A stretch of 64,000 nt of DNA, from NCBI GenBank assembly GCA_963666835.2, contig CAXXGO010000006.1, positions 1,952,001 through 2,016,000 on the forward strand, written 5' to 3'. This stretch comes from Phycisphaerae bacterium. GTDB taxonomy: Bacteria > Planctomycetota > Phycisphaerae > UBA1845. Positions 1 through 64,000 of the stretch are shown piece after piece. Below the pieces are notes generated by a model. The model was not told the DNA's origin and did no database searches. It worked only from the letters and a program-made list of their open reading frames with translations. The position numbers and the translations under genes are program-made. Numbering within the stretch: the stretch's first letter is position 1; each line of letters begins with the position of its first letter.

Positions 1-1224
1 TTTCGCTACTTCGTAGATGTGTGCCATCAAAACGGCATAGGGGTCATTCTCGACTGGGTGCCGGCCCACTTCCCGAAGGATGATTTTGCCTTGCGAAGGT
101 TCGACGGCACGGCTCTGTACGAGCACGACGATCCGCGGCAGGGCGAGCATCCGGACTGGGGGACGCTGGTCTTCAATTACGACCGCAAGGAGGTCCGCAA
201 CTTCCTGATTGCCAACGCCCTGTTCTGGCTGCAGGAGTATCACGTTGACGGGCTCCGCATTGATGCGGTGGCCTCGATGCTTTATCTCGATTACAGCCGC
301 GAGGACGGCCAGTGGCTGCCCAACTTCTACGGCGGCAAAGAGAACATCGGAGCTCTGGAACTGCTGCGCTCGGTGAACGAGATCATCCGGATCGAGTGCC
401 CCGGTTGTATCACTATCGCCGAAGAGTCGACATCGTGGTCCGGGGTGACCCGTGCGGCGGGTGAGTCCGGGTTGGGCTTTACGTTCAAGTGGAACATGGG
501 GTGGATGCACGACACGCTGCTGTATTTCTCCAAGGAGCCGATCCACCGCCGATACCACCAGAACGATCTGACGTTCGCGATGCTCTATGAGCACACCGAG
601 CACTTCATAAATGCCATTTCGCACGACGAGGTGGTTCACGGTAAGTGTTCCTTGTTGGAGAAGATGCCGGGAGACTCGTGGCAGAAGTTCGCCAACCTGC
701 GGACGTTGCTGGCGTATCAGTATACTCGCCCGGGCAAGAAGTTGCTCTTTATGGGGACCGAGTTGGCTCCGCACAACGAGTGGTACTATGACGTAAGCCA
801 GGACTGGCATCTGGCCGAGGACCCGATGCGCGTCGGGTTGGCGAAGTTCATGGAGGATCTCGGGCGACTCTACCTTGAAACGAAGTGTCTATGGCAAAAC
901 GACTCGGACGCGGGTAGCTTTGCGTGGATTGACTGCAACGATTGCGAGAACTCGGTTGTGTCGTATCGGCGTCATTCCGGTGACGACCTGACGATTACCG
1001 TGCTGAACCTGACGCCGGTTCCGCGGGAGGGTTACCGTATCGGGGCGCCCCGCGCCGGGCGGTATACTTATTTGCTGTCTAGCGACGATCCGGCCTACGG
1101 TGGAAGTGGGTATCCTTTGCGCGTCGACCCGCAGACCGACGATTACGGCATGCACGGGTTTTCACAGTCGTTATACCTGAACCTGCCGCCGCTGGCGGCT
1201 ATCGTCCTTGCTCCGATACCATAG
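1..1224 (+). CDS. glgB: 1,4-alpha-glucan branching enzyme (5'-truncated by the window edge)
   Basis: GH13 motifs [42 protein letters not shown]. The frame is open from base 1. Confidence 0.97.
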
Positions 1225-1225
1225 C

Positions 1226-3421
1226 ATGAACAGCCGACCGCAACTTCGCGCCTTGGCCGACCATGTGGGGATTCTGCCGGACTACTATGATATTTGCGGA
1301 GTCCGGCATTTCACGGATGATGACACTTATGTGTCATTATTGCAGACGCTATCTCTGGGCGCTTCCACGGAGGAATCCGCAGAGCGAACCCTGGCGGATC
1401 TGGAGCGCGTCGAGAGGCAGCGGCTGTTGCCACCGGTTCGGGTCTTGCGCCCGGAGTCGAAGCGGCGGCCCCGCGTTACCTTGAACGTGCCGAATCCGGG
1501 GGCGGGTTCGGCGGACTGGGAAATAGAGCTCATTGAAGAGAGCGGGGCGGTTCACCTGGTCCGAAGCCGTGGGATAGAGGACGGGGGCGTTATCGATGTT
1601 GAGCTGCCGGGTACCTTGCCGATCGGCTACCACACGCTTCGCGCGACGGTGGACCTGGCTACCGGCCCGGTCGAGGGTGAGCAGTCGTTCATTGTGACCC
1701 CCGCGAGTTGTACGTCGTACCGCGCCCACACCAACGGCCGGCGGGCGTACGGAGTGTGGACCAACGCTTATACGCTGCGCAGCGAGCGGAACTGGGGGGT
1801 CGGCGATCTGACGGACATTGCCGAGCTGGCGCGCGGGCTTGCCCGTTGCGGGGCTTTGTTCGTGGGCTTGAATCCGTTGCACGCCCTGCGCAATCGCGGT
1901 GACGAGGTCGGGCCCTATTGTCCGATTAGTCGGCTGTTTCGGAACTTCATCTACGTCGACGTCGAGGCGGTTCCGGAGTTGGCGGAATGCCCCGAAGCGC
2001 AAGCCAAGTGTTCGTCACCTGACTTTCGAGCGGAGCTGGCTCGGGCGCATTCGTCCGCGCGGGTCGAGTACGAACATGTTGCCACGATCAAGCGCGATGT
2101 GCTTCGGCTGCTGCACCGGTGGTTTGTCGAGCATCATGTCAACAGCGCGTCGCCGCGCGGGCAGGCGTTTGCCGAATACCAGGTTGCTCAGGGCAAACCG
2201 CTGGTCAACTTCGCCACGTTTCTGGCGATCGAGGACCGTTTCCTTGCCGACGGGCGCGGAGGATCGGGTTGGCGGGACTGGCCCGGGGAGTACCACGATC
2301 CGGACTCGCCCGCAGTGCAGGAATTCCGCAACGCTCATCGTGACGAGATCGAGTTTCACCAGTACGTGCAGTTCGAGCTGGATCGACAGCTCGCCGCTGC
2401 CGGCGACGGGGCACGTCAAGCCGGAATGTCCTTGGGGCTGTATCAGGATCTCGCCATCGGTGCGGCCGACAATGGCAGTGACGCGTGGTCCTTCCCGGGC
2501 TTGTTCGTAGAGGGTATCGAAGTGGGGGCTCCGCCCGATCCCTACAGCGATACGGGGCAAACGTGGGGGTTCCCGCCGGTGAATCCGCACCGACTGCGGG
2601 ACGGGGCGTACGATTACTGGATTCGCCTTCTGCGCAGTGCCACGGCCCACACGAAGATGCTGCGCATCGACCACGTCATGGGGCTCTTTCGGCAGTTCTG
2701 GGTACCGCGCGGTACGACGGCGGCGGACGGAGCGTACGTCAAGTTCCCCGCCGACGATCTGCTGGGTATTCTAGCTTTAGAAAGCCGGCGGAACGGCACC
2801 GTAGTGGTCGGAGAGGACCTCGGTACGGTCCCGCCGGAGGTTCCGCCCAAGCTCAAGGAGTATCATATCCTCTCGACGCGGGTGATGTACTTCGAACGCG
2901 ACCACGCAAACGAATACAGATCTTCGGATTCGTACTCGCCGCGAGCACTCGTGACGGCCACGAACCACGACCACCCGCCGCTGGCCGGGTTCCAGGCGGG
3001 GCGCGACCTTGACATCCGCCGCGAGATTGGCCTGATCGCGTCTGACGAAGAGCTGGAGAATGCCCGTGCGGAACGGGCGGAGTCCCTGGCCGCCCTCGCC
3101 CGGCGCCTGGTTCAGGAGGGCTTCCTGGCAGAGGACAAGCAGGATCGTCCGGAGCTGCTATGTGCGGCCGTGCATGCCTTCGTGGCGGCGACTCCATCAC
3201 CGCTGGTTGGCGTTTCGCTGGATGACCTGGCCGGCGAGACGGACCCGATTAACCTCCCGGGCGTGGTCCCGGCCGACTACCCGAGCTGGACGCGGCGGAT
3301 GCATCGGAACCTGGATGACGTATTGGCGGACCCGCAGGTGTGGCGGATTCTCGAAGACGTTCGCAAGCGGGTGTCCGCCAAGACGGTGCCACCGGGTCAG
3401 CACACCGGTGAAGACCGGTAG
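1226..3421 (+). CDS. malQ: 4-alpha-glucanotransferase (amylomaltase, GH77)
   Basis: Motifs WGVGDLTD, GLNPLHAL, GLYQDLAIG, GAPPD, LRIDHVMG, GEDLG, NHD. ATG 1 bp after the glgB stop. Confidence 0.96.
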   Translation: MNSRPQLRALADHVGILPDYYDICGVRHFTDDDTYVSLLQTLSLGASTEESAERTLADLERVERQRLLPPVRVLRPESKRRPRVTLNVPNPGAGSADWEIELIEESGAVHLVRSRGIEDGGVIDVELPGTLPIGYHTLRATVDLATGPVEGEQSFIVTPASCTSYRAHTNGRRAYGVWTNAYTLRSERNWGVGDLTDIAELARGLARCGALFVGLNPLHALRNRGDEVGPYCPISRLFRNFIYVDVEAVPELAECPEAQAKCSSPDFRAELARAHSSARVEYEHVATIKRDVLRLLHRWFVEHHVNSASPRGQAFAEYQVAQGKPLVNFATFLAIEDRFLADGRGGSGWRDWPGEYHDPDSPAVQEFRNAHRDEIEFHQYVQFELDRQLAAAGDGARQAGMSLGLYQDLAIGAADNGSDAWSFPGLFVEGIEVGAPPDPYSDTGQTWGFPPVNPHRLRDGAYDYWIRLLRSATAHTKMLRIDHVMGLFRQFWVPRGTTAADGAYVKFPADDLLGILALESRRNGTVVVGEDLGTVPPEVPPKLKEYHILSTRVMYFERDHANEYRSSDSYSPRALVTATNHDHPPLAGFQAGRDLDIRREIGLIASDEELENARAERAESLAALARRLVQEGFLAEDKQDRPELLCAAVHAFVAATPSPLVGVSLDDLAGETDPINLPGVVPADYPSWTRRMHRNLDDVLADPQVWRILEDVRKRVSAKTVPPGQHTGEDR

Positions 3422-3573
3422 GGTGGCCCATGGCTTTAGCCGTGGGGGACAAGAACGCGACGCCGGTTTATCGGATAGGCCAACTTGTTGGCCCGTGAGG
3501 TGTCATTATATAGTCACTTGCGTGTCGAAGTTCGAATCATCGGGTCCCCCACCTCTAAAGAGGTGGGCCACCC
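3421..3573. repeat. REPIN/MITE-like element: inverted pair of 28-bp hairpin units
   Basis: GGGTGGCCCATGGCTTTAGCCGTGGGGG (3421-3448) matches the reverse complement of 3546-3573, GGGTGGCCCACCTCTTTAGAGGTGGGGG. Confidence 0.8.
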
Positions 3574-3659
3574 CTCGGTAATGTCGCCTTGTTCTCGGAA
3601 GATGGTCGCCATCGCGGCAGGTCTCATGCCTCGACCGTGCCCTGTGGGCATGCCGTATC

Positions 3660-3961
3660 AGCCCGTCAGGGCGAAAGCTCTTCGAAGCCTGCGGCGTGAG
3701 CCACGGGAATGCGGGGGTTAGATAAGCAAAGCCCCGGTAGGGGCGGCACTCGATAAGGACGGCATTTGGTATGTCGCATACGTGTCAGCCGCAGGCGTTC
3801 GAGGAGGAGTATGCGGTGCTACTCGCGCGGCACGGGCTTGCGGACGGCGAGAGTTTCGTCAGTTTCAGTGCCGCCCCTGGCGGGGCTGGGTTGAATGGGG
3901 CGAACGAATCCCGCGGCTGACGCCGCGGGCTTCGAAGAGCTGTCGCCCCCTGGCGGGGGCT
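3660..3961. repeat. REPIN-like element: ~90-bp inverted repeats around a spacer
   Basis: 3660-3750 is the imperfect reverse complement of 3867-3961 (core CCCGCGGCGTCAGCCGCGGG). Related copies at 27.25 kb and 44.2-44.46 kb. Confidence 0.8.
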
Positions 3962-4011
3962 GGAGATGCGAAGTCGGGTGTTGGCGAAGCACCGGGTGAC
4001 GCGACGAGGTT

Positions 4012-4044
4012 GCGGCAGGTCTCGTGCCTCGACCGTGCCCTACG
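4012..4044 (-). repeat. GTAG-type REP family A (GTAGGGCACGGTCGAGGCACGAGACCTGCCGC)
   Basis: Copies at about 3614, 4012, 26789, 27157, 42570, 44650 and 50416 in both orientations. 5' GTAG followed by an imperfect hairpin. Confidence 0.85.
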
Positions 4045-4542
4045 GGTTGGGAACCCGACTGCCTGTGTGCGTTCGTGTTCGCAGGATCCGGCATCGGGGT
4101 GACATTGTCAGGGCACATTGGGTCGGTGGCGTTATCGGGGGGGCGAGAGTGGTAGGCCGATAGGTGCGAGGTGACGGGGGTACTGCACTCACTCGGAGGT
4201 GCCGATACGGTGGCGTTCTTTTCCTACGGATGTCGATAATGGTCGCCCGGGAAGGGCGAAAACGCGGTTTATTGGGTAATATGCCCGATTTCTCGGGGTT
4301 TATCCTCGCGATACGCGGGTGACTGGACGATAGAAGAAGCAGCGGACCGATGTGCCGAACTCCCGTGCGGTGGTCCCGAGGGTAACCTCAGCTTGGATAG
4401 CCGCACGTTCTTGATAGTCGTGCAATACGACGCTCTTTTGGGAGGTAGGTGCGATGCATATTTGGTTTTCCAAGTTCTTCGACTTTCTCGAAGGTCTCGT
4501 GCCCCTGATCAAAATCGGCATGGAAGGATAGGAGAAGCGACG

Positions 4543-4659
4543 ATGGCGGTTTCTCCATTGTCAGCGGCGGAGGATCGGGCTATTCGATGGGTGGTGCGGC
4601 TCATCCCGGCCGTATCCGTCACGATCATCCTGCTCCTCGGGGCGGCTACGATCGCCTAG
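4543..4659 (+). CDS. Candidate 38-aa single-pass membrane peptide
   Basis: AGGAG RBS upstream of the ATG. MAVSPLSAAEDRAIRWVVRLIPAVSVTIILLLGAATIA has one hydrophobic helix. Confidence 0.4.
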   Translation: MAVSPLSAAEDRAIRWVVRLIPAVSVTIILLLGAATIA

Positions 4660-7138
4660 GTGCGACGGTAACCGTTCGATCCTCCGCAAGGGTGAAGTCT
4701 TCGAGGCAGCGCCTGCTGCGGTCCAGGTTATAGTGGCGGGTGCGGGCGAACTCGACGGCGAAGGCTCCCTCCATAGAAGCCAACACACTGAAGATGGCCA
4801 TGCCGGCGTGAACGCTCGCGAAGTCCTTGGCCAATACCATAATGGCCAACCCCGCGCCGGACAGAACAGCCAGCAGCACCATTACTGCACGACGATTCTT
4901 GGTCGAACCTAGAATCGGGTGAGTGACCAACCGGATCGGCAGCCAGCATCCGAAAGCCGCCAGCAGGACGATTGCCAGGAAAGTCCCGGTGGCCAACGGG
5001 GACACGGAGCCCATCGAGGCACGCCCCAACAGGTTGGCGATGGCATCGGCGAGCAGATAGCAGCCGGGCACATCGTCGATGATGGTCGTGCCGTATTTTA
5101 CGCGATGCCGGTCGACAATGAAGCTGGTACGAGTCGTCCGGAAGTCTCCGACCACAATAAGCTTGTCTGCCGTGAGCCGCCGCAGTTCCTCTTTGCTGCA
5201 TGTTAGAACAGTGTGGTAGGGTATCGTTCGGCGTTGCCATTCCGACGGCTTTTCCAGCAGGAAGGCACTGCTGGCGAGTTCATTCTCCGGGGCGTGGGCA
5301 GCTTTGGCTCTCGGGTGGAATCGTTTGGTCAACTTCACTCGATCGCGTTGCCGCGCGAAGGCGCCCGGTTGAAGTTCGTACAGTACGTCGATCCACATGT
5401 CGTCTTCGGACTCGGGCCAGTCGACGTCCAGACGGGCTTGGGGATATTGCACGGCGGCGAATGTGACGAGGGCGACACTGGGTGTGATTTCGCCGGAAAC
5501 CCGTTTTGCGGCGATGATGAACTCGCCGGGTCGCTTGACCATGTCACGCGCATCGATGGTCCCGTGGCGTAGGCGCGGACCCAACGCTTCCACAATGGCG
5601 GGACTGAGTTTCGGTTTGTTCTGCTCGTCATAGTCATACGCCGCTACGATTACGGGAACGCCTGCGTCTTCCAGAGCGACAATCCCGGCGGCAAGTCCTG
5701 CGTCGGCCGGTCGCGGACTGGCGAAATAGTAATCCCATACCACCGCCTGCGGACGCGTTTCGACCAGACGCTTGAGCAGGTGCCCGTGGACGGCTCGCCA
5801 GGTGGGTACGTGCGCCGTTACCCCGTCCAGTCCATGTTCTTCGGCGAAGCGCAGCACGGATTCGATTGTCTCGTCGAATACTCCTACGATTAGCATCTTG
5901 TCGCGCGCTCGGGCGGTATCGACGATTGATGGCGCGGCTCCGTGGTGATTCCAGAGGTTGCCGCTGCTGCGGTACCAGCCGGCGCTGAATACATGGGCAG
6001 TTGTCCACAGAATGATTATGACCGCGGCGATTATCGATGCCGAGAACACCCATCGTGAGCGCATTGCCGCTCCCACCGCGACGCGTTTTACGTGATGCCA
6101 TACGCCAAGCGGTCGGGTCTTGATCCGTCCGCCGTTACAATATCGCTCGAGGTCGTCGGCGAGTTCGGCCGCGGACTGGATCCGGCGGTCGGGTTCCCAG
6201 GCGAGGGTCCGCTCCAGGAGCACTTCGAGGTCTCTTCCGCGGGGGACGTTCCCGAGGCGGGGGCGGTTCGGTAGCTCTCGGCGGATGCGGTCGAGCAGTG
6301 CTTCGTGGGCCAGTTTGTCGCCCGTAGGCTCCTGAGAATACGGGTAGCCGCCGTCGGTAACGATCTCGTGGAGCATGATCCCCAAAGCCCACGTATCGCT
6401 GCGATGATCGGCGGGACTGGCCACGCCGCCGCCCCAGGCTTGTTCGGGGGACATGTACTTCAGTGTCCCAATCACGTCACCGGTGTTGGTCAGAGTGTGC
6501 GGATCGCAACTGCTCCATTCCGTAGGGGCGACCGAGCAGATTCCGAAGTCGAGGATGTGCGGTTCGCCGTTACGATCGATCAGGATATTGCGTGGTTTAA
6601 GATCGCGGTGGGCTACGCCCTCGGCGTGGGCGTCGGCTACCGCCCGGCACACCCGCTGGAACACGGACAGCCTCTCGGTCAGACCGGGAGGACGCGACGC
6701 TAAGTACGTGTCGAGATGCTCTCCTTGGATCAACTCCATGGTGTAGTACGGCATGTCGCCGGCCGTGCCGGACTCCAGGCACTTTACGATTCGAGGGGAG
6801 TTGATTCTCTTCAGGACGGCGATCTCGCGCTCGAACCGACTTTTCTCCATGTCCGTGGCACAATACAGTACCTTGAGCGCCAACACTCGAGGAGAATCGG
6901 TCAGCTCCCAGACCTTATAGACTACGCCGAAACGTCCGCGACCGATTTCCTTGACCGCATGGCAATTGGGGATCCCGTGGACCAGGGACGGTCCGGCAAA
7001 CTCGAAGTAACGATCCCGGCAGGTCCGACAGCCGGTGAGATGATTGTCCAGCCGAGTGCCTTCCTCGTCGCTCAAGCCGTGGCGGGCGTGATCTTCAAGG
7101 GTCGCCGGATCCGGACAGCCGCGGTCAGTCTCTGTCAT
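4646..7138 (-). CDS. Ser/Thr protein kinase with N-terminal zf-HC2-like motif and C-terminal CHASE2 sensor domain
   Basis: HLTGCRTC; kinase motifs GRGRFG, ALK, HRDLKPRN, DFG, YMSPE; one TM; CHASE2-like PTWRAVHGHLL..VVWDYYF, DKLIVVG, PGCYLLADAIANLL; three C-terminal TMs. Confidence 0.88.
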   Translation of the reverse strand: MTETDRGCPDPATLEDHARHGLSDEEGTRLDNHLTGCRTCRDRYFEFAGPSLVHGIPNCHAVKEIGRGRFGVVYKVWELTDSPRVLALKVLYCATDMEKSRFEREIAVLKRINSPRIVKCLESGTAGDMPYYTMELIQGEHLDTYLASRPPGLTERLSVFQRVCRAVADAHAEGVAHRDLKPRNILIDRNGEPHILDFGICSVAPTEWSSCDPHTLTNTGDVIGTLKYMSPEQAWGGGVASPADHRSDTWALGIMLHEIVTDGGYPYSQEPTGDKLAHEALLDRIRRELPNRPRLGNVPRGRDLEVLLERTLAWEPDRRIQSAAELADDLERYCNGGRIKTRPLGVWHHVKRVAVGAAMRSRWVFSASIIAAVIIILWTTAHVFSAGWYRSSGNLWNHHGAAPSIVDTARARDKMLIVGVFDETIESVLRFAEEHGLDGVTAHVPTWRAVHGHLLKRLVETRPQAVVWDYYFASPRPADAGLAAGIVALEDAGVPVIVAAYDYDEQNKPKLSPAIVEALGPRLRHGTIDARDMVKRPGEFIIAAKRVSGEITPSVALVTFAAVQYPQARLDVDWPESEDDMWIDVLYELQPGAFARQRDRVKLTKRFHPRAKAAHAPENELASSAFLLEKPSEWQRRTIPYHTVLTCSKEELRRLTADKLIVVGDFRTTRTSFIVDRHRVKYGTTIIDDVPGCYLLADAIANLLGRASMGSVSPLATGTFLAIVLLAAFGCWLPIRLVTHPILGSTKNRRAVMVLLAVLSGAGLAIMVLAKDFASVHAGMAIFSVLASMEGAFAVEFARTRHYNLDRSRRCLEDFTLAEDRTVTVAPRRS

Positions 7139-7425
7139 GACGTTTTCGCCGTTTGTCCCCTTGGTCCGCGTGGCGTCGTGCAGGTTCCCGCCTGATATCC
7201 GGCATCAATCCGGAGTTATCAGTATCGGAATCGTCTGTTGCCGGCGCTCAACCCAATCGGTGGACTAAGGCCAATGCCCCATGGGGATGCCGCTATGCCG
7301 GCCCAACGACGCGCCGGTCGGTGTCCAGTGAGCCGCGGTATGTCGATCGAGGCTGAAGGTTGTGGGCTGAAGCGAGGTACGTACTCCTGAGGTTAGCGAC
7401 ATACTCCGTCGTACGGTTTTGCGCA

Positions 7426-8562
7426 TTACTCGGCGGAGGAACCGCCGGCGTTGATTACGCAGGCCGGAGACGAGCAGACTCCGAGATAGTCCACGGATTG
7501 GCCTGCCATGTGGGCGAAACAGGCGTTGGCATACGTTTGGCCGTCGCATCCGCACGCGGGGTCGTAGATCTCCGCACAGTCCTGCGGACGAGGTTGGCAA
7601 TGCCCGGTCTCGGCAGCGCAGACGTGAAACAGGCAGAAGGACGCCGAATCGCAGTCATCGTTGGACCAACAGGCGGGCGGGCGGCATTCACCCGCGTAGT
7701 CGACGCTTACACCCCCTGCGGCCGCAACGCACTCATTTGCGTAGGTCTCACCGTCGCACCCGCAAACCGGATCCCACAGCGTCGGGCATACTGTCGGACG
7801 GGCTCGGCATTTGCCTTGCCCCTGGCAGTCACCGTTGGCTTTTTTGCAGAACTCCTCCACAGGGCATTCATCGTTCTCGTCGCAGGCCCCCATGCATGCA
7901 CCATCGTAGTCCACGGTTTGACCCGCCATCGCGGCGAAGCAGGCATTAACGTACGTCCGGCCGTTGCATCCGCACACGGGATCCAGTACCTCGGGACAGG
8001 CGTCCGGACGCGGCAGACACACCCCGGTCTCGGCAGCGCAGCCCCGGAACAGGCAGTAGTCATCCTCGGGGCAATCTGAGTTTGACCAACAACGGAGCGT
8101 GTGGCACTCGCCGGCGTAGGCGACGCTGACCCCCACCATCGCCGCGTCGCAATCGTTGCTGTGGGTCTGACCGTCGCACCCGCACACGGGATCCCATACG
8201 TCCGGGCAGCCAAGGGGACGCGGGTTGCACAAGCCCTCCTCGGTGCACTGACCGTCGATCTTCGTACAGTATTCACTGCGGTCGCAGTCGGTGTTCTCCA
8301 TGCATGGAACGCAGAACGTTAGTGGTCCGGTCATGCTGGCTTGGAGCAACGCGAAGTCCTCCAGGTCGACGTCGCAATCGCCGTCCGCATCGCTAAGAGG
8401 CCTGCCGTTGCTATCAACCGGTACGCCGGCAGGCGTATCGCAGCACACGTCCAACCAGTCGGCGACGCCGTCACAGTCAGAGTCGTAAACGGCCGCGTGT
8501 GCATCCGCTGCTGTCCACGCCAGAGTGAGTGTACTAAACGCTAGTAGTACTTGCTTGAACAT
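7426..8562 (-). CDS. Secreted protein with four Kazal-type domains and an N-terminal Ca-binding/dockerin-like motif
   Basis: Signal peptide (AHA); DSDCDGVAD and DADGDCDVDLEDFA; four CxxxxDPxCGCxGxTxxNxC units; GAGG RBS. Confidence 0.88.
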   Translation of the reverse strand: MFKQVLLAFSTLTLAWTAADAHAAVYDSDCDGVADWLDVCCDTPAGVPVDSNGRPLSDADGDCDVDLEDFALLQASMTGPLTFCVPCMENTDCDRSEYCTKIDGQCTEEGLCNPRPLGCPDVWDPVCGCDGQTHSNDCDAAMVGVSVAYAGECHTLRCWSNSDCPEDDYCLFRGCAAETGVCLPRPDACPEVLDPVCGCNGRTYVNACFAAMAGQTVDYDGACMGACDENDECPVEEFCKKANGDCQGQGKCRARPTVCPTLWDPVCGCDGETYANECVAAAGGVSVDYAGECRPPACWSNDDCDSASFCLFHVCAAETGHCQPRPQDCAEIYDPACGCDGQTYANACFAHMAGQSVDYLGVCSSPACVINAGGSSAE

Positions 8563-9021
8563 CGAGATGCCTCCTCTCGATCAGATGCGTGTTTCGTGAA
8601 CCGGGCTGCCCCAACGCCCCCTGGACCACGCCGCATTGTACCAGACTCCAGTTGTCCATCGAAACAGGAATCTACTGTGAAGTAGGAATATGTTGAGTGG
8701 GGGTGTTGCGGTGTGCGTAATGGGTTCACATCTGCTGCCAATGCAGCTCCGGTGGTGGTTTCCGCTACGCTACTATAGCCGACGTGCTGCAAGGCTTTGG
8801 GGCGGCGACGGCCGGCCTCCTCGCGGTATCGTTGGCGGCGGTGCCGGGATCAAATCGACGGAGTTAATGGGCGATGGTATCCTGCACCGCAGGGACGTGG
8901 TCTGAACGTCGTTCAACACATAAACACCCCCCGGTTGCGAAGTGCGGCCGGGGGCGATTCTTATGCCGTCCGCCTTTGGAGGCTGGGGGGCCGGAGCATT
9001 CTTGGAATTGGAGATTACGAA

Positions 9022-9963
9022 ATGCGTTGCAGGATACTGATCGGCCTTATGGTGGCGGGAGTTGTCGCGGTTACCGCGCCGGCGATGGCCGGCTCTGCTG
9101 AAGACGCGGCAAAGGCGTTTGCGGAAGGGAAGGAGCTGCTGGCGAAGGGCGATTTCGCCGGGGCTTCTCAGGCGTTCAAGCGGGCTACCAAGGACGATCC
9201 GGAGAACGTGGAGTACCGGCAGAGCTTCGCGATGCTCCGGCAGGTTGTGCGTTTGCGCGAGCAATTGGAGACCGAGGCGGATTCGTCGCGGTGGACGGCC
9301 ATGGCCACGGCGCTCCGCAGCTTCTATCACGCCCAGGGGATTCATACGGAATCGTTGGTGCTGAATCGCAAGATGCACGAGCGGGCTCCTTCGGCCGAGA
9401 CAGCCTCCGCACTGGCCGAGAACCTGCTCACATTGGACATGGATTCTGAGGCGCTGGCGATTCTGCAGGGCGTCAAGACAGACCAAGTGACGGACCGGGT
9501 CAATGTGCTTCTGGCGATTGCGACAGCGCGGCAGGGCAAGGTCGACGAAGCGAAGCTGATCGTTCGGAAGGTATCGCCGGCGGACGATGCGGATCCGCAG
9601 TTGCTTAGTGAGTTCGCCCGCGCCCAGGCTTTGACCGGAAACAAGTCTGAGGCTTTGAAGGCCTTAGGTCGTTCGTTTGAGCAGACGCCTCCCGGCAGAC
9701 TCGCCGATGCCAAGGCTGAAGCCAAGGCCTCTAAGGACTTCCGTTCAATCGCAAATGATCCCAGCTTCGCTCGGGTGCTCGAGATAGACTCGAAGATCGC
9801 GGAGTCCAGTTGTAGCAAGGGCGCCAGTTGCGGCAGTTGCCCGAAACGGAAGAAGGCCGGCGGCTGTGGCGGATGCTCCAAGGCGAAGCAGGCCGAAGAC
9901 AGCAGCGCGGGGACCTGCCCCCACGCCAAGAAGAAGTCGTGCCCCCATGCCAGCGATGATTAG
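9022..9963 (+). CDS. Secreted TPR-like protein with a Cys-rich C-terminal tail
   Basis: GGAG RBS; signal peptide (AMA); TPR-like helices; tail with 7 Cys and 2 His. Confidence 0.75.
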   Translation: MRCRILIGLMVAGVVAVTAPAMAGSAEDAAKAFAEGKELLAKGDFAGASQAFKRATKDDPENVEYRQSFAMLRQVVRLREQLETEADSSRWTAMATALRSFYHAQGIHTESLVLNRKMHERAPSAETASALAENLLTLDMDSEALAILQGVKTDQVTDRVNVLLAIATARQGKVDEAKLIVRKVSPADDADPQLLSEFARAQALTGNKSEALKALGRSFEQTPPGRLADAKAEAKASKDFRSIANDPSFARVLEIDSKIAESSCSKGASCGSCPKRKKAGGCGGCSKAKQAEDSSAGTCPHAKKKSCPHASDD

Positions 9964-9986
9964 GGTCAGGTTGGACGCGTACGCGG

Positions 9987-10177
9987 GCAGGCTGGAAGCC
10001 TGCGCTTCGTGAGTTGGTAGGGGCCGCTGTGCGGACCACGTTTGTGGCGAGATGTTCAAACACAAACGATTCGCACAGCGGCCCCAACCTGCTTACGCTA
10101 CGTGCGGGGCAGGCTGGAAGCCTGCGTCACGGGCGGCAAGATGCTCAGACAATAATGGTCCGTACAGCGGACCCTGC
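9987..10177. repeat. REP cluster (families GCAGGCTGGAAGCCTGC and GTAGGGTCCGCTGTGCGGACC)
   Basis: Palindrome GCAGGCTGGAAGCCTGC at 9987 and 10109 (variant at 43829). GGTCCGCTGTGCGGACC-like units at about 10017, 10070 and 10157 (also 42505). Confidence 0.78.
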
Positions 10178-10214
10178 CTGCTTTCTAATACCTCACAAGC
10201 ATTGAACGAATAGC

Positions 10215-11393
10215 ATGCGCAGTTTCTTTCAAGCCGTATTCCTTGCCATAACGTTGGTCGGAGTGTTCGTAGTCCAGGGCAACGCCGAACGCTGGTGCCC
10301 CTTCGGGGGAGTGGAAGCCCTGTACACGTACATTGCGGAAGGGAACATGACCTGTTCCCTGGCCGTGTCGAACTTTTATATTCTGGCGGCGGTTCTGGCG
10401 ATCACTCTGCTCCTGCGGCGGGCTTTCTGCGGATACATGTGCCCGATCGGGACTATATCCGATTGGCTCGGGCGTGGTGCGGCCGCGGTGGGGCTCAAAC
10501 CGCGAACGGTAAGGCCGGGCCTCGACAAGTGGCTGGGATTGCTCAAATACGCCGTGTTGTTCGTGGTCTTGTTCCTGACGTATCGAGCGTCGGAACTGAT
10601 CTTCAGGGGGTTCGACCCGTGTTATGCGCTGATTAGCCGGCATGGTGAGGACATCACGAAGTGGGCTTATGTGATTGCCGGGGCGATCGTGGTGGGGTCG
10701 CTTGTGGTGACGATGCCGTTTTGTCGGTGGCTCTGTCCGCTGGCCGCGGTGCTCAGCCCGTTCTCACGGTTCGGGCTGGTGCGGGTACGCCGTGATGCGG
10801 AAGCGTGCGTGGATTGTGGCAAATGCTCCGCCGCGTGCCCGATGGGAATCCCCGTGGATAGTGTCAAGGAAGTGACACAAGCCCGGTGTATGTCGTGTTT
10901 GGACTGCGTGGACGTCTGTCCACGCCGGGATGAAGGGGCGGTTACGTGGGGGCCGCCGAAGCGGTGGGGGAAACCGTGGTCCAAGGCGGCGCTGGCCGCC
11001 ATTCTGGTGGTCTGTACGACGGTGGCGGTGGTGGCGAGCTACGCCTTCCCGCTGCCTTCGTTTATCAAGACCCGGGGGACGGAACCGGCCGACACGGCGG
11101 TTGTGATGCTGAACGTGGAAGGAGTGACCTGTCGCGGTTCGTCGAATCTTCTGGTTTATTACCTCGAGCGCGACGACGTGTTCGCTCTGGTGGGGTACTT
11201 GAAGGTGGAGGCATGGCCTGGTCCGGGGTATGCTCCCGTTCACGTTACGTTCGACCCGTCGAGGTGCGATGAGGACATGATTCGACAGGCCGTCACGGAG
11301 CCGTACTACGACGCGCTGGCGGATGTCTGGCGCCCGTCACCGTTTGTTATCGCGGGATATGACGCGCTGGGATTGGATGACGACGGTTCTTGA
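10215..11393 (+). CDS. Membrane 4Fe-4S binding protein (NapH/YccM-like) with an HMA-like C-terminal domain
   Basis: WCPFGG, FCGYMCPIG, FCRWLCPL; two ferredoxin motifs (CVDCGKC..CP, CMSCLDC..CP); VEGVTCRGS after a further TM. Confidence 0.88.
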   Translation: MRSFFQAVFLAITLVGVFVVQGNAERWCPFGGVEALYTYIAEGNMTCSLAVSNFYILAAVLAITLLLRRAFCGYMCPIGTISDWLGRGAAAVGLKPRTVRPGLDKWLGLLKYAVLFVVLFLTYRASELIFRGFDPCYALISRHGEDITKWAYVIAGAIVVGSLVVTMPFCRWLCPLAAVLSPFSRFGLVRVRRDAEACVDCGKCSAACPMGIPVDSVKEVTQARCMSCLDCVDVCPRRDEGAVTWGPPKRWGKPWSKAALAAILVVCTTVAVVASYAFPLPSFIKTRGTEPADTAVVMLNVEGVTCRGSSNLLVYYLERDDVFALVGYLKVEAWPGPGYAPVHVTFDPSRCDEDMIRQAVTEPYYDALADVWRPSPFVIAGYDALGLDDDGS

Positions 11394-11943
11394 GCGGTTT
11401 GACTCGTCCGGGTACAATGACGAATCCGAGGCGTGTCAAGTGGATGATCCCGATCAGAAACCGCAGCCGCAACTGCGAAAGGCCGGGCGAATCAAGGACG
11501 CTCGTGGGCGGACGGTAACGCAAGTCGACCCGGTAGCGCTTAGCCTGTTGCGTCAATACGATACTATCGACGCCGACGCGCTCGCCGATATCACCAACGA
11601 GCCCGGCGTTGGAATCACCCGGTGGGAGCGCGCCGCACTGCTCGTCGGCGTCTGCGGGGCGGTGCTCGTAATAGGCTTGTTCGCGCACGCGCTGATTACC
11701 GGCGGTATAAACAACGCTCGATACGCCAAGTCGGTCGGCTTCATCTACCTTTGTTCGCTCCCGTGGATCATCTGGTTTGGCATCAAACGGAAACGCTTCG
11801 GCCATGTCGCGGCCGCAATGCTGCGTCACGTTCGATGCCCCCACTGTGGCTATGACATCCGCGAGCTTCCGGTTGACCCGTCCGACGGGGCGACGGTTTG
11901 TCCGGAGTGTGGGTGCGCTTGGAAGCTAAGGGATGTCCGATAA
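11377..11943 (+). CDS. Hypothetical two-TM protein with a C-terminal Zn ribbon (start uncertain)
   Basis: Two hydrophobic segments followed by CPHCGYD...CPECG. Confidence 0.7.
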   Translation: MTTVLERFDSSGYNDESEACQVDDPDQKPQPQLRKAGRIKDARGRTVTQVDPVALSLLRQYDTIDADALADITNEPGVGITRWERAALLVGVCGAVLVIGLFAHALITGGINNARYAKSVGFIYLCSLPWIIWFGIKRKRFGHVAAAMLRHVRCPHCGYDIRELPVDPSDGATVCPECGCAWKLRDVR

Positions 11944-12170
11944 CCCGCTCCGGGTGTTGGACGGGCCACTTCCGGGGCGCATGAACCGCGGTAGCTTGGG
12001 CCGAGGTTTGTGGGTCGCGTTCATTTCGGACCGTTCGGCAAAGATGGCGGGGCAAGTTTGCCTTGCTTGCCGACGCGGTCTTTAATACGTTCGGAGTGGG
12101 AGCGCGGGCGAGGTTCATTCACGACCGGCCGAACATATCGGGCTCGGCGCTCCTGCGAGGAGGGAAGAGG

Positions 12171-13058
12171 ATGCTGGCCGACAACATTATCGATTTGATC
12201 GGGAACACGCCGCTGCTGCGCATGAACGGGGAGCGGATCTTCGCCAAGGGTGAGTTTCTCAACCCGGGGGGCAGTATTAAGGATCGGGTGGCCATCGCCA
12301 TGCTCGAAGGAGCGGAACGCGACGGGCGGCTCAACCGCGATTCGATCATTGTGGAACCCACTTCCGGGAATACGGGAATCGGGGTGGCACTGATTGGTCG
12401 GATGAAGGGCTATCAGGTTCGGATTGTCATGCCGGAGGGGATGAGTGTCGAGCGGAAGAAGCTGATAAGGGCCACCGGCGCGGAGCTGATTCTGACTCCG
12501 GATGAGGAGAGTATCGGCGGGGCGGTGGAAGTAGTCCGGAAGTTGGCGGCGGCGGATCCGCGGGTCTTCGTTCCGCAGCAGTTCGAGAACCCCGATAATC
12601 CCAGGGCTCATTATGAGAACACCGGTCCGGAGATCTGGCATCAGATTCGCGGTAATGTGGACTGTTTCGTAGCCGGGGTCGGTAGCGGCGGGACCTTGCA
12701 GGGCGTGGGCAAGTTCCTGAAGGAGCACAATCCGCAGATCAGGATCGTGGCGGTTGAACCGAAGAACGTGTCGGCTCTACTCGGGCACGAGCCGGGCCTT
12801 CACCAGATTCAGGGCATCGGCGATGGTTTCGTTCCCGCGATCCTGGACGTTTCTCTGGTTGACGAGGTTATCGAGGTGACCGATGAAGACGCGATCGAGA
12901 CCACCCGGCAACTCGGGCGGGACTGCGGCTTGCTCGTCGGGATTTCCTCCGGGGCGAACGTCTGGGCCGCCCGCCAATTGGCTAAGCGCAACATCGGCAA
13001 CATCGTCACGGTACTTCCGGACCGGGCGGAGCGTTACTTCAGTACCGCTTTGCTGTAG
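12171..13058 (+). CDS. cysK: Cysteine synthase A
   Basis: IGNTPL, NPGGSIKDR (PLP lysine), EPTSGNTG, QQFENP, GVGSGGT, IQGIG, GISSGA. Confidence 0.95.
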   Translation: MLADNIIDLIGNTPLLRMNGERIFAKGEFLNPGGSIKDRVAIAMLEGAERDGRLNRDSIIVEPTSGNTGIGVALIGRMKGYQVRIVMPEGMSVERKKLIRATGAELILTPDEESIGGAVEVVRKLAAADPRVFVPQQFENPDNPRAHYENTGPEIWHQIRGNVDCFVAGVGSGGTLQGVGKFLKEHNPQIRIVAVEPKNVSALLGHEPGLHQIQGIGDGFVPAILDVSLVDEVIEVTDEDAIETTRQLGRDCGLLVGISSGANVWAARQLAKRNIGNIVTVLPDRAERYFSTALL

Positions 13059-13075
13059 AGGCTCTACCGGGGCGG

Positions 13076-15709
13076 TCACGACGTCGCCGAGGGCGCTGGT
13101 GCGGCGTCGGCTGATACAGGCTTAGGTGTGTCGGCCAGGCTCTTCGCCAGCTCCGCGAATTCCTTCTCCCGGGTCAAGAACGCTTCTACAACTGTGGGGT
13201 CGAACTGGGTGCCGGATCCCTCCAGGATGATGGCCACGGATTTATCGTGGGTGAAGGCATCTTTGTAGACCCGCTTGGTGGTTAACGCGTCATACACGTC
13301 CGCGAGGGCGGTGATTCGGGCCGCCAGGGGAATGTCCTCGCCGCTGATTCCCTTGGGGTAGCCCGTGCCATCATACCACTCGTGATGATAATGAGCGATA
13401 TCCGCGGCCATTACTAAGAAATCTACTCCGGGCGTACGTTCGATCAATGACTGGAGCGTGTCAGCTCCGGCGGTGGTGTGCGTCTGCATGACGGCAGTTT
13501 GGTCGGGGGACAGTCTTCCCGGGTGCAGGAGGATATGATCGGGAATCGCGACCTTGCCGATGTCGTGCAGAGGCGCGCTGCGGAGAATGTTGTGCATGAA
13601 GGCGTCGTCGATGGTGTCTCGATACTTCTTCGTCGCCCGGAGGGTGTCGGCGAGCATGTGACAGTACATCGTCACTCGATCGACGTGCAGGCCGGTATCG
13701 CGATCGCGGTGCTCGGCCAGTCGGGCGAGGGCCACCATGATCGAATCAGAAGCCTGATCGTGTGCTTCCCGGCCGTAGATGTCGTGAATGGCAGTGGCGG
13801 CGACTTTCGCAATAAGCTCGACGTATTCGAGTTGATGCGGCTCGAATGGCTCGTTCCCGATTCGGTCGGTTACGTTCAGGACTCCCAGGATCTTGTTGGA
13901 GGCATTGAGCGGGGTGGATATCAGAGGGACGCTGGCGAAGAACGGGGACTTGTAGTCCCTGACGTTAGACTGAAGCTCCGCATCCGTGTTTATAACGAAG
14001 GACTCTCCGGATGCGAAGACCCGCCCGGCGATGGGCTCGCCCAGGGGCACCTCGACGCCCTGTATGGTTTCCTGATTGGCTCCAAGGGATCGGCGGACCG
14101 CCAGGCGGTTACCTTCCGGGTTTGGCAGCATTATGGAGATGCGGCGGCTTTGCAGTACCTCCGCCGCAGCGTTTACGGTATGCTCCAACACCTCATCCAA
14201 TTGATGACTCGCCCCGATGGCACGACAATACTCGACCAAGCAGGCGAGAATTCGAACATGCTCCCCGCGCACACGGTAACTCTCCAAGAGGTTCTGGCGC
14301 TCGCGATGGAGCCCGGCCATCGATCGGACGCGCATCAGTAGCTCCGCGGTGCGAATCGGTTTAGTGAGATACTCGTCGGCTCCGGCCTCGAGTCCGGCGA
14401 GCACGTCATCACCTTTCGATCGGGCGCTCAGGACGATAATGGGGATGTCGCGAGTGTCGGCGCGGGCTTTCAGCCGGCGAGTGCACTCCAGACCGTCCAT
14501 GTCAGGCATTACGACGTCCATGATGATAACATCGGGCAGCGCGGTGTTGACTTTATCGAGCGCGGAATACCCATTGACAGCTTGTTCGACACGATAGCCG
14601 GCCTTCTCAAGGCAGCCGCGGCAGACCGCGCGATTGGTCGGTTCGTCGTCGACGACGAGTACCGAGACGCGGGCGTCCCGGTTCTTGCTTGGCGGGGGGG
14701 GCTCGGGAACGTCCGGGACGGCCTTGGTCGGCGGCTTACTTTCTGAGTCGGACTCCTGGTTTTCAAAGACCATGTTTCGACCGGCCCGCTTGGCCACGTA
14801 CAGAGCGCCATCGGCTCGGCCGAGAACGTCGCCCCATGATCCCGACGCGCCGGTGGATACGCCAAGGCTGATGGTGACTCGATCGCCGCTGGGACTGGCC
14901 GGGTGGGGGATAGCGAGGTTCCAGATGGATTGCCGGACGCGCTCGGCCAGGTTGATCGCCGCTTCAGAATCCGTATCCGGGGCCAGGATTACGAATTCCT
15001 CTCCGCCGTATCGTCCTACGACATCAATGCGCCGGCAAGCGGAGACGATCGCCTCGGCGATTTGCCGTAGACAATCGTCGCCTGCCTGATGCCCCTGAGA
15101 GTCATTGAAGGTCTTGAAGTGATCCACGTCGACCATGATTATGCTGTACGGAAAGTGATGGCGCTGGAAGCGTTCGTGTTCTTCCACGGCGGCCTCTTCC
15201 CAGGTACGCCGGTTGAACAGTTTGGTGAGCGGGTCAAGCCGGCTCAACATCGCTAGCTCGGTGTTGGTCTCGGCGAGCTGCCGGGCGAGCGCCTCCATTT
15301 CCTTGCTTCTCTCGCGAAGCTCCTCCTCGGCCTGGCGTAGCTTGATGTGCGCGGAGACCCGGGCGAGGACTTCCTGCGGTCGGAACGGTTTGGTGACGTA
15401 GTCGCATCCCCCCGCGTCGAAAGCCTTAACGATTTCGCCGGCGTCGGTTACGGCGGTGACGAAGATTATGGGGATTGTGGCGGTCTTGCGTTTCGATTTC
15501 AGGATACGGCACGTTTCCAATCCGTCTCGCCCCGGCATCATGACGTCCAGCAGCAGAAGATCCGGACTATGTTCATTGGCGACATCCACCGCTTGATAGC
15601 CGTCCTCGGCGGCAAGGGCCGCGTATCCGGCCTTCTCCATTGTCCGCGTGAGGATCAGGCGATTGGTGGCATTGTCGTCAACGACAAGGATCGTCGGAGG
15701 ATCGGTCAT
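13076..15709 (-). CDS. Response regulator with REC-GGDEF-REC-GAF-HD-GYP architecture (bifunctional c-di-GMP enzyme)
   Basis: Two REC domains (VDD..LLDVMMP..KP; VDD..IMDVVMP..KP); RRID-x5-GGEEF; LHDIGK; HHEWYDGTGYP. Confidence 0.93.
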   Translation of the reverse strand: MTDPPTILVVDDNATNRLILTRTMEKAGYAALAAEDGYQAVDVANEHSPDLLLLDVMMPGRDGLETCRILKSKRKTATIPIIFVTAVTDAGEIVKAFDAGGCDYVTKPFRPQEVLARVSAHIKLRQAEEELRERSKEMEALARQLAETNTELAMLSRLDPLTKLFNRRTWEEAAVEEHERFQRHHFPYSIIMVDVDHFKTFNDSQGHQAGDDCLRQIAEAIVSACRRIDVVGRYGGEEFVILAPDTDSEAAINLAERVRQSIWNLAIPHPASPSGDRVTISLGVSTGASGSWGDVLGRADGALYVAKRAGRNMVFENQESDSESKPPTKAVPDVPEPPPPSKNRDARVSVLVVDDEPTNRAVCRGCLEKAGYRVEQAVNGYSALDKVNTALPDVIIMDVVMPDMDGLECTRRLKARADTRDIPIIVLSARSKGDDVLAGLEAGADEYLTKPIRTAELLMRVRSMAGLHRERQNLLESYRVRGEHVRILACLVEYCRAIGASHQLDEVLEHTVNAAAEVLQSRRISIMLPNPEGNRLAVRRSLGANQETIQGVEVPLGEPIAGRVFASGESFVINTDAELQSNVRDYKSPFFASVPLISTPLNASNKILGVLNVTDRIGNEPFEPHQLEYVELIAKVAATAIHDIYGREAHDQASDSIMVALARLAEHRDRDTGLHVDRVTMYCHMLADTLRATKKYRDTIDDAFMHNILRSAPLHDIGKVAIPDHILLHPGRLSPDQTAVMQTHTTAGADTLQSLIERTPGVDFLVMAADIAHYHHEWYDGTGYPKGISGEDIPLAARITALADVYDALTTKRVYKDAFTHDKSVAIILEGSGTQFDPTVVEAFLTREKEFAELAKSLADTPKPVSADAAPAPSATS

Positions 15710-15718
15710 AGTCGTTTC

Positions 15719-18304
15719 TCACCCGTTCAGGAGGGAGGCTGCGTGTTTCTCGAGTCCTGCAAGATCCTCGCGGAGTCTCATGAGCAGCGACGGCGCGTCG
15801 CTCAATTGACCATCACGTCCGATTTCCTCCAACCGGCAAGCTGTTTGTGAGGTCTGGGTGGCACAAATGTTGGCCGAGGCGCCTTTCAGACCGTGGGCGG
15901 CGACCCGCAACGCATCAGCGTTAGCGTCAGCGATGGCCGCTTCAAGATCGCCCAAGATCGACGGAATGCCCTGGAGAAACGTTTCCAGGACTTCCTCGAA
16001 CAGTTCGCGATCTCCGCCGAGGCGGTGCAGTGCCTCCGCGGAGTCGATTGGCTCACGAATCTGTGTCATGTTAGCTCCTTCTCGGTACGTGTTACCCTCG
16101 GGAGTCCGGTTCCGATTAGCGGCAACCTCTGCGGGTATAGCTCGCTTGCGCGCGACTGGTCGAGGGTCGTTGCCGCTGACGATCCGGGAGTCTTGTGTGC
16201 CCTTCGGGGAACTTGCTATGTCCGGGGCCGAGTTACCTTCAGGTTCTTCAGCGATACCGAAGCTCAATCGGAAGTGAAAAGTGCTGCCGTGGCCCAGCTC
16301 GCTTTCAACCCAGATCTCTCCACCCATGGCCTCGACGATCTGTTTGGAGATGGTCAACCCCAGGCCGGTACCGCCGAACTTGCGCGTGGCGGCCTCGTCA
16401 ACTTGGGTGAAGCTTTCGAAGATATGCTCTCTTTGTTCGGCAGGCAGACCGATGCCGGTGTCGCGCACGAAGAAGTGTAGTTCCACCCGGTTGGACTGGC
16501 GTTTCTCAACGGAAGCTCCTGCAACGACCTCGCCTGTTTCAGTGAACTTGACGGCATTGCCGGTCATATTGATGAGGACTTGACGAAGGCGTACGGGGTC
16601 ACCGTGGAGTGCGGTCGGGACCTCGGGGTTGACTTCGAAGATCAAATCGATGTTCTTCTCCGCGGCGCGGTGATGCAACAGGTGTTCCACATGCTCAAAC
16701 ACCGTCAGGAGATCGAAGTCGACGGCCTCCAGTTCCAGGCGGCCCGCTTCGATCTTCGAGAAGTCGAGGATGTCGTTCAAGATGCTCAGCAGGGAGTTTG
16801 AACAGCTCAGCACATCGTTCATGTAACCACGCTGTTCCTCCGAGAGGTCGGAGTCGAGAGCCAGCTCCGTCAGGCCGATGATGCCGTTCAGGGGCGTGCG
16901 GATTTCATGGCTCATATTGGCCAGGAAACCGCTCTTGGCCTTAGCAGCCGCTTCGGCCCTATGCATTGCATCGCGGAGTTCGGCTTCAGTACGTTTGCGC
17001 TCGGTAATATCGCGGATTGCAACGATGCGCCATTCGTGGTCACCAAAGACACAGGTCCTGCCGACCACCTCTGCCCGAACGAAGGTGCCGTCGGCTCGAA
17101 CGATGTTGATCTCGTAGGGTTGGGCGTGCCTTTGGCGAATATGCTCCCGCACCAGATTATGGTGTTGGGGAGCGACGACATCCAGCACGTTTCTTCCGAT
17201 CAACTGCTGAGCGTCATAGCCAAGCATTTCGTACGCCGATCGGTTCGCGTCGAGGATGTGTTGTCCATCGTGAACGAGGATTCCTTCGAGCGTCGCTTCA
17301 GCCAATCGTCGGAAACGCTCTTCACTCTCCTTAAGGTCTTCTTGGGCGGCTTGGCGACCGGCAATCTCGCGTTGGAGATTGGCGTTGCTGTTCGCCAACT
17401 CGGCGGTTCGTAGTTCAACTTGTTGTTCGAGATACTCGTGGGCGTTTTGAACCTTTTCCGCGAGTCGGTTGAAGCTTCTGGCGAGAGTGCTGATCTCGTC
17501 GGACCCGCGCGTATCGACGGGGGCAAAGTGGGCTCCATCGGGATCGGCGGCCACCTGCTCGAAGTGCGCGGCGATTCCGGCGAGGCGACGCGATACAACT
17601 GCCCGAAAGACCACGGTGATTGCCGCGACCATTACGATCAAGCCTATCACGACAAAAGCGGATTGCCGGATAGTGTCGGCTGCCACGGTGGCGTAGGCCC
17701 GATCTAACGGGATTGCGATGGTATCCAACGCAATGACGTCACCAACCGGGCGATGGAACCCGCTTTGACTGCCATACTGCGCCAGCAGCGAATCGGGAGC
17801 GTCCTCGGGAACGCCGTGGCATTCGAGACAGCTTTCCTTCATACGCCGGGCACTGAAGTGGGCCAGGTACCTCCGGCCGTCTAAGTCGATCGGCCCGGTC
17901 CAGCGATCCTCGTCGCGATTGTGGTTGAAGTACTCGATCATCCGCAATTCGTCGGGGCTGGCGAGATTGGCGGGGTTCCGCGGGTCATCGGATGAGAACT
18001 TGATGATGTAATCCGGGAATTCGTGGCGGACGTTCTCGAAGATGCTGCGGGCCGCGAACGATGTCGACATGCATTCCGGAATGAAGGTATGTTCGGGCGT
18101 CAGTTCCGCAACCACGGGGCGGACCTTCTCGCCCATGTATTTGCGAATAGCCAGATCGAACTCGAGGGCCAAAGTGGCCTGTTGATTTACGAGGCTGGTG
18201 ATGTGCTCTTGCGTGGCGGTATGCACCTCGAATAACACCAAAGCCGAAACCAGTGCGGCGAAGGCGAAAACCGGAAGCAGAAACTTGGCGGCGATGCCTT
18301 TCAT
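15719..18304 (-). CDS. Sensor histidine kinase: DUF3365-like heme c domain, HAMP, PAS, HisKA, HATPase, HPt
   Basis: Periplasmic CLECHG between two TMs; [42 protein letters not shown]. Confidence 0.92.
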
Positions 18305-18438
18305 CGGTCATCTCCCCCTGTTTTGATTGCCTCCGGTGGAGCGATGTTGCGGACCGGTCTTGATCCTCCCGGGTTGCGGGGGATGCTGATCGGTGGGCCG
18401 AATGACGGCACTGAGAATCGAGGGTCTGATTCCATCCG

Positions 18439-22431
<3,993 letters not shown>

Positions 22432-22691
22432 CCCAAGTTCCGCCGCGTCGCGCAGTCGATCCGTCTACGACCCACCCGTGCGGAACACAGGCACCGTTTC
22501 TTCAAAGCTGCAATATGCTGCTATCAATACTGATCGGCGATCTGGACGGGGGATTCAGTTAGAGTAGAGTGCGGGAAGAGCCAAGGAGGGCCCTCCGACG
22601 CTCGCCGGCGGGCGCATGAGTCGTGCGGCAGTGGTCTTTCCGAGCAAGCAGTTTCCGTCGAAGCGGCCCGGCGGCGGATTGGTTCCGATAA

Positions 22692-22707
22692 TGGCACTTG
22701 GTTTGCA
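22692..22707 (+). promoter_or_regulatory. Sigma54 (RpoN) -24/-12 promoter
   Basis: TGGCACTTGGTTTGCA has exact GG-N10-GC spacing and lies about 125 bp upstream of the ABC operon. Confidence 0.65.
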
Positions 22708-22833
22708 CCGACCGGGCTCTGCCGGCCGCAAGTAGGCGCCGCGTTGCGTTCCGCAAGGTCCGGAATATCGCGGATCGCGACCGGAATACCCTAACACGGT
22801 TTTGCTGTGGTCCGTGCCCGATAAGGGATCTCT

Positions 22834-23775
22834 ATGGCGGTCATTGTGTGTGATAACCTGTTCAAACGCTACGGTCGCTTGGTGGCGTTGCAGGGCATTA
22901 CCACGTCGATGGAGCCCGGCGTGGTTGGATTGCTGGGCCCTAATGGCGCGGGCAAGAGTACGTTAATCAGCGTGCTGTTGGGGCAGGCGCCGGCGTCCGG
23001 TGGGCGGGCCTCCGTCTTGGGGCATGACATCCGACGAGAGCAGCGGGCCATCCGGCGGCGGATCGGATTCATGCCCGAAGACGATTGCCTTATCGCGAAC
23101 CTGACCGGGACGGGCTACGTTTACTACGCCGGACGGCTGGCCGGGATGTCTCACGGGGACGCGATGCAGCGCACTCATGAGGTACTGGATTACGTGGCGC
23201 TCGGGGAGGCGAGGTATCGGCCCGCAGAGCAGTATTCCACCGGAATGAAACAACGGCTGAAGATGGCGCAAGCCTTAGTGCATGACCCGGACTTGATCTT
23301 CCTGGACGAGCCGACCAACGGTATGGACCCGCAAGGCCGGCAGAGCATGTTGTCGTTAATCGTCGATCTGGGCAGGGCGGGGGTGAGTGTGCTGCTTTCC
23401 AGCCACTTGCTTCCGGATGTCGAGAAGGTGTGCGAGCGGGTCGTGATCATGGGGGGCGGGGAGATCCTCAAGACCGGCCGCGTCGAGGAGATGAACAAGC
23501 CGCATCCCACCTTGTACAGCCTGGAAACCGAGGGCGGCGGCGAGGAACTTGTCCGGGGGCTGACCGAGCGACGGGTGGCGATCTTGAATCGTAATGACGG
23601 GATTATCGAAATAGAGCTGCCGGCCGCAGGCACCCAAGCGGTGGTGCTCGAGGCGGTTCGAAAGACCGGTGCCCACTTCCGCGGCCTGTATCCCAAGCGA
23701 AGTTCACTGGAGGAGATGTTCATGGCCGCGCTCCGGCGGCAGGGATCGGAAGCAGCAAAGGCGGCAGTGGCATGA
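22834..23775 (+). CDS. ABC transporter ATP-binding protein
   Basis: GPNGAGKS, YSTGMKQR, FLDEPT, SSH. Confidence 0.95.
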   Translation: MAVIVCDNLFKRYGRLVALQGITTSMEPGVVGLLGPNGAGKSTLISVLLGQAPASGGRASVLGHDIRREQRAIRRRIGFMPEDDCLIANLTGTGYVYYAGRLAGMSHGDAMQRTHEVLDYVALGEARYRPAEQYSTGMKQRLKMAQALVHDPDLIFLDEPTNGMDPQGRQSMLSLIVDLGRAGVSVLLSSHLLPDVEKVCERVVIMGGGEILKTGRVEEMNKPHPTLYSLETEGGGEELVRGLTERRVAILNRNDGIIEIELPAAGTQAVVLEAVRKTGAHFRGLYPKRSSLEEMFMAALRRQGSEAAKAAVA

Positions 23776-24818
23776 GCGACGGCGCAGTTTCCCTTTCGGC
23801 TCCGTTGTCCGGTCAAACGGTGGACAATGGCAATGGCTGCCGGTATCGGCGGTGGCCGGGGTCGTTGGCGTCAGGGCGGTGGACCTGGCTGTCAATCGTT
23901 CGGGCGGGGATTCGTCAGGGGATGCGCTCGAAGTTTGTTCAGCTCATGATCGTGCTGAGCGGGCTAATGGCGCTCGGTGGGGTGGTCGTCTTCTACGTGT
24001 TGAGCCTGCTGGAGGTTGCGGTCGGCACTCCTCAGGCGCGAGCGCTGCAGGAGTTCGTTCAGGCTTTCTTGCACGTAGATGTCCGGGGTGTGGAACGACT
24101 AAGTGAGATCCGCGAGCCGTTGTGGCGCTCGTATTTCATGGTGATGGCTCGGGGGCAACTGTTCTCGGTGCTTTTTATGGTCACCATGATTGGTCCGGGG
24201 CTGGTTTCCCGAGACTTGCGTACGCGGGCTCTGCCGATCTACTTTGCCAAGCCGGTTACGCCGCTGACTTACCTGACGGGTAAGTGGTTGATTGTGGCCT
24301 TCTTCGTGGCGACGGTGACGTTGTTTCCCAATCTGCTGACTTTGATAGCCGGGACGATCGTGACCGGCGGGCTGGCGACGTGGACGCAGACCCTGGGGCT
24401 GGGCATCGATGTGTGCGCGGCCGGGATGATGACGTGTCTGGTGAGTGGTGCCATCATTCTGGCCTTGTCCAGCATCACCTCGGACCACCGCTACGTGGCC
24501 ACCGGCTGGCTTGCAGTTTGTGCTATGTTGGCGATCGCCCAGGCGATTCTCGGCGAGGCTCTGTCGGCCGAAGCAATGCGCGGCTGGCCGGGCTGTCTGT
24601 CGATCGGGGAAGATGTGCTGGTCGTCAGCGAGTGGTTGTTTGGGATCCGCGAGGCGTGGCAGGGCTCGCAGTTGCCGACCGGAGCATTCCAGGATGTGCT
24701 CGTCAGCCCGGTGCGCGTGGGGTACGCGGCGACGGTGCTGGGTGGCTGGACGGCGGCGGGCTTATTCGTGTGTTTCCGACGGATTGTCAAGTTCTCTCGG
24801 GCGGCGGCGAGTGTGTGA
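23772..24818 (+). CDS. ABC-2 type permease
   Basis: Multi-TM; LVSRDLRTRALPIYFAKPVT..YLTGK loop; ATGA overlap with the ATPase gene. Confidence 0.85.
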   Translation: MSDGAVSLSAPLSGQTVDNGNGCRYRRWPGSLASGRWTWLSIVRAGIRQGMRSKFVQLMIVLSGLMALGGVVVFYVLSLLEVAVGTPQARALQEFVQAFLHVDVRGVERLSEIREPLWRSYFMVMARGQLFSVLFMVTMIGPGLVSRDLRTRALPIYFAKPVTPLTYLTGKWLIVAFFVATVTLFPNLLTLIAGTIVTGGLATWTQTLGLGIDVCAAGMMTCLVSGAIILALSSITSDHRYVATGWLAVCAMLAIAQAILGEALSAEAMRGWPGCLSIGEDVLVVSEWLFGIREAWQGSQLPTGAFQDVLVSPVRVGYAATVLGGWTAAGLFVCFRRIVKFSRAAASV

Positions 24819-24887
24819 TTGTGCCCGTACGACGGAATACAGTGACGCGCGTTTGGCGGCGTAGGTTCCGCAGTGTAGGAAGTGTCA

Positions 24888-25847
24888 ATGGCGGTTGTTG
24901 AGCTCAACCATCTTTCGAAGTGGTACGGCGAGGTCATTGGCCTTAACGATGTCACTTTGGCCATCGAGGGCGGTATCACTGGGCTGGTCGGCCCTAACGG
25001 GGCGGGTAAGAGCACGCTTATGGGTCTGACGATGGGGCAACTCCGCCCGAGCCGGGGCTCCATTCGCGTGTTCGGTAAAGGCGTGTGGGATAATCCCCGG
25101 GTCCTCTCGCGGTTGGGCTACTGCCCGGAAGGAGACCCGTTCTGGCCAAGCCTGACCGGGCGGAGGTTCGTTGTGTTTCTGGCGCGGGCCTCGGGACTGT
25201 CTTTACGCGAAGCTCGCCGGGCTGCCGACCGGGCGATCGAGCTGACCGGCATGACCGAGCACGCGGATCGAGCGATCCGCGGTTATTCAAAGGGAATGCG
25301 GCAGAGAATCAAACTTGCCCAGACGTTGGCGCACAGTCCGGAGCTACTTGTTCTCGATGAACCGTTCACCGGGGCGGATCCCGTGGGTCGGCATGAGCTG
25401 GCAAACCTGTTCCGACACCTGGCGGACGAGGGCATCGACATCCTCGTCTCCAGCCACGTGCTGCACGAGGTCGAGTCTTTGACCAGGCAGATCGTAATGA
25501 TCGACCACGGGCGGGTTGTGGCCCAGGGCGATACGCGCCGCGTGCGCCGCGATATGCACGACCGCCTGCACGCAATTCGCGTTCGCCTCGCCGGTGGATC
25601 GGGATCATCTGACCGAGACGATTCGGGTGTTCGGCGTCTGGCGGTGAGGCTGGCCGCCGTGAAGAGCGTGGCCGGGCTCAAAGTCGTGTCGGCAGACACT
25701 CTGGTGGTGGAAACCGCCGTGCCCGACCAGGTGTACGACGGCCTGCCGGGTTGGGTGCTGGAAGAGAATGTGGCGGTTCGTGAGATTGCGGCCGCCGATG
25801 ACAACCTGGAAGCGGTGTTCGGCTATTTGACTCAGCAGAATCCGTAG
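24888..25847 (+). CDS. ABC transporter ATP-binding protein
   Basis: GPNGAGKS, YSKGMRQR, VLDEP, SSH. Confidence 0.95.
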   Translation: MAVVELNHLSKWYGEVIGLNDVTLAIEGGITGLVGPNGAGKSTLMGLTMGQLRPSRGSIRVFGKGVWDNPRVLSRLGYCPEGDPFWPSLTGRRFVVFLARASGLSLREARRAADRAIELTGMTEHADRAIRGYSKGMRQRIKLAQTLAHSPELLVLDEPFTGADPVGRHELANLFRHLADEGIDILVSSHVLHEVESLTRQIVMIDHGRVVAQGDTRRVRRDMHDRLHAIRVRLAGGSGSSDRDDSGVRRLAVRLAAVKSVAGLKVVSADTLVVETAVPDQVYDGLPGWVLEENVAVREIAAADDNLEAVFGYLTQQNP

Positions 25848-25854
25848 GCGGCGT

Positions 25855-26712
25855 GTGGAGGCGCCGGGAAGAACCATGGGACCTTTGCTTGCTTTGTTCG
25901 GCTTCACGATTCGCTCGACGCTTCTGGCTCGGAAGCTCTGGGCGGTGCTCATAATGCTGGCTGCCCCCAGTATGTTACTCGTGCTGATCCGGCTGGTGGA
26001 AGAGGACGCGATATCGAAAGGGCGCGAACTCTGGGAGGCCTACCATGTGATGAACCAGTTTCTCATCCTCATGGTGGCGGTTCCGTTGGTGTGTATGGTG
26101 TACGGCGTTTCGCTGATCAGCGCCGAAGTCGAATCTCGCACATTTGTATATCTGGTGACCCGGCGCATGCGCCGGGCGACGGTCTTTCTCATAAAATACG
26201 TTGCAACCGCTTGTGTGCTTGCTCTGCTGTGTGATGCCGGTGCGGTGTCGGTCTACTTCGCGACGTTCTCCGGAGTGGACTTGCCCGTACCGGTCGCCGG
26301 GAATCCGGCGTTGGGCCAATGGAACCCGACTCACGAGCTGATGGTCTACCTGGCCGTGATTCCGGCGGCGGTGTGTGGGTTTCTGGCTTTGTTTGCGATG
26401 GTCGGTCTGCTGGCCCGCAAGCCGCTCGGGGTTTCCGCGTTCTATTGGGTGATGGTCGAGCTAATCCTCTCGAACATGCCGACCGGTGCCCGGGTCTACA
26501 GCCTGCTCCATCCGCTCCGGCTGATGATGATCCGCGAGATGCCCGGTGTAACGGCGCTATACGAGTTGCCGCAGGACCTTTTGAACAGAGTATACCGCCC
26601 GGATCAGAGCGGGTTGATCCCGTTGTTGATTGTGATCCTCGTTTCTGCCGGTATCACCGCCTGGGCGGTATCGGTTCGCGAACTGCTGCCCACGAAAGTC
26701 TCGCAAGATTAA
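25855..26712 (+). CDS. ABC-2 type permease
   Basis: Multi-TM; LISAEVESRTFVYLVTR motif; operon context. Confidence 0.85.
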   Translation: MEAPGRTMGPLLALFGFTIRSTLLARKLWAVLIMLAAPSMLLVLIRLVEEDAISKGRELWEAYHVMNQFLILMVAVPLVCMVYGVSLISAEVESRTFVYLVTRRMRRATVFLIKYVATACVLALLCDAGAVSVYFATFSGVDLPVPVAGNPALGQWNPTHELMVYLAVIPAAVCGFLALFAMVGLLARKPLGVSAFYWVMVELILSNMPTGARVYSLLHPLRLMMIREMPGVTALYELPQDLLNRVYRPDQSGLIPLLIVILVSAGITAWAVSVRELLPTKVSQD

Positions 26713-26719
26713 TGCCCAC

Positions 26720-27300
26720 GCAGGGTCGAGGCATGGTATTTACCGCGATGTCTGGTATGGTGGCTTATGATGCGCAGTTGGCATTTCCCGTAGGGCAGGT
26801 CGAGGCACGAGACCTGCCGCGACCTCTGCGCGACGCGAACTTCGGTGGTGCGTCTCGTCCCTCGACACTGCCGGGTGCCATGGTCCACGCCTGCCGGGTG
26901 CGGGTGCCATGGTCCACGCTTGCGTGGCCATGCAGGTTTGTAAGGCCGACTGCGCGTGATTGTGTTAACCTCGTCAGGCGGTAATGGCGGGTGGCAAGCG
27001 TCGCCGGATTGGCATGGTAGACCGTCCCGAAGGGACGAAGGCATATAGCCACGGGTGGATCGCAGCGGGACCCGTGGGTGACGTTCGCCCCCCACGTGCT
27101 CGCGTCCCGAAGGGCCGGGGGACGGTTACCGGCATCGGGTGAGGACGGCGGCAACTCGTAGGGCACGGTCGAGGTACGAGACCTGTCATCAAGGCCGCAA
27201 TGGCTCGAGTTGTACGAATATGTGCCACCTGTGTGTCTCGCTGGACCAGCCCGTCAGGGCGACAGCTCTGCCCAGCCCGCGGCGTCAGCCGCGGGATCGT
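26720..27300. repeat. Mosaic of REP-like elements
   Basis: Family A copies; duplicated CGGGTGCCATGGTCCACGC; CCACGGGTGGATCGCAGCGGGACCCGTGG hairpin (related copy at 43742); 80-bp unit matching the reverse complement of 44413-44491. Confidence 0.8.
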
Positions 27301-28478
27301 GCCGAATCAAGTCCCCGGATGGCCCAGAGGCAGTTGGGGTCGACGCGCAGGGCATGTTCGAAATGATCGCGGGCGGCCGCGGTTCTGTCCATGGCTAACA
27401 GAACTTCCGCCATCAGGCAGTGGGCTTCCACATCGTCGGGGGATGTGGTCAGCAGGTCGTAAAGCGTAGCCGCGGCTGCGGCTGAGTTGCCCCGTTGCCA
27501 TTGAATGGTGGCTCGAACGAGTCTTACCTCCGGATGGTCCGGCTCATGATCTTCTGCCAGGCTGATGGCATATAAGGCCGTCAGGGAGTCGCCGCCGGCG
27601 ATGGCGGCTTTGGCGAGAAGAACCTGGGCGGGCACGTCGGATGGGTGAGACCGGGCGTAGTCCGCCAGAATCCGCTTCGCGGAGCCGTGGTCGCCCGCAG
27701 CCAGATAGCAACCTGCGAGCGTTCGGCGGACCGTTCCGGTGACCTCGCGCCCGCCGTTGCCGCTGTGCAGCAAGGGCTCCAATACGGTAATGGATTCCGG
27801 GCAGCGACCCGTCCGCGCCAGAAGCAGACCGAGTTCCTCCGTGATGAGTGCGTGCCTTCCGTCCGGTACTGCCACCGCCTGATGACGCCGAGCGGCGTCT
27901 TCCACATCTCCCAGCAGAGCCGCGATGTGGGCCGAGAGGATCGCTACCGTATCGTCGTCGTCAATCCCGTTAGCGTTGCGGTCCAGCAGAGCCAACGCCT
28001 CATCCGCGCGATCCAGCGACACCAGACATTCCGCATACGCCACCAGGTAATCCACGTTCGCCGGATCGAGCTCGCAGGCGAAGGCGTATCTTTCCAGAGC
28101 CTCTCGGAGTTGATCCCGCTGTTCCAGGATGACACCTTCGGTATAGACCAAGTCGGCCGACTCCAGCCCCGCCTCGTTGGCCGCGTCGAGGACCCGCTGG
28201 GCGGAGGCCGGCTTGCCGGTTTCGAGGTACGCCCGCGACAGCAGAACGTATCCCTCCGTCGCGAACGGGTCTAGGGCGAGAGACTCAGAGACGGTTTTGA
28301 TGGTTTCGTCGAAGAGCCCGCCCTCGTATTGCTGGCGGGCGAGCTGGAGTTTGACCTGTCCGCGAACCTGGCTCCACTGCTGGGCCACTTCCGCTCGTTC
28401 TTCGGAATGCGTCAGGGTGCTGCAGGCGCCGAGCACCGCGATCAGGCCGATGGCAGCGAATCGTCCGAGTCGTTTCAT
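27285..28478 (-). CDS. TPR-repeat lipoprotein (possible secretin pilotin/assembly factor)
   Basis: MKR.. signal with lipobox LGAC; multiple TPRs; directly downstream of the secretin gene. Confidence 0.85.
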   Translation of the reverse strand: MKRLGRFAAIGLIAVLGACSTLTHSEERAEVAQQWSQVRGQVKLQLARQQYEGGLFDETIKTVSESLALDPFATEGYVLLSRAYLETGKPASAQRVLDAANEAGLESADLVYTEGVILEQRDQLREALERYAFACELDPANVDYLVAYAECLVSLDRADEALALLDRNANGIDDDDTVAILSAHIAALLGDVEDAARRHQAVAVPDGRHALITEELGLLLARTGRCPESITVLEPLLHSGNGGREVTGTVRRTLAGCYLAAGDHGSAKRILADYARSHPSDVPAQVLLAKAAIAGGDSLTALYAISLAEDHEPDHPEVRLVRATIQWQRGNSAAAAATLYDLLTTSPDDVEAHCLMAEVLLAMDRTAAARDHFEHALRVDPNCLWAIRGLDSARSRG

Positions 28479-28520
28479 GACTAAGGTCTCTTGCGGGGCC
28501 GAGAACCGCAACGACGGACG

Positions 28521-30335
28521 CTACGGATCCAGTTCGGTTACGTTGTCCTCGAATCCTCCCTCTGCCTCGCTAGCCGAGGGGGCTCCGAACCAGGGTCGCC
28601 CCAACGGTGGTCGAACGTCGCCGCGCTCGGCGGCGATGAGGCGATAAAGGAACGTGCGTCCTCCGCTGCCGTCCTCATCCCATGTCCGTTGTTGGAGGAT
28701 TCGCTCCTTCAGGTGGATGGCCGGCAGAAGGGTCGCGCTGTTGCTCAACGCCATGTTCAGGTGCCAGACGGCCTTGTCGAGGTCGTTGCGATTGTACGCG
28801 TCGATCGCTTTGCCGTACTGTCGTTGGGCGACGCGTTCGCGTCCGTGCCACATCAACCCGCGGCGGAGTCCCACCCGCATTCGCTCCAGGTCGTCAAGGC
28901 ACTCCGCCGATGCCGCGGCATACGCGCGTTGGTCTTTGACCACATGGACGGTGAGCAGGATGATAACCTCCTCGCGTGAACTGGAGTCGGCATTGGAGCG
29001 AAACAGGGGGCCAAGCCCCGGCAAGTTGCCGAGCCAGGGAACCTGTCGGCGGGCGTCCGTGGTTACCTCGCGAAACAGACCGCCGATTAGAATGGTCTCT
29101 CCATCCCGAACCAGAACGTTCGTAGTCACTTCCGTGGTCTGCTCGGACGGCAGGCCCTGGGCATTAACGTAGCCGACGCTGTCCTCCGGGTGCAACTCCA
29201 TGCGAATGTAACCGTCATCCCCGATGAACGGACGGAAGATGAGCTGCGTACCAGTCTCAAGGAACTCGATGGACTGCATTGCCTGCGTTTCGGTCACGGT
29301 GGTCGTCATGAAGCCGTCACGACGTCCGACGATGACTTGGCCCTTCTGTTTGTTCAGCCCCAACACCTTCGGGTTGGCCAGAACGGTTGTGTTGGTGACC
29401 TGCTCCAACGCCCGGAGGAACAAGGCCACTTTGTCTTTGAGAATGCCGACAGTGAGCCCGCCATCCGGCACGTCCCCGGCGAAATCACTCATGGCGGTGC
29501 TATTGAAGCGCTCGAGCCGGTCTTGCGGAAGCGGACCGAGGGTCAGATCCGTAATGCCGTTGGAAGTTGCCCCGAGCATTTCCAGGTCCACCCCGCCCAC
29601 AATTGCGAAATCGATACCCAGGGCGTTTTCGTCGCTCAACTCCGCGCGGAGAATCGTCGCATCGATAAGCACCTGCTGAGGTCGAACGTCGATCTTGGTG
29701 ATGATCCGTTCGATCTCGCGGAGCTTGTCCGGGTGGGCGGTGACGATCAGGAAATCCTGGGCCGCGCTGGCCTGACCGCCCCCGTCACCGGAATCGCTCT
29801 CAAGCTTCGTGGCCGGGTCGGGAGAGGCACTTAGTTTCTCATCCGAGCCCAGCAGCGGCTTAATATACGATCCGGCGTCGGCCGCGGTGACATAGCTTAG
29901 CCTAAACACTCGCGTGACAGGTCGGGCTGCCGCCGCCGCGGCTAGTTCATCAAGCTCATCCAGTGTGTGTACGTAAATGAAATCCCCGGCCATGCGGTAT
30001 CCTGCCCGGTTGGCCATGAGGATCGCCTGCAATGCCTCGTCGAAAGTGACTTCGTAGAGGTTGGCGGTGACTGATCCGGTCACGCCCGGGGAAGCGATGA
30101 TGTTCCGCCCGCTCTGCACGGCCAGCATCCGCAGTACGGTCGACAGGGCGGCATCCTCGACGAAGAGGTTCACCCGACCATTGCCATCTACGGTGACTTC
30201 CGTTTGCATACCCGATATGGGCTCATCAGCCGGCGGATCATCGTTTGCCCGCGTGGGCACAGAAAGAAGAAGCCCCAGCGTCAAAGGGACCAGTACCGTT
30301 CTTGCGAGGGTGATGACGTTTCGTTTCTCCACCAT
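28521..30335 (-). CDS. Secretin (GspD/PilQ family) with a C-terminal helical extension
   Basis: STN/N3-like domains; IDVRPQQVLIDATI; LANPKV; VRDGETILIGGL; VPWLGNLPGLGPLF; EVIILLTVHVV. Start uncertain (30335 or 30524). Confidence 0.92.
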   Translation of the reverse strand: MVEKRNVITLARTVLVPLTLGLLLSVPTRANDDPPADEPISGMQTEVTVDGNGRVNLFVEDAALSTVLRMLAVQSGRNIIASPGVTGSVTANLYEVTFDEALQAILMANRAGYRMAGDFIYVHTLDELDELAAAAAARPVTRVFRLSYVTAADAGSYIKPLLGSDEKLSASPDPATKLESDSGDGGGQASAAQDFLIVTAHPDKLREIERIITKIDVRPQQVLIDATILRAELSDENALGIDFAIVGGVDLEMLGATSNGITDLTLGPLPQDRLERFNSTAMSDFAGDVPDGGLTVGILKDKVALFLRALEQVTNTTVLANPKVLGLNKQKGQVIVGRRDGFMTTTVTETQAMQSIEFLETGTQLIFRPFIGDDGYIRMELHPEDSVGYVNAQGLPSEQTTEVTTNVLVRDGETILIGGLFREVTTDARRQVPWLGNLPGLGPLFRSNADSSSREEVIILLTVHVVKDQRAYAAASAECLDDLERMRVGLRRGLMWHGRERVAQRQYGKAIDAYNRNDLDKAVWHLNMALSNSATLLPAIHLKERILQQRTWDEDGSGGRTFLYRLIAAERGDVRPPLGRPWFGAPSASEAEGGFEDNVTELDP

Positions 30336-30538
30336 GTCGGGGTGGGGGTGGAATCCGCCGTCGGTCGATCCCGTAGTGTCACGATCCTGGCTTATCTTCG
30401 GTCGGTCTATCACTTGTGCAAGCTCAACCGTCGTATCGGAATTCACGGCAATGGCGTCAGCCGGCTCGCGCGCGGCGAGATCACCAAGCGCAATGCCCGG
30501 TGCGAATCCCCGGCCGTCCGCCACTCCGGACCCACCCT

Positions 30539-30826
30539 TCAGCGCGTGCGGGTGACGTTATCGGTGCTTGGGTTATCGGCACCTTCGACGCGCACATTGA
30601 ACGTCTGTTTCTGCATCAGATCCTTGATTTCGCCAAGGAGCAGGTTCGTACGCCGGATCTCCTCCAGGAGCAGCTTGCGCTGCATACCGCTGTCGGGGAT
30701 CTGCGCCTGGGCTTCCGGCAGCACCGCCACCGGGCCCATCCACACGCGAATGCACGTCAGCACGGCGAACGCGACCATTACGATGCGTAGAAACGGTGTT
30801 CTTGATGCTCGGTTAGGGGTCGACAT
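30539..30826 (-). CDS. Small exported or membrane-anchored hypothetical protein
   Basis: AAGGAG RBS; hydrophobic N-region ending AQA; short amphipathic helix. Confidence 0.75.
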   Translation of the reverse strand: MSTPNRASRTPFLRIVMVAFAVLTCIRVWMGPVAVLPEAQAQIPDSGMQRKLLLEEIRRTNLLLGEIKDLMQKQTFNVRVEGADNPSTDNVTRTR

Positions 30827-31158
30827 GGTTGTCTCCTTCGCAAGTCAAGGGATTGAGGATCCCCGCGTTCGGCCTTCGCTGAGCCCGCGGGGGCCACGGA
30901 TCCCGCATCGGATCCACTTGGTCCCGCGGACGGACCCGATCCAACGCTGCTTCCCGATGGGTCGCTCAGGTTCCTCTTCCCTTGCCAAGGGGCTCATCCG
31001 GGTGGGCACGCTGGAACCCCGCGCTACGCGGGGGCTGATGCCTTTCCTGGAAAGGGGGCAGGGGGGCATGGCGATTTCCTCGTCAGAAACAGCGCTCGGT
31101 TCGGCTACTTGCGGTATTATCGGTCGCGGGACGGGCTGTCTTGCCAAGCGTGAGCGGC

Positions 31159-32559
31159 TCAGCGGAGCCCGGCGGGCAGGAGCAAGACCAGCAGGATCGT
31201 CGTTACGACGACGCCGAACACCGCGGATAGCCGCACAGAACGAGTCCTCGGCGAGGAATCCGGTTCGTGGATGATAAGGACGCCCCCCAATGCCAACACT
31301 GCCAAGGCCAATAGCGCCAGGGCGGTACGCCCGCCCAGCAGGTGCCGGCCTCCCGTTGCTCCCAGCACCACCACCAGCGCGCTGAAGACCAGCATCCGGG
31401 CCAGCATCGATGCGCCGGCCGAAGGACGGTTGGCCACCCTTGCCAGAAGCGCCTGTCGGCCGTAAGCCGTGGCGAACCCGATTCCGCCCAGACCGGCGCA
31501 TGCCCAGGCGACCATTCCGAGCCCGCTCTGCGTTACCGCGGGCCAAGCCACGATTCCGGCCGCAATGACCGTACCGGCGGCCGCGCACGATACCCCGAAG
31601 CCGCCGATTGATCTTTGCCCGAACCGCTTGGTCCGGCAGCCCGCGAGGATGCCGGTTCCCAACGCTGCGAGCATGACCGGAAGGGCAAATTGTCCGGCGG
31701 TCCCGCTATTGCAGATCCGGTGAAGCCAGACCAGAGTCCCCCACGCGGCACCGCCTCCAACCACTACAATGCCGGCTCGCAGGAGAGTCGGCCATCGGTC
31801 GCTCCACAGCGGCAAGCCGGCCGAATCCGGAGAAGATCCGCCAGTTGGAGTCGTCGCGACTTCGGTGTTTGAGCCGGCCGCCAATAGCGAAACGCCCAAC
31901 ACCGGCAGCGCTGCCGTCACCAGCAGGACCTCTGCCGGACTACCGGCCCGAGACAGCGCTACCGCTATTGCCGCCCCGGCTCCGGCCCCGGCCAGAACCA
32001 AGCCGCCCGCTCGGGTCTCCCACGTCCCCAGCGGGCAACAGAGGCGGTGCGTGAGCGAGACTGCCAACCCCAACGCCGCCCACGGGATCAGGCCTGCACC
32101 CAGTACCACCAAACCGTGCAGAACAACCAACGGCAGCATCGACCAGACGAAACGGTCTTGCAGCCATTCATAGCCGGCCAAGGACATCCGGGCAGTCAGC
32201 GGGGTCAGCGCGGTCCCGGCGCCCGCTGCCAAGGCCACCACGGCCAGGAGCATCCAATACGACGCCCGGTCCGCCGGCGCCGCATTTGGTAGTCCGTTTG
32301 GCAGATCCGAAGACTGGCCGCGAGAAAGGAACTTCCGCCAGGCCGAAAGTGACACCCACATGGCAAACCGCTGCGGCACCTTCACTCCGACCGCCAGCGC
32401 CAGCAGAGCCGCCACGACCACTGTGGTACGAACCGCTATGCCGCCGGTGAGAGCGTCGTTGAAACGACCGATCAACCCGGTCGTCAGCATAGTCGTGGTC
32501 CCTCCGACCAATAGCGCAACCCCTGTGGTCCGTAGCTTCTCACGCTGATTTGGCTTCAA
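31159..32559 (-). CDS. Polytopic membrane protein (start uncertain)
   Basis: About a dozen Gly/Ala/Leu-rich hydrophobic segments. The longer ORF-track start overlaps birA. Confidence 0.65.
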   Translation of the reverse strand: MKPNQREKLRTTGVALLVGGTTTMLTTGLIGRFNDALTGGIAVRTTVVVAALLALAVGVKVPQRFAMWVSLSAWRKFLSRGQSSDLPNGLPNAAPADRASYWMLLAVVALAAGAGTALTPLTARMSLAGYEWLQDRFVWSMLPLVVLHGLVVLGAGLIPWAALGLAVSLTHRLCCPLGTWETRAGGLVLAGAGAGAAIAVALSRAGSPAEVLLVTAALPVLGVSLLAAGSNTEVATTPTGGSSPDSAGLPLWSDRWPTLLRAGIVVVGGGAAWGTLVWLHRICNSGTAGQFALPVMLAALGTGILAGCRTKRFGQRSIGGFGVSCAAAGTVIAAGIVAWPAVTQSGLGMVAWACAGLGGIGFATAYGRQALLARVANRPSAGASMLARMLVFSALVVVLGATGGRHLLGGRTALALLALAVLALGGVLIIHEPDSSPRTRSVRLSAVFGVVVTTILLVLLLPAGLR

Positions 32560-32773
32560 GGGCAGCGTGCTCGCGTCCGAGATCGTCGATTGGCGGACCG
32601 TCAGAGCCTGGCTGCCGATTTGGGCGGCCGACCCGCGGCGCGGACCTCGTCGGCGATGGCGGGATCTGAACCGACGGCTTGCCGAACGTGATCGAGCTCG
32701 CCTGGACAAGTGTGGGCCTCCTGCCCTAAACCCTGACGGAACCCACCGGGCAATTGTGGGCTCCGCGTCCCTT

Positions 32774-33592
32774 TCAGCTACCTGTTCCTGCAGAGTCGGG
32801 AAGGATCGTAGTATCGGCTGCATTGAACGCCCGCACCCCGCCCTCGTCAAGCTGCACGACAAGAGCCGCGGTGGGGTCCAGATCCAACACCGATCCGCTG
32901 AAGGTCCTTCCCCTATGCTCCAGGAATATCCGCCCGCCCAGCGGCTCTGCCCGCGCCAGCCACTCGCGGCGCAAGTCATCGTTAGACCAACCGGTCGGGT
33001 CGGCCAGCCACCGATCCAACTCAGTTACCACGGAAAGCGCCAACCCGGTTCGATCAATCGCAACGTGTGCTTCGATTTCCAAAGATGTTGCAATCCCGGC
33101 CAGCTCATCGGGAAGATGCCCGCGCTGTTGAAGACAGTTGATCCCGATTCCGATCACGTAGGCCGTTGCGGTCTCGGTGTACTGCCGGGATTCCACCAAT
33201 ATCCCCGCGAACTTACGACCGCGGACGAGGAGGTCGTTCGGCCATTTGATGACGGGTAAGATTCCAGTACAGGACGCAACCGCATCGCGGACCGCTACGG
33301 CGGCCAGCAGAGCCAACTCGTTGCCCACCAACGCCCCCGGGTGATCTACCAATGCCACACTGCCCAGAAGGCTGGCCCCCCGAGGTGAGTGCCACGACCT
33401 TCCGAACCGGCCGCGCCCCGCGGTCTGATGTTCCGCCAAGACCACCAACCCGTCCGCATCCCCTTCTCCGATCGACCTCCAACATTCGTCGATAGTGCTG
33501 GACGTGGATCTAAGATAAACGACGCGCCGTCCGATGCGGGCGGTGTTCAAGACAGCTCTGATTCGGTCAATCTGGAGAAGACCCCGTTCCAT
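32774..33592 (-). CDS. birA: Biotin--[acetyl-CoA-carboxylase] ligase
   Basis: QTAGRGRFGRSW, IKWPND, KFAGIL, GIGIN. No N-terminal HTH. Confidence 0.95.
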   Translation of the reverse strand: MERGLLQIDRIRAVLNTARIGRRVVYLRSTSSTIDECWRSIGEGDADGLVVLAEHQTAGRGRFGRSWHSPRGASLLGSVALVDHPGALVGNELALLAAVAVRDAVASCTGILPVIKWPNDLLVRGRKFAGILVESRQYTETATAYVIGIGINCLQQRGHLPDELAGIATSLEIEAHVAIDRTGLALSVVTELDRWLADPTGWSNDDLRREWLARAEPLGGRIFLEHRGRTFSGSVLDLDPTAALVVQLDEGGVRAFNAADTTILPDSAGTGS

Positions 33593-33637
33593 GCTTGCTC
33601 TCAACCGCCGTCACCGCGAACGCTCTGCCGGTTTGGG

Positions 33638-35299
33638 CTACCGTTCCGCCCCCACATTCCACCCGCCGACTTCCGTCCGATCCCAATCCCAGTTCAGGGC
33701 TTGCACAGGTTGGTCCTTCCGGGCCATGACGAACATTATCGGCGCACCCGTGCGGTCATGGAAATCCCAGCCAATCGGCTCACCGTAGTGCTCATTGAGA
33801 AACGCTTGCCACTGCGCAAACGCAGGCTCGTCGAATAACACTACGATCAGACGCGGCGGGTCCTTTTCTAGCTCCTGCAGCAAGATCTTCCGCCGCTGTT
33901 CGGCCCCCTTGTACCCGGTCCTCAAACCGGTGATCATCGAGTAGCGCGATGCGCAACGCCTCTGTGCGTAGTAGTAGACGCCGGTGTCGTTGCCGAAGAC
34001 GAAGATGCTATCCTCCGGATTCGTAACCTGTCGGACCTTCTCTCCGTAGGCCCTGCCCCAAAAGTCCCGTGAATTGTAGCGCTTGACCGTTATGCCGAAC
34101 GGCGGCTGACTCAGGTACTCCCGATACTCCGTGAAGGTCAGCCAAACGGGAAGTACTGCGTATAGCCCGATCCGACTAAGACGGGTCGCGAAAGGAAGTG
34201 ACTTCTTAGAGTCACCACACCATTCCGAGATCGCGGTGACCGCGGAGCCCGCGACAATCACCAGAGGAGGGATCAGCAGGTAGTAGTAATGCGGCCAGAA
34301 CTGGGCCGGCAGGCATACCGCGACGAAACTCCCGGCAACCAGCGCCAGGACCGCCCCGATTCCCGAGCATCGGCTGCGAATCCCCTTGAATAGCAGAACT
34401 GCCGACGCGATTGCCGCAGAAGACCAGATCGGCCAGGCACTATCGAAGATGAACGGATGCCGCTTTGGGGCGAAGAACCGGGCAAACCGCGCGGCAAAGC
34501 TCTCCGCCCCCTCACTGTAGCTGAGATTGAACATGAAGACCGCGTCAACGAACTCGTGCGCGCGGTCGGTTGCCGCGAAGTATGCCAACGATGCCAGCCA
34601 GAACGCCGCCGGTCCGACCGCGAACCACCCGAGAGACACCATCGCGGCACGACAGCGCCAAGCGGGTCCCGCCTGCCGCCAGACCCGCAACATGATCCAC
34701 GGAGCCAGCGCTATCCAATGGACCGCTACGATGGTCTTAATGCCGGATCCCATCGCCAGCGCCACTCCGGCCGCGAAGATGAGCCGATACGACAACCCCG
34801 CCGAGCGCACCGCCAAGTACCATGCGCCGAGGATGCAGGTGTTCATGTAAATCTCGCGGTTGCATCCTTCACCGGCCGTGCCGGGATCGCTTGACGCCAG
34901 GGCGAACAGGATTGCCGCCAGCGCCGCTGCCGGGCGGCCGGCGCACCGGCGCGAAACCGCGAAGACCAGCCCCAAAGACCCAAGCGAAAAAGCCGTCGCC
35001 AGCCATCGAAACACGCTTGGATCATCTCCGAAGACCGCAATCACTCCGGCGAACAGGGCGAAGATGCCGAACGGTTGATGATCCCAGATGTCGGTGTACA
35101 GCCGGTCGCCGGCCAAAAGACGCGCCCCGATGTAGGCATAGTTGCACTCGTCCGTCTCCAACGGCAGGTCGAACGCGTGCAGGCGGAACAAAACGAGGAC
35201 CACGCCCGCCCCGGCCAGCACCAGCCACTCCAGTGGCGCGAGACCATCTCGCCCGCCAGCGGGGTCCGCGAGGTTTGCCCTGTTGTCCGGTTCGCTCAT
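33638..35299 (-). CDS. GT-C membrane glycosyltransferase (ArnT/PMT-like)
   Basis: TDECNYAY (DE motif) after the first TM; LYTDIWDHQPFG; many TMs; WPHYY; GAGG RBS. Confidence 0.82.
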   Translation of the reverse strand: MSEPDNRANLADPAGGRDGLAPLEWLVLAGAGVVLVLFRLHAFDLPLETDECNYAYIGARLLAGDRLYTDIWDHQPFGIFALFAGVIAVFGDDPSVFRWLATAFSLGSLGLVFAVSRRCAGRPAAALAAILFALASSDPGTAGEGCNREIYMNTCILGAWYLAVRSAGLSYRLIFAAGVALAMGSGIKTIVAVHWIALAPWIMLRVWRQAGPAWRCRAAMVSLGWFAVGPAAFWLASLAYFAATDRAHEFVDAVFMFNLSYSEGAESFAARFARFFAPKRHPFIFDSAWPIWSSAAIASAVLLFKGIRSRCSGIGAVLALVAGSFVAVCLPAQFWPHYYYLLIPPLVIVAGSAVTAISEWCGDSKKSLPFATRLSRIGLYAVLPVWLTFTEYREYLSQPPFGITVKRYNSRDFWGRAYGEKVRQVTNPEDSIFVFGNDTGVYYYAQRRCASRYSMITGLRTGYKGAEQRRKILLQELEKDPPRLIVVLFDEPAFAQWQAFLNEHYGEPIGWDFHDRTGAPIMFVMARKDQPVQALNWDWDRTEVGGWNVGAER

Positions 35300-35377
35300 T
35301 TGTTCCTCATGGTAGCCGGCGCGGGCGGCACCTGCCACGGTGGAGCTTTCGGGCGAGAATTCTACTACAATCCCGGC

Positions 35378-36139
35378 ATGTTGACCTTCTCGCTCCAATC
35401 CGGCTCGAACGGAAACGCCATCTACGTCGAGGCAAACGGTACTCGTTTGCTGTTCGACGCGGGGATCAGCGGCAAGATAGCCAAGGCTCGCATGGCGATC
35501 CACGATCGGGATATCCGCGAGGTCGATGCGGTGCTTATATCACACGATCACCCGGACCACATCCGTTGTGCCGGGATCTATCAGCGCCGGTTTGGGTTGC
35601 CGATCTACCTGACTCGACCGACCCACTCCGCCAATCGATGCGATCTCGGCAAGTTGAGCGACGTCAGGTACTTCTCCTCGGGGGATTCGCTGGAATTCGG
35701 CGGTACCACCGTTCATACCATTCCCACCGCCCACGACGCGGCCGACGGGGTGGCGTTCGTGGTCGAATGCGAGGGCAAGCGGCTCGGGGTCATGATCGAC
35801 CTGGGCCATCCGTTCCCCGGCTTGAAAGAAGCGGTCGAGTCGGTCGATGCGGCCTATATCGAGTGCAACTTCGATCCGCAGTTACTGGAACAAGGCGACT
35901 ATCCGGAGGTTCTCAAGGCTCGCATCCGGGGCCCGGCGGGGCATCTTTCCAATGTGGATACCGCGGAGCTGCTTCGGGATTGCGGCCGCCGTCGCCCGAA
36001 TTGGATCGCCGCCGCCCACATAAGCAAGTGCAATAACCGTCCCGAGCTGGCGGTCGAAGCTGTCCGCGCTGCTGTCGGGCAGGATTATCCCGTCTACCAT
36101 GCTTCGCGCGACCGATGTTCCGAAATGCTGGAGGTCTGA
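35378..36139 (+). CDS. MBL-fold metallo-hydrolase (YycJ/WalJ-like)
   Basis: SGSNGN, DAG, SHDHPDH, HDA, DLG, ECNFD, GHLSN, HIS..N. Confidence 0.9.
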   Translation: MLTFSLQSGSNGNAIYVEANGTRLLFDAGISGKIAKARMAIHDRDIREVDAVLISHDHPDHIRCAGIYQRRFGLPIYLTRPTHSANRCDLGKLSDVRYFSSGDSLEFGGTTVHTIPTAHDAADGVAFVVECEGKRLGVMIDLGHPFPGLKEAVESVDAAYIECNFDPQLLEQGDYPEVLKARIRGPAGHLSNVDTAELLRDCGRRRPNWIAAAHISKCNNRPELAVEAVRAAVGQDYPVYHASRDRCSEMLEV

Positions 36140-36170
36140 GTTGCCGGGCGAGCTACCGAGGGCGGACCTT

Positions 36171-36467
36171 TCAGAGGAATGACTCGTCGTCGCTTCCCTC
36201 ATCATCGTCGGTCAACTTCCACCGGTCGGCTTCCTCGGTCTCCTCAATCTCGCGCTCCACGTGCCGGATCATCTTCTCCTGCAATGGAGCCAGCCTCCGG
36301 TGCATTGCCAGCGTAGCTTCGTGAGACCTTGAGATGGTTTCTAAATGGAAAATCTGCCATTTAGCCAAGCACGATGGCTCCAGAATGTTCGAAAACGGGT
36401 CGCAAAGAAGGTGTGGGGTGCCGTCGGGGTTTCTGGAGAAGTACTCGCAGTCTTCACATTGTCGCAT
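36171..36467 (-). CDS. Small hypothetical protein with a CxxC...C...C motif and acidic tail
   Basis: MRQCEDCEYF..CDPF..CLAKWQ, coiled coil, WK and acidic end. Confidence 0.72.
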   Translation of the reverse strand: MRQCEDCEYFSRNPDGTPHLLCDPFSNILEPSCLAKWQIFHLETISRSHEATLAMHRRLAPLQEKMIRHVEREIEETEEADRWKLTDDDEGSDDESFL

Positions 36468-36766
36468 AGCAGCAGCCCTCAACCCGCACGAAACGAACCT
36501 TGCCGCGGGTGTGCCCATGATATTGGCTGAGTACGGATCCCGCCAGAGCAGGGGCGGTAAGGCCGTGGGGGCGCGCTTCTTCAATCTCCCGAAGCACGTC
36601 CGCGGCGTGCTCTCTCAATTATTCACAGGTCGGCTTCGGGGAATACAGTGGATGCACACAACTTTTTGCAGACTTTGGGCTTGCAGAATCGGTGAAGATG
36701 TGCGAAAGTGGAACCAGTCCAATAACTCCACTTACCGACCCGTCCCCCCATGGGTCGGTTCCCCCA

Positions 36767-36798
36767 AGGCCCGGTCCACCCCGCCGGGCCTCCTTTTT
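36767..36798 (+). terminator. Intrinsic terminator
   Basis: AGGCCCGG-loop-CCGGGCCT followed by CCTTTTT. Confidence 0.65.
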
Positions 36799-36942
36799 GC
36801 GCCAATCAGACGAGGGCGAACGGTGAGCGATGCGATCTCGAATGGTCGTTGCTCACCTGACGAGTCTATCAACGCCGATTAAGCGCGAAGCGCTTACCGC
36901 GGAAAGGCAATACCGGAGACAGGGACGGGGCGGATGGTCCCG

Positions 36943-38415
36943 CTATTGACCGGCTCCAAGCAGGCTTATTTGCCCTAGAGTAACCGGCGGGGCCTGGACG
37001 TCTCGCCAATGTTGCTTAGGCGCGGGCGGCGTGATCGGAAACACCGGCAGCGAGGCCAAACCCGGCTCGCGCTGCATGACTTCCATTCCGACAACCGGCT
37101 TGGTCAGCGGAGAGACGACGACTCGCTCGCCCAACTGAAGCTCGCACACCTCCGCGCCGCGGCGACCGGAGTAGTCAACCAGGACATCGTCACCCATAGC
37201 CCGCAGCATCGGAATCTCGCGGACCCCGAGCCGACCAACGTTCGAGCCCGGGGAACCCGGCTCGAAAACGTAGACCCAACGGTGATCGTAGATCGCATGG
37301 CGAGGCACCAGAATCGCTCCCTCGAGCGGTCGGGCCGGCAAATCGGCCCGACAGTGCATCCCGATCGACAGCCCCGGACCGGCAGCATCACCGGTTGCCG
37401 TTCGGGCCTCCATGTCGGCTCCGCGGATTTCCACCACCATCCGGGCCGTGCGGGTGGCTTCGTCCACCCGCTCCAGCCGCGTGACCCGGCCTCGCCAGGT
37501 CAGTTCGCGGGCGGGCATTGACCAGGTCACTGCTACCTCGGGCGTTGCGGTGCCGTCATTGCTCTCAAGAGCATCGGGCTGGATGGCGTCGTCGAGCCAA
37601 TGCAGATCACGAGGATCGATCCCGACTGAGATCTCGAAGGCCTCCATATTGGTGATCGTCGCGATCGAAAGATGCGCCGTCACCACCTGCGAAGCGCGAG
37701 CCCCGACGGTCTCAACCCTGGCCTCGAACGGGCAGATGATCGATGTGTTGGCCAAGTCGTACTTCGCCGCCTGGAGCGATGCGCGCGAAGCATCGAGCCG
37801 CGCTTGGGTCTCATCCTTCAGATGAGGAACCGTCGCCCGCCGACTGGCGAGTTCCACGAGAACATCTTTGCGGCTCAGATACTTCTGGTAAACAAGGTCG
37901 ACATCGCGCTGCGTGCCGACCTTGTCGACCTCGTACAAACGCTTGGACGTCAGATAGTCCTGCTCATCGATCGCCAGCATTCGCTCCACGTTCGCGATCC
38001 GCCGGCCCAGGTTCACCATTTCCTGATCGCGCAACTGGAGGCCGGCCTCAAACCCTCGGATCTCCGCCTCGACCTGGCGTACCCGAGAGTCGTACACGGT
38101 GCGGTCGATTTCGAAGAGAACATCACCCTCAGGTATGATCTTCCCCTGAGCCAGATCCTCATGGGCGAAGACGAGTTTGCCGCTGACCTGGGGAACGATG
38201 CTGATTTGTTCCTTGGGTCGCACGGTACCGAACCCCACGACCGCTTCCTGAGCAATCTGGGGGCGAGTCTCCATCACCGCCACGTCCGGGATTCGGGAGG
38301 CCGGCGAATGGGGCGGAGTCGGCTTGGTGTGGATCAACCAGACCATTGCGGCAAACCCGGCTGCAACGCTCCCCAGCGCTACCAGCGCTTTCATTATCCG
38401 GCGGAAGTTTTCCAT
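36943..38415 (-). CDS. RND efflux periplasmic adaptor (membrane fusion protein)
   Basis: N-terminal TM; GTVRP..IVPQVSGKL; long alpha hairpin; ICPFEARV; VDEATRT; GMHC; LVPRHAI. Confidence 0.9.
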   Translation of the reverse strand: MENFRRIMKALVALGSVAAGFAAMVWLIHTKPTPPHSPASRIPDVAVMETRPQIAQEAVVGFGTVRPKEQISIVPQVSGKLVFAHEDLAQGKIIPEGDVLFEIDRTVYDSRVRQVEAEIRGFEAGLQLRDQEMVNLGRRIANVERMLAIDEQDYLTSKRLYEVDKVGTQRDVDLVYQKYLSRKDVLVELASRRATVPHLKDETQARLDASRASLQAAKYDLANTSIICPFEARVETVGARASQVVTAHLSIATITNMEAFEISVGIDPRDLHWLDDAIQPDALESNDGTATPEVAVTWSMPARELTWRGRVTRLERVDEATRTARMVVEIRGADMEARTATGDAAGPGLSIGMHCRADLPARPLEGAILVPRHAIYDHRWVYVFEPGSPGSNVGRLGVREIPMLRAMGDDVLVDYSGRRGAEVCELQLGERVVVSPLTKPVVGMEVMQREPGLASLPVFPITPPAPKQHWRDVQAPPVTLGQISLLGAGQ

Positions 38416-39094
38416 TGTCTTGTGGTGAAGCAGCCTACCGTGAGCTTCGTGTCTTAAGGCGGTGGGTCTGTTTATGCTTGATCCACCCGCCCCCGGTCAG
38501 GTCGGCAAGTCCCTCAATGTCGCAGGGCAGTCGGGGCTGCCCATTGTGTGGCTTACGAGAACGCGCCTTATGCCGCTAACCGCTGCCGGCTGTGCGACGC
38601 GCCTCCACTAACGATCCGGTATTCTCCCCGATGACCGCCGTACCTGTCAATCCGTCCTTGGCGATCCGGTATCGGTTGATCCTCGGTGGGCGTTCTTCCG
38701 GTCTCCGGAATCGCCCGGGGAATCCTAGCCGCTTCCGGACCCAGGATACCAGTACTATCGGACGATGCCCGCCATTCTCGGCAGCCTAACGTCGTCGCCG
38801 AAGAGATGCGTTAGCCTGGCGCAGCTATATCGGGCGCCAGCCCCGCTTGACTGTATCTTCGCTTGACTACATGCGGCCATAGCTTTGCTCGACGAGTTCG
38901 TGCCGAGCAGTCCATCACCGTTGCTTTCCCGCCCGCAAACAGCCGCGGCAAGTCCCATATTTCGCTGCAAATAAAGCGAAAACCTGTGTGCTGCGAGTTC
39001 CCGAATTGCGCGAAGACGCCCCCCGTTCTTTCCGATGGAAAGGGACGAGTTTCCTCATCCGTGTGTGCCAACCCTCTAACAGGAGCAATGAACG

Positions 39095-39706
39095 ATGCGA
39101 ACCAACGCAGTACGAATCGGCGGCTTGATGGTCCTCCCAGTCCTGGTATGCCTGGCGAGTGCCGGCTGCGGGGCGACGGGAGGGCTTCCGACGGACGTGA
39201 CGGTCACCCTGCCGGACGGGACGACCGAGACGGTGACGATGGGCGCGGGTGTGATCTCGCTGGCCGACTCGGAATGGCAGTTCTACCGGGTGGCGGATAA
39301 CGCGCAAGGGGCGGCGTTCATGACGATCCGGTTCGGCGACGAAGGACAACTCGAGGCCTTCGAGGAAAGCACGATTGCCTCCTCGATATTCGGCTCGTCG
39401 ATCCTGTTCGACGGACAGCGGCACAACACCACCCAGGCGGGTCTGCAGTACTCGGCCGCCACCTACGGCGCCGAGACCGCCGACTCCATGGGGTTCACCT
39501 TCGAGGGGATTCTCAAAGCCTATGCGGCCGGGCTCGAAGCGGCCACCGCCACCGCCACTGCGGTAGCCGAGTTCGACCCGGAGGACCCCAACATCGTTCG
39601 CGGGACGTTCTCCTTCTCTTCGCAGGTGCTGCTGATGGCCGATCAGTTCCCTGAAGGCAATATGGAGGATGAGTTCTCCTTCATGGGACGCAAGGTGACC
39701 GAGTAA
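39095..39706 (+). CDS. Hypothetical lipoprotein
   Basis: AGGAG RBS; lipobox-like SAGC; beta-rich acidic body. Confidence 0.75.
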   Translation: MRTNAVRIGGLMVLPVLVCLASAGCGATGGLPTDVTVTLPDGTTETVTMGAGVISLADSEWQFYRVADNAQGAAFMTIRFGDEGQLEAFEESTIASSIFGSSILFDGQRHNTTQAGLQYSAATYGAETADSMGFTFEGILKAYAAGLEAATATATAVAEFDPEDPNIVRGTFSFSSQVLLMADQFPEGNMEDEFSFMGRKVTE

Positions 39707-39779
39707 ACGTGGCTATCTCACGGCTCCGAAGCGGCGGCGGCAACGTCATGTGACGCTGCGTCCGGAGAACAACAATACG

Positions 39780-39834
39780 AGCCCCGTTGACGAGGTGTCT
39801 ACCGGTCGGACCTCGGCGACGGGGCTCTTGTCTT
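39780..39834 (+). terminator. Hairpin, probable terminator between convergent genes
   Basis: GAGCCCCGTTG..CGAGGT / ACCTCG..CGACGGGGCTC followed by TTGTCTT. Confidence 0.5.
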
Positions 39835-39982
39835 GGGAAAGTGCTGACAAGGGGGCGGCAGCTCGTTTGGTACCGTGAGCGAAGAACGTGTCCGGCGCCG
39901 GTCCCGCATCTTCAAAGGGCGGTCAGCCATTCGTTAAAGAGGTCCGTCCCGCCACTCGCAAGGTTCCCGTCTGTTGGAGCGT

Positions 39983-40846
39983 CTAATTCATGGCACTCAG
40001 TTCGGCAAGCACTTCACGAAGGTGGGCATTGAACTCGTCCGGACGTTGCAGCATGATGAAGTGGCCGACGTCGTCCATCAGAACATACTCGTAGTTGGCG
40101 TACTTGCGATTAGTGTCGCCGGCCGTGGGGGTCGGCTTGGTTGCGTTAATCGCCCTGATTGGCGTTTGGGCCGCAGAGAACATGGCCGGCAAATCGAGGT
40201 TGGAAAAATCGCGCATCAGCGCCAGAACCGCCGTGCGGTCACTGGCGCAGGCGTGTCGGATCACCCAATCGACAACGCCCTCGGCCGTCTCCCCCGGGAA
40301 CATGCCCCGGACCATCCGGGCCATCATGCCTTCGAAGTCGGCCTCGAATCCCGCCGCCCAACGCTCGGCGGCGTTCTTGGGAATCTCCATTTCGGCGCTG
40401 TGCATGGTGTCGACGGCCACGATTCCGAGGACCCGTCCGCGAAGAAGCCGAGCCGCCTCCAGTGACACCGGTCCGCCCATGGAATGACCGACCAGCACGA
40501 CGCGGTGCAAACGAAGTTGTTTCACGACTTTGGCCACATCCGCCCCCAGACCCGTAATCGTCCAATCGGTGCGGTCCCGACCAGATTCGCCGTGCCCGGG
40601 CAGATCGATCGTCACAACCCGATAGTCGTCGGCGAACTCATCCACCTGCTCGCGCCAGAACGCACGATCACAAGACCAGCAATGAACGAAGACCAACGCC
40701 ACCTTACCTCGACCACGGACGTCGTAGGCAATAGTGACGTCGTCCTCGGCCGGCACCGTCCCTTCCGACAGACGGATTGAGCCGGTTGACATTCCCTGAC
40801 ATCCGCCCAGCACCAACAACGTCCCGATCATCAATAGGCGACTCAT
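39983..40846 (-). CDS. Alpha/beta hydrolase lipoprotein
   Basis: Lipobox LGGC; DLPGHGES; GHSMGG nucleophile elbow; GHF. Confidence 0.92.
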   Translation of the reverse strand: MSRLLMIGTLLVLGGCQGMSTGSIRLSEGTVPAEDDVTIAYDVRGRGKVALVFVHCWSCDRAFWREQVDEFADDYRVVTIDLPGHGESGRDRTDWTITGLGADVAKVVKQLRLHRVVLVGHSMGGPVSLEAARLLRGRVLGIVAVDTMHSAEMEIPKNAAERWAAGFEADFEGMMARMVRGMFPGETAEGVVDWVIRHACASDRTAVLALMRDFSNLDLPAMFSAAQTPIRAINATKPTPTAGDTNRKYANYEYVLMDDVGHFIMLQRPDEFNAHLREVLAELSAMN

Positions 40847-41139
40847 ACCGACACCCTTTCTTGTGGGTCAGACTCTTATGCCATGGCAAGACAACCGCAA
40901 TCCCGGAAGCTACATCAACAGCCGAAGCTACCGTTGACCCCGAGAAGCAACAAGTCAAAGATCGCGCGTACCATGTCAGGAATTGTCGCTCCAGCAACTG
41001 TGTTTTGTGCGGGAACTGTTTCGCAGAAACTGGTAGAACTAGGAGCCCTCTCCTGGTAATATGCCCCGCGAAAGTCACTCTGGGCAGCGATCATCGAGAT
41101 TAGAAAGAGGCTCGTTGCGGGCCGTGAACCGAAAGGACT

Positions 41140-42462
41140 ATGCGGATGTTCAACAGACACTCATCCAGCCGGATCTGGACCGGCATAGTAGCTTTGCTGT
41201 CCGGCGTGGCGGGCTACGCCGCGCCGGCGCAGTGGTCGCAATGGGGCGGACCGAATCGTGACTTCACCGTGGCAACCGGCGGGCTCGCGGATACATGGCC
41301 TGACGACGGACCGCCCGTTCTGTGGAAGCGCGAACTCGGGGACGGGTATTCGACGATCACCGTAGATCGGGGCACGCTCTACACCATGTATCGCGTGGAT
41401 CAGGATGAGTTCGTTGTGGCTCTGAATGCCGAGACCGGCGTGACGGTCTGGGAGCACAAGAACCCATCGCCGTTTACGCCGGCGATGAACGAGTACGGCC
41501 CCGGCCCGCATGCCACGCCGCTGATTGTAGGAAAGCGGCTTTTCACGGTCGGCACCAACTGCGTCTTCCAATGTTTTGATAAAACCAGCGGCGAGCTGCT
41601 CTGGAAGCATGATCTGGTCAAGAAGTTCGGCGCTCCGATACCGCATTACGGCTATGCGGCCAGTGCGATTGCGTTCAAGGACACGATCATCATTCCGGTC
41701 GACCGAGAGCGGCCGGAAGAGGCTCCCCCCGGTGCAGAGGATAGTGCCAAGGAAGAGTCAGAACCGCCGGTGCCGCAATCGCTGGTGGCGTTCGATCAGG
41801 CGACCGGTGACGTGGTCTGGAAAGCCCAGGATCTGAAGATGAGCTACTCGTCTCCGATTCTGATCGAGTTCGACGGCAAGGAGCAGCTTGTGGTGTTCAC
41901 CGCCGAGGAGATCGCCGGGGTCGACCCGAACGACGGGACGCTGCTGTGGCAACATCCGTTCCCGACGCAGTACGGTGGGAACCTGTCGACGCCCGTGTGG
42001 GACGGGCAGGATCTGATCTTCGCGTCGGCGGCTTACGGGTCGGGTAGCCGGGCCATTCGCTTGGGCGCCAAAGACGGCAAAATCGTACCGACAGAACTGT
42101 GGCACAGTAAGAAGCTGCGAATCCACCACGCCAACGTCCTGATCATCGGCAATTACGTCTACGGCTCCAGCGGCGATTTCGGCACGGCCTTCTTCGCCGC
42201 TTTGAACGTGCAAACCGGCAAGGTCGCCTGGCGGCAGCGCGGCTTCGCCAAAGCGACGTTCGTTTACGGCGACGGGAAGTTGATCCTGCTGGACGAGGAC
42301 GGACAACTAGCTCTGACCACGGTCGATGGGGAGGGCATGACCATCCACTCGAAATGCACCGTGGCCGAACGGACTGCCTGGACCGCCCCGACCCTGGTGG
42401 ACCAAACGCTCTACATCCGCGACCGCAAACACCTAACCGCGTTTGACATCGGCAAACGCTAA
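41140..42462 (+). CDS. PQQ-binding-like beta-propeller protein (BamB-like)
   Basis: WSQWGGPNRD; repeated A.D/N..TG...W blades; WTAPT; LYIRD. Confidence 0.9.
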   Translation: MRMFNRHSSSRIWTGIVALLSGVAGYAAPAQWSQWGGPNRDFTVATGGLADTWPDDGPPVLWKRELGDGYSTITVDRGTLYTMYRVDQDEFVVALNAETGVTVWEHKNPSPFTPAMNEYGPGPHATPLIVGKRLFTVGTNCVFQCFDKTSGELLWKHDLVKKFGAPIPHYGYAASAIAFKDTIIIPVDRERPEEAPPGAEDSAKEESEPPVPQSLVAFDQATGDVVWKAQDLKMSYSSPILIEFDGKEQLVVFTAEEIAGVDPNDGTLLWQHPFPTQYGGNLSTPVWDGQDLIFASAAYGSGSRAIRLGAKDGKIVPTELWHSKKLRIHHANVLIIGNYVYGSSGDFGTAFFAALNVQTGKVAWRQRGFAKATFVYGDGKLILLDEDGQLALTTVDGEGMTIHSKCTVAERTAWTAPTLVDQTLYIRDRKHLTAFDIGKR

Positions 42463-42753
42463 ACGCACGCGGCGGCTCCGCAGGCGTCGAGGCAAAACAG
42501 ATGCGTAGGGTCCGCTGTGCGGACCAGCTTGGATTGAAGGTCATGTCCTCGCGCGATGTGTGCTATTATGGCAGGTCTCGTTCCTCGACCGTGCCCTACG
42601 AGCTGCCGGATCGCGCTTGCCACGTGGGTGCATGGGTCAACTTGTTGACCCGTGGATCGCAACACGCTGCAGGGCGTACAGCAGGTTGTTCACGTATACG
42701 CAGCGGTAGGGCAGGTGATTCACCTGCCTTTAATACCGCCACGCGCCACACAC

Positions 42754-43413
42754 CTACTCCACCTGCGGGCATTCAAACCGCTTGAACACGAGATCATCAC
42801 GAAAGACGTCGTCGCCCTGATCGTCATTAGGCACAAAGGTGAGTTTCAATCGGTCTTCGCTCAGAGTTACGAGCCATTCATAGTCCTCAACCGCCTCGGC
42901 CATCTCGATCCTGCCGGTCTCGGGATCGTTGAACCCGACCTCGTCGGTCGTGAAGCTGAGGCGATTGCCGTCCGCGGTAGTGAAATCGCCCGAATAGACC
43001 TGCACCATTGTGGTGAGCCCCCAACCGTCCTCGGTGAGGATCAGCCATTTCATCTCACCGGTTTCCGTATCAAACACGAAAACCTCATAATCGTCGAACG
43101 GATAGGAGTCCGGGAGTAACGCCGCCACGGATTCATCTTCGACCTGGGGCGGGTCCGCCTCGATCTCTATCGTGGCGAACGTCCCCCAGCACCCGGTGAG
43201 TCCGTCCAAATCGTCGACGATCGTCCCTCCGGCAACCGCGGTCAGCGGGTCGGCCTCGTCTTGAGCGAAGGTCGCCTTCGCTTCCACCACCGTAGTTAAC
43301 TCGTCGGGAAGATCCTGAATCGGCGCGAAAATCGGCTCACATCCGGCCGTGACCAAGAGCATTCCCAGCCCCAAACACCCGATCCAGGCAATTGAAATAG
43401 CGCAGCGCTTCAT
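42754..43413 (-). CDS. Hypothetical lipoprotein
   Basis: MKR signal with TAGC lipobox; acidic; GGAG RBS. Confidence 0.75.
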   Translation of the reverse strand: MKRCAISIAWIGCLGLGMLLVTAGCEPIFAPIQDLPDELTTVVEAKATFAQDEADPLTAVAGGTIVDDLDGLTGCWGTFATIEIEADPPQVEDESVAALLPDSYPFDDYEVFVFDTETGEMKWLILTEDGWGLTTMVQVYSGDFTTADGNRLSFTTDEVGFNDPETGRIEMAEAVEDYEWLVTLSEDRLKLTFVPNDDQGDDVFRDDLVFKRFECPQVE

Positions 43414-43714
43414 GGTATTGACACTCCCGCAAAGAAAACGGCCCTACATCCACCGAAACGCCGCGTACCATCCTATTTCGCGTGCGTATACCGTTTGCCG
43501 ACATGATTGGCCTCCAAACGTCGAAAGAAAGTGAATCCACACCAAGTACACGAAGTGTACCGCGAATTACCGTGGCCGTCAACGTGGATATTGGATTAGT
43601 CCACTGATTACGCGAGAAACACGCTCTCCTGTCCCCCGATCGAACACGCCTGCCGCCAGGTAGGTCGGGCTCTGCCCAATGGTACTCACCTTGTCAGGCC
43701 GCCATGCGGGCAAC

Positions 43715-44680
43715 CGTCGCGAAGGGACTTTGGGCATGTAGCCACGGGTGGAGCGAAGCGGAACCCGTGGGTGAGATCGCTCGCCACGTACTCCCGGCCC
43801 GAAGGGCCGGAGGAGGGCGGATCTGGAGGCAGGCTGGAAGCCTACGCTACGGGGTGTGCCGAAGGGCCGGCGGACGTTTGCAGAGAATGCCCGAATGGCC
43901 ACACTCCGCCGCCGACAATCGGCTTCGGAGGTCTCGCCACCGTGCCGCAACCCCTCGTGGGGGTAGGCCTCCGATCTGACCGTGATCCCAGGGTAGCCGC
44001 TGCGCGGCAACCCTGGGCTATAGGACGTAACGCTTTCGGCGTAGTTCGGTACATGGTGAATTCCCGCGCAATGCCGCATTCTTGCGAAGCGCCTGTAGAG
44101 CAGCTTGTTCGTCGACCTTGCCCTACGGGAGATGACAACCGGATGGCAACGCCGGTTTTGCACTGCTCAAGAGCAGTGGCACACCGGCCGGCGGGTAGCC
44201 CCTTGGGGCGACAGATCCTCTAGCCCCACGGCGTAAGCCTGGGGAAACGTTCGGGCGTTTCGCGCCAAGCACCCTTGGGGGCGGCAGAAGACATCGAGGC
44301 TTGGATCGGAAACCGGTGATTCAATATCATCCGGAAAGCACGTTGGCGACGACCGGGGCTCCTTCGAATATCGAGGTGCCGCCTCTGGCGGGGCTGGGGT
44401 TGACGTGCGATTCGATCCTGCGGCTGACGCCGCGGGCTATGCAGAGCTGTCGGCCTGACGGGCTGGTCCCGCGAGACACGCAGGTGGCACTTATTGCCGC
44501 GCGTGGAGAGCATCCGCTCCCCCACGTCCCAGGCAATATGGCATCGCGTGATTCTCGACAGACGGGAGCATACACGAAAGCCAGAAGGACGTGGGCCACC
44601 CAGTCAGCGTGAATTAATGGTCATGTCTTCGTGCGATGTGCGCTATTGTGGCAGGTCTCATTCCTCGACCGTGTCCTACT
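43715..44680. repeat. Large mosaic of REP/REPIN-like elements
   Basis: Units shared with 27025-27120, 9987, 3660-3961, 27222-27300 and 42539-42600, plus the hairpin CCCAGGGTAGCCGCTGCGCGGCAACCCTGGG. Confidence 0.8.
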
Positions 44681-44744
44681 TCGACCATGCCGTGCGAAAC
44701 TCGGCCGTGCACTGAACGTACGTCAAAGGCGGTTAACAGCGTTG

Positions 44745-47700
44745 TCAAGGCGCCGGCAATACCACGATCCGCAGACCGACATCGTCGAAGGGGCGGGCGG
44801 GGTCGCGGGGGGAGGGGCGGGTGTGGTCGTTGGTGGCGGAGCTGCGGAAGGAGTCGCCTACGGACTGCAGCCGGCCGCCTGCGGTAGGGGAGACCCACTC
44901 GCTGACGTTGCCCAGCAGGTCATACACGAGCCAGCCGCCGGGTCGATATGACCCGACCGGGGCATACGCTCCGAAGCCGTCGGTGTGCCCGGGGGCTACG
45001 ATAAGGAACGATTCGTCGGACTCGAAGTTCGCCCGCTGCGGATCGAGTCGGCCCGTCCCGTCCGGTGTGTATGTCAGGAACCGTGGGTCAAGGTCACCAT
45101 CCCGGCGACCGCCGTTAAGGGCGCAAACCCACTCGGTCAACGTGGGAGGCCGGGCAATGACCGCATCGCCCAGCCGCTCGGTGAGTCGCCCGCAGAACGC
45201 GTGTACTTCGCCCGCGGCAATGAACGCCGCTGGGTTGGCATCCAGCGCCCGCATCTTATCGAAGAACTCGCCGCCGGAGTGGGGCGGCGGCCCACCCATC
45301 ACGGCCGTGTACTGGCCAACGGTCAGTTCGGTCCGGCTCATCCATACCGGGTCCAAAACTCCGGCTTCGGGGTCTGCGGGTATGAAAGTAAGGTCGAGCG
45401 TTGCTGCCTCTTCGCCGTTATCCGCCGGAATGGGAATAGACATCGTTACCCAATCCAACAGACCCTTGACGGTTGCCCGGTCATCTTCGGCTAGGATAGT
45501 CCAGGGATAGATCCGCTGGTCCAGGGCCGCTTCGACCGGATCGGCTTGCCCGGTAAGTGTCGGATAGTCCAGGTCCAACTCATCGAGCATCCGCCGGGCA
45601 GCACCCGTCCTATCAACTTCGGCCAGCCGAGCCCGCGTATCCGATGGGGGACTTCCCGTCTGCAGCCACTCGGTCGCCTGCGCCAGAAGCGGCTCAAGAT
45701 GCGCCCGGCGCGAATCGTCCAACCTCGCCGCGGCCGCATTGACCTTGCTGGTGAAGTGCTCCGCAAGGCCGGCCTCTGCCGCTTCGCGCGTCGTTTGATC
45801 TAAAAAGAACCGGGCCGCCCGCCAATCGCCGTGGGCTGACTTCTGCTCCGCCATTGAATACCGGGCATCGATCCGCGCCAGGCTCTCGCGCGTCTCCCGC
45901 CCCGGGGTCACCTGCACGGTAACGGTATTGACGGCCGCATCCGTTCCATCGCTGACCTCAACCGCAAAGACCAGCGTAGCTCCGTCGATCAGGTCCGGTG
46001 CGGTGAACGTCGCCTTGGCGGTGTCCGCACCGGACAGCGCGACCTCAGGTCCACCCTCTTGCGTCCACACGTACGTCAGTTTGTCGCCGTCGGGGTCGGA
46101 ACTGCCGGTCGCGTCGAGCGTTACCTCGCTCTTCCCCTCGACGGCTTGATCGTCGCCCGCCTGCGCAAGCGGCGGTTGGTTAGGGGCGGCTACGGGGCGA
46201 ACCGTAATCACTACCGTGTCGGTCGCAGAGGTTTGCCCGTCCGAAACCTCCAAGCTGAAAGACAGCTTGCTCAGCTCGGCCACATCGGGAGCGATGAACG
46301 TCGGCTCGGCGGTGCGGTGATCGGACAACGTCACTTCCGCGCCGCCAATGTGCGTCCACGAGTACGTTAAGGCGTCGCCGTCGGGGTCGCTGCTGTCCGC
46401 GGCGCTTAGCTTAACCTCCGTAAGCTCGTCAACCGCCTGATCCGGACCCGCCTTGGCGATGGGGCTCCGATTGACCGGCACTTCCGGGCGAACGGTCACG
46501 GTCATCGAATCCGCCGCGCCGACGGTTCCGTCGGAGATTGCTACGCGGAACGTCAGCACGGTCACTTCAGATACGTCCGGGGCGGTAAACGTTGCCAAGG
46601 CCGTCTCGGGGTCGGTGAGCGCCACTTCCGGCCCGCTCATCTGGTCCCAAGAGTAGGTTATATCATCGCCGTCCGGATCGCGGCTGCCTTCGGCGTCCAA
46701 CGTAACCCTCGCGCCCTCGGTGACGGTCTGATCCTGACCGGCATAAGCGATCGGCTCGGTGTTATGCGGCCAGGTTGCCCACACGACGATCGCCGCGGCC
46801 ACCGCGACCACAGACCCCGCCAGAGCCATTGCGTTCCTTTGCCTGCCGGCTCCGGCCCGCACCGCGGCCACCAGAGCGTCATCGTCCTGACCCTCATGTC
46901 TCGGCCTATCGTCCGATTCGCCGAGAGCTTCGGCCAGGGCATCATCCCACCGGCTCGGGCGGACGAACGAGAACCTCTCCAGATCCCACACGCAGTCCAA
47001 CTCCAGAGGATCTTGCCCCCGTACGGCCAGACGGAACCGAATCTCCTCGACGGGCTCGTCGATCCGTTTGGGGAGCACGGTGAGCTTGGCCTTTGCGCGG
47101 GTTTGCTTGGCTCGGACCTGGATCTCGGACTTCAGCGCCGCCCAATAGCCCCGTTGAGCTTCCAGGATGATCTTGCGGAGTTTCTTGGCTGCAGAACTCA
47201 GGTCTACGTTCCAAGTCGCCTGTCCGACCTGTGCACAAGTTACCGGGAACTTCTGAAGGGTCTGCGAACTCACCGGCCCGCCGGCGCGGATCGCCACCCG
47301 TCCTTCCAGTCTCAGCTCTTGCGGCAGAGTATCGGTGTCCGGCGCGGGCGGCAGATCGGCCACGACCAGAAGGACGGGGCGATACTCCTTCAACTCGTCT
47401 GCTCCGGCGAGCAGTCTCTGCTCCAGTTCCTTGCCGACTGCGGTCGCAGCAATCTGCAGAGCTTGTCTGACGAACTCGGCCGGATCACTGTAGGCCCAGC
47501 CTAACTCGGCGGCGTTCCAGGTGATCTCCGTTTCAACGAAGCCGGCGGAAGACTGCGTACCCAATAGCCTGGCCGTTGCCGGCAGAGTGACGACCGGCTC
47601 GCCGGGTACCACGGCCAAGTCGGCTTGCGGGAACAGTCCGGCGCGCAGGCAGTCTCCTAATGCCGTAACGCCGGCTCTTTGCATGCCCGTAAGCCAATCG

Positions 47701-50225
47701 TTCAACTCGTTGCGAAGCTGACCGCGCAGAGCGCCGTCTTCGTCGAGGATCCGTCGAGACTCGCCGTCAACTCGAAAATGGAAGCCTATTGCCGCTTCGG
47801 CCGGCGCCTTTTCCGGCGTTTGTTCGAGTGCCCGTTCAGGTCGCGGACATACCGTGACGCGCCATTCATCGGTTCCGCGATCCGCATTCGTTTCCTCGGT
47901 GTCCAACTGCACTTCGAGCGCGTCCGGATGGATCAGCGCCGGGAACTGCTTCGCCAACACCTCACGCACGAAACCGCGGGCAAGGGTCTCGACGGCCTCG
48001 CGTTTTAATCGCAGGTGATCGCGCGACTTCTCTTCGATCTTGGCTAACCCAAGCTGTCGGAGCTTCGTAGCGCGGTCCTGAATCTCGCCCGGGATGGTTT
48101 CTATCTGCGGGGGCTCGTCGAGGATTCGCACGGCCTCCTCCCACTGCCCGTTCTTGCCGGCTAAGTCCGCGCGACCCAGCCAAGCGTCAAGTTGGCGCCG
48201 GTCTTCTTCTTCTTGGGCACGCTCACGTTCGGCCGCTGCTATCGACTCCTGCAGTTGCTTCTCGTATTGGGCGGTCTCCTTGAGCAGCTTCGCCGGCAAC
48301 AGTTCGAGGTTCGGCCGTTGCGAGAGCAGCTCCGCACCGCCGCTGACGTCTTCACTTTCTGCGGCCTGGCGAATCTGCAGGCACCATTGCCGGGCGTGTT
48401 TCTCCTCGGTGCGTTTTTGCCTCGCTGCCTCGACGCGTTCGGTGAGCCGGTCGACATCGGCAACGATACCGTCGGGCCAATGCGTCAGCTTCGGCCGGTC
48501 TTCCAGCAATTGCTCGGCTCGCTCCCAGTTCTGGGCGTCGACTGCCAAGCGGAGCTGGTTTGCCCAGAGCTCGGCGGCGGAACGGTCGGTCTCAATCGCC
48601 TTCAGAGTCTCCAGTTCGGCGCGGTGCTCGTCGAGCTTGCGCCGGGCGTCGTCGGCGCGGGCCGCAATATCCTCGGGCCAGTGCCGCAGTTCGGGGCGAT
48701 TGTCGAGTAAGTTCTCCAGCGACTCCCATCTGGCACCGGTCAGCGCCGATTCAGTCTCCTTCATCCACTTCTCGGCAGCGGCTCGGTCAACCTCCATCGC
48801 CGCTTGGGCGGCGGGTAGAGCCTGCTCGAGTCGGTTGGAAACGCTTTGGCTTACCGTTGCCACCCGATTGCGCACCGGCTCCAGAAGGTCCGGTTCCGCT
48901 TGGCAATCGCCAAGTCGATCGAGCAAGGTCTGCATCAGCTCGACGGTTTCGTACGGCGCCGATCCTTCGTCCTGTTCGATTTGCCGCTCAACCTCGTCGA
49001 GCATCCGAGTTGTTGCCAGGCTCGACCTGACGCGCTCGCGCATTCCCCGCGCCCGCGTCGCGAGTTCCGCGGATACTCCGGGCGTACTCAAGACCCGCTC
49101 GACCGGCTCTGCCGCGGTTGGCCAATCTCCCCCCACAAGCGCCTGCTCGGCTTGAGCCAGCAGAGTGCTTGCTTCGGCATGAGCGGCGAGCGTGTTAGCC
49201 CTCTGCAACACGTCGGCCGGAGTGTTCGGATTCTCCGCCAAGCTCCGCGCCGCCTGCGAGACCTTGTCCCAATCTCCCTCCCGGGCCAGAGTCTCAACCG
49301 TTTCGAGCTGACTTCTAAGGTTATCAGCGGTGGCATCGCCGGACACGTGCTCGCTCAACGCCTCAACAACCGCTGAGGCAGAAGGCCGCGCGCGCGGCAA
49401 GCGGGCCAGCGCCTGGGCGATAAGTTCGCACCAGCGCTGCACCCCGGGGTCCTTGGATTCACGCAGGTCCTGGCGCCGGGCACCGTTGTAAGGGAACATG
49501 GCCATCAGCTCGGAGGTCTCCACCATGCGGTGGGCGTCCGGTTCGTCGGGCAGATATGGGTGTTTGTGCTCGGCCAGGAAGTGGAGGACGAACGCCGCGG
49601 AGATCACATCCGAGGCCGGCTCGAACGCGTGCAGGCTCTCGGTCCCGTACTTCTCCGGATCGATGAACGCGCAGATGCGGCCGTCTCGCTCGTATTCGTC
49701 CCGGGAGAGGACTTCCCACATTCCCGTGACTTGCACCTCTCCGGGGCCGGCTTCCACGGGGTTAACGGCCAGGTTCACGTACGCCTCCGTCCCAAACACG
49801 CTGCAGAACGCCGATGCAAAGGCGAAATCGGTGATCTTGGCGGTGCCGTCCGGGGCAAAGAGAAGCACGCGGGGGCATACCGCCCCGTGAACGATGGGCC
49901 GCTGTCCTTCACAGGCATGTGCGACGCGTAGGGCATCGAACATGGCCACCGTAACCCGCAACAGCTCGGATTCACGCATGGCCGGGGCCGATTGGTCGAA
50001 GAGCCCGCCGATCGCCATTGCTTTCGCGGGCTCATGCTCAACGTAGAACCCGCTTCCATCCGGAAGTTGCTGGAGCCCGCCGTGGAATTGGAGGACGTGG
50101 GTGGTTTGGGAGGCGATCTGGTCCTGGCGTTCGACTGCCGCGGTCAGGGCCTCGCCGAGCTTCTCCCAGTCACTATCGCCGGCATCGGCCGGTCGTCGGA
50201 TGACGCGTCGATAGCTTTGAGCCAC
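44745..50225 (-). CDS. Giant membrane protein: degenerate kinase domain, helical repeats, TM, three PKD/Ig-like domains, FGE-sulfatase-like domain
   Basis: HGAVCPRVLL..KITDFAF; three P.A.AG.DQ.V..V.L.A..S.DPDGD.LTY.W units; MSRTELTVGQY, PTLTEW, YDLLGNVSEW, VGLR. GTG start with GAGG RBS. Confidence 0.82.
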   Translation of the reverse strand: MAQSYRRVIRRPADAGDSDWEKLGEALTAAVERQDQIASQTTHVLQFHGGLQQLPDGSGFYVEHEPAKAMAIGGLFDQSAPAMRESELLRVTVAMFDALRVAHACEGQRPIVHGAVCPRVLLFAPDGTAKITDFAFASAFCSVFGTEAYVNLAVNPVEAGPGEVQVTGMWEVLSRDEYERDGRICAFIDPEKYGTESLHAFEPASDVISAAFVLHFLAEHKHPYLPDEPDAHRMVETSELMAMFPYNGARRQDLRESKDPGVQRWCELIAQALARLPRARPSASAVVEALSEHVSGDATADNLRSQLETVETLAREGDWDKVSQAARSLAENPNTPADVLQRANTLAAHAEASTLLAQAEQALVGGDWPTAAEPVERVLSTPGVSAELATRARGMRERVRSSLATTRMLDEVERQIEQDEGSAPYETVELMQTLLDRLGDCQAEPDLLEPVRNRVATVSQSVSNRLEQALPAAQAAMEVDRAAAEKWMKETESALTGARWESLENLLDNRPELRHWPEDIAARADDARRKLDEHRAELETLKAIETDRSAAELWANQLRLAVDAQNWERAEQLLEDRPKLTHWPDGIVADVDRLTERVEAARQKRTEEKHARQWCLQIRQAAESEDVSGGAELLSQRPNLELLPAKLLKETAQYEKQLQESIAAAERERAQEEEDRRQLDAWLGRADLAGKNGQWEEAVRILDEPPQIETIPGEIQDRATKLRQLGLAKIEEKSRDHLRLKREAVETLARGFVREVLAKQFPALIHPDALEVQLDTEETNADRGTDEWRVTVCPRPERALEQTPEKAPAEAAIGFHFRVDGESRRILDEDGALRGQLRNELNDWLTGMQRAGVTALGDCLRAGLFPQADLAVVPGEPVVTLPATARLLGTQSSAGFVETEITWNAAELGWAYSDPAEFVRQALQIAATAVGKELEQRLLAGADELKEYRPVLLVVADLPPAPDTDTLPQELRLEGRVAIRAGGPVSSQTLQKFPVTCAQVGQATWNVDLSSAAKKLRKIILEAQRGYWAALKSEIQVRAKQTRAKAKLTVLPKRIDEPVEEIRFRLAVRGQDPLELDCVWDLERFSFVRPSRWDDALAEALGESDDRPRHEGQDDDALVAAVRAGAGRQRNAMALAGSVVAVAAAIVVWATWPHNTEPIAYAGQDQTVTEGARVTLDAEGSRDPDGDDITYSWDQMSGPEVALTDPETALATFTAPDVSEVTVLTFRVAISDGTVGAADSMTVTVRPEVPVNRSPIAKAGPDQAVDELTEVKLSAADSSDPDGDALTYSWTHIGGAEVTLSDHRTAEPTFIAPDVAELSKLSFSLEVSDGQTSATDTVVITVRPVAAPNQPPLAQAGDDQAVEGKSEVTLDATGSSDPDGDKLTYVWTQEGGPEVALSGADTAKATFTAPDLIDGATLVFAVEVSDGTDAAVNTVTVQVTPGRETRESLARIDARYSMAEQKSAHGDWRAARFFLDQTTREAAEAGLAEHFTSKVNAAAARLDDSRRAHLEPLLAQATEWLQTGSPPSDTRARLAEVDRTGAARRMLDELDLDYPTLTGQADPVEAALDQRIYPWTILAEDDRATVKGLLDWVTMSIPIPADNGEEAATLDLTFIPADPEAGVLDPVWMSRTELTVGQYTAVMGGPPPHSGGEFFDKMRALDANPAAFIAAGEVHAFCGRLTERLGDAVIARPPTLTEWVCALNGGRRDGDLDPRFLTYTPDGTGRLDPQRANFESDESFLIVAPGHTDGFGAYAPVGSYRPGGWLVYDLLGNVSEWVSPTAGGRLQSVGDSFRSSATNDHTRPSPRDPARPFDDVGLRIVVLPAP

Positions 50226-50690
50226 GGTTGGTAGACCTCGTCCTGCCGTTAATGCCAAAGTCCAAGCGCCGCCGGGGACTTCCCTGCCGTCCCGCCCGTC
50301 CGGGCGGCCCGCGACCCGGTCCGATCCCCGGACGCCCCCGTGTCACGTGCCTGATAGGTTAGCAGCATTCCCCGACCCGATCGAGCCGAGGGTGGGGAAT
50401 CGACTCCGAAGCTCTCGTAGGGCACGGTCGAGGCACGAGACCTGCCGCAAAGGTGAGTGTGCCCCATCCTTTGCCCCGGGGTTGTATTGTGATAGGAAGA
50501 AAGCCCCGTCCGCAGATGGAATTACGGTACACGCATCGTTCATCGGGCGAAGGGTGGGGAATCGAATGGAAGGCGAGTCTCTCTCGGGCTTTCATCCATC
50601 CCCCACCCATTCCGGCGCTGAGGGAGCGCGGCTGTTCCAGGCCGGTACCCGCCGGAATGGAGCACCCGCGCCGGTATGAGGCACCCACTA

Positions 50691-51290
50691 CTAACTACGA
50701 TTCTCGAAGACCTGCATGTAGAAGTACTCGCCGACGCGTACGAGCGCTGTCGGGGGCAGGGCGATCTGTTGCTGCAGCTCCTCCGGGGAGAAACGGATGT
50801 CCATCGGCGGACCGAACGGCGTGTTTCGTTTGTCGATTTCGACAATAGCCAACCTGCCACGCGGCTTCAGGATGCGAACGACCTCGCTCCTGAGATTCTC
50901 AATCTGTCCCGGCGGGAAACCGTGGATCACCGTTGCCAGATAGACCAGATCCACCGAATCGTCCGCAAATGGTGTTGTTCCGGTTATATCGCCCGTTAAC
51001 GCGTGGATATTGCTTCCGTCGGTTTCCTTCTGCAACGCCGCTATTGCCGATTCATCGGGGTCGAGTGCATACACCATTCCCGTGTTATTCAACGCCGCCG
51101 AGAAAGCCTTCGACATGTACCCGTTCCCACAACCGGCGTCCAGAATAGTCTGTCCGGGAAGGACCTTCAGCTCCTTCAGGATCACCTCTTTATCAAGGAG
51201 TTCCTCCGACGATCTCCCCTCGTGGTGGTGTTCCCTCGTGGCGCGCTCTCTTGCGATGTGATCCTGTCCCTCGGCAGGCCCGTTACTCAT
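50691..51290 (-). CDS. Class I SAM-dependent methyltransferase
   Basis: ILDAGCGNG, VYALD, DSVDLV, RILKPRGRL, GPP; AAGGAG RBS. Confidence 0.9.
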   Translation of the reverse strand: MSNGPAEGQDHIARERATREHHHEGRSSEELLDKEVILKELKVLPGQTILDAGCGNGYMSKAFSAALNNTGMVYALDPDESAIAALQKETDGSNIHALTGDITGTTPFADDSVDLVYLATVIHGFPPGQIENLRSEVVRILKPRGRLAIVEIDKRNTPFGPPMDIRFSPEELQQQIALPPTALVRVGEYFYMQVFENRS

Positions 51291-51430
51291 CCATCCACTC
51301 CTTGCGTCGGTTATCGTTGAGAGAGGCAGCAGGTGCCTCGCCCAGCGCGTTTCCTGGTTCTCTGAGCGGTGATCACCGATGGTCCGGCCCCCGTTTTCAA
51401 CAGCCGGTTGCTGCGCCCGCTTACCGTCCG

Positions 51431-52153
51431 TCAATCGCGCCGACCGAGCACAATCGAGGCGTAGTACAGCATAGTCATGACGGCCGTGATCGTGGCGGCG
51501 ACGTAGGTCATGGCCGCGGCGTTGAGAACCTTGCCCACGACGCGGTTTTCCTGCGGCGATATCATCCCCTGCTCCAGCAGGATACTTCTGGCGCGTGACG
51601 AGGCGTTGAACTCGACCGGCAGGTTCACCAACTGAAACAACACCACGACCCCGAACAGCCCGAGTCCGATGACCGCAACGGTAGATCCGATGCTTGAACC
51701 CAGGAAGGAGCTCATAATGATCCCGACCACGATCAGGCCTATCGAAAGCTGGCTTCCGATAGACGCCATCGGGACCAGGTTGTTGCGGATCGCCAGGGGG
51801 GCATAGCCGGCGGAGTGTTGGATGGCGTGTCCGACTTCGTGGGCTGCGATGCCCAGCGATGCAAGCGATCGTCCCTGGTAGACCTCAGGGCTGAGTCTAA
51901 GCACCCGGTGACGCGGATCATAATGGTCGCCGAGGAAAGACCGGATCGGCTCGATCGCCACGTCGGCGATGCCGTACGCGTTGAGGATCCGCTGGGCGGT
52001 CTCCGCGCCGCTCAACCCGGATCGCGCGGGGCATCGCCCGGCTTGGGCGTAGGCGGACTTGACCATTCCCTGGGCCAGCATGGCCAGTATGATCGCCGGG
52101 CCAACATAGACGAAATACATCGGGTCAAAGAGATAGAACGCCATCATTTCCAT
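51431..52153 (-). CDS. Membrane zinc metallopeptidase (YugP-like)
   Basis: DHYDP, AAHEVGHAIQH, LPVEFNASSRA, AAAMTYVA; GGAGGT RBS. Confidence 0.93.
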   Translation of the reverse strand: MEMMAFYLFDPMYFVYVGPAIILAMLAQGMVKSAYAQAGRCPARSGLSGAETAQRILNAYGIADVAIEPIRSFLGDHYDPRHRVLRLSPEVYQGRSLASLGIAAHEVGHAIQHSAGYAPLAIRNNLVPMASIGSQLSIGLIVVGIIMSSFLGSSIGSTVAVIGLGLFGVVVLFQLVNLPVEFNASSRARSILLEQGMISPQENRVVGKVLNAAAMTYVAATITAVMTMLYYASIVLGRRD

Positions 52154-52304
52154 CAGTTCACCTCCGTATCCGGTAAGGACGACCGGCTTCGCCGTCGAGT
52201 CCGAAGGGCGCTGCGGTCGGCCCACGAGGTTCTTCGAACTATATGATCGGCAAACGGACTTACGTCGCAACAGGGTGACAGGTTCGGGGATTGCCGGGCA
52301 AGCG

Positions 52305-52353
52305 CAAAAAACGACCGGGCGAGAGGGCGAAATCGCCGCTCTACGCCCGGCCG
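52305..52353 (-). terminator. Intrinsic terminator of the IPTL-CTERM gene
   Basis: Long GC hairpin (CCGGGCG..GGCGA/TCGCC..CGCCCGG) followed by six T on the minus strand. Confidence 0.75.
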
Positions 52354-52403
52354 CATGTCTCAGGTCAGCCGATCAGCCGACCTTGCCTCGCTCAGTCAGA
52401 AGA

Positions 52404-54314
52404 CTAGCAGGTCTCCCGCCGGCCGAAGTAAACCTTACCGGCAACCAGGAGCAACATCGCCAAGATGACCAGACCCCACTCGGAGACGGTCGGGATGGCC
52501 GTGTCGCAGCCCGGGAACAGGTCGTTATCGATGCCCGGGCACAGGTCGATGCAGTCGGCATAGCCGTCACCGTCAGTGTCCAGCTCGTTGTCGAAGCCGG
52601 CCATCGGGCCAACGCCACAGCCGCACTGCCCCGGAACGCTCTTCATCGGATCCAGGACGCACTCGTCATCCGAGTCGCAGAAGCCGTCGAGGTCGCTGTC
52701 GTCGGGGTTATCAAACGGGCACGGGTCAACGCCGTTGCAGACGCCGTCGCCGTCCATATCCTGATCGGCCTCATCGGCCTCGCAGGCATCACCCTCGCCG
52801 TCGCCGTCACAGTCGGCCTGGTCAGCGTTCATGACATCCACGCAGTTGTCGCAGAGGTCGGCAACGCCGTCAGTGTCCGTGTCGGTGCAGTCATTGACGT
52901 CGAGCAGGTTGCTCGGGGTGTACACGCCACCACCCGCGGCACAGTCGGCCTCGGGGATAACGGCACAGGTGAAGTCCGGGAAGCAGCAAGCGCCGACCGG
53001 AGTCGCACAGATCTCGCCAAGGAAGTTGGCGGGACCGCTCGAGAAGCCCCAGGTGTACCACACGCCGAGGTTCGGCTCATAGAACGCAGCATCTTCGCCG
53101 GTGTAACCGATGCGGGCAACGTCCGGGGCCGTGATCGGGCCGCCGAGCAGGTCGGTCGAGCCGATTGCGTACCAGAGAAGCTCCGGAAGCGCCACGGCGC
53201 CGGTCGGGGTGCAGGTGATCTCGCAGAAGCCCGAGTCGGGGCAGTTCTGCGTGCAGTACGTGTCCGCAATCGCAGCGCCGGGCTCGTTGAACATCAAGCA
53301 CAGTTCGCTGCCACCGTGACCGACGCAGTCGCCGTCATTCGCGCACACCGCATAGTCACCATCGCACAGCGTGGCGAAGTTGTACAGCTCGACATTGATG
53401 TCATAGGCAGCCGTGTAGTCCGCCGGGTGCATGTAGAACAGGCCCCAGTAGTCGACCAAGTCACGACCCAGACCGGGCTCCAGGTACCAGTCATCGCCGT
53501 ACTTGTCCGGGTACAGGCCATAGGCGCCCCAGTTGTCGATCGGCATGTAGCCGGTGCCCATCGGGCTCGACCGGTAAACGATGCACGGATCCGGCATGTC
53601 GCAGGTGTCCGTATCGTCATTGCAGACTTCCCAGTACTCACAGGGGTTGGTGCCCGCGACGCACATGAAGTCCACGCAGGTCTCGACACCCGTGCAGAAC
53701 AGACCGTCGTCACAGTCGCCGTCATCGTCGCAGGCCTCCTCCCACGAATACGTTACCGTGTAAGCCCCCGGCGCGCCCGCGTACTGGCCGTCGTCAACGA
53801 CGATCTGGTACACGGTTCCGGCAGTCAGGTAAGCCGTGAGCAGCGACTCATAGGCGCCCACATCACCGCTGTCGTCATCACAGGCGACGAATGCTCCGGG
53901 GCAGGCACCTTCGAGGATCATCAGGCTGGTATCCCAACCGGCCGGAACGGTCGCGGTGTCGAACGTCCACAGACCATCGGCCTCGACGGTGAACTCGAAG
54001 ATCTCGTCCTGGCCGCCGACACCATACCAATAGCACTGGGTCTCGCACTCGGCGTCGGTGCACTCGAACACGTTCGTCATGCCCGTCATATCGCTGGAGA
54101 AGCTGCCGCCCGCTGCGGCCAGCATGCCAAGGTCAGTGGCGGGGCAATCATCCGAGAAGACGGCCGGATCATGCACACCCGGCGCTCCAGGTGCCACGGT
54201 CGACGCCGCACGGGACATATTACCCGCATGACGCTGCGCAGGCTCCAAAGCCTGAACGCTGGCCACAACAACCAAACCGACAACCACGAAAGCTAAAACT
54301 TTTGTAAGTCTCAT
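52404..54314 (-). CDS. Secreted Cys/Asp-rich surface protein with thrombospondin type 3-like repeats and an IPTL-CTERM sorting signal
   Basis: Signal peptide (VQA); DxDxDGxxDxxDxC repeats; C-terminal IPTVSEWGL + TM + GRR; GGAGG/GAGG RBS. Confidence 0.9.
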   Translation of the reverse strand: MRLTKVLAFVVVGLVVVASVQALEPAQRHAGNMSRAASTVAPGAPGVHDPAVFSDDCPATDLGMLAAAGGSFSSDMTGMTNVFECTDAECETQCYWYGVGGQDEIFEFTVEADGLWTFDTATVPAGWDTSLMILEGACPGAFVACDDDSGDVGAYESLLTAYLTAGTVYQIVVDDGQYAGAPGAYTVTYSWEEACDDDGDCDDGLFCTGVETCVDFMCVAGTNPCEYWEVCNDDTDTCDMPDPCIVYRSSPMGTGYMPIDNWGAYGLYPDKYGDDWYLEPGLGRDLVDYWGLFYMHPADYTAAYDINVELYNFATLCDGDYAVCANDGDCVGHGGSELCLMFNEPGAAIADTYCTQNCPDSGFCEITCTPTGAVALPELLWYAIGSTDLLGGPITAPDVARIGYTGEDAAFYEPNLGVWYTWGFSSGPANFLGEICATPVGACCFPDFTCAVIPEADCAAGGGVYTPSNLLDVNDCTDTDTDGVADLCDNCVDVMNADQADCDGDGEGDACEADEADQDMDGDGVCNGVDPCPFDNPDDSDLDGFCDSDDECVLDPMKSVPGQCGCGVGPMAGFDNELDTDGDGYADCIDLCPGIDNDLFPGCDTAIPTVSEWGLVILAMLLLVAGKVYFGRRETC

Positions 54315-54551
54315 CCTCAACACACCTCCAAGTAAGTGTTGGTAATGCGAAGGCAAATGTGCCTCCCTCTCATCCGGGGTCGGTCCTGAACAACATTATT
54401 ACCAGCCTCTACTCTGACGCCGGTACAGCGGCACAACGCTCGAGCAGGGGGGGAACCCCGCTTTGTTGTTCGAGCTTGTCCGCACCAGGACCGAAGAAAC
54501 TCCTCTCCAAATACAAGTGAAAAACCGACATTCACTCGCATCGCGGGTTTG

Positions 54552-55256
54552 TTAGGAACCCGCGAAACGGAATCCGAGAAGTTCCTTACCTGGAGGTGCG
54601 CGAGGACGACTTGGGCTGAAAAGATGTAACAAAAACGCAGGTAGTTCCGATGGGATCAACCGGCCCGGAGACCGGGTCGATCGCGGCAAAACGCGAGGCC
54701 ACCCGTTGGGAGTACACGCGTCGCTGAGCATCGAAAGCAAAAGAGCGTTGACATACGCCACAATGAACGCCACGACGACGTAGCCGGCGAGGTAGCCCAT
54801 TGTGCGAACGATAAGTCCTTGCCCCTGGGTACCGGCGAGCAGCCCGTTACGCAGGCCGAGCGGCTGAAGAGCCAGTTCCACACCGATCCACCCGAGCCCC
54901 AGCAGCAACGGGCTGAAGCCCGCCCGCCGAGTGACAAACGACCCGGCAAAGGCGTACAAACCGGGGACCGCCGCCAGCAGCGCGAGGGTAGGTATCGAAG
55001 ACGTAAAGGAGGGGGCGCCGCCGAAAACGCCGAGGCTCAAACCCCAGAACGCACCCGCCAGCAGAGCCCGCCAAGGCGCCAGCACGCGAATAGCGTAGAA
55101 CAGGGGAATTAACGTAAACCAAGCCAGCCAGGAGGCTACCGGCGACTGCAAGGCAACGCCCATCAGCCACGCGCTACCCGCGAGAGCGATTCCGAACCCC
55201 GCCACTTTCGCGGCGTGTCCGACGAACCCCAACCTCTCAGGTGCCCTCGCGGCCAC
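54552..55256 (-). CDS. Membrane protein resembling the Lnt N-terminal domain only, with a C-terminal RAPP motif
   Basis: WLAWFTLIPLF, LLAGAFWG, WIGVELA, LAGTQ, AFIVAYVNALL match the Lnt membrane-domain pattern. No nitrilase domain. Ends SRPRAPP plus 12 aa. GAGG RBS and GTG start. Confidence 0.75.
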   Translation of the reverse strand: MAARAPERLGFVGHAAKVAGFGIALAGSAWLMGVALQSPVASWLAWFTLIPLFYAIRVLAPWRALLAGAFWGLSLGVFGGAPSFTSSIPTLALLAAVPGLYAFAGSFVTRRAGFSPLLLGLGWIGVELALQPLGLRNGLLAGTQGQGLIVRTMGYLAGYVVVAFIVAYVNALLLSMLSDACTPNGWPRVLPRSTRSPGRLIPSELPAFLLHLFSPSRPRAPPGKELLGFRFAGS

Positions 55257-56606
55257 AGCAACCTCGCTTTGTTGTCAAGGCTGCGACGGAAGTGAAAGAG
55301 CGAAGATCACCACGCTGGATGGTGACGCGCCAGACAAGTCCACCGTGATAGCGAGAGAACCCCGCTTTCATCCACGGTCATGCACCGAAGCCCGTTCGGA
55401 GCCGACCTGCCCGTGACGCAAACGCTCCGCAACCTCCGTTCAACAACCTCTCTCACCCGCGATGCCCGCCTGCCGGAAGAGATGATCGAAAACCTTCGAC
55501 CGGCGAACACCAACTCCAAACCGCTCACGGTGGGCGCATGCAAAACACACGCTCCGCAGCTACCGACCTGAGCACCAACGGCAACAAAGACCACCGCCGG
55601 ACCCTAAGCCGGTTCTACTCACCACCCCAGTTTGCGATTCACTCTTCGAAAGGGACCGTTTCTCATCCTCCGCAGCAACACCCGACCGGCGCCCGGTGCG
55701 ATTCCCGTCATAGACGGGACCGAACCAGAGACCCGCGACCGGCCCGGGCCTGCGAAACCCGGGCTTTTCTTCCCAGGTCTCTTGCGTACCTCAAACGGGT
55801 ACGAAATGTCGAACACGCGACCAAACCCGATTCGCCTAACATGCCCCCGGCAAAACGGATGTCCGCGGTCCGAACTCATCCTAACACCGCCTCTCGCATC
55901 TTACGGCCACGAAGACTGTGGCGGGACAAGCTGGCTCGAAAGCCATGCGTCGATGCGAGGGCAATTAACCCTCCAAAGACGTTAATCACGGTAAACACCC
56001 GTAGTAGCGTGCTAATCACCTATCTCACGCCGATAACGCCTTGTCAGCATCATAACGCAACTTCCGACAAAGATGCAAGAGAAAAATAAGCAAAGACCCG
56101 CCCTTATTGCTCGGTTTTTAGTTTAAAGATCACGCTAGCACTGTTCGTGGTTGGCGCGGCGGCGGGCTCGTAATAACGCGGATGGGCCCTATAAGAAGTC
56201 CGGTGTTAATCTGGGGGCTTTGTAGTGAATATGCGTGGCTTTGCCGGATTGAGCGTGTTGTTGATTAGATCCGGTGAGTAACAGGCGTGGAGAATCTGCG
56301 TTTGCCAATACTGAGCCGCCCGTTTTCGCGTTGGCGGGCTGGTATAACCTGTAGCTCTGCCCCCTGCGAACTGCTCGCCGCGGAGGTGGCGCAGGTAGGG
56401 CCGGCGGAAAAAGAAAAACCCGCCGCCAGCGTCATCTCTCAACCGATGCGTAGGTTGTGGATCAACTCACAAGTTACTCACAAGCCGGCGCGGGGGCAGT
56501 GCGTTGACGGTTGCCGATTACGCTTCTAACGTCTGCCCGTCAATGCTCATGCAGTGACATGTGAGTGTCATAAGAGAGTGGTGGAACGGGCGTCGGGAGG
56601 TATGCC

Positions 56607-57794
56607 ATGGGTTTTGCGAGCGGGACGGTTACATTTCGCCGGTATTCGATCTGCGGGGCGCATCCGGATTCCCTGTCCGAGGAGTGGCTTTCAGCCATCG
56701 CCGCACGGGCTTTCGGTCGGCAGCGCGAAGAGCAATCAGACGGGGTCGAGACCGGCTGGATTGTCCCGAACCACCTGTTTGACGTTGATTTCTCCAGTCC
56801 GGAACGGATTGAGTACGATTGCTTCGTTTACCTGGCGATGCGGATGGATCGAACCGCTCCGCCGGCTTCGATCGTACGTTCCTACCAGAGAATGGAGGAG
56901 GCGGCGGCTTTGGAGGCCTCGGGACGCGACTTTTTGAGCCGGACCGAGCGCCGCCTGGCCAAGGAGGCTGCCGTCGGCCGGGCAGAGAAGGAAGCTCGGG
57001 CGGGCATGTTCCGGCGTAGCTCGGCTTACCCGGTGCTTATTGATCTGCGAAACGGGGTGGTCTACTTCGGAAACCTGGGCAGCGCGGCCGGATCCCGGTT
57101 GCTAACGTTGTTCTCGGAGACCTTCGACACGACCTTGGCTTCGAACAGTGCTGAGGAGGCGGCTTATCGCATCGCGGACCGGAAGGGGTGGGTCAGAGCG
57201 TTTGAGGATTGCCAGCCATCCCATTTCGCTCCGGCCCCGATGTCGGGCGCGGATGACGGCTCAGCGGTCTTCCCGGGGGAGGATCGCAGCTTCCTGGGTC
57301 GCGAGTTTCTGGCCTGGGTCTGGTTTCGGACGGAGCGGAGAGAGGGGCTGTTCGAGCTTCCGAATGGCGAGGGGGTTACGGTTGCGATCGACCGGGCGAT
57401 GCACTTGGTCTGCAGCTACGACCTGACGGGGACTGACACCATAAGGTGCGATGTGCCGGGCAGTTCGCCGGAGGCGCGAGCGGCGCTGCAGATCGGCAAG
57501 GTGCCTACCAAGATGGGGTTGCTGATTGGATCAGCGGCCCAGGAGTGGGCTCTTACCCTTGATGGTCCGGGGCTTGGGGTGTCCGGGTTGCGGTTGGAGA
57601 AACCCGAAGAGGACGATCCCCGGGCGCAACTGGGAGAACGGTTTGGGCAGATCTGTGGGTTTGGGATGGTCCTGGACGGTTTGTTCGAGGTCTTCTTGCG
57701 GGAGCGCTTGCAGGACGAATGGCGGCAAGCGTCGGCGGCCATGAGCTGTTGGGCTGCCGGTGATAAGATCCAGGCACAACGAGCCACTGCGTGA
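56607..57794 (+). CDS. RdgC-like recombination-associated protein
   Basis: MGFASGTVTFRRY, ETGW, MRMDR..PP, LFSETF, FLGREFLAWVW, PEARAALQIGK; GGAGG RBS. Confidence 0.7.
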   Translation: MGFASGTVTFRRYSICGAHPDSLSEEWLSAIAARAFGRQREEQSDGVETGWIVPNHLFDVDFSSPERIEYDCFVYLAMRMDRTAPPASIVRSYQRMEEAAALEASGRDFLSRTERRLAKEAAVGRAEKEARAGMFRRSSAYPVLIDLRNGVVYFGNLGSAAGSRLLTLFSETFDTTLASNSAEEAAYRIADRKGWVRAFEDCQPSHFAPAPMSGADDGSAVFPGEDRSFLGREFLAWVWFRTERREGLFELPNGEGVTVAIDRAMHLVCSYDLTGTDTIRCDVPGSSPEARAALQIGKVPTKMGLLIGSAAQEWALTLDGPGLGVSGLRLEKPEEDDPRAQLGERFGQICGFGMVLDGLFEVFLRERLQDEWRQASAAMSCWAAGDKIQAQRATA

Positions 57795-57822
57795 CGGCGG
57801 CGCTGCGTGGCGGAGGGCGGCA

Positions 57823-58302
57823 ATGGCGGCTGATGGGGGGCGGCATATCCCGGTTGCATCGTTGCGGGCCTCTTCTCATCGCGAGGAGGTAATTGCGGCA
57901 CTTCGGACGTTCTACGCCGAAGCGGACGAGGGCATCCGTGGTTACGGAGCGGTTTGTCATAACCGGGGTCAGTGTTGCCGCTTCGGGCAGTATGGGCACC
58001 GGCTCTACGTTACGGCGCTGGAAGTGTGCTATTATCTTTCGGGCGAAGTTCCCGCGGTTTCGTTTATCGGGGACGTGTGCCCGCACGCTTACGACGGTAA
58101 GTGCCACATACGTGACAGACGCCCGCTCGGATGCCGGATCTTCTACTGTGATCCGCGGGCGCAGGGTTGGCAGGGCCCTTTTTCGGAGCTGCTCCTTGCG
58201 CGCCTGCGGAGTATGCACGAAGGGCTCGGCGTTCCCTACTTCTACGCAGATTGGATGACGATCCTGCGCGCTATTCACCGTAAGGTCGGGCAAGCCGAGT
58301 AA
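57823..58302 (+). CDS. YkgJ-like Zn/Fe-chelating Cys-cluster protein
   Basis: CHNRGQCC, CP....GKCHI...RPLGCRIFYC. Confidence 0.8.
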   Translation: MAADGGRHIPVASLRASSHREEVIAALRTFYAEADEGIRGYGAVCHNRGQCCRFGQYGHRLYVTALEVCYYLSGEVPAVSFIGDVCPHAYDGKCHIRDRRPLGCRIFYCDPRAQGWQGPFSELLLARLRSMHEGLGVPYFYADWMTILRAIHRKVGQAE

Positions 58303-59203
58303 CGGGGTCGCCTTACGCGGCGTGGTCGGGAATCGGGTGGGCGGACCGGCGGTTTCAGGGTGCCGGTGCGGTGCTGCCGCCCCGGGTGAAGGTCCGGTTA
58401 TCACGGGCTTTCGTTGTAGCTTGAACCACTAACGAGACGCCGGCGGAGTCGGGTCGTGTTTGGGCGACCTTTCCGGCATCGACATGTTGCGTTGGCAACC
58501 CTGGGAGGCCGGGGAATAGCCCTTATTGCCGGGCTACAAATTAATACACGGCGAGGGAACCACCCTGTGGCATCCATGATATCCTGCATATACAGGGTTA
58601 AACGCCGGTGGCGGGTGCGTGGCATCGCGGTGGGGCTGTGGGCGATTCTCCACCGTTTTGCAAGATCATTCTGTTTTTCTCTTGACGTAGTTTGCCGGAT
58701 CCGGTATTCATAAACCGTCCAGTACGGGGTAAAGAGTGAAAACCACACCATACTGGTACATCTGTTGAGACCAATCGTAGCGCGAAGCGTGCTGCAGCGT
58801 TGGTCACTGTCGTGTTCCTTTTGCCATGTTGTAGGGGGTTGGCAAGAGGATGGGGTTTTGACGTGTCGCCTAACGGGACGCGGATGACGGTTTATGGTGC
58901 CGCGGTTGCGGCAGTAGTCGTCAGCTAGTTTTAGAGCACGGTTAGACAACCAATAGGTACGCAGCGTGGGGCTGTGTGCGCCGGCGGTACGTCCGTTGAT
59001 TCCAGTGGTCGGTTCCGGCGGGGCAGCCTATCGGTTGCTGTTGCGCTGAGCAGGGGAAGCTGTGCGGACGGTACGGCGCTCCTGTGACGGGCTGCGCTTG
59101 TTCTGCGCCGTCTGGCCGCAACGGACAGGCGGGTCGCGTCCTCTGGATGGGGGCGTTCTCGAGGTTGGTATGGATAGGTCCAGACAGCAGGAGGTACGGA
59201 AAC

Positions 59204-62200
59204 ATGAAGGGTAGAGTTGGTCGTGGTTGGTGGGCTCTTGGCGGAGTTCTGGTCGTGGGCCTGATGGTCTTCGGCTTGAACCTGCAAGGGGCGCCGGCGG
59301 AAGACGGGGCTTTTGTTGACGTAGGTATCGCGGATCAGGTGGGCGACGTTGACGAGGCGACGTCTGTTTCGAGGCAGTCGGCGGCGCGGCTGTTGGCACC
59401 GCAGAAGACCGGCGGACTTCGCTTCGCGCGGTTGAAGTCCGCGGAGCCGGTTGCAGCGTTCGGCGGCATCGGTGGCATCGCGGATGTGGGGGATCCCTGC
59501 GACTGCGATGCGGATTGTGCGGTCGAAGGCCTGCAGGATCAATGCCTGAAGGCGGAGTGCGTGGACGGCGCCTGTGAGCACAACTGGTTGGATGTCGGAG
59601 ACCGTTGCGATGTCGACGGTAATTACTGCACGAGCGATGCATGTGCGCACTCCGGCGTGAGCCTGTGCGTCGGCGGCACGAATGCCGGCGGCGTGTGCAC
59701 CGGCGCGGCGGATTGCCCGGGGGGCTACTGCGGTGACGAAGTCGTATGTATGGCGCGGGCTGACGGCGCGGGCGGAAACCTGTCGCCGTGCGCCAAGGAG
59801 TGTGTGGGCGGTACCGAGAACGGTCTGTGGTGCTACGAAGCGGGTGATTGCCCCGGTGGCGCGTGTATGCCGAAGACGGGCGTGACCTGCGATGAGTCGG
59901 AGGACTGGTGCGAGCTGTCGAGCGGGCTGGGGCGCTGCTGCGATTCCAGCGGCGGATGCACGCACACTACCGAGGTCAATTGCACGGGCGGAACGTGGCT
60001 CCGGGTTTCCGACCCGGATGATCTGGGACATTGTTGGTGCCCGGCTTACAGTAGTGGTATTGCTCCTCGGGGAGATATCCTGACGGTCGTCGAGACGATC
60101 ATCCCTTCGTGGAAAGTCTGCGAGCACAACGAGAACCTGTGCGAGGGGGATGGCACGGCGGATTGCCACGGCTACTGCAACGTTTCGGAAGAGCTTTGCG
60201 ATACGAATGACGATTGCCCGGCCGGCGAAACATGTCTTGCGGATGCCTGTATTGATGACGTTGAGGCTTGCGATGATGGGTTCCTCTATCTGGGTGACGA
60301 CTACTCGCTGGCGGCAGGTACCGGACCTATTCGCCTCAACGAGTTCCGCTTCCGGGGTGGTATCCAGAACCGCGGCGAGGCGATCGTGGTGTCCTTCTAT
60401 ACGATGGAAGGCCTGTTCGTAGACTCGTTTGGGATGCTGATTCCGGAATCCGGCGCCCACTACTGGACCTATGAGGTCGATTGCTATCCGGACTGTGATA
60501 ACAATACGGATAACGCCGACTTCCCGGAGGATCCGCCGGTGATCATTCCGGAGAGCGGCTACGTTGTTTTCAGTAGCTGGCGGCACGAGGCCAACTGGAC
60601 CAATGCGCACTGGGCCTCGACGGATACGGTCGACTTCGGCACCAACGACCCGGATCTCCTATGGTACGAGACGAAGGTGGACGGCAAGCACACGGACGAC
60701 TATCCGGGTACTACGCCGGACGTCATGATCTTCGAGTTGGTCGGTCAGCCGCTGGGAACGAACGACGAGCCGAACGGCGCTTGCTGCACGGTTGACACCG
60801 GCGTTGGGGTTTGCGATGACACTCCGCGATGGGAGTGTGGCTTCTGCGAAAAAGACCCGGCTGTGGCGTGCTCCACGAGTCGCGATTGTTCGGCTGACGA
60901 CTTCTGCAGCTTCCGGAACTGGTTCGGTCCGGTGGCCCATGAAGATTACACCGGACACACCGGGATACTCTGTGATGGGAACGCGCCCTGCGATACGGGG
61001 GCCTGCTGCGCTGACGACGGCACTTGCACCCCGGACTCGAACCCGGGTGCTTGCGACTCGGCAGGTGGTACGTTCCTCGGTTTCGCAACGAGTTGTGATC
61101 CCAACTGTTGCCCGCCGCCGGACACGGAGACCGGTGCGGATGCGGCTTGCGACATCTACCAGTGCCATGATGGGACTGATTGGGTAGATCCGTATGACAT
61201 GTGCGGATCGAGCGACCCGGATGATCCGGACTGCGATACGGCGGCCGGCGAAACCTGTATGCTGCGCGCTTCCGGTCCGACGGCCTATACGATCAACATT
61301 CCGGCGCTGGGTAGTCCGTCGAACGCGATCACCTTCATGGGTGACAGCAGCGGTCACGAGCCGTATTTCGGGCTGGTGGACGGCGACGACTGCAACCTTG
61401 GTGAGCTTCATGACGTAGGTTGGTACGAGGCGATCGAGATTGTCAATCCGGATCCGATGAACCCGCTGATCTTCGACTGTGCGGTCGTGACGGTGGACTA
61501 CTGCTGCAACGACCCGATGCTCGATCTCGTTTATATCGTCCTGAAGGACTGCTGCCCGTGTCCGGGTGGTGGCTGCTGGGTAACGTTGGACCTGGACCAG
61601 GCCGGCGTCACCAGGGGCGGGTTCGGACCGGGTTGCGGAGCCGAGCACTGCTGCCAGGACGGTAACTTCGCAGGGACGTTTACGGTTCCCCCGGGACGCT
61701 ACGCTGTTCAGATTGATGCCTCCAACGTTTGTGAGTTCACCAGCAATTCCTGCGTGGACGACGACGATTGCCGGCCCGGCCAGCCTTGTATCGACAAGCG
61801 CGGTCCTTATACCGGTCATGTGACGGTTGGGCCTTGCTCGCCGGCGGCATGCTGCGTGAATCGGTGTGTGGGTGGCGCGAACGACGGCGCGGTTTGCGAA
61901 GGCGACACGGATTGTCCGGATGGTGCCTGCAATAACGTTTGCGAGGTTGTCCCCGGGATCATCTGCGAGGAGAACGGTGGAGATTGGCTCGGTTACGGTG
62001 ATCCGGTCACTCCGACCTGTGCTGCAAGTCCGTGTTCGCAGGGTTCGTGCTGCACCGGCGGCGGCGTTTGCGAAGACGGTGCTGCTTACGACACTGAGGC
62101 CGAGTGCGAAGCTGCCGGCGGTGTCTATCACGGACATCTGGTGTGTGATGACGGTCCTTGTGCGACGTGCTCGTTCGAGAGTTCGACGAACTGCAAGGAA

Positions 62201-63937
62201 GACGACGACGATGGGAGCATCTACGTCAGCGACCGTAGTCCCGGTGTAGAAATACGGATCGCGGATGACTTCCGTCCGGCCGGTACCCAAATCGGGGAAA
62301 TCTGTTGGACGGGGGCGTTCTACGGCAGCAATGAGGACGGAACGCAGTTCGAGTGCGCCGACAATCCGCCGCCGGATAGCTGGCAGGTGCGGTTCTTCGA
62401 GGATTCCAATGGAGTCCCCGGAACCGAGCTGGCTCCGGTGGGCGGCCAGATCGTGACGATCATTGCGTCTTCGGCCGATGGCGGTACCAGCCGGTTGTGG
62501 CGGTACATGGGCGGATTGCCCCAGGCCGTATTCGTAACGCCGGGAGACTGCTACTGGATCGAAATCACCGGTCTGGGTGAAGGCGAGTACGGTTGCCATA
62601 CCTATTGGGCGACGGCTCTCGAAGGCAATGATCACAGTATGCGGGATATGGCAGATCCGGGTGTCTATGGTCCGGAGGACGCTAATAACGTCGACTTCCA
62701 TTTCTGCGTCGACACCGGCCTGCAGGGCACGGAAGACTGCGGTGACGTCCGAGCGGCATGTTGCACATGCCCGGGCATCTGCGTGGATGATCAGACTGCT
62801 GCCCAATGTACGGCGCAGGATGGTGTCTGGCGATTGGGTATGACGTGCTTGGACACGCCGGCCTGTCCCGGACCGCCCGTCAACGACGACTGTGCCGACG
62901 CGATCGAGGTGGAGCATGCCGCGATCGACTCCCCGCCGTTTATCGTTGACTTCGAGAATGTCTGCGCGGAACGGCACGGCGGTCCGGCTACCGAGTGTGC
63001 CAATTATGACGGTGACCTCAAGCACGATGTCTGGTACGTCTACACCGCACCGGGCACCGGTGAACTCAAGGTCTCGGCATGTGATCTGTTGGTGTGGGAT
63101 ACCATGATGGCGGCTTACCCGGGCGGTGTTGATGCCTGTGTGCCGACCATCGATGACGAGTTGACCTGCGGTGACGAGGATTGTGACGACTTCGGTCCGT
63201 CCGAGATCACGCTGAGAGTTCTCGCCGGGCAGGAGTACCTCATTCGGATCGGTGGATGGCGAACGCCGATGTACCAGATCAACCCGCGCGGTTGGGGGCA
63301 GTTGGAATTCACGTATACCGACAACCCGCCGTCAGTTGAGCCGCCGATTGCGGCGCCTTCCCCCGAGGGTGGCCCGAAGAACCGGTACATCTCGATCAGG
63401 TCGGCGAATGTCGGTACGCCAGTTGCGTTGCAGGTGATCGTAGCGTCCAGCCAGTACTTCCCGGATTCGGTCGGCGAGACCAAGTATGTCGGTGCCCAGA
63501 CGGCTAGCGGTTACTATCCGCTGATTGACATTCCGCTGGTACAGGTCTGGCCGGAAGAGGATCTGCACATCTTCGATTGCATGATCCACCCGGTCGCTAC
63601 CTTCGAGGTGCGGGCCGGTGACGGAGCCGGTACCTGGTCCGATCCGCTGACTATCGGCACGATTACCAAGCCTGGTGGGAAGAATCACGGCGACATCGTC
63701 GGGTCCTTCACTGGTACGTGGCAGCCGCCGGAAGGCAACATGAGTATGAACGACCTGATGGCCGCGCTGCAGGCGTTCGGTAATGCCGCGACGGCTCCGC
63801 CGAAGCACTGGGCGGACGTACATGATGACGGCCCGAACCAGTTGGTGAATATGTCGGACGTTCTGTTGTTGGTGAACGCGTTCGGTGGTTCTGCGTATCC
63901 GTACAATCCGGGTACCGCGGCCGTACCGTGTAGCTGA
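59204..63937 (+). CDS. Very large secreted Cys/Asp-rich protein with a C-terminal dockerin-like domain
   Basis: AGGAGG RBS; signal peptide; repeated CVGG.N.G..C....DCP.G and GACC modules; PVNDDCADA; KNRYIS; twin GD..D/AD..D EF-hand-like end. Confidence 0.85.
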   Translation: MKGRVGRGWWALGGVLVVGLMVFGLNLQGAPAEDGAFVDVGIADQVGDVDEATSVSRQSAARLLAPQKTGGLRFARLKSAEPVAAFGGIGGIADVGDPCDCDADCAVEGLQDQCLKAECVDGACEHNWLDVGDRCDVDGNYCTSDACAHSGVSLCVGGTNAGGVCTGAADCPGGYCGDEVVCMARADGAGGNLSPCAKECVGGTENGLWCYEAGDCPGGACMPKTGVTCDESEDWCELSSGLGRCCDSSGGCTHTTEVNCTGGTWLRVSDPDDLGHCWCPAYSSGIAPRGDILTVVETIIPSWKVCEHNENLCEGDGTADCHGYCNVSEELCDTNDDCPAGETCLADACIDDVEACDDGFLYLGDDYSLAAGTGPIRLNEFRFRGGIQNRGEAIVVSFYTMEGLFVDSFGMLIPESGAHYWTYEVDCYPDCDNNTDNADFPEDPPVIIPESGYVVFSSWRHEANWTNAHWASTDTVDFGTNDPDLLWYETKVDGKHTDDYPGTTPDVMIFELVGQPLGTNDEPNGACCTVDTGVGVCDDTPRWECGFCEKDPAVACSTSRDCSADDFCSFRNWFGPVAHEDYTGHTGILCDGNAPCDTGACCADDGTCTPDSNPGACDSAGGTFLGFATSCDPNCCPPPDTETGADAACDIYQCHDGTDWVDPYDMCGSSDPDDPDCDTAAGETCMLRASGPTAYTINIPALGSPSNAITFMGDSSGHEPYFGLVDGDDCNLGELHDVGWYEAIEIVNPDPMNPLIFDCAVVTVDYCCNDPMLDLVYIVLKDCCPCPGGGCWVTLDLDQAGVTRGGFGPGCGAEHCCQDGNFAGTFTVPPGRYAVQIDASNVCEFTSNSCVDDDDCRPGQPCIDKRGPYTGHVTVGPCSPAACCVNRCVGGANDGAVCEGDTDCPDGACNNVCEVVPGIICEENGGDWLGYGDPVTPTCAASPCSQGSCCTGGGVCEDGAAYDTEAECEAAGGVYHGHLVCDDGPCATCSFESSTNCKEDDDDGSIYVSDRSPGVEIRIADDFRPAGTQIGEICWTGAFYGSNEDGTQFECADNPPPDSWQVRFFEDSNGVPGTELAPVGGQIVTIIASSADGGTSRLWRYMGGLPQAVFVTPGDCYWIEITGLGEGEYGCHTYWATALEGNDHSMRDMADPGVYGPEDANNVDFHFCVDTGLQGTEDCGDVRAACCTCPGICVDDQTAAQCTAQDGVWRLGMTCLDTPACPGPPVNDDCADAIEVEHAAIDSPPFIVDFENVCAERHGGPATECANYDGDLKHDVWYVYTAPGTGELKVSACDLLVWDTMMAAYPGGVDACVPTIDDELTCGDEDCDDFGPSEITLRVLAGQEYLIRIGGWRTPMYQINPRGWGQLEFTYTDNPPSVEPPIAAPSPEGGPKNRYISIRSANVGTPVALQVIVASSQYFPDSVGETKYVGAQTASGYYPLIDIPLVQVWPEEDLHIFDCMIHPVATFEVRAGDGAGTWSDPLTIGTITKPGGKNHGDIVGSFTGTWQPPEGNMSMNDLMAALQAFGNAATAPPKHWADVHDDGPNQLVNMSDVLLLVNAFGGSAYPYNPGTAAVPCS

Positions 63938-63962
63938 TTAGGTTGATTGACTGAGACCCGCC

Positions 63963-63997
63963 GGGGGGGGGTGGGCTGCAATGGCCCATCCCTCCCC
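63963..63997 (+). terminator. Probable terminator hairpin (tail cut off by the window edge)
   Basis: G-run GTGGGC / GCCCATCCCTCCCC about 25 bp after the stop. Confidence 0.5.
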
Positions 63998-64000
63998 GAA

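Follow-up and report, generated by a model that had tools for sequence, protein, structure and literature searches.

A stretch of 64,000 nucleotides from a Phycisphaerae bacterium (contig CAXXGO010000006.1, positions 1,952,001 to 2,016,000; hereafter the window) carries on its reverse strand a short membrane protein gene that belongs to a real, intact and conserved family of leaders. Their sequences point to a putative sensor domain, derived from the membrane part of apolipoprotein N-acyltransferase (Lnt) and dedicated to cargo of exosortase H, which is followed by a linker and a RAPP motif (Table 1). In the proposed mechanism, which is rated somewhat better than even, arrest at RAPP would turn the downstream IPTL-CTERM cargo gene on and would be released when the leader meets a component of the exosortase-H pathway. 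Monitoring by arrest peptides is established for Sec, YidC and some metal genes, and IPTL-CTERM signals (TIGR04174) pair with exosortase H (TIGR04177), as the names of the NCBIfam models indicate. To our knowledge, the regulation and chemistry of exosortases in bacteria have barely been tested.

Table 1. Features of the leader and cargo unit (positions in the window)
Feature	Position	Strand	Remarks
Leader ORF: Lnt-derived six-helix domain, linker and RAPP	54552..55256	-	234 aa
Six predicted helices, equivalent to Lnt helices 1-6	54717..55232	-	aa 9-180; profile and model
Linker	54603..54716	-	aa 181-218; sequence variable, length near-fixed
C-rich, G-poor, weakly folding mRNA tract ahead of RAPP, family-wide	54603..54662	-	recoding controls
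RAPP codons, predicted stall site	54591..54602	-	aa 219-222; conservation and arrest precedent
5' arm of predicted 25-bp mRNA helix, codons around RAPP	54585..54609	-	fold prediction
Intergenic region, predicted nested hairpins joining both arms	54315..54551	-	237 nt
3' arm of predicted helix, with SD GGAGG (54329-54325) and cargo AUG (54314-54312)	54311..54336	-	fold prediction
Cargo gene	52404..54314	-	636 aa, exported, Cys/Asp-rich, TSP3 repeat match
IPTL-CTERM sorting signal (exosortase H type)	52407..52502	-	Pfam and TIGR04174
Terminator-like hairpin with T run	52306..52354	-	-36.7 kcal/mol; absent from consensus-scan list

The Leader and Its Lnt-Type Membrane Domain

The leader ORF starts at a GTG codon, immediately preceded by GAGGT, and three public assemblies, the source data possibly among them, are identical over positions 54200-55700. 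The preliminary description, made from the sequence alone, had read the ORF as a multi-TM protein matching the membrane domain of Lnt and lacking the nitrilase domain, and had proposed a comparison of the two domain models. Pfam agrees with this reading: the sole match is LNT_N (PF20154), which covers residues 28-172 and spans all 159 model positions, and no nitrilase/CN_hydrolase domain was found in the ORF. The LNT_N match of this copy (E 7.7e-5, 23.4 bits) lies below the cut-off of 27.1 bits, and those of several homologues lie above it. The W-x-x-E of helix 5 is retained, while helices 7-8 of Lnt are absent and the FPW loop of the genome's own Lnt, an intact enzyme encoded elsewhere, is not retained. 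On sequence grounds, with the catalytic domain, helices 7-8 and the FPW loop missing, the leader cannot be the Lnt enzyme. Some databases label members of the family as Lnt.

The homologue alignment contains 16 invariant and 27 near-invariant columns, nearly all within the membrane domain, and no conserved Cys was found in it. The AlphaFold2 model (pLDDT 75, pTM 0.59), for which 90 sequences taken from 120 listed homologues served as the input alignment, shows six helices to residue 180 and an unstructured tail. Among its structural matches the top 19 rows are all Lnt (Z 9.5-12.1, rmsd 3.0-4.3), scores that are middling for a helical bundle, the next-best row having a Z of 8.4; Foldseek also places Lnt first, at E 0.1, with E-values of 0.1 or worse throughout. 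The last helix, which by sequence is Lnt helix 6, falls on Lnt helix 8 in some structural alignments. A sequence search of the PDB with the family profile gave no matches, and an atlas look-up of the family returned LNT_N-only clusters and no new function.

Intact homologues number in the hundreds and are similar in length. A HMMER search against 50%-identity clusters, with no length limit, yielded 535 matches at 1e-10, and none of the best 150 exceeds 418 aa. These homologues are not full-length Lnt; had they been, the preliminary description would have taken the ORF for a pseudogene fragment. Longer fused forms were not found among 7,996 candidates, which is weak evidence. The family is patchy: leaders were present in 49 of 201 genomes of the order and in none of 300 other genomes sampled across the phylum, and the named relatives that carry one are mostly Phycisphaerae. 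In a second phylum, that of a Zixiibacteriota-labelled genome, 24 of 121 genomes matched the leader search. Five of these matches are true Lnt proteins (506-520 aa, no RAPP), and all 18 further complete leaders keep the motif, many of them being distant (E 1e-10 to 1e-22).

The RAPP Motif and the IPTL-Type Cargo

The RAPP codons lie where they had been placed, although the ORF does not end in them as had been claimed, since 12 residues follow the motif. R[AG]PP was found in 252 of 263 pooled homologues, a count that, like all others given here, includes kin and thus sequences that are not independent. Six more have RPPP or RSPP, which belong to the RxPP stallers (PMC7897499), and five are without the motif; in the first search, RAPP or RGPP was present in 118 of the 120 homologues listed out of 179. 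By comparison, only 15 of 8,616 open frames of at least 180 aa in this genome carry R[AG]PP within their last 24 residues, and the motif is therefore not a chance occurrence. Because the earlier queries contained the motif, the DNA of the loci was retrieved and the frames were located anew with a profile that ends at residue 178 and so excludes the tail. R[AG]PP was present in all 73 complete frames recovered in this way (70 genome loci and three own copies; two genome frames cut by contig ends are outside the 73). Among metagenomes (80 loci, including four duplicates and one cut frame), RxPP is present in all but one of the 75 distinct complete frames, the odd one stopping early.

The spacing is similarly constrained. 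The last modelled helix ends at approximately residues 178-180, 42-44 residues ahead of the A-site proline, and N170 and the arginine are 49 residues apart in 204 of 252 homologues, with 244 keeping this spacing to within one residue, so that the fixed distance between motif and last helix anticipated in the preliminary description is borne out. The linker keeps this near-fixed length despite its variable sequence, the commonest residue at positions -38 to -3 accounting for only 11-52%. At most 12 residues follow the motif in 223 of the 252.

The cargo product begins with a signal-peptide-like sequence, and its IPTL-CTERM signal, which had been recognized from the start together with the 237-bp spacing to the ATG at 54314, scores above both cut-offs (Pfam 26.8 bits, TIGR04174 21.6 bits). 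The terminator-like hairpin likely closes a two-gene unit of leader and cargo; a consensus scan for intrinsic terminators and sigma-70 promoters around the leader found none above chance.

The downstream gene belongs to the same class throughout the family. Among the 73 complete leaders, all 60 complete downstream genes encode an IPTL-type signal (of the other 13, nine have downstream ORFs that run off or are masked and four have no sequence); the start picker favoured IPTL-type ORFs for this count, and unfiltered downstream listings agree with it. Pfam detected the signal in 53 of 58 cargo tails at E 0.05 (47 over the cut-off), the motif of the other five being seen by eye. The second phylum contributes 18 of 18 downstream genes, with the signal terminal by eye in 17 and mid-protein in the remaining one (L103), and metagenomes contribute 44 of 44 complete genes, a set fixed by eye with L151 moved in and L131 out. 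Over the three sets, the next gene encodes IPTL-type cargo in all 122 complete cases. The 58 cargo bodies, by contrast, range from 108 to 1,806 aa and split into 20 unlinked BLAST clusters; since the bodies are unrelated and the signal is constant, the leader pairs with the sorting signal and not with the cargo body. The expectation that homologues precede genes of large secreted proteins thus holds for the consistency of the downstream class, which is narrower than supposed and comprises IPTL-type (exosortase H) cargo only.

Two CTERM subtypes switch once on a quick tree of 118 leaders. This single switch is explained equally well by molecular matching and by a cassette that was simply inherited as a unit while its middles were exchanged, and the subtype tree is evidence of co-inheritance, not of binding. 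In this genome a leader is present at only three of 61 IPTL-like genes examined, and because the other 58 do without one, sorting in cis does not require it. It was considered that leader-bearing cargo might be the most expressed IPTL genes, and the codon index proved uninformative (0.77, 0.72 and 0.46 among 57 IPTL genes).

An XrtH-like gene occurs in 48 of 49 leader-carrying genomes, as compared with 73 of 201 overall, and the lone exception has a weak partial XrtH-like match. Of 87 leaders, 29 are followed by such a gene at a distance of no more than 6 kb, among them the paralogue at C6:1044082. The cargo signal and the co-occurring XrtH-like gene are shared with the IPTL-CTERM/exosortase H system, for which no arrest leader was found in print. 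This copy of the leader itself reads IPTL at residues 85-88. A role of helix 4 as an IPTL decoy is not supported: profile comparison gave a probability of 0.5%, and its score of -37.6 (true tails, +68) is no better than that of true Lnt.

A second, unrelated leader in the same genome consists of a signal peptide, a proline motif with one helix, PxWYHxGG and RGPP, and precedes VPxPGA-type cargo adjoining another exosortase. It was found at 16 loci in 13 of 251 genomes; 15 of the 16 end in RxPP, and all 16 precede VPxPGA-type cargo. The existence of two leader types, each with an exosortase cargo class of its own, makes control linked to the sorting pathway more plausible, if unproven.

Predicted mRNA Structure Between Leader and Cargo

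Fold prediction for this copy pairs the codons at and near RAPP with the start region of the cargo gene, in a helix that would sequester SD and AUG and that was missed in the preliminary description. The helix has 25 pairs, four of them G-U, and one bulge (-43.9 kcal/mol). Equally strong helices arose in only two of 20,000 synonymous recodings, and for pairing with the RAPP codons the cognate start is the best among 7,781 GGAG..ATG windows in the genome. The 351-nt fold has a z of -8.4. Every mismatch in the predicted helix except the bulge is a G-U pair, which suggests selection on the RNA. With the ribosome footprint blocked, opening the start region is computed to cost 12.3 instead of 33.0 kcal/mol. 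Because the RAPP codons are predicted to pair with the SD and AUG of the cargo, a ribosome stalled there would turn on cargo expression.

The helix is not family-wide. Cognate and shuffled pairings did not differ significantly in three comparisons (p 0.40, n 69; p 0.17, n 18; p 0.36, n 73), nor did anti-SD pairing across the family significantly exceed that of recoded controls (p 0.15), and a pairing signal in window -36..-6 (p 0.004) did not replicate (p 0.93). Ten or more such SD pairs are predicted at no more than 3 loci in a set of 87 and 4 in a set of 73, and a DNA search of 40 relatives returned no close copy of the intergenic region. Covariation of the bases flanking CCUCC/GGAGG was mostly not significant, with one of 16 tests at p 0.011.

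A different feature recurs in the family. Compared with recoded controls, the tract from -60 to 0 is more weakly folded in 58 of 70 cases and more C-skewed in 56 of 70, a pattern absent from 94 ordinary genes and from the first half of the linker; the frequency of G at synonymous sites in the 60 nt ahead of RAPP is 0.25 vs 0.38. The tract is a possible loading site for Rho, which this genome encodes, or an anti-SD. The P-site proline codon is CCT at 68 of 160 loci, as against 11% in the membrane domain, and spells the anti-SD core CCUCC. CCT is commoner where the SD has GGAGG (48 of 92 vs 20 of 68, p 0.006, kin not being independent), and its excess could also come from tRNA choice.

Proposed Mechanism, Alternatives and Relation to Known Systems

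Arrest at RAPP is very probable in this leader, judging from conservation and precedent: all seven Streptomyces RAPP/RGPP leaders tested were arrested (PMC12992588), although RAPP by itself is insufficient for arrest (PMC7897499). In the stalled ribosome, one of the two prolines would occupy the P site and the other the A site. In this copy it would then cover the 5' arm of the helix, freeing the SD and AUG of the cargo; in other copies, weaker anti-SD pairing or a masked C-rich Rho site would likewise leave the cargo on when stalled. This polarity, through the predicted helix here and anti-SD or Rho routes elsewhere, is probable.

The linker would hold helix 6 some 42-44 residues away from the catalytic centre, at a point at which the final insertion force would depend on membrane partners. 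Helices cease to pull at ~45 residues (PMC7886326), and in EmrE a partner-dependent force is seen with the last helix ~40 residues from the PTC (PMC9436324). Binding of such a partner would free the chain and shut off the cargo gene, so that release would exert feedback on sorting load; the likeliest candidates are exosortase H itself and an IPTL helix, either still uncleaved or already released. Release by such a membrane partner is put at just short of an even chance. A sensor of the sorting pathway is favoured over sensors of membrane insertion or lipid state and over a tether, because feedback requires release promoted by the cargo, and all cargo share the IPTL helix and exosortase-H processing. 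More tentatively, the Lnt domain may have been repurposed as a nascent-chain receptor for the exosortase-H sorting helix, in an arrangement that, counting the unrelated RGPP leader of PEP-type cargo, would have arisen at least twice.

If the leader were instead a general monitor of membrane insertion like MifM, integration of helix 6 by Sec/YidC would release the arrest, and the cargo would be no more than the gene under its control. The end of helix 6 does lie just inside the ~45-residue limit (PMC7886326), and the known RAPP monitors answer to Sec/YidC (PMC7897499). This reading is nevertheless unlikely: neither sec nor yidC genes follow any of the leaders examined, a switch that is on when stalled would supply more cargo just when export is short, and neither the exclusive IPTL pairing nor the 16 and 27 conserved columns would be explained.

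A sensor of lipid or lipoprotein that keeps the ligand cleft of Lnt, perhaps for the anchor donor of the exosortase, is unlikely to a similar degree. Lnt is the best match of the model and its structures have been solved with PE, lyso-PE and Pam3; substrates of archaeosortase and rhombosortase receive lipid anchors (bioRxiv 2023.06.07.544157), and CruR provides a ligand-released RAPP arrest (PMC9426467). On the other hand, the leader has lost the nitrilase domain along with helices 7-8 and the FPW loop, any attachment of lipid by exosortase H is hypothetical, and other envelope genes would be expected downstream as well.

The strict adjacency of IPTL cargo, the conserved membrane domain and the frequent presence of xrtH as the next gene could also reflect a tether or escort, in which the stalled chain holds the two-gene mRNA at the membrane and passes the cargo tail to exosortase H, each cargo having a leader of its own. 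This is distinctly improbable, given that 58 of 61 IPTL-like genes here do without a leader and that both the C-rich tract and the predicted SD/AUG helix suggest control of expression. A decayed or split Lnt with an incidental RAPP, to which only the weak Pfam score of this copy would lend itself, is refuted by hundreds of intact homologues that are alike in length and invariant in motif and spacing, the intact Lnt elsewhere in the genome and the true Lnt matches of 506-520 aa without RAPP, and is scarcely credible.

The sorting-pathway sensor favoured here resembles several known arrest systems. With 234 aa and six predicted helices, the leader combines the small size and localization signal typical of arrest peptides. 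SecM, MifM, VemP, ApdA and ApdP are likewise membrane-targeted leaders with a C-terminal arrest motif, and the SD-sequestering stem of SecM, which is opened by the stalled ribosome, resembles the helix predicted here (PMC7897499). These leaders control sec/yidC genes, whereas here sorting cargo follows, sometimes with exosortase H after it; in contrast to SecM-type monitors, the putative sensor is a conserved six-helix domain, and the predicted helix spans 288 nt. CruR, a DUF2946 protein, shares a near-terminal RAPP, a long intergenic region and an unstructured C>G tract (a Rho site in cruR), to which the tract here is comparable (Roy et al., 2022, PMC9426467). CruR is on when stalled and has a fixed spacing between sensor and motif, similar to the polarity predicted and the spacing measured here. 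However, it is a small copper sensor with a CXXC motif, encoded ahead of a TonB receptor, and the present leader has neither DUF2946 nor CXXC.

The RAPP/RGPP arrest peptides of Fujiwara et al. (2025, PMC12992588) share a length below 300 aa, membrane segments, the C-terminal motif and a co-oriented downstream gene, and include four-helix examples. The source list of their Fig. 4B contains at least six RAPP leaders before IPTL-CTERM genes; two of the rows match leaders of the present set (L030 and L046), and three more resemble the Lnt-derived family by eye. The main text mentions neither "Lnt" nor "acyltransferase" and has IPTL-CTERM outside its top 30 classes; neither a sensor derived from Lnt nor any sortase cargo is described or tested there, and the Appendix may name the class. 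The available part of PMC10987492 does not mention Lnt or exosortase. No published description of the Lnt-derived leader family was found, subscription papers lying outside the search, and no publication was found that joins an exosortase with an arrest peptide.

The family flags proteins that are mislabelled as Lnt, and represents the reuse of the membrane domain of a catalytic enzyme as a putative sensor. This copy offers an unusually clean and mutable predicted switch, and possibly a reporter of exosortase H activity. The family would extend arrest-based monitoring to C-terminal sorting by exosortases. If the mechanism holds, it would be the first case of feedback control over a pathway that sorts proteins by their C terminus, and arrest-based monitoring of exosortases would have evolved at least twice.

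A second leader family upstream of VPxPGA-type cargo

Members of a second leader family begin with a signal peptide, followed by a proline motif, one helix and basic residues, an arrangement resembling a sorting signal. The sequence PxWYHxGGPxQIG is conserved and the RGPP motif lies close to the stop codon, with RxPP present in 15 of 16 loci; VPxPGA-type cargo is encoded downstream in all 16. At L104, the leader has an exosortase gene upstream of it and three VPxPGA-type cargo genes downstream. A comparison with NCBIfam gave no match to this family. Its leaders may monitor a PEP-type exosortase by mimicking the substrate.

Coordinates of the features described (L-numbers, individual loci; G000, the whole genome; C6, one of its contigs)
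Feature	Position	Strand	Remark
Second-family leader	L104:6498-7160 = G000:C6:2268497-2269159	+	relatives L217-L231
CruR/DUF2946-like leader, 108 aa	L105:1990-2316 = G000:C6:908489-908815	+	by eye
Multi-helix ORF, 176 aa, C-terminal RAPPA	L106:1198-1728 = G000:C6:2329197-2329727	+
G-rich hairpin before cargo Shine-Dalgarno	window 54340-54380	-	by eye
Cargo with mid-protein IPTL signal	L103:2261-3328
1,837-aa protein	window 44745-50258	-
Cys-rich exported protein, ~1,600 aa	window 59084-63937	+
Membrane protein, 248 aa	L074:4557-5300 = G000:C6:1048056-1048802	+	adjoins XrtH-like gene

Other RAPP reading frames and cargo arrangements

The His-rich L105 product contains CxxC and RAPP, and genes for a PEP-CTERM and a prepilin-type protein lie downstream. 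The L106 ORF, a candidate haem-responsive arrest leader, immediately precedes a ferrochelatase/glutamyl-tRNA reductase fusion gene.

At L103, a tandem leader-cargo-leader-cargo array, the 356-aa cargo carries its IPTL signal at residues 251-278, followed by further membrane sequence with a weak midcut-by-XrtH match. By eye, a short G-rich hairpin recurs 15-40 nt upstream of the cargo Shine-Dalgarno in one leader subfamily (the window, L005, L011, L016, L017, L018, L024 and L034).

Two other proteins are encoded in the window. The 1,837-aa protein starts with a kinase-like region and has an FGE-sulfatase-like domain at its C-terminus; it also contains PKD repeats. The Cys-rich protein lacks an IPTL tail, its sole match being weak and galactose-binding-like.

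Exosortase H and the cell surface

The gene for the 248-aa membrane protein follows the XrtH-like gene at L074 and in 14/14 related loci with an XrtH-like gene. The L074 protein matches no Pfam family and XrtH weakly, and is possibly a second exosortase subunit. Across the whole genome there are four matches to the exosortase family and at least 37 IPTL-CTERM matches above the cut-off, or 63 when hits up to E 1 are counted; the surface is heavily dependent on exosortase.
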